Source: Candidatus Woesearchaeota archaeon (GTDB taxonomy: Archaea; Nanobdellota; Nanobdellia; SCGC-AAA011-G17; GW2011-AR17). Taken from it: DNA of 41,285 nucleotides. The stretch is taken from positions 1 through 41,285 of the forward strand of contig CAZUKZ010000004.1 of the NCBI GenBank assembly GCA_964621125.1, read 5' to 3'. The notes under the pieces were generated by a model. The model did not search any database. It was given only the letters and a program-made list of their open reading frames with translations, and was not told the DNA's origin. This document shows, piece after piece, positions 1-41,285 of the stretch. Made by a program: the position numbers and the translations under genes. Positions within the stretch are counted from its first letter, which is position 1, and each line of letters starts with the position of its first letter.

Positions 1-1
1 T

Positions 2-23
2 CTTAAGCCTTTCGAGGCTTAAG
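2..23. repeat. Perfect inverted repeat CTTAAGCCT-TTCG-AGGCTTAAG (hairpin or operator)
   Basis: 9-bp perfect arms around a 4-nt spacer, 21 bp past the stop of the HTH gene and just downstream of a minus-strand BRE/TATA-like AAACCTTTAATAAAA (44..30). Confidence 0.6.
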
Positions 24-44
24 GACATATTTTATTAAAGGTTT

Positions 45-728
45 CTACACAGCCGCTTTAGCTTTAATTCTCTTGATTAACATATAGATTACAAATAATA
101 TCAAGGTTAGTAATGAACCAAAGAAAAACCATAAGGCATAGTTAGGATCTCTAGGCAAAAGTATTGCAGACAAATCTGTTGTAGCGTTAACTGTTATGTT
201 AACAACGTCCTGTGCTACTTGAGGAGCAGCCTTAGATGCTAATGAAAGTTTGACAACTGGAGCTGATGCGGTTTCAGAAACTACATCTCCCGGCACCGGA
301 TACGTAAACTTCAAAAATAAGTTTGACAAATCCTTAAATCTAGAAACTAAGTATAAAGCCGCAGCCACCCCAAAAGATAGCAAAGCTACGGGAACAAGGC
401 CTTTTATCTTATCCAAAAATCCTTCTGAACCTTTAGGAGCCATAATTACTATTTTCTTAGACACAGTATAAAGCTCTACTTTCTTTCCTTTTTCACTCCA
501 TGCAAAATCTTTGACCTCAATAAGCCCGGCCTTAAGAAGATGCTGAACATTATAATGTACAGTAGACAACGGAATCTTCAACACCCTAGCAATCTGTGAC
601 TCAGCTAATTCTTCCTGCCCCCCAAGGTATTCCAATATTCTCCTAGAAGTATCACTACTTATCACTTTAGCTAATTCCTTAGATTTCTTGTCTTCTAAAG
701 ACACTAATATGAACGATTCTTTTGACAT
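45..728 (-). CDS. Membrane-anchored ArsR-like winged-HTH transcriptional regulator
   Basis: N-terminal wHTH (SRRILEYL...ESQIARVLKIPLSTVHYNVQHLLKAGLIE), then two hydrophobic segments flanking an S/T/A-rich linker, then a basic tail. Confidence 0.8.
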   Translation of the reverse strand: MSKESFILVSLEDKKSKELAKVISSDTSRRILEYLGGQEELAESQIARVLKIPLSTVHYNVQHLLKAGLIEVKDFAWSEKGKKVELYTVSKKIVIMAPKGSEGFLDKIKGLVPVALLSFGVAAALYLVSRFKDLSNLFLKFTYPVPGDVVSETASAPVVKLSLASKAAPQVAQDVVNITVNATTDLSAILLPRDPNYALWFFFGSLLTLILFVIYMLIKRIKAKAAV

Positions 729-787
729 ACAGGTTAAGAAATAAAGAAACTATATAAAGGTTTTTTAGACTACAACCTAGATTAAAG

Positions 788-3412
788 TCATTCAACCAAG
801 ATAGCTGGTTTACCAGGAATCGCTTGTTTAGCCTTCCCTTCCTTGGAATCCTCGGCCAACACAAAGTCAAACTCCGCATTAAATTCCTCAACCAACCCAC
901 CCATAACCTTATCTAAGATTTGTGTCTCAGTCTTCTGGTCAATATCCGAAGTAGGAAGTTTTGAAGGGTCCTTTATCAAACCTGGCAATATTTTAGTTAT
1001 ATCTTTGCCATACCTTTTCAATTCAGTCCCCATTACAGCTTTTAGTATTTCCTTAAAATCCCTTGTCTTTTTCAGTTTTTTCTTCAATAATTTAACAAGT
1101 TCATATTTCCATCCAGGAGAAACAATCAACACCACTTTTTTAGGCTTCTCAATCTTTGCTATCTTGATTATGGTATTGACATCACTTTTCAAGTCATCAA
1201 AATAATCGTCTTCATACTCTAAAGACTCATCTATCAGCTTTTCATCAAACTTAGGCCAGTTTTCCAAGCTTAAGAAAGGCTTTTTGCCCAACTTTTCCCA
1301 AAGCTCCTCAGCCATATGAGGACAAAAAGGACTTAAGAGTTTTAAGAAAATTTCTAAAGTATCCATACTTTCTTCTTCCCCCAATCTTTCAAATAATTTT
1401 CTTAACTTGATTACAGCCAAATTATATTTGAGATTCTCTATATCCCAAGTTATACCTTTCATAGCCTTATGTAGCCTACTTATCGTCTTAGCATCAGAAT
1501 TCCCAATATTGACTTCAGCAAAATATTCTATAACTTTAGTTAAAAATTTATATGAACCTACCAACCCCTTATCACTCCAATTAAAATCGCTATCCGGACT
1601 TGCGACAGAAACTAAAAAAATTCTTAAGGCATCTGCTCCCTTATCATCAACAATTTCCAAAGGATTAATCACATTTCCTAATGACTTCGACATCTTATTG
1701 CCATCTTCAGCATGCAACATGCCTTGATTAAACAACTTTACCGCAGGCTCATCAAAGTCTAACAGCCCAATATCCCTCAAAACTTTCGTATAAAATCGAA
1801 TATAAATAAGATGCATGCACGCATGCTCCTTCCCCCCTATATACATATCAATAGGGTTCCAATAATTAACTTTATCTTTATCAAAGATCTTAGCATCATT
1901 ATTAGAATCAACATATCTCAACTGGTACCATGATGAATTAACAAACGTATCCATGGTATCAGTTTCCCTTTTTGCAGGACATCCACATTTAGGACATGTA
2001 GTATTGATAAAATTTGCGTTTGTTTCTAATGGATTCCCTAAACCAAATTTAACATCATGCGGTAATTCAACAGGTAAATTTTCATCAGCAACAGCACCAC
2101 ACTTTTGACAATTGACTATAGGTATGGGTGTACCCCAATACCTCTGCCTCGAGATTAACCAATCTCTTAATTTATAATTAACAGTTTTCTTACCCTTGCC
2201 TTTTTTTTCAAGTTCTTTTGTTATATTGTCAATAGCCTTCCTATTGTCCAAACCATCAAATTTATCAGAATTTACAAGCACTCCTTCATCAACAAAAGCT
2301 TTTGACATTGATTCTACCTTAAGTTCCTTCCCTTTAGGAGTTATGACTACTTTAAGAGGAATATCATACTTTTTTGCAAATTCAAAATCTCTCTGGTCAT
2401 GCGTTGGCACTGCCATTACCATACCACTTCCATAATCTGCAAGTACAAAGTTTCCCGCAAAAACGGGTATTTTTTTCTTAGTTAAAGGATGGATAGCATA
2501 ACTTCCTGTAAAGACCCCCTCTTTTTCCAACTGTCCTATATCCTCTTCACTGACAGAAGCTAATTTTTTCGTAAACGCCTCAACATACTTTTTTTGATCA
2601 TCTGTAACTAACTGCCTTAATTTTGGATGCTGAGCAGAAACAACCATAAAAGTAACCCCATACAACGTATCAGGCCTTGTCGTAAAAACTTTCCATTCTT
2701 TTTTGTTTATCTCAAATATTATCTCAGTCCCATAGCTCTTCCCAATCCAATTCTCTTGCAACTTTTTTATCAAATCCGGCCAACCATTAAGCTTGCTAAA
2801 ATCATTGAGTTCCTCTACATAATCAGTTATCTTAAGGAACCATTGGCTCAGATTCTTGACCTGGACCTCAGTATCCTCATGTCTCCAACATTTTCCATTG
2901 TGTACTTGCTCATTAGCTAACACAGAATTACATTCGGGACACCAATTCACGGGACTCTCTTTCTTATAAGCCAAACCTTTTTCAAACATCTTTAAGAATA
3001 TCCACTGATCCCATTTGTAATAAGATGGATCGCTGGTTTTCAATACTCTTGACCAGTCATATGTTATCCCCAAACATTTTTGTTGCTTTATGAAATTTTT
3101 GATAGCAGTATCAGTATACTCTTGAGGGTGTATCCCTGCCTTTATTGCAGCATTTTCTGCAGGTAAACCCAAAGAATCGTAACCCATAGGATGCAAAACA
3201 TTGAAACCATTCATAAGCTTGAACCTTGCAAAGATATCTCCAATTGTATAATTCAGTGCATGGCCAAGATGTAATCCAGAACCTGATGGATATGGAAACA
3301 TTTCCAAAACATAGAATTTTTTTCTCTTATCAGGATTTACCTCAAAAACCTTCTCCTCTTCCCATCTCTTTTGCCATTTCTCCTGAATTGCTTGAAAATC
3401 CACCATTTTCAT
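788..3412 (-). CDS. leuS: Leucine--tRNA ligase (bacterial-type core, archaeal-type C-terminus)
   Basis: MFPYPSGSGLHLGH (HIGH), VFTTRPDT editing motif, LRDWLISRQRYWGTPIP, KMSKS, C-terminal PGKPAILVE. Confidence 0.97.
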   Translation of the reverse strand: MKMVDFQAIQEKWQKRWEEEKVFEVNPDKRKKFYVLEMFPYPSGSGLHLGHALNYTIGDIFARFKLMNGFNVLHPMGYDSLGLPAENAAIKAGIHPQEYTDTAIKNFIKQQKCLGITYDWSRVLKTSDPSYYKWDQWIFLKMFEKGLAYKKESPVNWCPECNSVLANEQVHNGKCWRHEDTEVQVKNLSQWFLKITDYVEELNDFSKLNGWPDLIKKLQENWIGKSYGTEIIFEINKKEWKVFTTRPDTLYGVTFMVVSAQHPKLRQLVTDDQKKYVEAFTKKLASVSEEDIGQLEKEGVFTGSYAIHPLTKKKIPVFAGNFVLADYGSGMVMAVPTHDQRDFEFAKKYDIPLKVVITPKGKELKVESMSKAFVDEGVLVNSDKFDGLDNRKAIDNITKELEKKGKGKKTVNYKLRDWLISRQRYWGTPIPIVNCQKCGAVADENLPVELPHDVKFGLGNPLETNANFINTTCPKCGCPAKRETDTMDTFVNSSWYQLRYVDSNNDAKIFDKDKVNYWNPIDMYIGGKEHACMHLIYIRFYTKVLRDIGLLDFDEPAVKLFNQGMLHAEDGNKMSKSLGNVINPLEIVDDKGADALRIFLVSVASPDSDFNWSDKGLVGSYKFLTKVIEYFAEVNIGNSDAKTISRLHKAMKGITWDIENLKYNLAVIKLRKLFERLGEEESMDTLEIFLKLLSPFCPHMAEELWEKLGKKPFLSLENWPKFDEKLIDESLEYEDDYFDDLKSDVNTIIKIAKIEKPKKVVLIVSPGWKYELVKLLKKKLKKTRDFKEILKAVMGTELKRYGKDITKILPGLIKDPSKLPTSDIDQKTETQILDKVMGGLVEEFNAEFDFVLAEDSKEGKAKQAIPGKPAILVE

Positions 3413-3432
3413 GATAAGCTATTCAAAGATAG

Positions 3433-3474
3433 TATATAAATGTTTTCAGGAATTATTTTAAAAAAGCTTAAATA
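3433..3474. promoter_or_regulatory. Divergent BRE/TATA promoters for leuS (-) and the 3497 ORF (+)
   Basis: Minus strand AAAACATTTATATAC and plus strand AAAAAGCTTAAATA, each about 20-25 bp before an ATG, implying near-leaderless transcripts. Confidence 0.6.
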
Positions 3475-3496
3475 TCTCCTCTCCCCTTAATATCTT

Positions 3497-4468
3497 ATGC
3501 CTAGGCTTAAAATTCCAAATGGGAAAAAAATGAAAACTCCTAGTAACAAAGGGGAAGGTCTTGAACTTCTAAAAAAAGGATGGAAAAACGCTTTGGATGG
3601 CTTGGCAGGACTTGTTGGTGGTGCCACTCATGCGATTGGTTCTGTAACAAAAGGAGTAGGCAGCGGGGTAGCTCACTTTTTTGACAGAAGCAAGTATGGA
3701 ATATCGGAAGCGGCTAAAGGGGCAGGGCATGCTGTTGAAGGCACAGGATATGGAGTCCGAGAAGTTGGAAAAGGCGTAGGGCATGTTGCTGAAGGTGCTG
3801 GTTATGGTGTAAAAGGCTTTGGAAGAGGTGTAAGGAATATAGCAAAGAGTGTCTCAGAAGCAAAAGTCTCCAACAAAGACGTAGTCAAAATAAGCTATAA
3901 GGATTTAAAAGCATTACAAAATATGGAACCTGAAAAACAAGCAAAAGCCTTAGAAAAGTATCTAGTAAAGCAACAAGGCAAGAAAATTGTGGAAGTTCCT
4001 ACATCAAAGCTTGAAGGAGCACTGGAAAGTTTAAAGTATAAGACATCCGACGAAGTTGTTAGTGAACTAGAAGGAAAAATGGCTAGCGCTAAAGAAGGTT
4101 ATGTCATAATGTCTAAAGAAAGATGGGACAAATTAAAAGTGTTAGAAGAAGGAGCACCAGACAACCCTATGAAAAAGTTCATGCAATCAGGAGATAAAGT
4201 AATTCAGAAAGGGAATGTTAAGATTCCAGCAGATGAATTAGCATCTGCAATCACCGCTTATCACCATAACAAAGGAAAATCTCCTTTAGAAACTATTGCT
4301 AGGTATACTACTTTAATACTCTTCAGTGCATCAATAATACTTCTTGCTCCCGATTCCATGACAGGATTCGCCGTACTTTCAGGAGAAACAGCTTCTTTCA
4401 GTTATAGGTCATTAGTAGGAGTAGCGATCTTAACCATATCGCTCTTATTAATTTCAAGAAAACGCTAA
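3497..4468 (+). CDS. Hypothetical protein with Gly-rich amphipathic repeats and a C-terminal two-TM hairpin
   Basis: 323-aa ORF with own promoter; KGxGHxxEGxGYGV repeats; TM-MTGFAV-TM-RKR at the C-terminus. Confidence 0.75.
   Translation: MPRLKIPNGKKMKTPSNKGEGLELLKKGWKNALDGLAGLVGGATHAIGSVTKGVGSGVAHFFDRSKYGISEAAKGAGHAVEGTGYGVREVGKGVGHVAEGAGYGVKGFGRGVRNIAKSVSEAKVSNKDVVKISYKDLKALQNMEPEKQAKALEKYLVKQQGKKIVEVPTSKLEGALESLKYKTSDEVVSELEGKMASAKEGYVIMSKERWDKLKVLEEGAPDNPMKKFMQSGDKVIQKGNVKIPADELASAITAYHHNKGKSPLETIARYTTLILFSASIILLAPDSMTGFAVLSGETASFSYRSLVGVAILTISLLLISRKR
3716..3832 (+). repeat. Degenerate 54-bp (18-aa) tandem coding repeat
   Basis: KGAGHAVEGTGYGVREVG / KGVGHVAEGAGYGVKGFG / RGV; both full units retain AGGGCATG...TGAAGG...TATGG. 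Confidence 0.75.
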
Positions 4469-4608
4469 TCAATTACCTTTTTTTGTTGTTTAGACCATTC
4501 CTTATTAGGTGTTTTTTTCAACCATTCAACATACAGGTCTATAAACTTCAATCTTTCTTCATTATTTTTCCTTATAGATTCCTTCATTTCTTCTACATCA
4601 ATATTCAT
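4465..4608 (-). CDS. 47-aa small protein not in the ORF track (MNIDVEEMKESIRKNNEERLKFIDLYVEWLKKTPNKEWSKQQKKVID)
   Basis: Manually translated; ATG overlaps the 3' end of the nucleotidyltransferase gene and the ORF exactly fills the gap to the convergent gene. Confidence 0.75.
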   Translation of the reverse strand: MNIDVEEMKESIRKNNEERLKFIDLYVEWLKKTPNKEWSKQQKKVID

Positions 4609-5257
4609 ATCCAAGATGCCCCTTAGCTTTCTTTATATCTATCCCTAACTTCCTTAAGTATATTTCTATTTTTTCAAATTCAAGCTTTTCCTTGAAAAGT
4701 TTATAGAGGAATCTTGCATCTTCAATATCTTTGTTTATATTAAAACTTACTGCTTCATCAGGAGTCAAACTAGCAAGACCAAGAAAGAGTTTATAAGCAA
4801 TTTGAAGTTCAAGACTTGAAACTGATATGGGATGATTATTTAATTTTAGAGATAAACAATTGTTTAAGGCAAAATTATCTATTTCAAATTTAGGAAATTT
4901 AATTTCCATATTAGGAATTATTTTTCCATTATAAGCAAACCTTAAAGCCATACCCTTAATAAGCATCTCATAAGCATCCTTAACATCGTCAGTATTCAAG
5001 CAATCATATTCATCCATTAGAGTTAACCATAATTGATTAAATTCGTCAAAAGGAATCATTTTTATAAACATATCTATATCTTCAGTACTCCTACTTCTTC
5101 CAAAAACTAAAGCTACATATCCAGATATGATTACATATTGAATACGGTTCAAATGTTTAACAAAATCAATAACAAATTTATCTATACTATTAAGTTCCTT
5201 ATCCAAAGATATATTAGGCCCCTCAAACTCAATTTCCATATTATCATTGATAATCAT
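4598..5257 (-). CDS. Pol-beta superfamily nucleotidyltransferase (DUF6036/AbiEii-like motif pattern)
   Basis: YVIISGYVALVFGRSRSTEDIDM (G-[GS]-type motif plus RxTxDxD), IAYKL, KDIEDARFL. Confidence 0.75.
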   Translation of the reverse strand: MIINDNMEIEFEGPNISLDKELNSIDKFVIDFVKHLNRIQYVIISGYVALVFGRSRSTEDIDMFIKMIPFDEFNQLWLTLMDEYDCLNTDDVKDAYEMLIKGMALRFAYNGKIIPNMEIKFPKFEIDNFALNNCLSLKLNNHPISVSSLELQIAYKLFLGLASLTPDEAVSFNINKDIEDARFLYKLFKEKLEFEKIEIYLRKLGIDIKKAKGHLGYEY

Positions 5258-5793
5258 TTTCCCTTTAAAAGCCTTCTTCTATTCCAACCCACCCAACCCA
5301 TTAGTAATAAGCAAATAATAGCACAAGCAATCAAAATAGTTAATACAATCTCTCTCCAACTCCACCCTACCCTTACCACCACTTTCTCCTTGCCAATATC
5401 CTTAATAACTCTGCCAGTCAAAATATTAGGTTTATTCTTCTCAAACTTTGAACATTCAAGAGTTAAAGGCAAAAGCACAGAATTCACAACATTTGCTCCT
5501 TCCGCTAACTCATCTACGTAAACACTTAATGAAAAATTCCCAATGTCCTTGGGAAAGATAGTAAGATTAAAAACCACTCCTTCACCATTTTCAAGATAAG
5601 CTTTTTGGGGTTCAACTTTAAAATCCAGGTCAACAACGCTTAAAGAATACTCTGCCCCGTACTCTAAGTTATTAAAAACTTTTATTTGACGAGTAGCATT
5701 ATACTCTACAACCCCATAATCTAAACTAATGGGGGTCACAGCTAATGCAAAAACATTTGGTATGAAGATTAAAAAAAGAAAAAAATATTTCAC
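5254..5793 (-). CDS. Secreted Ig/PapD-like domain protein with C-terminal TM anchor
   Basis: Signal peptide, VTPISL...IKVFN beta-rich domain, LTGRVI, TM helix, basic tail. Confidence 0.7.
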   Translation of the reverse strand: MKYFFLFLIFIPNVFALAVTPISLDYGVVEYNATRQIKVFNNLEYGAEYSLSVVDLDFKVEPQKAYLENGEGVVFNLTIFPKDIGNFSLSVYVDELAEGANVVNSVLLPLTLECSKFEKNKPNILTGRVIKDIGKEKVVVRVGWSWREIVLTILIACAIICLLLMGWVGWNRRRLLKGK

Positions 5794-7056
5794 TTATACC
5801 ACCCTCGAAATAACCCTTAGGGTAGTGGCATACGCCCCAGATCTGATATTCTCTGGCACAGCTAACCTCATATTGACACTCATAGATTCATTTGGGTTTA
5901 CATTAGAATCTAAGATCAACGGATCTAAAGAAATTTTTTTCCACTTACCAGCCTGCTTTACCTCAAGGCTTTCAACTGGCATACTATCATCACCAGATTT
6001 CAGTTCCATCCCAGACATTTCATATCCAACTTTCACATTTCCAGTATTCCTCACAGTGATAATCTCTTCAGAAGATAGTTCTCCAGGATTTAAATTAGAG
6101 AAATGCACATAGGATGTTTCAAGTTTTGATGATAATAGAGCAAGATATTCAAACGATAGATTTGCAGATACCCTTTCATCAGAATCCCCCACTAAAAAAT
6201 GAACAATATGATTCCCTGCATAAGCATTAGAACTCATCTTGAACGTCCCATTGAAAATGGCAGTAGAATTGTCTTTAATATGCTTTTTCAATTTTACAGT
6301 CATATTCACTAGCTTAACTTCACCACTCACAAGATCATCAACTCCATTTTTGTCTTCGACCATTATTTCCACAACGATTTCCTTTTCTCCAATTATATCA
6401 GGCATTATCTGCACACCTTCTTCCAAAGAATCATCTGTAATAATTCTAGCAAACTTAAATACCGGTTTGAGATTTTTTATTGTCGCATTTATACTTAAAG
6501 TATTTCCCGAGACTCTACCATCCCTTCCCTTTCCAGGAGTCCCATTTATCTTCCTACTTTCAGCCCAATTTTCATAAGTATTAAGCAATGAAAGGTTCAC
6601 TCTTTCCAATGTCTTCCCATTTTTATTCCCTCCAAAAGAAGAGTTATAGTATAACCTTTCCTCATAAGTCCCATTGGATAATACAACAGTGTCATCTAAA
6701 GCTAAACTGAAATAGCCGTCTACTGCCTTAAACCCATCCCCACCATCCCAAACACCATCACCATTCCCCCATAGAGACTCGAAACTTTCATTATCTACAT
6801 CCCCACCGTCTACCAATTCCTTCGCTATAACAAGATACTCTTTAGGGCCTATCACAACATCATCAAATGCATAGCCATCTATTGTCCACTTATTCAAATC
6901 AATTGTACCGTTAGTTGGGTTATATATTTCAATCCATTCTCCGTCTGTGTCAGATACTGTCTGTGAGGGTGCGTACATCACTTCTGTAATTATGACATTG
7001 GCAGAAGCATTAGCCAATAAAACAAACAGCATGAGCACCCAAATTATTTTTTTCAC
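5794..7056 (-). CDS. Lamin-tail-domain (LTD) secreted protein with additional beta-sandwich domains
   Basis: Signal peptide; VIITEVMYAP...EWIEIYNPT..IDLNKWTI...GTPG LTD signature; GGAGGTG Shine-Dalgarno before GTG. Confidence 0.85.
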   Translation of the reverse strand: MKKIIWVLMLFVLLANASANVIITEVMYAPSQTVSDTDGEWIEIYNPTNGTIDLNKWTIDGYAFDDVVIGPKEYLVIAKELVDGGDVDNESFESLWGNGDGVWDGGDGFKAVDGYFSLALDDTVVLSNGTYEERLYYNSSFGGNKNGKTLERVNLSLLNTYENWAESRKINGTPGKGRDGRVSGNTLSINATIKNLKPVFKFARIITDDSLEEGVQIMPDIIGEKEIVVEIMVEDKNGVDDLVSGEVKLVNMTVKLKKHIKDNSTAIFNGTFKMSSNAYAGNHIVHFLVGDSDERVSANLSFEYLALLSSKLETSYVHFSNLNPGELSSEEIITVRNTGNVKVGYEMSGMELKSGDDSMPVESLEVKQAGKWKKISLDPLILDSNVNPNESMSVNMRLAVPENIRSGAYATTLRVISRVV

Positions 7057-7213
7057 TTTTATACACCTCCAATTTTTGTATTAGATTTGTTTTAAAATTA
7101 AGCTTAAAAAAGATAATTGAAAAAACTCCCTATTTTTTTCGGTAGATTCAAAAAAGTGAACAAATCAGCCAGAGTTTGAGCTTTATTAAGATTTTATAGA
7201 GCTCAATATAGAA

Positions 7214-7229
7214 CGAAAGGTTTAAAAAG
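7214..7229 (+). promoter_or_regulatory. BRE/TATA promoter of tRNA-Arg
   Basis: CGAAAGGTTTAAAAAG about 25 bp upstream of the mature tRNA 5' end. Confidence 0.7.
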
Positions 7230-7253
7230 AATCCTAATTCAAGAAAGGTTAAT

Positions 7254-7359
7254 GGGCCCATAGCCTAGTCTGGATAGGGCATCAGCCTTCTAAGCTGAGG
7301 GTCGAGGGTTCAAATCTGTTATGGCATCGGTTCGTACAGTGAAAGTCCCTCTGGGCCCA
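7254..7359 (+). tRNA. tRNA-Arg(TCT) with a 31-nt non-canonical intron at position 59/60 (7315..7345)
   Basis: Acceptor stem GGGCCCA/TGGGCCC, anticodon arm TCAGC-CTTCTAA-GCTGA; T arm GAGGG-TTCAAAT-CCCTC is restored after removing 7315..7345. Confidence 0.93.
7315..7345 (+). other. BHB-type tRNA intron in the T-loop
   Basis: GAGGG/CCCTC helix, central TTCA/TGAA 4-bp helix, 3-nt bulges AAT and AGT, inner CTGT/ACAG helix. Confidence 0.9.
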
Positions 7360-7436
7360 TCCCACTGAAAAAGAGAGGTGATACTTTTTTATTACCAAAA
7401 CTTAATAAATGAGTATTAGATATAAATCCTTAACAG

Positions 7437-7509
7437 GCAGGTGTGCCCAAGCGGTTAAGGGGATCGGCTGCAACCCGATTATTCCCAGGTTCGAATCCTG
7501 GCACCTGCT
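7437..7509 (+). tRNA. tRNA-Cys(GCA)
   Basis: GCAGGTG/CACCTGC acceptor stem, ATCGG-CTGCAAC-CCGAT anticodon arm, CCAGG-TTCGAAT-CCTGG T arm, U73 discriminator, upstream AAAACTTAATAA and downstream T-run. Confidence 0.96.
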
Positions 7510-7574
7510 TTTCTTTATTCTCAACCCATTTTATCCATAAAACTTAAAAGAAACCTCTCAAACCCTATTAAAAT

Positions 7575-8531
7575 ATGGTATCCTTCATAGATTGGCTCTT
7601 CAGAAAGGACCAAAACCCAGATAGCATTTATGCTACAATAAAAGAATCTATGTACCATTATGGTAAAAACACTCAAGAACAGGAAAGTGGAGGTTTTGTT
7701 ATCCTCACTTCAAACATCATTCCAGCAAACCTAAAATCATTGCTATCAAGAAAAAGCAAGTTCAAAAACTTTTACTATGGGGATTACAGTAAAAGGCCCG
7801 AAAGATATAAGATAATCCCAACCAACCACACCCTAGAATTAAAAATAAGGGATCATTTCTTAGACATAAAGAGATTTAAGGCAAAGAAATCATGGGACCT
7901 CCCAATCCCCCACATTATGCGCCTTGCTACAGAATACTGGGCCGATGAAATGTGTGTAATGAGAAAATTCACACTCATACCTTTTTGCAATGCTCTAAGA
8001 AATAGAGATAATGTTGTGGGGGAAGCGAACGTAAGGCAAGATGTAAGCTTGCTCTTTGGCATCAATGACCTTGCTAACATAATTGCAAGTGCCTACAACG
8101 TCCTAAATCCCAGATTATTAGATGTTGATGAAGAATATGTACTTCTAGAAGAGCAGGGCTTTCCCATAATGTATGCTAAGCAAGATAAAGGCCTGTGCAC
8201 CATCACTTTAGATCATGACCACAAGCCTAGAGTTACTATGTATACCAAAAATGACTCCTCAGAGTTCAAGTACGATCTTAACTTAAGCGATAGTATTCAG
8301 CTTTATACAAGAAAACCTTATCCAAGGGTCGCAACTGATACTGAAGAGCAGTCTCGAATAAGATTAATAGGTAGAAACGTACGTGTTTTAGCACATGGAC
8401 GGAAAGATAAGGGTGAAGTTATAAGACAAGAGATAGCATCTTCAAACCAACTTAGACACCTCGTCAAATTCAAAACAATTCTGAATAGTAAAGGGAAAAA
8501 ATGGTTGACAAATCACCGCAGGGCTACATAG
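7575..8531 (+). CDS. Hypothetical protein (318 aa)
   Basis: Long ORF in AT-rich DNA with BRE/TATA (AAAACTTAAAAG) about 25 bp upstream; no motif recognised. Confidence 0.7.
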   Translation: MVSFIDWLFRKDQNPDSIYATIKESMYHYGKNTQEQESGGFVILTSNIIPANLKSLLSRKSKFKNFYYGDYSKRPERYKIIPTNHTLELKIRDHFLDIKRFKAKKSWDLPIPHIMRLATEYWADEMCVMRKFTLIPFCNALRNRDNVVGEANVRQDVSLLFGINDLANIIASAYNVLNPRLLDVDEEYVLLEEQGFPIMYAKQDKGLCTITLDHDHKPRVTMYTKNDSSEFKYDLNLSDSIQLYTRKPYPRVATDTEEQSRIRLIGRNVRVLAHGRKDKGEVIRQEIASSNQLRHLVKFKTILNSKGKKWLTNHRRAT

Positions 8532-8995
8532 ATGAGGACATTAAGTGCCTTTTGGATAAAATAAATGAATTAAAAGAATATGAGACAACTAGTTCTTGTT
8601 CTGGAAGAATTGTTGTAATTAATAGCCAAAAGAAAGGAGAATCTCAATGGTTGTTCAAAAGCCATGATATAATACACTCTGATGATATATCAATGGTGCT
8701 AAGTAAGGTTAATAATACTGTATGGTTCATGCAAGAACCTATGATTCTTCACGTAAAGTGCGAAGATCTAGAGTCAGCTCAAATTTTATTGGGTAAAGCG
8801 AATAAGATAGGATTAAAAAAATCAGGTATAATATCTGCAAAAGGTTTTATCGTCGAGATAAAAGGGACAGAAAGGATTGAATGTCCCATTAGTAAAGATA
8901 TATCTAAAAAGTCTTTATTTCTCATCATAGATGAAGCAAACAGAAAACTTTTGAAAACTAAAGATAAAATAAGATTATTAGAAAATTTATTCTAA
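8501..8995 (+). CDS. taw3: tRNA wyosine-derivative methyltransferase Taw3/TYW3
   Basis: DKSPQGYID...TTSSCSGRI...WLFKSH...EPMILHV signature. Confidence 0.92.
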   Translation: MVDKSPQGYIDEDIKCLLDKINELKEYETTSSCSGRIVVINSQKKGESQWLFKSHDIIHSDDISMVLSKVNNTVWFMQEPMILHVKCEDLESAQILLGKANKIGLKKSGIISAKGFIVEIKGTERIECPISKDISKKSLFLIIDEANRKLLKTKDKIRLLENLF

Positions 8996-10180
8996 TCTGT
9001 TTTTGATAACAATTTCTCCAGGCATTGTACTTACATTAGGCCATAGCATTCTTCCTGGATATATTGAAGTATTTATTCCTAATTTCACTCCGTCAGCAAT
9101 AACAGCTCCAAGTTTCCTCCGGCCCGTACTGACAAACTTACCTTCAACCATACATTCAATTGGCTTACCGTCATGCCTTAAGTCTGCTATATTTGTCCCA
9201 GCCCCCACATTCACCCCCTCTCCAAGTATAGAATCTCCAATATAGGCTCGATGCTTCATGGTACAATTATCCATAATAATAGAGTTCTTTAGCTCAACAC
9301 CACAACCCACCCTACAATTATCCCCTATAGATGTCTCTCCCCTTATGAAACAATTAGGACCTAATGTGCAGTTCTCACCTATAACAACATTCCCTTCTAT
9401 GTATGAACCAGACTTAACAATACTCCCTTTTCCCAACCTTAGCTTACCATTAATAGTAACACCTTGTTCAACAAAACCCTCAATATTTTGCTCAATATCT
9501 GAAAGCATATACTCATTTATTGTCAATAAATCCCAAGGATACCCAGTTGGCAACCAATATTCTTGAATTACTTCTGGAACAAATTCAACATCCTTGCACA
9601 TCCTTGTAACTAATGTAGTTAAATAATACTCCTTCTGCCCTTCTAGCATCTCTAAAGTATAATCAAATATCTTTCTGTCAAACCAGAAACCACCAATTGA
9701 AGCCAAATTGCCTATGAACTTTTTTGGTTTCTCTACGATTGATTTCAATTTCCCATCCTCAATCAACCCTATGCCAAACCTTTCAGGATTCTGTGTTTTT
9801 AAGAACAATGTTGAATAGTCATGTAGCATCACCCTTTTCAAATCGTTAGCGTGTACCATATCATCACCATACAATACTAAGAACTTATCTTGCAGCAACT
9901 CCCTGGCTTCATAAACAGCATGCCATGTTCCCTTAGGCTCACTTTGAATAAAATATGTCAATCGCATCCCCTTGTATTCATCTCCAAACCGGTCTATTAT
10001 AAGCTCCTTCTTGTAATTTACAATAAGAATAGTCTCATCAACTCTACACTTCACTAACTGATCTAAAAGATGCTCCAATATCGTCTTTCCAGCTACTTTA
10101 AGCAAAGATTTATGCTTCGTTGAAGTCAGAGGATATGTTCTTGACGAACTCCCAGCAGAAAGGATTATGGCTTGTACCAT
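8987..10180 (-). CDS. glmU: Archaeal bifunctional sugar-1-phosphate nucleotidylyltransferase/acetyltransferase (GlmU-like)
   Basis: ILSAGSSSRTYPL NTP-transferase motif, hexapeptide left-handed beta-helix, GRRKLGAVIADGVKLGIN. Confidence 0.85.
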   Translation of the reverse strand: MVQAIILSAGSSSRTYPLTSTKHKSLLKVAGKTILEHLLDQLVKCRVDETILIVNYKKELIIDRFGDEYKGMRLTYFIQSEPKGTWHAVYEARELLQDKFLVLYGDDMVHANDLKRVMLHDYSTLFLKTQNPERFGIGLIEDGKLKSIVEKPKKFIGNLASIGGFWFDRKIFDYTLEMLEGQKEYYLTTLVTRMCKDVEFVPEVIQEYWLPTGYPWDLLTINEYMLSDIEQNIEGFVEQGVTINGKLRLGKGSIVKSGSYIEGNVVIGENCTLGPNCFIRGETSIGDNCRVGCGVELKNSIIMDNCTMKHRAYIGDSILGEGVNVGAGTNIADLRHDGKPIECMVEGKFVSTGRRKLGAVIADGVKLGINTSIYPGRMLWPNVSTMPGEIVIKNRLE

Positions 10181-10249
10181 TATTAATATGGGGGGTTATG
10201 GGTTTTATAAGAATTGTGAAAGAAAAATAAAGAAAAAAATAAGAAGCTT

Positions 10250-12205
10250 TTACTTCTTGAAAAGCATTCGGATGAAGAATATTGCAATAATTAGCAATAG
10301 AATATCTCCGATTATCCAGAAAACTCTTGCTTTATCGCTGAATACTTTCTTCACTACGCTGCCTGTAACCTTATCTGTAGTTGCAGTATCCTTGGCGGGT
10401 ACTGTAACAGTAAGAAGCTTAGATTGTAATAGTCCAGAAGCATCTCTTACATTTACTCTTAAGTTATGCGCTCCAGCTATTACGTTATCCTTAAGCTCTA
10501 GATATACATATGCATAATACTTCTCGCCTGCAAAAAGTTCAGAAGGTGCCTCTACACTCAAGACCTTAGCCCAGCTGCTCACTTCTGTAGCATCTAGCTT
10601 GAGTTTAAGTACAGACTTTCCTGAGTTCTCGATAGTTACAGGAATAACCCACTTCTTTTGCCCAGATTTTAATTTAACAGCAGTCTTAGTCACTGTTAGT
10701 TTAGCTTGGCCAGGTGTAGATTTTGCATTTTCCTTTTTTGTGGAATTATCTTTCTTTGTAGAATCATCCGTACCTGTAACTGAAATCTTCAGAAGCTTAG
10801 ATTTGTGCTCATCCCCATCATCATAGTAGGTGAAAGCTTCAAGCCAGTACGTACCAGTCTTTGCAGTCTTCGGAATCTGAACTAAGAATTGCTCTGAATA
10901 TGTATTGTCGTCATCATTGTAGTCATCAAGATCGAATACAGTAGACTTCTTATCTATTCCCAAAGCAGAGCTCTTTACCTTTATGTAAGAGTCATCTTGA
11001 TCATCTTCACCGATGTTCTCTACTGCAACATTTACATTGATAGAATCTCCAGCCTTCAATCCAACTGTAGGACTAACTGTGAATTTTGTTATTATGACAT
11101 CGTCATCTTTCCTTTCAATGTCAATTTTGATTCTTTCATAATCACAATGTTCATCTTCGTCACCCTTCTTACATGCCTTGACATAAAGGTAGTGCGTATT
11201 GCTTGCGTCCATCTTAGATGTTGAAGGCACTGTCAAATAAAGTGAAAATTCTTTCTCATCGGATTCTTCAATTGTTGTTGAGTCCGACTTTACACTAGCA
11301 CGCAGTTTGCCATCTGTCAAATCATAAAGATAGGCCGAAACAATAACTTTCATGTCATCATCATCGTCATTGTCAACATCTACTGTAACTTCAATCTTTT
11401 CACCAAGATCATAAGAATCACCACTATCAGGATCTTCTAAGTCTACTTGTAGATTTCCAATTTTACCACTTTCACAAATTTCGGGTTCTACTTCAACAGC
11501 CAAAGAAACATTCTTTGTAAGACTTCCTGACTTTACTTCAATCTTGCCTGTATACTCTCCAAGATCCATACTATCATCTGCTATAAAGTCTACTGTGATA
11601 GTCTTTGAAGCGCCAGCTATAAGATCCTTTACCTCTTTTGTAGATAAATTAACCTTTAGCTCACTACCATCATTATCTTTAATTGAAGCAGCTAACAAAG
11701 TAAGGCTTGTTTTAGTATTCCCAGTGTTCGTGACTGTAAATGTCTTTGATACCTTGCCACCCTTCTGCACGATAGCACTCACTGAATTAGTAGCTGAAAA
11801 GGTAGTGTATGAATTAACACTGAACGAATAAGACTTTGTATCAACTGTAGTGTTACCTTCAGTAACCGTGAAAATGCCATTATATGTCCCGGTAGCTGCT
11901 GTACTTGGAATCGTAAGTTTCCAGGTTGCAATTTGCTTTGTTTTATTAAGCAAGTTTGTTACGTCTGAAATTGTAGGTGCAGTAATTTTATTTGCACCAT
12001 AACTAGGATCTGTTGTTTTTAACCCTAATTTTGCAATAGGTGTTGAGCCATTGTTTGTAATGTCAACACTAAAAGTAATTTCCTTACCTGGGTCTGCGCT
12101 TGTCGGTGTTACTGTGACAGTTCCTACAGTTATATTGGAAGCTGCGGACACAGTAAACACGCTCAATAGCATGACTACAAGTAAACTCAAAATTAGTTTT
12201 TTCAT
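10250..12205 (-). CDS. Putative S-layer / multi-Ig cell-surface glycoprotein
   Basis: Likely start MKKLILSLL at 12205 after GGGGGT SD; signal peptide, repeated V.N.G beta-sandwich (CARDB-like) domains, acidic stretches, N-x-S/T sequons, C-terminal TM; followed by a T-rich tract. Confidence 0.8.
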   Translation of the reverse strand: MKKLILSLLVVMLLSVFTVSAASNITVGTVTVTPTSADPGKEITFSVDITNNGSTPIAKLGLKTTDPSYGANKITAPTISDVTNLLNKTKQIATWKLTIPSTAATGTYNGIFTVTEGNTTVDTKSYSFSVNSYTTFSATNSVSAIVQKGGKVSKTFTVTNTGNTKTSLTLLAASIKDNDGSELKVNLSTKEVKDLIAGASKTITVDFIADDSMDLGEYTGKIEVKSGSLTKNVSLAVEVEPEICESGKIGNLQVDLEDPDSGDSYDLGEKIEVTVDVDNDDDDDMKVIVSAYLYDLTDGKLRASVKSDSTTIEESDEKEFSLYLTVPSTSKMDASNTHYLYVKACKKGDEDEHCDYERIKIDIERKDDDVIITKFTVSPTVGLKAGDSINVNVAVENIGEDDQDDSYIKVKSSALGIDKKSTVFDLDDYNDDDNTYSEQFLVQIPKTAKTGTYWLEAFTYYDDGDEHKSKLLKISVTGTDDSTKKDNSTKKENAKSTPGQAKLTVTKTAVKLKSGQKKWVIPVTIENSGKSVLKLKLDATEVSSWAKVLSVEAPSELFAGEKYYAYVYLELKDNVIAGAHNLRVNVRDASGLLQSKLLTVTVPAKDTATTDKVTGSVVKKVFSDKARVFWIIGDILLLIIAIFFIRMLFKK

Positions 12206-12412
12206 ATATTTTACCCCCTTAAAATGCACTTTAAGTTTTATGGGAAGCATTAATTATGTCCTATATTTAAAGATTATGGTTATTTTCTGAATTTTGAGGG
12301 TAGAGAGCCTAAAACGTAAAAATTCATACAAATTTCAATATTCTGAAATTATCTTAGAATAATGAAAAAAGTCAGAATAGACTCAAATTTAAGAAAGGAG
12401 AACAATTTAGCA

Positions 12413-15400
12413 TCATATTCGCAAACTAGTGACTTTAGTAACGCCTTCTTGCATAGAGATACCATAAATGGTGTCTGCCTCACTGATTATAGAATCATTA
12501 TGAGAGATTATCAGATACTGAGCCCCTTTAGCATATTTGGCAATCAACCTAGATAATAGTTCAGAATTTCTCTTATCTAATGCTGCATCTACTTCATCCA
12601 TCAGATAAAATGGGGCAGGGTTGAACTCTTGGATAGCAAAGATAAAAGACAAAGCAGCCAAGGTTTTCTCCCCACCGGACAAACTCTTAATATCAAGTGA
12701 TTTATTCTGTGCAATCTTTACTGCTATATCTACACCACCATCGAAGGGATCTTCCATGTTTTCTAAAATCAACACAGCCTCACCCTTAGTAGATAAGCTT
12801 GCAAATATTTCTGAAAAGTTTCTGGCCAAGACTTTATATGTTTTCATGAACATAACCTTTTTCTTGGATTCAATCTCAAACATCATCTTTAGCACATCTT
12901 CTTTCTCAAGCTTCAGCTTCTCATACTTATCCAACAGTTTTTTATATTCAACATGGACATTTTCATAGATTTCCAAAGCCCTAAGATTGACATTCCCCAT
13001 ATTTCTTAAAGACTGCTCGAAATTCCGTATTTCGGCATTCAAACCTTCAAGTTTTATACCTTTCCTCAAAGACACTCCCTTAAATTCCTCAAACTCTTTT
13101 TTCAACCCCTCCATCTCCCCAGCCAACACAGCCATCTTAACAGTAAGTTCATTCCGCTTACTTTCCACCCCCCTCACCCTTTCCTCTTGCTTGATCACTC
13201 TGATATCTTGCTGTTGTATAAGATTGTTCAGCCTATTTTTCCGAGTAAACATATGTTGATAATTTGCATAGAACTTCTTCTGCTCACTTCCCTTCTCCTT
13301 CAGTATTTTCTTGTTTTGCAATATCAAAGCAGTTACAATATCCTGTTCCTTAGAAAACTCATCAAGCTCTTTAAGATTATCTGACATTATTTTTTCTACT
13401 TTTTCAATCTCCTCACCCTGCATAATTATCTGTGAAGCAATATTCTGTATCAATGAATCATTCTTTATTATCTCTTCCCTCAACCCTTGCCTTTCTTTTT
13501 CTAGCTGTTCAAGTTTATCAGCAACTTCCGAACTGCTTAGCTTACTTATCTTTCCTCTTAATCTTTCCCTTTCTTGTTTTTGCTTCCCTAATTCATTTTG
13601 TGTAACCTTGATATCAATATCCTTCTGTTTAATTTCTTTTTGCAATCTGGTAATCAGTCCAACCAAATCTTTCTTCTCCACACGTAACTCACTTGTCAAA
13701 ACAGAATCAGGCACTTCCTGTTCCAGTGTCCTAATTTTCGCTTCGAGTACAGCTTTCCTTTCCCTTAAGCCTATGATAGCCTCCTCATTTTCAGTTTTCC
13801 TCTTTTCAATAAGAGAAACCTTCTCATTAAGACTGGCAATCTCTTCCTCGACTTTCTCCATCCCTTTGCTTAGCTCTTTTTCTTGGAAACCCATCCCAGT
13901 TTTTCTCCTATGTCCACCCACCATCGCACCACTGGATTCAATTAAATCCCCATCCAAAGTAACCATCCTCTCCCTACCAACCCCCAATCTTCTTGCTGTA
14001 GCTAGATTCTCTACAACAATAGTAGAAGCAAATACATACTTGAATACACTCTTAAACTTAGAATCATATGTAACAAGATCCAAAGCTAACCCATAAGCCC
14101 CAGATGAAGAAGCCAATTTTCTCGCTTCTGGTTTTATCATTCTTTCCTTCAATTTATTTAATGGGAGAAAAGTCATAACACCAGATTTACTTTCCTTCAA
14201 TATGTTAATACACTTCGCTGCAACAGCATCCGAGCTTACAACCATGCTTTTTATTCTTCCACCAGCAGCAACTTCTAAAGCTAAAGCATACTTGGAATTT
14301 ACATTTCCTAATTCGCTTACCGTCCCATAAACTCCTGGAATCTTCAAAGATTTAATTTTCTGTGTTGCCCTATTTCCAGCAGTCATCTCCCTTATGCCAA
14401 TATTTCTAGCCCTTAATTTAGCCAGTTCGTCTGTAGCATCCATAAGCTTATTTCTTGCATTCCCCAATTGCGCTGAAAAAACACTACTCTCATTCAGTGC
14501 TTTGCTTAATTCTTTAGTAACTTGTTTGAATTCAGATTTGAAATTTTTGAGCTCTATTCTCTTGTCTTGTATTCCTTCTTTAGCATCTTGTGCTTCGCCC
14601 AATTTCCCTTGAACAGATTCAAGCTCAAAAGTCTTTCTATCTTTCTGCCTAATTAGTTCTTGTTTAGATTCTATTAAATCTTGAACTTTTTTCTGGTTTT
14701 CTTCAATAGAATATTCTAACTCAGATATCTCATCATTCATACCTTGAGCATCCTCCAACCCATGAGCCTTTTTGTGGGCTTCAATCTTGTGCCTCAATTG
14801 TTCCTCTCTTGCAGAATTTTTCTGATTTTTATTCCTTACTGAGAGTTTTTTCTTTTCTAAAGAAGATATCTCGTTCTTTGTTTCCAAAATGCTTTTCTGC
14901 AACTGCCTTTTTCTTTCCTTAATTTTCTTTATTTCATTTTCCACAACATCCTTCCTTACAGATTTATCAGTAAGCTCAATCTTTATGGATTCTATTTCCT
15001 TAGAAAGTTCCCTCTGCTTCTTATCCCCATGTTCCTCGAGCTCCTTGTTAATCCCACTAACTTCCTTCTTCTTCTTCTCAATATCATCTTTCAATTGCTG
15101 TATAACTTTCTGTATAGTATCAATATTCTTCTCAAATTTTTTAGAATTGGATTCCAAAGCAGAATATCTCTCTTGCTTAACTTTTAACATAAGGTGTAAT
15201 CTTGTGGCCTTATTTCTCTTTATGTTCTTTTCAAGATCTTTGAAACGTAATGCCTGATCCCTGTCCTTCTTTAGATCCTTGAGAGTTTTTTCCCTTTCAG
15301 TCAAAATTATATCCGCTTCATTCAGCCTATCCTGAACTTTACTTAATTCATTCATAGCCTTATCTTTTTTCTCTTCAAAAATGGATATTCCAGCAACCTC

Positions 15401-17509
15401 ATCAATCATTTCCCTTCTTTCTATCGGCCTCATGTCCATAAAATGCACGATATCTCCCTGCAAAACAATATTATGCCCATCAGGATCTATTTGTGCTGCA
15501 GAAAGTAATTCCAATACCTGCTGTCTTGTCCTTGTCTCATCATTGATCTTATATAAACTCTGTCCAGTCTTTTTTACAATCCTAGATATTTTAACTTCTT
15601 TTCCTTTTATAGGGAACTCTTTCTTTAAATTATCAAAGTATATGCTCACTTCTGCTTCTTTAGCTGGCTTGCCTTTCTTCCCACCATTATATATTAAATT
15701 AGCGCTCTTCTCTGCCCTAAGCCCCTTGGCAGAGAGTTTACCTAAGACAAAGCACATTGCATCTACTACATTGCTGTTGTGCACAATGATATTGTTAGCT
15801 ATAAAATTATGGTCTTTTTCAACACAGAGATCATATACCCATTTTTCCTTAGGTTTAGTTTTTTCTATAGAAACTATTTCATCCCAGAGAATATCTGAAT
15901 GGGACAATGTTTTAAGTGCCATCAAAGATTTAGCAAACTGTCCATTCGAAGAAGGGATAAATAACTCATTCACTAATTGCTTAATACCTGTTCTTGAAGG
16001 TAAGCATCGATTATAACAATAAGCATCTAGTTTAGGGAAATCTTCTTTATTTGATTTAATTTTAATTCCAATATCTTTAGTAACTTTCTTTACAATATCA
16101 TTCGCTTCTAATAAATCTATATTTGGGTTAGGGGTTTTTCCTAATAAAACTTGCACTCTATCATGTTTCTTCTTATGTACTAATTTTATATGTATACTAA
16201 ACTTATAAAAATTCTGCACACCATAAATAGAGACTTGTTTATAAACCCCAGAAAATTTAGTGTTCGTAGCAATCTTAATAATATCCTTAGTATGTGAAAT
16301 AATACCTAATCTTGAAAGCAACACTTGGATTCCAAAAGCAAGATTTATGCTTTTGGTAACAATATCTATATGATTTTTTGATACATAACCATCACCACAA
16401 AACAATCCATTTAACAGTTCTGAGGCTTCTTTATCAGAGCTATGTTTCATGAATAAATCAGATATCTCTTTTTTTCTTGCCCCACCTTTCATTCCAAATC
16501 TTGAAAGAATTTTGATCAGAGGTACAGAATATACCAAAACATCCCAACAATTTGGCTTATATTCCTTAATTGAAGGATCTACGCCAAAACAAGTTTTAAC
16601 TAATTTAACATAGTCTTTCACAACTTCCTCAGAACCATTTGTAAACCAAATCTGGTTAGAATCACTAAGCCTTCCTTCAGCCAGAAGATAACCCAATAAT
16701 CGAGAAAATTCTTGAGAATTATGCCATATCATATTATATAACTTACTAGAATTTTTTGCTTTGATTTGAGTAATTAGGCCTATAATTTCTTCATTACTTT
16801 TATTTGCAAACCTAAATATTTTAATTAGATGCGCAAAATTTACCGCTTGTTTATCTAAAACTCCCTTTATTACATTGTAAGGGACTCCAGCTAACTTTGC
16901 AGTTTTATTCCAGGTTTTATATTTTATTTGTTTTAGAATGCAAACAAAATCTTCTTTCCAAGGGATATAAATATTATCTCTCTCTTGGATAAAGTCAATT
17001 AGTTCAAAGAAAGTAGAATTGTTGTTTAGAGTTAATTTTCTAGGAACAGCTATGCGCACACCAACATCCAGATCTTCAGATTTTATACTCTTAACTTCAC
17101 CGCCAGACAATACAAATAAAGGATGATATTCTGTCGCTGTAATTTGTTTACCTGATTTGGTCTTAATTTTTAGAAGCTGTTCTGGAGACTGCCTTTTAAC
17201 ATAAGCCTGAATTGGACGCCTTGTTATTTTTAATGATTTCAAATCTAGTGAAAGAATTTCTGTCTTATCACCGTAAGCAATAAGGCCATCATCTATTTTT
17301 TTAACAGGATTGCTCTTAATTTTTTCATTGACGATTTCACTTATCTTACACAAACTGCCATTAGCTAAATGAACTAAAGTATCACCTATAACACATTTTC
17401 CCGAACCATTCGGACCAAGGACACAATTGAAATCAGGTCCAAGAACTACCTCAGTCTTCCTCGCAAAAGACTTGAATTTGTTCATCACCAATTTCGTTAT
17501 TCTTGTCAA
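12413..17509 (-). CDS. smc: Chromosome segregation protein SMC, intein-containing (1158 aa after splicing)
   Basis: FKSF, GPNGSGK|SN, IVLQG Q-loop, coiled coils, hinge GVYGTVSEL, LSGGEK signature, MDEVDAALD Walker B/D-loop. Confidence 0.96.
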   Translation of the reverse strand: MTRITKLVMNKFKSFARKTEVVLGPDFNCVLGPNGSGKCVIGDTLVHLANGSLCKISEIVNEKIKSNPVKKIDDGLIAYGDKTEILSLDLKSLKITRRPIQAYVKRQSPEQLLKIKTKSGKQITATEYHPLFVLSGGEVKSIKSEDLDVGVRIAVPRKLTLNNNSTFFELIDFIQERDNIYIPWKEDFVCILKQIKYKTWNKTAKLAGVPYNVIKGVLDKQAVNFAHLIKIFRFANKSNEEIIGLITQIKAKNSSKLYNMIWHNSQEFSRLLGYLLAEGRLSDSNQIWFTNGSEEVVKDYVKLVKTCFGVDPSIKEYKPNCWDVLVYSVPLIKILSRFGMKGGARKKEISDLFMKHSSDKEASELLNGLFCGDGYVSKNHIDIVTKSINLAFGIQVLLSRLGIISHTKDIIKIATNTKFSGVYKQVSIYGVQNFYKFSIHIKLVHKKKHDRVQVLLGKTPNPNIDLLEANDIVKKVTKDIGIKIKSNKEDFPKLDAYCYNRCLPSRTGIKQLVNELFIPSSNGQFAKSLMALKTLSHSDILWDEIVSIEKTKPKEKWVYDLCVEKDHNFIANNIIVHNSNVVDAMCFVLGKLSAKGLRAEKSANLIYNGGKKGKPAKEAEVSIYFDNLKKEFPIKGKEVKISRIVKKTGQSLYKINDETRTRQQVLELLSAAQIDPDGHNIVLQGDIVHFMDMRPIERREMIDEVAGISIFEEKKDKAMNELSKVQDRLNEADIILTEREKTLKDLKKDRDQALRFKDLEKNIKRNKATRLHLMLKVKQERYSALESNSKKFEKNIDTIQKVIQQLKDDIEKKKKEVSGINKELEEHGDKKQRELSKEIESIKIELTDKSVRKDVVENEIKKIKERKRQLQKSILETKNEISSLEKKKLSVRNKNQKNSAREEQLRHKIEAHKKAHGLEDAQGMNDEISELEYSIEENQKKVQDLIESKQELIRQKDRKTFELESVQGKLGEAQDAKEGIQDKRIELKNFKSEFKQVTKELSKALNESSVFSAQLGNARNKLMDATDELAKLRARNIGIREMTAGNRATQKIKSLKIPGVYGTVSELGNVNSKYALALEVAAGGRIKSMVVSSDAVAAKCINILKESKSGVMTFLPLNKLKERMIKPEARKLASSSGAYGLALDLVTYDSKFKSVFKYVFASTIVVENLATARRLGVGRERMVTLDGDLIESSGAMVGGHRRKTGMGFQEKELSKGMEKVEEEIASLNEKVSLIEKRKTENEEAIIGLRERKAVLEAKIRTLEQEVPDSVLTSELRVEKKDLVGLITRLQKEIKQKDIDIKVTQNELGKQKQERERLRGKISKLSSSEVADKLEQLEKERQGLREEIIKNDSLIQNIASQIIMQGEEIEKVEKIMSDNLKELDEFSKEQDIVTALILQNKKILKEKGSEQKKFYANYQHMFTRKNRLNNLIQQQDIRVIKQEERVRGVESKRNELTVKMAVLAGEMEGLKKEFEEFKGVSLRKGIKLEGLNAEIRNFEQSLRNMGNVNLRALEIYENVHVEYKKLLDKYEKLKLEKEDVLKMMFEIESKKKVMFMKTYKVLARNFSEIFASLSTKGEAVLILENMEDPFDGGVDIAVKIAQNKSLDIKSLSGGEKTLAALSFIFAIQEFNPAPFYLMDEVDAALDKRNSELLSRLIAKYAKGAQYLIISHNDSIISEADTIYGISMQEGVTKVTSLRI
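15776..17395 (-). mobile_element. 540-aa intein with LAGLIDADG homing endonuclease in the SMC Walker A motif
   Basis: C1 (CVIGDT), block B TEYH, LLGYLLAEG and LLNGLFCGDG, block F VYDL, terminal HN followed by Ser+1. Confidence 0.96.
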
Positions 17510-17595
17510 AGTTTATTCATCCCTCTTTTTAAAAATCAGTATTAGTTCTGAATGCTTGTTTCTTATATAAATGTTTTGTGTTCGTTTCCAAACTT

Positions 17596-18501
17596 TCATT
17601 TTTTCCACCTATCAAAAGCTATCCTTGCTATGCATCTACATGATTTCTCTAAACTCAAACACTCATTGTACAGGTTTATGTTAGCCGCTGATTTCTTTTT
17701 CGTTATCAATTTTATCAACCTATTTTTAATTGGCTTTTTGTTAGCAAACACGGTGCTTGCCCGTTTCCGATCATATTTATAAAATGATCTCATAGAATTG
17801 AGGTAATGCTTTTCAAGTAACTTAAGGATAACTCTAGCTTCATTATTTTTAATCCCCATAAGATTTATATTCCTTAATCTATCCGCAATATTCTCAAGTT
17901 CAGGCATCAATCTTAAGTTATCCATCACATCTTCTATTGACAAATCTATAGTCTGCAAAGCATTCGGATCTCTGACTGCTAGCTTCAATGCTTTTAATAC
18001 AAAAAGATACTGCCCCATTATGTCAACTGTCGATATTTGACCTTGCATTGTGTCAATCAACAGTGATCTAATCATGATATCTATTCTCCTTAGAGAGCCA
18101 TGTATTGATATCTTCTTTAGGTCAAGTATATCTTTAGCCACAATTCTCTTAAGGGTCTCTTCAACAACTTCCAACCCCGGCAGCAAATTAATATAATGTT
18201 TTATGTTATCCGCTTGTTTCCTATCAAATTTTATAAATGTTACCGAAGATACATTATTGAGATAAGCAGAGATTATGCTATTGTCTATTTCATCCACATT
18301 TAATGCATCACAACCTATGATTATCTCTCTTTCTTCCGGCCGAACCTTGGTTAATTTTGGAGCTACAACTATTGTGTTGTTGCTTGTTTCCTGAGAGTAG
18401 ATAAGATCACCCTTCTCCAGCTTGTTTTTCTTTACCCACTTTATAGGCAACGTTACCACATAAGATCCAGGGCCAGATTTGATTATTTTTCGTTCTTCCA
18501 T
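17596..18501 (-). CDS. AbrB-domain / PhoU-like phosphate uptake regulator family protein
   Basis: ERKIIKSGPGSYVVTLPIKWVKKNKLEKGD AbrB domain, IISAYLN, LPGLEVVEE, LENIAD; likely start MEERK at 18501. Confidence 0.85.
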   Translation of the reverse strand: MEERKIIKSGPGSYVVTLPIKWVKKNKLEKGDLIYSQETSNNTIVVAPKLTKVRPEEREIIIGCDALNVDEIDNSIISAYLNNVSSVTFIKFDRKQADNIKHYINLLPGLEVVEETLKRIVAKDILDLKKISIHGSLRRIDIMIRSLLIDTMQGQISTVDIMGQYLFVLKALKLAVRDPNALQTIDLSIEDVMDNLRLMPELENIADRLRNINLMGIKNNEARVILKLLEKHYLNSMRSFYKYDRKRASTVFANKKPIKNRLIKLITKKKSAANINLYNECLSLEKSCRCIARIAFDRWKK

Positions 18502-18504
18502 TTT

Positions 18505-18532
18505 ATCTATACTATACATGGTATATATAGAT
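18505..18532. promoter_or_regulatory. Inverted repeat, candidate autoregulatory operator
   Basis: ATCTATA(C)TATAC-ATG-GTATATATAGAT between the minus-strand TATA (CAATACTTATAAT) and the regulator start codon. Confidence 0.55.
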
Positions 18533-18583
18533 GAATTATAAGTATTGCGCTGTCACTTCCAAGTTATAAAATAAGGGAGAAAA

Positions 18584-18925
18584 ATGGATGCCAGAGAAAA
18601 AATCATCAGAAAACTAGAAACCCATCCAAAAGGCATTAGCCTATTGCCTGGCGGGAATGTTCCAGAACTAGATGGATATGTCATAGCACTGACCAATAAC
18701 ATTGTCGATGCTATCCTGCCAGAAACCATAGATGATGTTTTAGACACTATAGAGCAAAAACCATTAGCAACTATGATTGGCGGATGGTTATCCAAAGAGA
18801 CAGGACAATATTACATTGACGCAGCAACCTTAATCAAAGATAAAGAAGAAGCAATAAGGGTTGCAAGAGAGCATAAGCAGGAAGCAATCTATGATGTGAG
18901 AAAGGGTAAGACTATATACATTTGA
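18584..18925 (+). CDS. Hypothetical 113-aa protein (GGW...YYID...QEAIYD pattern)
   Basis: GGGAG SD, compact alpha/beta sequence, fills the gap between regulator and ychF. Confidence 0.8.
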   Translation: MDAREKIIRKLETHPKGISLLPGGNVPELDGYVIALTNNIVDAILPETIDDVLDTIEQKPLATMIGGWLSKETGQYYIDAATLIKDKEEAIRVAREHKQEAIYDVRKGKTIYI

Positions 18926-19010
18926 GAGAGGAAAGAAAATGGAAAAGGATTTTACCTCAAAAATAAACAATAAAGCACAACCTATTTAAAGGACTCTTCA
19001 AATCAGAAGA

Positions 19011-20210
19011 TTGAAAATGCTTATTGGGATATGCGGGAAGCCAAGTACAGGAAAATCAACCTTTTTCAAGGCACTAACTTTAGCTAATGTAGATATAGCC
19101 AACTATCCATTTACAACCGTCAAGCCCAACTCAGCTGTTGCTTATGTTAAAGTTGATTGTGTCGATAAAGAATTTGGAAAGCAATGTAATCCGAGAGTAG
19201 GGTACTGTTTAGAGCACAAGAGATTCATTGCAGTAGATGTCATTGATGTCGCCGGTTTAGTCCCGGGAGCTCATGAAGGACTAGGACTAGGTAACCAATT
19301 CCTAAACGACCTTAACCCAGCCCACGCCCTCATCCATGTGATAGATGTCTCGGGTAGCACTAATGAAAAGGGCGAACCTGTCAAACCAGGATCTTATGAT
19401 CCAGCAAATGATGTTAATTTTTTAGATCACGAATTAGATATGTGGTATTTAAGAATCCTTAAGGATGGTTGGGAAAAGTTCGCAAGGACTGTCATGCAGA
19501 CAAGGGTTGAAGCATTCAAGCCCATCGCAAAACAGATGTCCGGAGTTCGTGTAGATGAGGATATAGCTAAATCCTCTATGGATAAATTAGGATTGTTAAA
19601 CAAGGAAATTATGAGATGGACTGATGATGATCTCCTCGCTCTTGCATCTGAATTGAGGAAAAGGACAAAGCCCATGATAATTGCTGCGAATAAGATTGAT
19701 ATTCCTGGAGCTAAGGATAATTTTGACAGGTTAGTCAAAGAATTCCCTGACAAAGTGTTGGTCCCTTGCTCTGCTGAATCTGAACTGGCATTGAAAGAAG
19801 CAAGTAAGCATGGATTGATCAAGTACGTCCCAGGAGAAGATGGTTTTGAAGTCATAGGAAACCTTAATGAACAGCAGGCCAAAGCATTGGAATTCATCAG
19901 AGATAATGTTTTACAAGTACTAAACTCAACAGGAGTCCAATATACAATAAACAAAGCCGTGTTCGATATCCTAAAATACATAGCCATCTTTCCAGGCGGA
20001 GTGAATAAGTTAGAGGACTCTAATGGCAATGTTCTCCCAGACTGTTTCTTGCTTCCACAAGGATCCACTGCATTAGACTTCGCTTACAAATTGCATACGG
20101 ATTTAGGCAAAGGATTCATAAGGGCCATAGATGTAAAGACAAAGAAAACTGTTGGAAAAGATCATGTTCTGAAACATAGGGATGTTGTTGAAATAATCTC
20201 TAGTAATTAA
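19011..20210 (+). CDS. ychF: Archaeal YchF/OBG-family NTPase with C-terminal TGS domain
   Basis: GKPSTGKST, ANYPFTT, DVAGLVPGAHEGLGLGNQFL, NKID, FAYKLHTDL. Confidence 0.93.
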   Translation: MKMLIGICGKPSTGKSTFFKALTLANVDIANYPFTTVKPNSAVAYVKVDCVDKEFGKQCNPRVGYCLEHKRFIAVDVIDVAGLVPGAHEGLGLGNQFLNDLNPAHALIHVIDVSGSTNEKGEPVKPGSYDPANDVNFLDHELDMWYLRILKDGWEKFARTVMQTRVEAFKPIAKQMSGVRVDEDIAKSSMDKLGLLNKEIMRWTDDDLLALASELRKRTKPMIIAANKIDIPGAKDNFDRLVKEFPDKVLVPCSAESELALKEASKHGLIKYVPGEDGFEVIGNLNEQQAKALEFIRDNVLQVLNSTGVQYTINKAVFDILKYIAIFPGGVNKLEDSNGNVLPDCFLLPQGSTALDFAYKLHTDLGKGFIRAIDVKTKKTVGKDHVLKHRDVVEIISSN

Positions 20211-20213
20211 TAA

Positions 20214-20663
20214 TCAACTAAACTTCAACATACCCTTATTCTCAAGAAACTCTTTTGCCCTCTTCAAAACATCCTTATCATTTTTGAATTTTAAACGACC
20301 CATAGCCTCCCCATAGGATAACCAGTCATAACCATCATGTTCCTCTGAGATCTTAACTTTCTCAACGCTGGTTTCAGCCAAAAAATACGTAGCCTCCTTG
20401 TACACAATTTGTTTCTCTTCATTCCTATAGAACCAATGAACTTTTTCCTTAAAACCTTTGATTATGAACAAGTCATCTATGCTAGTCTCTTCTTTTATTT
20501 CTCTCCGTATAGTATCCTCTTCAGATTCATCCTTTTCTATCAACCCTCTAGTGAAGTACCAACCCTCCTTGTAAATCCCATGAGCCTCCCGATAAAGAAG
20601 TAAGAATTTTACACCATTATCATTTCGAATTATAATTGCCCCTACAGACTTTTCTCTTGGCAT
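20214..20663 (-). CDS. Nudix hydrolase (Ap4A hydrolase-like)
   Basis: GLIEKDESEEDTIRREIKEET Nudix box, SEEH...W. Confidence 0.88.
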   Translation of the reverse strand: MPREKSVGAIIIRNDNGVKFLLLYREAHGIYKEGWYFTRGLIEKDESEEDTIRREIKEETSIDDLFIIKGFKEKVHWFYRNEEKQIVYKEATYFLAETSVEKVKISEEHDGYDWLSYGEAMGRLKFKNDKDVLKRAKEFLENKGMLKFS

Positions 20664-20664
20664 T

Positions 20665-21648
20665 TCAGATTACCGCCTTCTGGATTTCTCCCTTGTTTTC
20701 TCTAAACTCTGGCTTAATGTACTTCAACCCCAAAATCTTATACACGCCTTTCTCACTCTCACCAGCCATCTTTTTTCCAGTTTTTTTGTCAAACACACCA
20801 TACTCACTCAGTTTCAGTCCTTTTCGAATAGCAACCTCTCTTAATTTGATATTATGGTTCTTGCTTCCTGTAAAATACTGCAAAGCTGCCCCATAGCTTT
20901 CTTTCTTTACCACTCTCAAATCCACTTGCATTTTGTTATTCAACAAGATACTTGATTTTGTTTTACCTTTAGATATGACCTTCAATACTTCTTTCATTTT
21001 TGTAAACTGATCTATAATCTCATCAGGGTTTGATGATACAGCAAGTATATCTATATCCCCTATCATCTCTTTCTTCCTTCTAAGGGAACCAGCAACATCA
21101 ATCATCTCAACCCCTTTTAATTTTTTCAATATTCTAATAATCCTTCCAGCAATAGGTGAAGCTTCTATCAATGGAATTTTATATTTTTTTTTCTTGTACA
21201 TCCTTAATGAATCTAGAATATTCTGCTCACTCTTCTCATCAAATGATTTCAATAATTTTATCCTATGCTTCTTTGCCGCATCCTCAAGATCCTTTAAAGA
21301 CTTAATGTGCAATTTCTTGAATAAAATCTGAGCCTTCCTCGGCCCCATCCCAGGAAGTTCCAGTAAATCAGTAAAACCCTTTGGTAATCCTTTCTTAAGC
21401 TCTTCATACTCTTTTATCTTTTCAGTCTTTAGAAACTGTTCTATTTTTTTTGCTATACTCTCCCCGATAGTCTGCATCTCCTCTAACGCCTTCAATCCAC
21501 CCCTATCATAGACCCTCTCTATAGGTTCTGATAAATTATTTATCGTTCTTGCCGCCCTCCTGTAAGCTTGAGGCTTCCACTGAACCCCCCGCATCTGAAG
21601 TATGTCAGCTATCTTAAACAGTATTTTGGCAATTTCTTGGTTTTTCAT
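20665..21648 (-). CDS. polX: Family X DNA polymerase lacking the PHP domain
   Basis: NQEIA...AYRRAA, HhH motifs, GSLRR, GDIDIL, VDLR, YFTGSKNHN; ends right after PEFREN. Confidence 0.92.
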   Translation of the reverse strand: MKNQEIAKILFKIADILQMRGVQWKPQAYRRAARTINNLSEPIERVYDRGGLKALEEMQTIGESIAKKIEQFLKTEKIKEYEELKKGLPKGFTDLLELPGMGPRKAQILFKKLHIKSLKDLEDAAKKHRIKLLKSFDEKSEQNILDSLRMYKKKKYKIPLIEASPIAGRIIRILKKLKGVEMIDVAGSLRRKKEMIGDIDILAVSSNPDEIIDQFTKMKEVLKVISKGKTKSSILLNNKMQVDLRVVKKESYGAALQYFTGSKNHNIKLREVAIRKGLKLSEYGVFDKKTGKKMAGESEKGVYKILGLKYIKPEFRENKGEIQKAVI

Positions 21649-21731
21649 TAGACATCATACATGTTTTTTGGGCTTTTAAGGGTTTTGAATCGGTAAATAT
21701 TTAAATAAACTCGATCCCCTGAAAATGTAAA

Positions 21732-22724
21732 ATGAAAATTCATGATATTGTTTGCCTAGGCATAGAATGTACAGCCCATACCTTTGGAATCGGCATAATG
21801 AAAGGGGAGAATATTGTAGCTAACCAAACTGCAACATTTACTACCCAGGAAGGTGGGATGATCCCTATTGAAGTAGCTAAGCACCACGAATCAGTAAAAG
21901 ATGATTTATTAATACAAGCTTTAGAAGAAGCCAATCTTAGGCTAAAAGACATTAACCTAATCTCATTTTCTAAAGGGCCAGGCCTACCACCATCTCTCGT
22001 AGTTGGCAAAAATTTTGCTGTACAATTAGCTCAGAACCTCCATACTCCTTTAATAGGAGTCAACCACATCTGTGCACATTTAGAAATAGGCAGACTAATA
22101 ACAAAAACCAAGGACCCAATCTTTGTTTTTGTCTCAGGAGCGAATACTCAAATAATAGCACATGAAGGGGGAAGGTATAGAATTTTCGGTGAGACTTTAT
22201 CTATAGGCTTGGGTAACGCTTTAGACAAGTTTGGCAGAATAGTAGGATTAGGTTTTCCAGCAGGCCCAAAAATCGAAGATTTGGCTAAGAAGGGAGAGTT
22301 TATTGAATTGCCTTATGTTGTTAAAGGTATGGATGTTGACTTCGCAGGGATAATAACTAAGGCTGAACAATTATTCAAGAAAGGTGTAAAGAAAGAAGAC
22401 CTATGTTATTCGCTGCAAGAGACTTGTTTTGCAATGCTTACTGAAGTTACAGAGCGAGCATTAGCACATTGCCAGAAGGAAGAAGTTATATTAATTGGAG
22501 GAGTCGCTGCAAACAAGCGTTTCTGCGAAATGTTAGATTCTATGTGTAATGAAAGAGATGCAAATTTTCATGCTGTGCCCTTAAAGTATTGTGGAGATAA
22601 TCCAGTTATGATTGCTTGGGAAGGAATTTTAGAATATATTAAAACTAAACGTACAGATAATCCTGAAGAAGTTGACATAATGCCTGGTTGGAGAATTGAT
22701 GAAATAGAAGCAAGTTGGTATTAA
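21732..22724 (+). CDS. kae1: KEOPS tRNA threonylcarbamoyltransferase Kae1
   Basis: LGIECTAHT, GPG, HICAH, VSGANTQ, GNALDKFGR, GGVAAN, DNPVMIAW. Confidence 0.95.
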   Translation: MKIHDIVCLGIECTAHTFGIGIMKGENIVANQTATFTTQEGGMIPIEVAKHHESVKDDLLIQALEEANLRLKDINLISFSKGPGLPPSLVVGKNFAVQLAQNLHTPLIGVNHICAHLEIGRLITKTKDPIFVFVSGANTQIIAHEGGRYRIFGETLSIGLGNALDKFGRIVGLGFPAGPKIEDLAKKGEFIELPYVVKGMDVDFAGIITKAEQLFKKGVKKEDLCYSLQETCFAMLTEVTERALAHCQKEEVILIGGVAANKRFCEMLDSMCNERDANFHAVPLKYCGDNPVMIAWEGILEYIKTKRTDNPEEVDIMPGWRIDEIEASWY

Positions 22725-22725
22725 T

Positions 22726-23364
22726 ATGAGAAGGATTCTAAAGAGGGGATTAGGATTAGCTGCTTTAACATGCACCATGTTCTCTCACCATAGTTGTACA
22801 ATAACGCAGGATCCTTATGAATTGTTATATGAACAAGAGAATGTTACTTTATCTTCAAGCAACGGTACGGCCGTTATTGTGGTAGACATGCAGGATTCTT
22901 TTTTAGACCACTTGAAAAGGGATGAAAAGAAAAAGGAGATGCCTAATTATATAGAAGTACTGAAGCATTGCAAAAAACACAACGTTCCAGTTTTTGTCTT
23001 GGAATACAAGGGTCATGGGCAGACCACTCAAGAATTACAATATAGGATACTAGACTTGGAACAGAAAGTCGTCATTACCAAAACCCATATGAATGGCTTT
23101 ATAGATACTTCTTTGCATGAATACCTTAAGAAAGCAAAGATAAATACAGTTTACTTAGTAGGAGTGGCCGCCTCAGCTTGTGTAAAGAGTACAGCATATG
23201 GGGCTTTAGAAAGAGGTATTAATATAATAGCCTCAAAAGAGACAATGGCTGACGGGCAACATATTGAACCCCATTGGAATGAAAGTATAGAATGGTACAA
23301 GGCAAATGGAACCTACAGAGATAGCTATAAGGAAATACTCAAGTTTCTATCTGAGAATTATTAA
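22726..23364 (+). CDS. Isochorismatase-family cysteine hydrolase with N-terminal signal-like peptide
   Basis: VIVVDMQ (Asp), ITK (Lys), GVAASACVKSTA (Cys) triad. Confidence 0.85.
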   Translation: MRRILKRGLGLAALTCTMFSHHSCTITQDPYELLYEQENVTLSSSNGTAVIVVDMQDSFLDHLKRDEKKKEMPNYIEVLKHCKKHNVPVFVLEYKGHGQTTQELQYRILDLEQKVVITKTHMNGFIDTSLHEYLKKAKINTVYLVGVAASACVKSTAYGALERGINIIASKETMADGQHIEPHWNESIEWYKANGTYRDSYKEILKFLSENY

Positions 23365-23935
23365 ATATTTCTTTCTTCCTATTTCTTAAATACTTATCAA
23401 ACATCTTCTTTGTTGTCTTTGAAGTTAACACTAAATTTTCTTCTTTAGGTCTTGATTGGATATAATCTATCATCTTCTCAGGAGTTTTCTTCAAGATTTT
23501 CATCAATGCCAAAAAACCCTTAGATGTTACCATCCATATAAAGTCCAAATCTTTAAGAGCTCCCAACACTTTATCTTTTTTGTATTCCATATCCCCAAAC
23601 GCCCAATTATCATGAACAGATACATAATAAGCAATCTTCTTGATCTTATTTTGAGGATAATTCAGTTTTTCCAATATTTTTTTCGTAATTTTCGCCCCCT
23701 CAACCATATGTACTTCCCTCACATCTAAGTTAAAAGGATTAGATTTTGGAATATTGGCATAACCTACATCATGTAATATCACTAAAGGAATTAACAAAGA
23801 GTCATCTAATCCTTCTTTTTTACAAACAGTTAAAGCTTCTGTTATCATCCATTCTACATGTTCAAGATCCATAGACCTCCCTTTCTTATAATAAGGCTTT
23901 GCTAATTCTCGAATTTTAGAATACACTTTTTTCAT
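23339..23935 (-). CDS. HD-domain phosphohydrolase
   Basis: H...ILHDVG...H..EGA...HD...DLD pattern. Confidence 0.85.
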   Translation of the reverse strand: MKKVYSKIRELAKPYYKKGRSMDLEHVEWMITEALTVCKKEGLDDSLLIPLVILHDVGYANIPKSNPFNLDVREVHMVEGAKITKKILEKLNYPQNKIKKIAYYVSVHDNWAFGDMEYKKDKVLGALKDLDFIWMVTSKGFLALMKILKKTPEKMIDYIQSRPKEENLVLTSKTTKKMFDKYLRNRKKEIFNNSQIET

Positions 23936-23952
23936 TTTTTAAAAGAAAAAAA

Positions 23953-24747
23953 TTAAAATAACCAACTGAAAAAACGTTTGAAAAAACCTTCTTCCTTGAC
24001 TACCTTCTTCTTAACAGGAGCTACAACCTTTTTTTCCTCTCTTTTCTCAGGAAGCTTTTGCACCGGTTTTTCTTTCACTTTTTCAACCTTCTTAGGTTCA
24101 ATTTTCTTAGGTTCAACTTTGACTACAGGTAACACCAATGAAACTGTTCTGTTCTCAGGTTTTTTCTCCTTTGAAAATCCAGATACTCTAATTTTTACAC
24201 CACCAACTAATGTCTCTGAACCTTGCTTTATATCTTTACTCGTACCACCTACAGATATAGTTATATAGTCAGTCTGGCTTATCCACTCCACTTTAACCAC
24301 ATTCTCACCCACTTTTTTAGATTCGCCAATTTTCAAGTCAACCATTTGCGTAACTGGTTTTACTTCCTTTTTCTCTTCTTTCTTAATATCTTTAACAGGT
24401 AATGAAACTACTAAATCGACTTTTCTTTCTAGAGGATTAATTTCTGTCGAGACCTTTACAATACGTATATTAAACTTACCAACCTTGGCTGAAACACCAG
24501 TCCCCAAACTTTTCCTCTGATTATCCACTTCTATCTCAGCGATATTGGTTTGAGTTGCTGCTATTAACTTAATTACACTACCTTCAACAGTGACCTTTTC
24601 ACCCACCTTAAGATTAACGCTTTCCCCCGATTTAACACTGGTAATTTTACCAGTTACATTATCTAATAAACCTAAAGAAAGTACTATCCCACATAATGAT
24701 AATATGACAATTGATGTAATCAAAATTGTTAAGTTCCTCTTTTTCAA
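23953..24747 (-). CDS. Membrane-anchored surface protein with two internal beta-rich repeats and an amphipathic C-terminal tail
   Basis: TTG start at 24747 after GGAGGTG; N-terminal TM; repeats VNLKVGE.../VDLKIGE...; K/E/P linker; GFFKRFFSWLF end. Confidence 0.75.
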   Translation of the reverse strand: MKKRNLTILITSIVILSLCGIVLSLGLLDNVTGKITSVKSGESVNLKVGEKVTVEGSVIKLIAATQTNIAEIEVDNQRKSLGTGVSAKVGKFNIRIVKVSTEINPLERKVDLVVSLPVKDIKKEEKKEVKPVTQMVDLKIGESKKVGENVVKVEWISQTDYITISVGGTSKDIKQGSETLVGGVKIRVSGFSKEKKPENRTVSLVLPVVKVEPKKIEPKKVEKVKEKPVQKLPEKREEKKVVAPVKKKVVKEEGFFKRFFSWLF

Positions 24748-24848
24748 ATTAACACCTCCAGTTAATACTATTTCTAACAATAATAGACTATAAAAAGATT
24801 TCTAAAGTAAAATAGAAAGAATAAAAAAGAAAAAAGAAAAAAACAGCC

Positions 24849-26180
24849 CTAGTAATAAGTCTGCCCATCCTTAGGTTCTAATGGATAGTCATCGTCTTCT
24901 CTTAGTTTCCTAAAAGCTACGATCAATCCGATTATTACCACAAGTACTACAAGTCCTACGAAACCAAGCTTCAATGTTGAGCTTGAAAGTAGTGTGCTTG
25001 AAGCGGATTTAGCTTTAGCTGTAACCTTAGCGCCAACAACTTGCTGAGCAATCAGCTTGTTATCTTCCTTAACTTGAAGAACTAACTGCTTATTACCAGC
25101 CTGTGCATTGTCTAGAGCTTTAACATAAACCTTCACTTCACCAGTTTGACTTGCGCCAACTGAAACGAAGCTCGGAGATGTTCTTACATTAGCCCATAGC
25201 TGTGCACCAGATACACTTACTGAGTAAAGCCTTGACTTATCACCTAGATTTGCGAAAGTAACAGTGTATACTGCCTCACTACCTTGCTCAACTGTAGCAT
25301 ATGTTTTGTCTAGCAAAACAACAGGTTGAACCTTAGGTTTTTCTGCAGGTTTATCTTCCTTAACAGGTGTAGTTGCAGTTACTGAAAGCAATTTCTTTGA
25401 TGTTACAGTGCTGTGACCTCTATTGTACGTTACTGTTACAAGCATTTCGTACATACCAGTTTTCACATCAGCAGGAAGTGTTAACTTTACAAACTCGCTG
25501 CTCTCTGAGGTCTCATCATCATCATCGAATGTTATTGAACTACCCCCAAGTAGAACAGACCAATCTTCTGTTGTGACAAGCTCATCGATATATACAGCCG
25601 GAGCTACAAGATTCAATGAAGGTATGCTAACAACAATCTTGATATCTTCTTGCTTCTTATCGCCAGTGTTCTCAAGCCTTACTTTAGCCCAAACATCATC
25701 ACCTGCGTTCAAACTTGTACTTGGGCTGATGATAACATCCTGAACAGATAACTGATGCCTTGCTTTATCGACCTTGATATTCAAAGGAGCGTCAAAATCG
25801 ACATTACCATTTACAACCTCAACGTGAAGTGTATACTTCTTGTCTGCTTCCATATCTTTTGGAAGTGAGATTTTCATAGTCTTAACCTTGGTTACATTTG
25901 TTTCAAGGTCAAACATATCTGTCTTGTCTTCTAAAATATCATACTCATAGCCACCAATCCAAGCCCTAAGCCTTACGTCTTTTGTGTCAGTATCTGCACT
26001 TACAGATACTCTAAGATCTAATTTGTCGCCTCTCTCTGCAGAGAGAACTGTGGTCTTGTCTATTGAATCGCCGTTAACTTTGACATTCATTGTGAATGTA
26101 GTTGTAGCAGTTACTGCTGGTAGGATTAGTCCTACAGCTAGTACCAAAAACAGACATAAACCCATTAATTGTTTTTTCAT
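24849..26180 (-). CDS. Secreted multi-Ig (CARDB-like) surface protein with C-terminal TM and acidic ...QTYY tail
   Basis: GGAGGG SD, signal peptide, V.LENTG motifs similar to the 10250 protein, TM; long T-rich tract downstream. Confidence 0.8.
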   Translation of the reverse strand: MKKQLMGLCLFLVLAVGLILPAVTATTTFTMNVKVNGDSIDKTTVLSAERGDKLDLRVSVSADTDTKDVRLRAWIGGYEYDILEDKTDMFDLETNVTKVKTMKISLPKDMEADKKYTLHVEVVNGNVDFDAPLNIKVDKARHQLSVQDVIISPSTSLNAGDDVWAKVRLENTGDKKQEDIKIVVSIPSLNLVAPAVYIDELVTTEDWSVLLGGSSITFDDDDETSESSEFVKLTLPADVKTGMYEMLVTVTYNRGHSTVTSKKLLSVTATTPVKEDKPAEKPKVQPVVLLDKTYATVEQGSEAVYTVTFANLGDKSRLYSVSVSGAQLWANVRTSPSFVSVGASQTGEVKVYVKALDNAQAGNKQLVLQVKEDNKLIAQQVVGAKVTAKAKSASSTLLSSSTLKLGFVGLVVLVVIIGLIVAFRKLREDDDYPLEPKDGQTYY

Positions 26181-26338
26181 TTTCGGATACCCTCCAATTT
26201 AGTCTTTTTTTAAGCATAATTTAATGCTGTTGTCACACCGAAGTTAAGAATCATTTATAAAGTTTATGGTATAATGCCAAATCTGTACTTAAAAAGCTTT
26301 AAACACCTGAAATCAAGCACCAATTATCTTAAGTTTGT

Positions 26339-28216
26339 TCATCCCTTTTTAAAGAAATCGGTAATCAAGCCTACAGGTTCATGAGTTATCTGAAGATCCA
26401 TATCTTTGGGGAAACAGTTGAGATAATTTCTCCAAGCATACCTTTCATCAAGAAATACAATCACCCCTCGATCTGTATCACTTCTTATACATCTCCCAGC
26501 ATTCTGCATCGTCCTTATCAAAGCTGGGAAAACATAACCGTAATCCCACCCACGCCCGAACTTGTTATCATAATAGGCAATAAGTTCCTGAGTCTGCAAG
26601 TCTGGCTTCCCTAATGGTAATCCGACAACCACCACAGCCTTCAATAGATCTCCCAGTAGATCAATCCCTTCACCAAACGAACCAGATGACGTACCTAAAA
26701 GTACAGCACCATGTTCCTTATACGACTTAAACCTTTCCAACAAGTCCGCCCTTTCCCCCTTCCCAGCCTTAGGCTGCTCAAGGAATGTTGTCTTAAGGCA
26801 AAGATTTTGAAAATAATCATAAACATCATCTCTAATTTTATAACTAGGAAAGAATATTGCTGAATTGCCAGGTACAACATTAACAATCTCTGCACACTTC
26901 TGAGCAATCCGTTCATACATTTTACTGGACCTTGAAGTATACTTAGTCGTAGTCTCAGGCACAACAATACTAAGCCTATTCTTAGATGGGAAGGGATTAT
27001 TATACTCCACAGTTATGGTATCCTTCTTATCCATCCCATACAGATCCTTATACATCTCTGTAGGCATAAGTGTACCACTCATAGCGACTGTTGCATGGCA
27101 CTGACTGATTAAGGACTTTATAACAAACGAAGGATCCATACAATTGTAGGATAAGTTTGTGTAAGGCTTTCCATTCCTTGCAAAACCCTTGGACAGGATT
27201 CTTGTGAATCCATCATCAGGCCCAATCCATGTCTCAATAAATCTCCCAACCATCCCAGCAAAGCTCCTTTTCTTCTTCTCAAGCACAATCTCCTCTACAA
27301 ATGCCAAATTGGCACAAAGTTCTTCAGGATCAGAAAGTTTCTTCACTTCATCAAGGAACTCTTTCTTCTTGATCAATGTTTCCTGTTTATCAAAAGTCAA
27401 TTTAGAATTAGACAACTCAGTTAATATGTTCCCTATATGTGTAATGTCATCAGCAAGCTCTTCCATCTCTTCTTGCCTCGCTTCCTTCATTGCAAGGTTT
27501 ATTGTTATGGATGAAAGTTCTTTTGTCAAAAGATCCCTTGCCCTACCCGGAAGGTTGTGGGCTTCATCAAATATGACAATACTCTGCTCCAAGTACTTAT
27601 TCATCTTTTTGAATAAATTATCCCTTATGCTCGGATTGAGTACATGAAAATAATCTGCGACAATAACATTTGCGCTTTTTGCAAATTGACATGCCATTTC
27701 ATATGGGCAAAGCTGGCTTTTCTTGCACATTGCATTCATCATCTCAACATCCTCTGGCCCTAGCCTACTCAACTCATCCAACACCATCTTCGCAGTTATT
27801 GATATTTTACCTTTAGATTTCAAATTACTGAAGAAATAACACTTCCCCTTTTCCCTTATGTCCTTACAGTATTCAGTAAACTCAGATGAAGTCAATGCCG
27901 ATACACCAGGTTGTGCACACATCCACTTCTTCCCAATAAGATCCACAACATTAAGGTTGATATTATGCCTCAGCTGTATTTTCTTCAGGGTCTCTATTGC
28001 AATAAGATGTTGAGTATGCCTTGATGTCAGGAAAAACACAGTTAATTTCTCTTTTATGGCCCTCGCCAAAGCAGGCCCAAGCATAGAGGTCTTCCCAATC
28101 CCTGTTGGCGCATGTACTATTAGATTACATTTGTTCTTTATAGCTTCATCCACTTGCCTTATGAACGCACCCTGGATCTTTCTAGGTTTTTCATGAGGAA
28201 AAAGAAATTTGTCCAT
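26339..28216 (-). CDS. xpd: XPD/Rad3/DinG-family Fe-S ATP-dependent DNA helicase
   Basis: Q motif, APTGIGKT, Cys ligands (GKKWMC...YC...C...CPYE), DEAHNL, SGTL, FFPSY, QNAGRCIRS. Confidence 0.92.
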   Translation of the reverse strand: MDKFLFPHEKPRKIQGAFIRQVDEAIKNKCNLIVHAPTGIGKTSMLGPALARAIKEKLTVFFLTSRHTQHLIAIETLKKIQLRHNINLNVVDLIGKKWMCAQPGVSALTSSEFTEYCKDIREKGKCYFFSNLKSKGKISITAKMVLDELSRLGPEDVEMMNAMCKKSQLCPYEMACQFAKSANVIVADYFHVLNPSIRDNLFKKMNKYLEQSIVIFDEAHNLPGRARDLLTKELSSITINLAMKEARQEEMEELADDITHIGNILTELSNSKLTFDKQETLIKKKEFLDEVKKLSDPEELCANLAFVEEIVLEKKKRSFAGMVGRFIETWIGPDDGFTRILSKGFARNGKPYTNLSYNCMDPSFVIKSLISQCHATVAMSGTLMPTEMYKDLYGMDKKDTITVEYNNPFPSKNRLSIVVPETTTKYTSRSSKMYERIAQKCAEIVNVVPGNSAIFFPSYKIRDDVYDYFQNLCLKTTFLEQPKAGKGERADLLERFKSYKEHGAVLLGTSSGSFGEGIDLLGDLLKAVVVVGLPLGKPDLQTQELIAYYDNKFGRGWDYGYVFPALIRTMQNAGRCIRSDTDRGVIVFLDERYAWRNYLNCFPKDMDLQITHEPVGLITDFFKKG

Positions 28217-28291
28217 AATTTAAAGATTGAATGGAGAATTTTATTTAAAGATTTATATGATCAAGCTTTCAATTCTTAATCTCAAGAAGAA

Positions 28292-28699
28292 TTACTTTTC
28301 TTTAATGATCTCTTCACCTTTCTCAAAATCTTTTGCTTGGAAAGTACTTGCTATATCAATGACATATTTCCCTTCTTCTAATTTATAAACCAGAGGATTA
28401 CCTTTAAATAAATCCACTAAGTCCAATTCATACTTCCCTGGCTTCAATACCCTAATAGATTCTAAATGTAATACTACTGGCTTGTTATCACCTTTAGGCG
28501 CACCAACTATGTCTAAGACATCTTGCTCCATCTGGTCCTTTTCTTTATTTGTCAGGTTTTCTGTAATCTCTTTGGCTTTGTCCAACTGCCCCTTCCTTAC
28601 AAAAAAGAAGAATCTGCCATGACACTTATTACAGCCCTTAAGAAGTTCTGCTGAACCATCTGGGTAAACCGTTCCGCACTTAACACATTGATGAGGCAT
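28292..28699 (-). CDS. oapC: Zn-ribbon protein OapC (DUF2072 type)
   Basis: MPHQCVKCG...LLKGCNKC...FFF, ESIRVLKPGKYELDL; synteny with oapAB. Confidence 0.88.
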   Translation of the reverse strand: MPHQCVKCGTVYPDGSAELLKGCNKCHGRFFFFVRKGQLDKAKEITENLTNKEKDQMEQDVLDIVGAPKGDNKPVVLHLESIRVLKPGKYELDLVDLFKGNPLVYKLEEGKYVIDIASTFQAKDFEKGEEIIKEK

Positions 28700-29094
28700 T
28701 ATTTCCTCCTACTTAGCTTTTTAGTACTATGCAATATGAGCTCTATCTTATCAGGGTTTCTTTTAATCTCCTTGATTACTGTTGCCGGGCCGATTATTGT
28801 CATCCCCTCCACCCTACCCACAAGCATCGTAACAAGCGCTTGTTTCAGCTTATTGAACAATTTGTTTGTGGAAGAATAAGGATATATGACACAGTGCTCT
28901 ATCCCCTTGAAAGACCTATTCAAGGACTCCATAGTTTTTTGTATTAATGCAGATTCTTCGACAGGCTTAAGTCTACCTTGCATTACCACGATTTTATTGT
29001 TCTTAGCTAAGTCCAGTAGCTTATCTATCCTTTTCTCCGGCGAGAGAGCCTCGACCTCTGCATAAGGTATGTATTGTAATGATACCATTTTCAC
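28699..29094 (-). CDS. oapB: OapB (DUF2073 type)
   Basis: IVVMQGRLKPVEESALIQKTM...FKGIE...GMTIIGPA; between the GTPase and the Zn ribbon. Confidence 0.88.
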   Translation of the reverse strand: MKMVSLQYIPYAEVEALSPEKRIDKLLDLAKNNKIVVMQGRLKPVEESALIQKTMESLNRSFKGIEHCVIYPYSSTNKLFNKLKQALVTMLVGRVEGMTIIGPATVIKEIKRNPDKIELILHSTKKLSRRK

Positions 29095-29097
29095 CTC

Positions 29098-29730
29098 TTA
29101 TTTGACTAGTTTGAATATTGATTCATAAAAACTTTCGATATTGTTCCCTTTATGAGCTGATACTCCGATCACAGGGTATTGCGGGAATGCTGATTCTATC
29201 CGCTTTAAGTCTGACTTTTTAAGATCCATCTTATTTGCAACAATCATGACAGGAATGTTCCTTGCAGCAAGATTACCTATTATAGTTATGTTCACTTGTG
29301 AATATGGATTTTCTGTGGAATCTAGAACTACTAAGACACAATCCATGCTATCCAACCACTTAATTGCATCAATGACCCCCTTAGTAGCTTCCTTAGCTCT
29401 ATCCTTAGCTATCTTCTTACTCATCTTATGTTTAAGAAAATCCTCATAGTCAATCTTTGTTGCAATACCAGGAGTATCAACAAGATTAAATCTTAAGCTT
29501 TTGCCTTTAGATTTTATCTCTATCTTTTCTTTGACCTGAACTTCTCTTGTCTCGTGAGGAACTGAAGATACAGAACTCATCTCTTCCCCCAACCAATCCT
29601 TACATATCCTATTCGCTAAAGTGGACTTTCCAGCATTTGGAGGACCATATAACCCCAGTTTAATGTTCTTCTTTTTGCTAAACAGTGAAAAAAACATGAG
29701 GTCTAGTACCCTTCTTAATTTTTTTAACAT
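29098..29730 (-). CDS. oapA: Era-like GTPase OapA
   Basis: GPPNAGKSTLANRI, PHETR, DTPG, RAKEATKGV, NKMD, VSA. Confidence 0.9.
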   Translation of the reverse strand: MLKKLRRVLDLMFFSLFSKKKNIKLGLYGPPNAGKSTLANRICKDWLGEEMSSVSSVPHETREVQVKEKIEIKSKGKSLRFNLVDTPGIATKIDYEDFLKHKMSKKIAKDRAKEATKGVIDAIKWLDSMDCVLVVLDSTENPYSQVNITIIGNLAARNIPVMIVANKMDLKKSDLKRIESAFPQYPVIGVSAHKGNNIESFYESIFKLVK

Positions 29731-29861
29731 AATTATCCCCTTTTTGTTATCTAATGTGTAATTTACTCTAGTTTAAATTTATTTCGGTGTATGAATCATT
29801 GTTTTTAGAGCTCAAATAGCATATTTTTTTATATATCCTATATTTTCTATTAATTTTAAAC

Positions 29862-30653
29862 ATGTCTGCTAATAAAAAATTACATGGTTGTCCTGATTGG
29901 ATGGACCCAAAATACAACGGTTGTGTTGAGTGGGGTGAAAATGGATTTAGGATGGATTTCTCTAGCCTAAGACCCCCTTGGATGGACCATGCGGGAACTA
30001 TTTCCATGAGAGGTATGCCTATGGAAGAGGAGCCTGCCAAGGAAAAAGCGAGGTTGCCTCGTGTAAAATGGGATGTGAAAAGGACTGAAAACCCACACTA
30101 TTACGATGAGGCCTTAGAAAAGATTCAAGAAAAAGGATTTGATAGGTTTCCGACTTCAAGGGAAGTCATGGCACTGATTATGGCAGACATTGAAGGGACT
30201 TTGAATGAAAAACTCTATGTTGCACATGTAGTCAAGGATTTATACAAGAAAGATAGTGAGTTCTTTTGTCAAGCATTTGAGGTTGACTACCCAATTCTAA
30301 AAGTGTATGAAAGGGTCACTTCTTTAGTTTGGGTTCGTAACCTAGGACATTATGAAAGGCCTTCAGACCCTTTATGGTATAGTGGCGTCCAAGAATTCAA
30401 TATAGACGGACTCTCGCGGGGATGCTGGAATTTTCTACCGGATGTGAATGCTATATGTCCAGAACTTATCGACAAGGTATACGGTCGACCTTACGAAGAC
30501 CTTCCCGATTGTAGACAAAATACACGATTATGGATTCCCACATGCTACCCTACACCACTTGCGTATGAAGGAGTTAACGATGCCTACAGGGTATTGGACG
30601 TAGCTCCTGGCTATAGGACGTATGCAAGAGGGGTAAAGGACATTAACCCTTAA
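29862..30653 (+). CDS. Hypothetical protein, possible C-type-lectin-fold (DGR variable-protein-like)
   Basis: YDEAL...GFDRFPTSRE motif and C-terminal YARGVK; ORF is secure, fold is inference. Confidence 0.6.
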   Translation: MSANKKLHGCPDWMDPKYNGCVEWGENGFRMDFSSLRPPWMDHAGTISMRGMPMEEEPAKEKARLPRVKWDVKRTENPHYYDEALEKIQEKGFDRFPTSREVMALIMADIEGTLNEKLYVAHVVKDLYKKDSEFFCQAFEVDYPILKVYERVTSLVWVRNLGHYERPSDPLWYSGVQEFNIDGLSRGCWNFLPDVNAICPELIDKVYGRPYEDLPDCRQNTRLWIPTCYPTPLAYEGVNDAYRVLDVAPGYRTYARGVKDINP

Positions 30654-33525
30654 CAACACCCATAGGTTTCATTTTAGCGACCTTCAAAGATATCCCTGCT
30701 TCATGCACTGATTCTATAACTTCATCAACATCCTTGTAAGCACCAGGAGCCTCCTCAGCCAAAACCTTAGGACTCGTAGATTTCACAATTTCTCCCTTAG
30801 CCTCTAATTCTCTCTGGATCTCTCCACCCCTAAAAGTGGAAATAGCCTTATTCCTAGACATGCACCGCCCAGCCCCATGGCATGAACTCCCGAAAGTCTT
30901 CTCCATAGCCATTTCAGTCCCAACCAAAATATAAGATGCAGTCCCCATACTCCCAGCAATCAATACAGGAGTATTAGGAAATGACCTTGTAGCCCCCTTC
31001 CGATGAACCAAGACTTCTTTTTTCTTACCGTTAACAGTATGCTCTTCAACTTTGGCTATGTTATGTGCTATGGCATAGATCATATGCATCTCCATATCCT
31101 TCCAACTCTTACCAAAGACTTTCTCAAAAGTCTCCCTCACCCAATGCGTCATGACTTGTCTGTTTGCAAAAGCATAATTTACCGCACATTTCATAGCTGC
31201 AAAATAATCTTGTCCTTCAGGTGAATTAAATGGTGCACACACCAGCTGCCTATCTGGCAATTTGATGCCGTACTTCTGTGCAGCTTTCTCATGAATTTTC
31301 AAATAATCAGTCGCAACTTGATGACCCAACCCACGAGATCCACAATGTAGCATTATCACCACATTACCTTTCTTCAAACCCCACTTTTTAGCCAACCCTT
31401 CGTCAAACACTTCCTCCACTCTCTGTATTTCAAGAAAATGATTCCCTGCCCCTAACGTCCCCAACTGAGGACCGCCCCTCTTCTTTGCTAAATCAGTTAC
31501 CTTAGATGGGTCAGCGCCATCCATCCGACCTTTCTCCTCAGTATGTTTTTTATCATTTTCTACACCATAACCTTTTTCAATTACCCAATCCACACCTTTT
31601 CGTAAAACCTCATTCAGTTCTTCCATAGTCAATCTCAATTTCCCCTTAGAACCAACCCCACAAGGGATAGCGTCAAACAAAGCAGGAACAAGTTCTTTCA
31701 ATTTTTCTTGTACCTCTTCAGCTGTAAGATTCGTATTTATCATGTTAATTCCGCAATTTGAAACTACAAAATTATTAGCCACAAAGTTGTGGTGTTCGTC
31801 TCTTACTGTAAAATCATAGACGTAATCGTTGAAATCTAGTTCTTTCTTATCAACAATCTTATCCCAGATTTGCCCAGTTTGCCCTAAACCATTAGTATAG
31901 ATATTCACAAACTCATCAAATTTATGGAAATTGAAAGCTACTCTTGGAACATCCTTCCTTCCCTCAAATATAGTTCTTTGTAAAAAGCGCTTATTAACAT
32001 TCCGTGATTGCAATTGCTTATAGATGTTTATCGGTCTCTCACCCTTTTTTCTTAATATATTAGCCTTTATTATAGCATTTTTTCTTTCCTTGACCACTTG
32101 AGTTTTCATGCGAAGATATTGCACGGCAGCATTAGCCAAATAACTTTTATTTTTAGCATATTCATAGCCAATCATAGACCATAATCTTATGAGGTTTTCA
32201 GGTTTTGAGGAAATCTGTAATCTTAGCCTATACTTGACCCCTTTCTTACCCACATAATCCCTTCTATGATTTATTATATTACTTTCAATACCAAAGTCTT
32301 GCAGTATATCCTGTATCTGTTTCAAGAATATTTCTCCACTTGGTATTAAAGATTCTAATTTATTTAAAGAAAAAACCGGACTATTAAAGTTAAAACCATG
32401 CCCTGTTACAGTTTTAGGAGAACTTAATTCTGCTCCGAACAATCCAGCCAAGAACAATCTCTTTTGCCATAAGGGGGCTTTCATAAGCCAACCAGGAACC
32501 TTAAAATCTGCCATTGTCTTGTCTCCTGTCGGCAAACCTAGTTCCCTTAATAGATGGAATAATGCATTTGAACTACATCTCATCTCATGAGATCTTGTGT
32601 CAAATACTACTTTCCCATAAAATGTGTCAATCTCATGATGTCTATCTCTTGAAGAAATATAAGGACTATAACCTACATGTCTTATGTCTTCTGCAACTTT
32701 TTCCATTTCATCTTTATCTTTGCTATAAGCACAAACGTAGGCTCTCCCTTTAGAGATATAAGCACAACCATCTCCCCACAAGAAACCCAATAACCTTATC
32801 AAATAAGGCAATTTCCTTGTTGAATATTTTATAGGCAACAATTGTCTTCTTTTAAGCCCATTAACAATCTGGATGTCCTTATCATCAAAATTACTCTCAG
32901 GAATGATAATATCATCCAAAGGCTCTTCATATTTTACCCCCTCAAAAGGATATATTGAAATCTTTTCATCCTTAATATTCTTCAAAGGTACCATGCCTTT
33001 TTCTGTAAATAAAGGATGATCTTCTGAACATACTATCTTCCTTCCTGAAAGAGTACTTACCTCAAATACCTTGGACTTAGGTCTTTGTTTAAAGAACAAC
33101 TCTATTTTAGTATTTTTAACTTTGGTTGTGGGATTCATGCATTTTATGCTATCTTTCGCCCACGAATAGGTAAAATCCTTAATAGGCTTAGAATAACCGA
33201 ACTCATGTAAAACTTTAGTATCTCCAGAAATGCAATTGATATCAAAACCAGTACATCCAGCAGAAATAACACCTTTCTCCAAGTCAAACGCACCTACCGC
33301 CCCCATAGGAAGCCCATACCCCCAATGCATATCAGGCAAGGCAACCACAGGCTCCAACACCCCAGGTAGACAAGCAACATTCGTTAACTGTTCGACAGCG
33401 GCATCTTCCAACCCTTCAAATATATCATCATTAGCAAAAATTTTAGCATCAACCTTCATACCTTCTCTCAATTCTTTTGAAACTAACCATTCATTTGTTC
33501 CAATTTTTTTCAGCTTATCTTTCAT
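30643..33525 (-). CDS. rtcB: RNA-splicing ligase RtcB, intein-containing (467 aa after splicing)
   Basis: PDMHWGYG, GFDIN|CG, GTLGAGNHFLE, HCGSRG, HNIAK, HRKGAT, HGAGR, EEAPGAYK. Confidence 0.96.
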   Translation of the reverse strand: MKDKLKKIGTNEWLVSKELREGMKVDAKIFANDDIFEGLEDAAVEQLTNVACLPGVLEPVVALPDMHWGYGLPMGAVGAFDLEKGVISAGCTGFDINCISGDTKVLHEFGYSKPIKDFTYSWAKDSIKCMNPTTKVKNTKIELFFKQRPKSKVFEVSTLSGRKIVCSEDHPLFTEKGMVPLKNIKDEKISIYPFEGVKYEEPLDDIIIPESNFDDKDIQIVNGLKRRQLLPIKYSTRKLPYLIRLLGFLWGDGCAYISKGRAYVCAYSKDKDEMEKVAEDIRHVGYSPYISSRDRHHEIDTFYGKVVFDTRSHEMRCSSNALFHLLRELGLPTGDKTMADFKVPGWLMKAPLWQKRLFLAGLFGAELSSPKTVTGHGFNFNSPVFSLNKLESLIPSGEIFLKQIQDILQDFGIESNIINHRRDYVGKKGVKYRLRLQISSKPENLIRLWSMIGYEYAKNKSYLANAAVQYLRMKTQVVKERKNAIIKANILRKKGERPINIYKQLQSRNVNKRFLQRTIFEGRKDVPRVAFNFHKFDEFVNIYTNGLGQTGQIWDKIVDKKELDFNDYVYDFTVRDEHHNFVANNFVVSNCGINMINTNLTAEEVQEKLKELVPALFDAIPCGVGSKGKLRLTMEELNEVLRKGVDWVIEKGYGVENDKKHTEEKGRMDGADPSKVTDLAKKRGGPQLGTLGAGNHFLEIQRVEEVFDEGLAKKWGLKKGNVVIMLHCGSRGLGHQVATDYLKIHEKAAQKYGIKLPDRQLVCAPFNSPEGQDYFAAMKCAVNYAFANRQVMTHWVRETFEKVFGKSWKDMEMHMIYAIAHNIAKVEEHTVNGKKKEVLVHRKGATRSFPNTPVLIAGSMGTASYILVGTEMAMEKTFGSSCHGAGRCMSRNKAISTFRGGEIQRELEAKGEIVKSTSPKVLAEEAPGAYKDVDEVIESVHEAGISLKVAKMKPMGVVKG
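31756..33234 (-). mobile_element. 493-aa intein with LAGLIDADG endonuclease in RtcB
   Basis: C1 (CISGDT), SEDH block B, LLGFLWGDG and FLAGLFGAE, VYDF block F, terminal SN followed by Cys+1. Confidence 0.95.
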
Positions 33526-33539
33526 TTCAACTTCCCTCC

Positions 33540-33950
33540 TTAGATGTCAACCACGACTGTAACCTTATAGCCATGCTCCGTCTCTTCAAGTTTAAATTTA
33601 TAATATGTAAGTGATTTTACCACAGTCTCGCCTTTTTCAGGTGTAATCGGTTCTCCATAAAGTTCAGCTTTCAAATGCGTATCATCAATCTGCTTAATTT
33701 CAAACTTTGAAAAGAACTTCTCTTCTATATCAACTGCAGCAATTATCTCCTGCAACCAATTGAACAATAAATCTTCCTTATCCTCACCTTTGACTTCAAC
33801 ATCAACCTTCTCTTTAGCATCAATCTTTTCAACCTTACAGATAATTGTAGATAAAGCCTTGGCTGCGTTAATAAATAATTCCTTCAAATCCCTGCCATAA
33901 GCCTCAAACATCACGTCTGAAGTCAGGTCATCTACGAATTTATATTCCAT
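33540..33950 (-). CDS. Archease
   Basis: TSDVMFEAYG..LKELF.NAA, VKSLTYY, terminal VDI; directly upstream of rtcB. Confidence 0.93.
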   Translation of the reverse strand: MEYKFVDDLTSDVMFEAYGRDLKELFINAAKALSTIICKVEKIDAKEKVDVEVKGEDKEDLLFNWLQEIIAAVDIEEKFFSKFEIKQIDDTHLKAELYGEPITPEKGETVVKSLTYYKFKLEETEHGYKVTVVVDI

Positions 33951-33986
33951 TAGACGTAAAAATAGAGTGATAGTTTAAAAAGCTTT

Positions 33987-34460
33987 TCACTTCTTCCAGA
34001 ACCAAAGCCTTAAAATCCTCACCCCACCATTCTTATCTACAAGCAAGGTATCATCCGCATAGACAGACTTTCCAGCATAATTATCAGCAGATACTGACTG
34101 TAAGATACACACAGGCTTAGCACATATCTCAAATGCATGTGTGTAGCCAGGCGGAGTGTTTTCAGTTATAAGGCTTTTTAATTTGTTAAGCTTATTCTTA
34201 TTACTAGGGATAACCATTTGAGTATAATCTTTATCCTTGAGAGTACAAGAACTCTTACAAATAACTGCTTCCAAAATCTCTTTCCTTAAAGACTGGTTCA
34301 ACACCTCCATAAGAATATGATTATGCGCATTCTTGACAATCAATGGGACTTTATCCTCATCAATCTCTGGCAAAGGTGCAACAGAGTATATGAATATCAG
34401 AATGATAACTATAGCAATCACAGCCTCCAATGTCCTGATGTAACCTTTTTTGTTCACCAT
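33987..34460 (-). CDS. Pilin-like protein with class III signal peptide
   Basis: MVNKKG|YIRTLEAVIAIVIILIF; inside the pilus operon. Confidence 0.8.
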   Translation of the reverse strand: MVNKKGYIRTLEAVIAIVIILIFIYSVAPLPEIDEDKVPLIVKNAHNHILMEVLNQSLRKEILEAVICKSSCTLKDKDYTQMVIPSNKNKLNKLKSLITENTPPGYTHAFEICAKPVCILQSVSADNYAGKSVYADDTLLVDKNGGVRILRLWFWKK

Positions 34461-35230
34461 ACTCTCACATTCAACCTTACAGGCGTCTTCCTCCCATACA
34501 GATCTATGAAATAATCAGTCCATTCCTTGACAAACACACTAGCTTGTTGATAAGGTTTTTCCACCTCACACACTACCTTTCTGTCAATATACTTATATGT
34601 GGGCTTAGATGTTTTGATATAGTATATACTAAAATCCTTTGTAATGGGATAGTTCCATTTATCTTTAAGTTGAGCGTACTTTTTCTTATCCCCACAATTA
34701 CTTTTCACATTTTGATCTAGTTTCTTTTCCTTTAATCCTTCAATGTTTTCCACGACCCCCAAAGTTCTATCTTTAGGTGGAACAAATTTTGAAGAAGTCA
34801 GAGATCCAGATGGAAGGTAAGTAAACTCTTCCGCATGATAAAGCATGTATTTATTTGTTGAACCTGTTGTATCAGAAAAAGTTAAAACATCCCCACTAAT
34901 AGATATAGGCCTAATATTCTTAAAATCTGGATTTCCTTTATCATCTAATTTCACTACAGCAAAATATTTTACTTCATTAGGATAAAAACCAGACACATCT
35001 ATCTTAACTCTAAAATTAGAAAGAGTCCCAGGATTAACAAAAATAGGCATCTTATCCACTACAGTAGACACATCACCTCTCAACCCCACCTCCACCACCT
35101 TAACCAAATTCTGGTTATCAAAAATAGGCTGAACTCCTGGTTGAATAATCATAAACAAACTCAAGACATACACCAAAAACATCCCCATACTTATTGCCCA
35201 ATCCGCATGGCTAACTCCTTTTTTGTCCAT
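34454..35230 (-). CDS. Pilin-like protein with class III signal peptide
   Basis: MDKKG|VSHADWAISMGMFLVYVLSLF; inside the pilus operon. Confidence 0.78.
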   Translation of the reverse strand: MDKKGVSHADWAISMGMFLVYVLSLFMIIQPGVQPIFDNQNLVKVVEVGLRGDVSTVVDKMPIFVNPGTLSNFRVKIDVSGFYPNEVKYFAVVKLDDKGNPDFKNIRPISISGDVLTFSDTTGSTNKYMLYHAEEFTYLPSGSLTSSKFVPPKDRTLGVVENIEGLKEKKLDQNVKSNCGDKKKYAQLKDKWNYPITKDFSIYYIKTSKPTYKYIDRKVVCEVEKPYQQASVFVKEWTDYFIDLYGRKTPVRLNVRVW

Positions 35231-36096
35231 TATATCCCTCCTTTCACAGTTGTCACTATTAACGCAGCCGCAACAACCAATGCAATAGCATGAATTATCC
35301 CCCTTTTGAACTGCCCTTCTGAAAAAAAACCAATCATCAATCCAGCAAACCCACCCTGAATTAATAGAAGTATAAAAAAAATCTTATCCAAGTTAACAGT
35401 AACAGCCGTACCAACTCCACCACCCAATCCACCAATCCCACCCATACTAGAACCACCACCAGCCTTCCCTAACTGGGTGAGTTTAGGAAATAGTTTCAAC
35501 TGTAAAACAAGCATTATGGCTATGAATATGAAATACACCAGATAACCTTGCACAATCTGACCATAAGACCCACTTTTCTGTTCCTCTTTAAGCTTCTTCA
35601 TCGCAACCAAAGATCCAGTAACAGAATCTAGTACTTGAGATATATCTCCGCCACTAGCCTCAGCCTCAATGACAATAGATATAGCCCTTTTTATTATGAT
35701 ATTCTTAGTATCTTCAGCAAAAGTTACCATAGCCCTGTGGATTGGAATCCCTAACCTAATCTGGTTAGCCATCTTCTTAACATAAGGATCTAGTTCAGCA
35801 TAATCCTTACCAGCAGCCTGAATTATAGAAGCAGGTATAGATATGCCAGACTTTACTGCACTACCCATATTTCTAGTAAAATCCAAAAATTTCTCTTCCA
35901 ACCTTTTCTGCCTTTTCAGTTCTTTCAAGAAATCTAATAGGAACTGCACACCAGCAACAACTAATGAAATTATAAACATTGGATAGAACAATCTACTAGG
36001 ACTCCCCTTATTGAAGAAAAGTAGGAAATCCGACACTAGTAAGATTATCGCAGCTGTTATTCCTAACATGTATATTGGTTTGAATTTGAATCTCAT
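35230..36096 (-). CDS. Type II secretion system F / TadC-like membrane platform protein
   Basis: FLDFTRNMGSAVKSG...AEASGGDISQVL, multiple TMs. Confidence 0.9.
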   Translation of the reverse strand: MRFKFKPIYMLGITAAIILLVSDFLLFFNKGSPSRLFYPMFIISLVVAGVQFLLDFLKELKRQKRLEEKFLDFTRNMGSAVKSGISIPASIIQAAGKDYAELDPYVKKMANQIRLGIPIHRAMVTFAEDTKNIIIKRAISIVIEAEASGGDISQVLDSVTGSLVAMKKLKEEQKSGSYGQIVQGYLVYFIFIAIMLVLQLKLFPKLTQLGKAGGGSSMGGIGGLGGGVGTAVTVNLDKIFFILLLIQGGFAGLMIGFFSEGQFKRGIIHAIALVVAAALIVTTVKGGI

Positions 36097-37439
36097 TTTG
36101 GTTTCATTATAGATAGGAATACCATAAATCCTACATTAAGCAGAGGTATCACAACATAAGTACCGATAGTTGCAATCACACTCACAGACAATCCTCCAAT
36201 TTTTCCTCCCATACTTTGTATTATAGCTAACGTTACAAAAAAAAGTAACGGACCTGCAATTAAAATTGCAATATAAATGTCAGAATATGTAGCTATTGTC
36301 TCAACATATTTCTTCCTTTCAAGTTTATAAGTATTCAAGGCCTCTTCAGCCTTTGCTGTCAAATACTGTTTTAAGCTACCACCCGAATCAATCGTACTTA
36401 CCATGCCATCTAAAAGGTCTTTAAACCTTTGTGAGGGAGTACGCATAGACACAGCTCTCAAGGCAGTAGACAAATCGTATCCAAAAATATTAACATAGTT
36501 CACTACCTTCCTTATTTCATTTCTCAAATTAGGATACTCTCCTGATGAAAGCACGGTAGTGAATATTGAAATGGGTCTAGCTCCAGAACCGGCAACCGCA
36601 GCCATATGTATCGTGACAAAAGGTAGATCAGTTTTCATACCACTCGATTTTGAAGCAGCTTCGCTTTTAGGATACAAATACATGAACATCAATGTAACAA
36701 TAAAACCTACAAAACCCATCCCAACCCCTCTTACAACCTGTATTGCAATATTAGTATGCTTCCATAGCAATGAAGCGAGAATAGCGACAACTACAAATCC
36801 TATCAACGCAGCCAAGAACATCATGCTTACATATGTTTTAGACAATATTTTTATTCCAGATTTTCTTAAACTATCAAAAAGTGCCTCAAATGGTTCTGGA
36901 TTTTTTTTAATAAGGGATAAAGATAACTTCTCAAATAACCTATTAGCAAGAATTCCGAAATCACTGGACTTGTATAACTCATACTCCTTTAATTTTTCTT
37001 CTTTTGCCCTTTTTTCCCTTCTCCACTTTAAGTCAGATAATAGCTCCTTGTTTATACCCAATTCCTTCAAGTACTTTACTTTCTGCTTTTTTGTTAGTTT
37101 AAATGTTTGACTTGTCTTTTTCTCTTCCTTTTCTTCAACCTTTTCTTTAGGATTTCCACCCACCCTCTCCTTTATTGCAGAGCTATTATGTTTCATCTGA
37201 TCCAACAAACCTTGTATTAATTTATCATAATCAGCAACAACTTCTTCTTTTGTTTTCCCTTGCAAAAGATTATTTTTCGCCTTTACATATTTTGCTTTAG
37301 GAACCTTGTTATGTTCATAGTCATAATTTAGCTTAGCTAATCCATCTAGAAAAACCTTTTTCCTCTCTTTAGCTTCTTTTATATCCTGTGCGATAGAAGC
37401 CATACGACTGGCAGCTACCTTTGGATTAGGATTAATCAT
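36093..37439 (-). CDS. Type II secretion system F / TadB-TadC-like platform protein with long charged N-terminal extension
   Basis: DLPFVTIHMAAVAGSG...FGYDLSTAL...TPS...SGGSLKQYL. Confidence 0.9.
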   Translation of the reverse strand: MINPNPKVAASRMASIAQDIKEAKERKKVFLDGLAKLNYDYEHNKVPKAKYVKAKNNLLQGKTKEEVVADYDKLIQGLLDQMKHNSSAIKERVGGNPKEKVEEKEEKKTSQTFKLTKKQKVKYLKELGINKELLSDLKWRREKRAKEEKLKEYELYKSSDFGILANRLFEKLSLSLIKKNPEPFEALFDSLRKSGIKILSKTYVSMMFLAALIGFVVVAILASLLWKHTNIAIQVVRGVGMGFVGFIVTLMFMYLYPKSEAASKSSGMKTDLPFVTIHMAAVAGSGARPISIFTTVLSSGEYPNLRNEIRKVVNYVNIFGYDLSTALRAVSMRTPSQRFKDLLDGMVSTIDSGGSLKQYLTAKAEEALNTYKLERKKYVETIATYSDIYIAILIAGPLLFFVTLAIIQSMGGKIGGLSVSVIATIGTYVVIPLLNVGFMVFLSIMKPK

Positions 37440-37608
37440 TTTGTAAGTTTGATTCTTCTGTCTCTACAAGCTCATCTATGTTAGACAATAAAGATAACAT
37501 ATAATCCCTTATCTCTTCAGCTTCCTTCCCATCCCGAAGTAACTGGTCATATAAGTATGAAGCCTCTACTATAGAGTTCGCGTTTTGTCTTATCAAATCT
37601 AATGTCAT
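37432..37608 (-). CDS. 58-aa acidic helical protein not in the ORF track (MTLDLIRQNANSIVEASYLYDQLLRDGKEAEEIRDYMLSLLSNIDELVETEESNLQND)
   Basis: Manually translated; ATGA overlap with the ATPase stop and 8-nt overlap with the next gene's start. Confidence 0.72.
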   Translation of the reverse strand: MTLDLIRQNANSIVEASYLYDQLLRDGKEAEEIRDYMLSLLSNIDELVETEESNLQND

Positions 37609-40600
37609 GGTATCTTAAACTTCTCCAGTATAACTTCGGGTGTCTTGTAGTACTTATGTATGACTTTCTGTACTTCTTCAAAGCCAGTAATTTTATTCCT
37701 GTATAGCGCCATGATTATCGCTACTCTCCTCTTAAACTCATTAAGAAGCTGTGGCCAGCTCATACCAGATCTACTCATTATCTTCTTGAACATCTGACTG
37801 TCTGTCTTGAATAAGAATGTATCTGTTGCAGGGTCTCTCCTAAAAGGCGTATTCAATGTCACCTGTCCTGAAGCATTGACATTAACAATTTCCACTACTT
37901 CCCTTATCCTTCTGGCAGGCTTTCCTTTTACTTTAGTCTGCTCAATAATACATACAGCATCTAATGATTCAATTAACGCAGGAGACAAACTTATAGGTGG
38001 CGTCTCTAACCTCTGTATTAAAGTATGTACAGAATCCGCGTGCATTGTCCCATAACTTGGGTGTCCTGAAGCCATACCTTGAAATAAAACATAAGCTTCC
38101 TTTCCTCTTATTTCCCCTACAATTATATAATCAGGCCTCTGCCTCAAACTCTCTTTCAAAAGATCAAACAGACTTACTTCTCCCGCCTTTTCCCCAGTTA
38201 TGGCCGCCATACCTACACCAGCTCTAGCAATTGCAGGCAACCAATTTTCATGCATTAAGTTGAGCTCTTTCGTATTATGTAAAATTACGTTAGAACAAAT
38301 GAACTTTTCTGTTCCTGGCACACTAATGTCATAAACATATCTTTCTTTAGACCTAAGTTTTTCTACACTCTTCACTTTATCCCAAAATAAGTCTGAGTGA
38401 GATATATCATTGAATAAAGATCCTTTTTGAGCAATTCTTTGGAGATACTCTCTTCCAATATTATTTTTTCCATTTAAATATCCCGAAGTGAGTTTATGAT
38501 AACTGTGAATTTTTTTCATATGATCCTTATTTAAGGGAACTATATCAGAACAAGTATGATGTGCTTTCTTGTTGCATATGCTTGATAATTTATTATTTTT
38601 TCTTTCTTGAAGAAATGCAATTTTTTTGAATTTTGTTACATTTTCATGTGAAGATATTGAAAGATAGAGACATTTGTCTTTTCTATAAAATTGCCTAATC
38701 CTAGATATAATACCCATCCTCAAGAAAATAGTTTGTAAATCATATAACAAACCATAACTTTGTGAAGCACAACTTACCTCATGCTTCTGTACAGTTCCAT
38801 CAGCACTAAAATAACCTCTTATTACATGCTTTATCTGATCATGACTAAGATTGAAAATGAATTGAGGGATTCTCTTTGTCGCAGAGTGTCCTCTAAGACC
38901 AATAACCTCTCTCATAAACTTATAAAAAACCGTACTATTAATAGTTAAAGAAACACGGTCATTCATCTTTGAAAAATTAATATTCAAGTGTTTTGCAAAC
39001 TTTTTAACAAGATTACGACATTCTTTATCTGAATTAGAAATTATAACTCGATTAGCATTAAATCTATCATAGGAACCATCACCAATCCACAACCCAATTA
39101 ATTCTAAAAAGTCTTTTGTTATATCAAATATAACTGGCAAAGAAGTCTGCATATTAGTCTTTATTCTTAAGTTTTTCAAATCTTTTTTACTGAACTTAAA
39201 ATCAACTTTCAATAAATCCTTAATTTTAATAAGGTTATGTGCCTTCCACCATTGATATTTGCTTTTTCCTACTTTAAAATCTTGATATTTATATGTTTCA
39301 AAAAGCTCCTTTATAGGTTCTCCAGCCAAAAACTCTTCTTTAAATACATTTAAGTGATCCAAAAGGTTAATAAAATCACATTTTGTTCCTTTAAACGGAA
39401 TTTTCCTTGGGACAGCTATGAAATTTTCATTTGGGATAAGATCAGTGGGTTTAGTCTCTTTAAGTCCAAGATTTCCCATAGTGAACAAAGAATGGTCCTT
39501 AGTTACTTTTACAACTCTTCCAGAAGCGGTTGTTATCTTATATATGTCTTTTTTCACCTTATGTTTCAAGAGCAGACTAGGCTTCACAAACTTCACCTTG
39601 TAATCATCACTTACAGTTAAGATTTCAGAATCTGTTTTTTGCCTATTATGTTTTATAAACTTATCAATACGCATATTTTTTACTTTACTATTAATGTCTT
39701 TAACCAATATTTCAGCATCGCCAGTGACACTATCTTCAATACTTACTATTCTAGCAGCAGGGGGTATGAAAAAGGCTACTGCGTTTAGTAAACTGGTCTT
39801 ACCTGCTCCAGTCCCACCAACCACCAACAGGCTTGCCTTATACTCCACCAACAGCCACAAGTATGCCAACATCTCTGGTGAAACAGTCCTAAATTGCATC
39901 AATTTGACAGGAGTCCAAGGAACTTTTGTGAACTTCCTCAATGTATCAAACATGTTAAAGGGCTTATTTCCTGCTATAAAGTAATTACAGGGCTCTAATT
40001 CAATATCATAAACTGGAAGTCTTTTCTTATTATCAAATAATTTAACAGATTTTACTTCAATGAACTCATGCTTTGTTTTAAGTAAAAATTCAATGTATTT
40101 TAAAACACTTTTAGTTGAATTTGTCTGTTTTTGTTTTTTGAAAAATTTAAGCAATTTGTAAGCTAAATGTTCAGATATTGATTTGAGATAAAAAGAACCA
40201 TATGAAGCTTTAATCTCCTTACACAGCCTAAACTTCACTAAACCATATTCTTTAATCAGATAAAGAAAAGGCTCAATAGGAATTCTCTTAAAATTTTTAT
40301 GATTTCTGATGTTTTTTCTCCTATTTAAAACTCTTTCTTTAAGTTTGTTGTGCTTGCTTTTTTCCGTAAAGCCAATATTCTCAAGATAAGCCTTTTCATA
40401 TGAAGCTGGAATTAGAACTTGATACAAGTCTCTTTTGTTAATGATAGAATAAATCCCAAATCTAGCAAGAAGAAAAGTTAATTGTTCAGCTAATTTTTTT
40501 GAAGCAGTCTTGTACGATAAACCTGAACTTACAGTCCCATCACCATCAAACAACCCTTCAATAAATTTAGCTACTACCTTATTTGAAGATTGAAATATTT

Positions 40601-41285
40601 CTTGAGGAATCCCTACTATCTTAGACTTTTTCCCCATTGGAACTTTGAATATTTGATTAAGATAGTAGGAAATAAATTGATTACATAAATATACTCTAGT
40701 CCCTTGATAATAGGTATTCTGCTTTCCAAAAAGGCCACTAACAATCTTTTGAATCTTTGTTGCCAACTCTTTTTTAAAACCAAGCACATAAACATAATTT
40801 TTGGTAAGATGACCATCACTAATTATCATACCAATAAGATAAGCAAGCCTTTCATTCAATTTATTTGGTAATTGGACATATTTTATTCCATTTTTTGAGC
40901 CTCCACCTTTCACTGACACTTTCAAATTCAATGAATTTATGTCAATTTCCAATTTATCACAGATTTTTATAAATAATGATGCTTCTATGGCACTATTCCT
41001 GCTTAACACTTCATAAAAATAAGAATGGTGCTGTCCTAATTCTCTCTGTAATTTTTTTCTATTTAGCCTATTGCCGCGAAATTTGAAATTTTTTAAATAT
41101 TCCTTTAATATATTTTTAACAGGGTTTGTAGGATAGATATTTAAAGCCTTTTTTTTAGGAAAAGAAAGTAATAAATCTTTAATATTAAAATTATTTATTT
41201 TCCCTTTAATATTAACTTTTGTTGGAATTGGAAGGAACATACCTTTTTTAATATCCTTGGCTTCAATCAACTCAAGTTTTTCAGC
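37605..41285 (-). CDS. Type IV pilus/secretion ATPase (VirB11/TadA/FlaI family) with two inteins; 5' end outside the window
   Basis: Exteins: TLRKF, GGTGAGKT, SIED|TKEL, LRQRPDYIIVGEIRG, SGH...TMHA; frame is open to the window edge. Confidence 0.93.
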   Translation of the reverse strand, partial: AEKLELIEAKDIKKGMFLPIPTKVNIKGKINNFNIKDLLLSFPKKKALNIYPTNPVKNILKEYLKNFKFRGNRLNRKKLQRELGQHHSYFYEVLSRNSAIEASLFIKICDKLEIDINSLNLKVSVKGGGSKNGIKYVQLPNKLNERLAYLIGMIISDGHLTKNYVYVLGFKKELATKIQKIVSGLFGKQNTYYQGTRVYLCNQFISYYLNQIFKVPMGKKSKIVGIPQEIFQSSNKVVAKFIEGLFDGDGTVSSGLSYKTASKKLAEQLTFLLARFGIYSIINKRDLYQVLIPASYEKAYLENIGFTEKSKHNKLKERVLNRRKNIRNHKNFKRIPIEPFLYLIKEYGLVKFRLCKEIKASYGSFYLKSISEHLAYKLLKFFKKQKQTNSTKSVLKYIEFLLKTKHEFIEVKSVKLFDNKKRLPVYDIELEPCNYFIAGNKPFNMFDTLRKFTKVPWTPVKLMQFRTVSPEMLAYLWLLVEYKASLLVVGGTGAGKTSLLNAVAFFIPPAARIVSIEDSVTGDAEILVKDINSKVKNMRIDKFIKHNRQKTDSEILTVSDDYKVKFVKPSLLLKHKVKKDIYKITTASGRVVKVTKDHSLFTMGNLGLKETKPTDLIPNENFIAVPRKIPFKGTKCDFINLLDHLNVFKEEFLAGEPIKELFETYKYQDFKVGKSKYQWWKAHNLIKIKDLLKVDFKFSKKDLKNLRIKTNMQTSLPVIFDITKDFLELIGLWIGDGSYDRFNANRVIISNSDKECRNLVKKFAKHLNINFSKMNDRVSLTINSTVFYKFMREVIGLRGHSATKRIPQFIFNLSHDQIKHVIRGYFSADGTVQKHEVSCASQSYGLLYDLQTIFLRMGIISRIRQFYRKDKCLYLSISSHENVTKFKKIAFLQERKNNKLSSICNKKAHHTCSDIVPLNKDHMKKIHSYHKLTSGYLNGKNNIGREYLQRIAQKGSLFNDISHSDLFWDKVKSVEKLRSKERYVYDISVPGTEKFICSNVILHNTKELNLMHENWLPAIARAGVGMAAITGEKAGEVSLFDLLKESLRQRPDYIIVGEIRGKEAYVLFQGMASGHPSYGTMHADSVHTLIQRLETPPISLSPALIESLDAVCIIEQTKVKGKPARRIREVVEIVNVNASGQVTLNTPFRRDPATDTFLFKTDSQMFKKIMSRSGMSWPQLLNEFKRRVAIIMALYRNKITGFEEVQKVIHKYYKTPEVILEKFKIP
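38274..39731 (-). mobile_element. 486-aa intein (Ser1) with LAGLIDADG endonuclease in the ATPase Asp box
   Basis: SVTGD start, TKDH block B, LIGLWIGDG and IRGYFSADG, VYDISV, terminal HN followed by Thr+1. Confidence 0.95.
39945..41285 (-). mobile_element. Intein (5'-truncated by the window) with LAGLIDADG endonuclease, ending Phe-Asp
   Basis: LIGMIISDG and FIEGLFDGDG, VYDIEL block F, YFIAG...NMFD followed by extein TLRKF. Confidence 0.9.

Follow-up and report, generated by a model that had tools for sequence, protein, structure and literature searches.

Asparagine cyclisation in inteins is usually assisted by two histidine residues. To our knowledge, inteins that end in aspartate instead of asparagine are known mainly from one studied example. 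This is the intein of the Carboxydothermus hydrogenoformans ribonucleotide reductase (Chy RIR1), for which Amitai, Dassa and Pietrokovski reportedly proposed in 2004 (J Biol Chem 279:3121) that step 3 of splicing proceeds by Asp cyclisation. Gln-ended inteins (Pol II of Pyrococcus abyssi and Methanoculleus marisnigri; RNR of Chilo iridescent virus) likewise have the step-3 residue swapped for another cyclisable one, but they reside in other hosts, and Gln rather than Asp is the residue, giving a six-membered glutarimide. According to two reviews, inteins with a C-terminal Asp or Gln exist and are able to cyclise in step 3, other mechanisms having also been proposed for them (PMC4031507; PMC2807308). 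One of these allows class 1 inteins to carry Asp, Gln or Glu where Asn is usual and reports that some Gln-ended inteins perform better with their native residue than with Asn (PMC4031507). As the preliminary description of the present locus had stated, Asp-ended inteins are a documented minority, and step-3 chemistry with Asp is already known, not new.

Here we analyse an intein ending in Phe-Asp (intein 1) in a type IV filament assembly ATPase of a Woesearchaeota archaeon. Like Chy RIR1, it is otherwise of class 1 but has Asp rather than Asn at its C terminus, and for both inteins step 3 is proposed to proceed by Asp cyclisation. The host protein and the insertion site are different, and the likeness to Chy RIR1 is one of the terminal residue. 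Furthermore, Asp is fixed throughout the lineage of intein 1, at two archaeal ATPase sites, and intein 1 combines it with a penultimate Phe and no block F His.

Other relatives, which occupy the Walker A site (GxGK/C...HN/T, slashes marking junctions; for example in P0148, P0062 and P0137), are canonical His-Asn inteins. They share the host family and the LAGLIDADG architecture with intein 1 and were the best-scoring Asn-ended relatives against a profile of the Asp-ended family (150-205 bits), but they end in His-Asn, read HNF in block F and fall on the opposite side of a branch of the tree described below. KlbA inteins reside in a related secretion-type ATPase. Class 2 (KlbA) and class 3 (WCT) inteins, like intein 1, depart from the standard way of splicing (PMC4031507; PMC2807308). 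Both classes lack a nucleophile at position 1, and class 3 inteins have a Cys at block F position 4, whereas intein 1 has Cys1 and an Asp at the latter position; a class 2 or class 3 mechanism was ruled out on these grounds. The nearest solved structures by sequence were PI-PkoII (2cw7) and archaeal V-ATPase inteins (7qss, 7qst, 7qsu), a weak match (E 9e-09 to 3e-07) made mostly via the endonuclease domain. Block F of the solved inteins aligns to intein 1 as VYDI..E.HN.F..GN.P.

The host ATPase and its surroundings

The window, that is, the whole stretch of DNA analysed, comprises 41,285 nucleotides. The host gene, the parts of it outside intein 1 and the neighbouring genes are as follows.

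35230..37439, minus strand: two downstream genes with one T2SSF domain each (FlaJ/TadC-type membrane platform; Pfam T2SSF 63.6 and 55.6 bits)
37605..41285, minus strand: open reading frame of the host gene, a FlaI/TadA-like type IV filament assembly ATPase (T2SSE family; Pfam T2SSE, PF00437, 88.8 bits)
37608..38273, minus strand: C-extein, 222 residues, with Walker B PDYIIVGEIRG
38274..39731, minus strand: intein 2, canonical, 486 residues, with Ser1 after SIED, a VILHN end before TKEL and its own LAGLIDADG endonuclease (Pfam Intein_splicing 79.4 bits at 536-1004)
39732..39944, minus strand: extein segment separating inteins 1 and 2, 71 residues, with Walker A GGTGAGKTS

The full host ORF has 1564 codons and is open throughout, its initial 338 codons lying beyond the window end on the same contig. 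The T2SSE domain, the Walker A and Walker B motifs and adjacent T2SSF genes were all found, in agreement with the preliminary description, which had placed the intein in a pilus ATPase. The best NCBIfam match was FlaI, with a score below the equivalog cut-off, and the protein is a FlaI/PilB/TadA-type enzyme that may serve either an archaellum or a pilus. The two T2SSF platform genes are its partners.

This ATPase is the only close FlaI-type ATPase in the genome (89% complete), and apart from one distant paralogue we found no intein-free copy of it there. Because of this, and because of its position ahead of the two T2SSF genes, the host would need the spliced product. The gene harbors two selfish inteins, both of which presumably splice out, and for this archaeon's own biology an intein-bearing pilus ATPase is ordinary.

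Junctions and anatomy of intein 1

Intein 1 runs from Cys1 to Phe-Asp over 543 residues, seven of which are masked by a run of 19 N immediately beyond the window end. Its N-terminal portion lies on the contig outside the window.

39942..39944, minus strand: codon ACA, Thr+1, first residue of the C-extein and step-2 nucleophile (Thr in same-site homologues except P0057, Ser, and P0107, Cys)
39945..39947, minus strand: codon GAT, C-terminal Asp of intein 1 (Asn in canonical inteins; Asp in 58/58 aligned inteins)
39948..39950, minus strand: codon TTT, penultimate Phe (His in canonical inteins; Phe in 56/58 and His in 2/58 aligned inteins)
39945..40013, minus strand: blocks F and G, VYDIELEPCNYFIAGNKPFNMFD (from the alignment; block F Asp D523 invariant)
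40530..40571, minus strand: LAGLIDADG motif 2, AKFIEGLFDGDGTV (Asp kept in 57/58)
40806..40847, minus strand: LAGLIDADG motif 1 of the endonuclease, LAYLIGMIISDGHL (Pfam LAGLIDADG_3 55.3 bits; Asp kept in 57/58)
39945..41285, minus strand: in-window part of intein 1, residues 97-543 of 543 (boundaries by comparison with intein-less homologues)
Contig 41286-41573, outside the window, minus strand: Cys1, block A and block B

Read on the minus strand, the C-junction is NKPFNMFD/TLRKF; the reverse complement of 39930-39962 is CCC TTT AAC ATG TTT GAT ACA TTG AGG AAG TTC, or PFNMFDTLRKF. The last intein residue is indeed Asp and the penultimate one Phe, as first described. The N-extein ends in SRGPTF just past the window end, directly before Cys1, and the open frame begins 242 codons ahead of Cys1 on the contig. 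In intein-less homologues (P0062-P0099, and 23 of 29 loci read in relatives) GPTF/T[IL]RKF is uninterrupted, which fixes the junction to the residue and bears out the earlier view of T[IL]RKF as extein. A junction after Asn540 (PFN/MFD) was ruled out: its +1 residue would be Met, Ile or Val, none of them a nucleophile, and the extein would gain an xFD that is present in no intein-less homologue.

We then compared the splicing motifs in an alignment of 58 inteins. The residues C1, T87, D523, P528, G535, P538 and D543 were invariant, and His was found at position 90 in 57/57 homologues. In the window's copy the codon for this block B His reads CA followed by masked bases, and H90 was inferred from the homologues for this reason; T87 is present. 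Every unmasked near-invariant residue is retained. The position 1 nucleophile is Cys (58/58), and block F position 4 is the Asp D523 of VYDIE (58/58). The His-Asn that marks the C terminus of class 1 inteins is absent, the intein ending in Phe-Asp; since Asp is an accepted class 1 alternative to Asn, this end does not bar class 1 membership. Cys529 occupies roughly the position expected of the helper His in block F, and the alignment to 7qsu sets EPCN opposite ETHN, although the alignment of block F is uncertain by one residue, so that either Cys529 or residue 530 stands opposite the usual His.

LAGLIDADG_3 (PF14528) matched in two stretches with 55.3 bits, and D253 and D343 are kept in 57/58 aligned inteins. 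The window's piece, which lacks the N-terminal part, matched endonuclease models only and not the Pfam splicing model, and the N-terminal piece scored 22.3 bits on TIGR01445 (cut-off, 24.5). A complete homologue, P0026, reached 49 bits on Pfam Intein_splicing (PF14890; cut-off, 35.8), the match stopping short of the model's last six positions.

Terminal aspartate across the intein lineage

Three homologue searches yielded 68 inteins at the same site (the window's own plus 60, 3 and 4 new ones), many of them merely 26-47% identical to the window's intein. All 68 end in Asp (FD in 59, HD in 7, YD in 2) and none in Asn. The preliminary description had proposed to look for FD/T at this site: the Asp is conserved without exception, while the penultimate residue varies. 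It had also allowed for homologues that all end in Asn, and the result was the opposite. The ATPase family has a second insertion site, GEV/[ST]ML, where related inteins end in Asp as well (13/13), which brings the lineage total to 81/81 inteins seen at two insertion sites. By sequence, intein 1 belongs to this lineage, in which the C-terminal residue is always Asp. Both Asp codons occur among the six genomes read (GAT in 2, GAC in 4), and AAT or AAC, each one transition away, was never seen among them.

In a tree from a quick search, 41 sampled Asp-ended rows fell on one side of a branch and 24 Asn-ended inteins, taken as outgroup from the best matches, on the other (SH-aLRT 97; one change; 35 FD rows omitted). 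This split by a single branch indicates that Asp is an old, inherited trait. The penultimate His is missing in 56/58 and the block F His in about 55/58 of the aligned inteins, 51/58 having Cys at the expected position of the latter. Additionally, both Asp-ended families conserve a Glu (E503) at a position that is mostly Phe in the Asn-ended inteins.

The named sources of the homologues are mostly Pacearchaeota, Nanoarchaeota, Woesearchaeota, Micrarchaeota, Diapherotrites and Aenigmarchaeota. Among close relatives the intein is patchy: it was found in 5/60 relatives searched, and of 29 orthologous loci read, 23 had an empty site, 5 carried the intein and 1 gave no clear reading. Judged from this pattern, intein 1 looks like a selfish mobile element rather than a host regulator. 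Our literature search found no report of an Asp-ended intein lineage in archaeal pilus-type ATPases; the matches on C-terminal Asp or aspartate concerned the -1 residue or the word asparagine. A supplementary file of Novikova et al. 2016 gives per-species counts of VirB11 inteins, without terminal residues.

Possible readings of the Phe-Asp end

Taken together, intein 1 is probably a class 1 intein that is both functional and mobile and carries a LAGLIDADG endonuclease. Its branched intermediate would be resolved by Asp cyclisation, and its Phe-Asp end most likely represents a rare variant that works rather than a broken copy. The sequences establish directly how intein 1 is built, where exactly its junctions lie, that Asp and the other splicing residues are invariant and that the distribution is patchy; that intein 1 splices, and that it does so via Asp cyclisation, we infer from them. 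Steps 1 and 2 would likely proceed as usual, with a thioester forming at Cys1 and the N-extein then passing to Thr+1 to give a branched ester. In step 3, the terminal Asp would use its side-chain carboxyl, in place of an Asn amide, to attack the backbone carbonyl of the same residue. The intein would leave as a cyclic anhydride that is hydrolysed back to Asp, and the ester would finally shift to a peptide bond. The two usual helper histidines would be dispensable or substituted, the penultimate residue being Phe and block F offering Cys/Lys. Because both are missing, step 3 might be slow or might follow a route other than cyclisation. Variant chemistry, one of the options in the preliminary description, is the likely branch, but such chemistry is already known.

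The lineage of intein 1 is large, old and natural and spans several DPANN groups. Its members all share the terminal Asp, and most of them also lack both helper histidines. They represent a ready natural panel for studying how Asp cyclisation is catalysed without His, and they offer engineers candidates for C-terminal cleavage, possibly pH-tunable. For annotation, they are a warning that a missing His-Asn is not proof of a dead intein or of a wrong boundary.

Redox- and pH-regulated splicing has been described for other inteins, and intein 1 could be conditional too, as had been suggested. Step 3 would then depend on pH, through protonation of the Asp, or on redox state, through a Cys1-Cys529 disulfide, and the environment would switch maturation of the pilus ATPase. 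The C-terminal active site has indeed changed in a coordinated manner (Asp for Asn, Phe for His, Cys in 51/58 at the block F His), Cys1 is invariant, and the Glu at position 503 separates both Asp-ended families from most Asn-ended inteins. However, the sequences carry no sign of conditionality. Neither the deeper HD/YD branches nor the second-site family has the block F Cys, yet they all end in Asp, so that the two residues are not linked. Furthermore, the site is empty in most orthologous loci read (23/29), so that the host would not depend on the intein as a regulator, and a homing endonuclease that looks active agrees with a selfish element. We consider conditional splicing unlikely, and a conditional gating of pilus assembly finds no support in these sequences. 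A broader form of the idea, which we also regard as unlikely, would make the Asp-ended pilus-ATPase inteins a distinct mechanistic subclass, with the Asp carboxyl as nucleophile, no helper His and new conserved partners such as Glu503 and, within the DPANN branch, also Cys529. In these host-dependent archaea, pH or redox state would then influence how their sole pilus ATPase is spliced.

It is very improbable that the insert is retained as an extra domain in the mature ATPase, near the junction of its N- and C-terminal domains, or that it cleaves without ligating. By analogy with known FlaI structures, the insertion site presumably falls between the two domains of such ATPases, and the usual step-3 helpers are missing. 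Nevertheless, Cys1, the Thr and His of block B, the Asp of block F and the terminal Asp are all invariant, which would be pointless without splicing, and intein-less orthologues share GPTF/TIRKF as an uninterrupted and highly conserved stretch.

Scarcely credible is a disabled or decaying allele, the other option raised at first, in which a change from Asn to Asp abolished C-terminal cleavage and left the ATPase dead or unspliced. The canonical His-Asn is missing, and mutation of the terminal Asn blocks step 3 in many inteins, Asn341Ala being an example given in a review (PMC2807308). However, a decaying copy would be at odds with an Asp that is invariant at both sites (68/68 and 13/13) with synonymous variation of its codon, with the retention of all other catalytic and endonuclease residues, with the open frame across 1564 codons and with the lack of an intein-free ATPase copy in the genome bar the distant paralogue. 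On this sequence evidence, we reject the disabled allele in favor of a working Asp-ended intein.

A sequencing or assembly error hiding a true AAT codon is of negligible probability. The depth is only about 4 in the runs found, but Logan contigs from two runs (X1 record 5, 39898-40287; X2 record 13, 39899-40286) show 0 differences over the codon, a weak check in that these runs are possibly the source sample, or one data set deposited twice, and may not be independent (runs X3 and X4 do not cover 39945-39947). The stronger check comes from the homologues: all 67 other same-site inteins end in Asp, and five other genomes have GAT or GAC at this codon.

Host gene and junctions of the insert

The insert studied here, intein 1, interrupts an open frame in which Pfam recognizes a T2SSE ATPase domain, an intein splicing domain and LAGLIDADG domains. 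The top NCBIfam match of the host protein was the archaellum ATPase FlaI, with a score under the cut-off, and two genes for T2SSF platform-domain proteins lie downstream. The T2SSE domain, the FlaI best match and the two T2SSF genes together identify the host as a FlaI/TadA-type type IV filament ATPase, of either a pilus or an archaellum. The same gene holds a second, canonical intein (intein 2).

37605 to the window end, continuing in the contig, minus strand: open frame with intein 1, 1564 codons in total, ATG start beyond the window
39945-39947, minus strand: Asp codon GAT of intein 1, preceded by TTT and followed by ACA
Between SIED and TKEL, minus strand: intein 2, 486 residues, starting with Ser1 and ending in VILHN

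The reverse complement of 39930-39962 reads ...PFNMFDTLRKF. The N-extein, of 242 residues, has SRGPTF as its last six and is followed, just past the window end, by CFREGYIQLHDG; the insert is therefore Cys1...Phe542-Asp543. In the insert-free homologues P0062-P0099, the sequence ...GPTF/T[IL]RKFT... (the slash marking the junction) is uninterrupted. Together with TTT GAT ACA, these empty sites bear out the preliminary description of an ATPase intein ending in Phe-Asp before TLRKF. A junction after Asn540 was excluded, as it leaves Met, Ile or Val at +1 and adds residues seen in no empty site. Just past the window end, 19 bases within block B are masked as N (2500-2518 of the contig piece L001), affecting seven codons; the reading frame is kept across them, and of the block B His codon only CA is visible.

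No other close FlaI-type ATPase was found in the window's genome, which is 89% complete. A second T2SSE-type ATPase on its contig C40 (L011 55-2217, 720 codons) is very divergent and intein-free, and has AFSFRRHR at the position of FTLRKF in the FlaI-type protein.

Asp endings at two insertion sites

As the query for a search of 5.8 billion protein clusters, we used the intein as far as it lies in the window, together with the next extein segment. Sixty proteins had an intein at the GPTF/T site, all Asp-ended (58 Phe-Asp and 2 His-Asp) and directly followed by [TS][ILV]R[KQR]F. Three additional ones, P0107 (Tyr-Asp/Cys), P0109 (His-Asp/Thr) and P0111 (Tyr-Asp/Thr), came to light when 1.84 billion representatives were scanned in full with HMMER, and a search seeded with P0109 gave four further same-site inteins, all His-Asp/Thr. 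Aligning same-site homologues had been suggested as a check, and the Asp ending proved common to 68/68 inteins, the window's copy included (59 Phe-Asp, 7 His-Asp and 2 Tyr-Asp), with none ending in Asn. Across six genomes, the Asp codon was GAT in two and GAC in four, while Asn, one transition off, was never found; judged from these codons, this has the look of purifying selection on Asp.

In two of the better matches (P0108 and P0113), a related intein interrupts the same ATPase family at a different position, GEV/C...D/[ST]MLDL, immediately ahead of the Walker B motif. A search seeded with this second-site intein yielded 13 inteins from other genomes (P0113, P0108 and P0249-P0259), of which 13/13 are Asp-ended, with Met (8), Gln (3), Leu (1) or Glu (1) as the penultimate residue. 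GEV[ST]ML is uninterrupted in homologues without it. In a maximum-likelihood tree of 65 inteins (41 with terminal Asp; 24 with terminal Asn, drawn from the best matches), built by a quick search with 35 rows of the dense Phe-Asp group omitted and the trait's own column kept in, every Asp-ended row fell on one side of one branch (SH-aLRT 97), corresponding to one state change. By profile score, the closest Asn-ended inteins are of the canonical His-Asn type and interrupt the Walker A site in this ATPase family.

Active-site residues and proposed splicing

We aligned 58 same-site inteins, leaving out two truncated proteins and P0011. Cys1, Thr87 (block B), Asp523 (block F position 4), Pro528, Gly535, Pro538 and Asp543 are invariant. 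The block B His90 is present in 57/57, the count being over 57 because the window's own codon is masked, and the acidic residue of both LAGLIDADG motifs is kept in 57/58. All unmasked near-invariant residues are present in the window's intein 1. The penultimate His is replaced by Phe in 56/58, and the usual block F His-Asn-Phe position reads Cys-Lys-Phe-Phe (Cys in 51/58; Cys-Asn-Tyr-Phe in the window's copy). Against the solved V-ATPase intein 7qsu, EPCN aligns with ETHN, ambiguously by one residue. Both Asp-ended families conserve Glu503, a position that is mostly Phe in Asn-ended inteins. In our alignment, the second-site family has Thr in place of the otherwise near-universal block B His.

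Intein 1 is most likely an active, mobile intein, since Cys1, block B and the block F Asp are conserved, the endonuclease is intact, its presence is patchy and the host is the only close FlaI-type ATPase. Passages of PMC4031507 describe loss of the penultimate His as tolerated in many inteins. Splicing steps 1, 2 and 4 would be standard, and in step 3, on the simplest reading, the terminal Asp would cyclise onto its own backbone carbonyl. A carboxylate becomes a nucleophile without a base, and we infer that this may be the reason both helper histidines could go.

If the insert instead stayed in the ATPase as a domain, the upkeep of the splicing residues would be unexplained. The preliminary description had proposed variant or conditional chemistry that could gate pilus assembly, or else a disabled allele; of these, variant chemistry, of a known kind, is the likely one. 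Conditional splicing (by pH or redox) as such a gate is improbable, and nothing supports it. The block F Cys is missing from the deeper His-Asp/Tyr-Asp branches and from the second-site family, and most orthologues have no intein. A dead allele is contradicted by the open reading frame and by conservation of Asp in 81/81 inteins of the lineage. A sequencing error is contradicted by the Asp of the homologues and by agreement of the Logan contigs of two runs (0 differences at the codon, depth ~4), to which we give little weight because both runs may come from the source sample, or be duplicate deposits of a single data set.

In these runs (X1 and X2), contigs have loose ends at window positions 40093 and 41169, one contig each running into unlike sequence, possibly because these samples also contain a second strain or a different variant of the intein.

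The Carboxydothermus RNR intein, reportedly from work by Amitai et al. in 2004, is the studied Asp-ended example and shares this ending with intein 1; Asp-ended inteins are already a known kind. Novikova et al. count 21 inteins in archaeal VirB11-type ATPases, and a supplementary file of that study gives no terminal residues. We found no account of an Asp-ended lineage in the literature searched on inteins in FlaI, archaellum or type IV pilus ATPases and DPANN archaea, and the natural lineage holding intein 1 seems to be undescribed in print. The Asp-ended lineage should be of use to intein chemists and annotators; for the organism's biology, intein 1 is ordinary.

Occupancy in relatives and neighbouring inteins

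An N-extein orthologue was present in 38/60 relatives of the window's genome. Among 29 loci fetched from relatives, the GPTF/T[IL]RKF site was empty in 23 and occupied in 5 (four found by pattern, the fifth in genome G015), and one was not resolved. The intein was found in 5/60 close relatives searched, a patchy distribution. The empty site of locus L040 (genome G038) is GPSF/VIRKF, all others having Thr at +1; with Val instead of the Thr nucleophile, an intein there could not splice. Orthologues P0002, P0003, P0006 and P0016 from other genomes have 2011-2123 residues and, at this length, must hold several inteins. Such orthologues also carry a His-Asn intein at a further site, ...CCHN/SRVNATY, upstream of GPTF/T[IL]RKF, as in P0067 and P0072 among others.

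Elsewhere in the window, the gene for the tRNA ligase RtcB (30643-33525, minus strand, 960 codons) contains an intein of its own, which includes a LAGLIDADG domain. Immediately upstream of this gene is the one for archease (33540-33950, minus strand), a known partner of RtcB.
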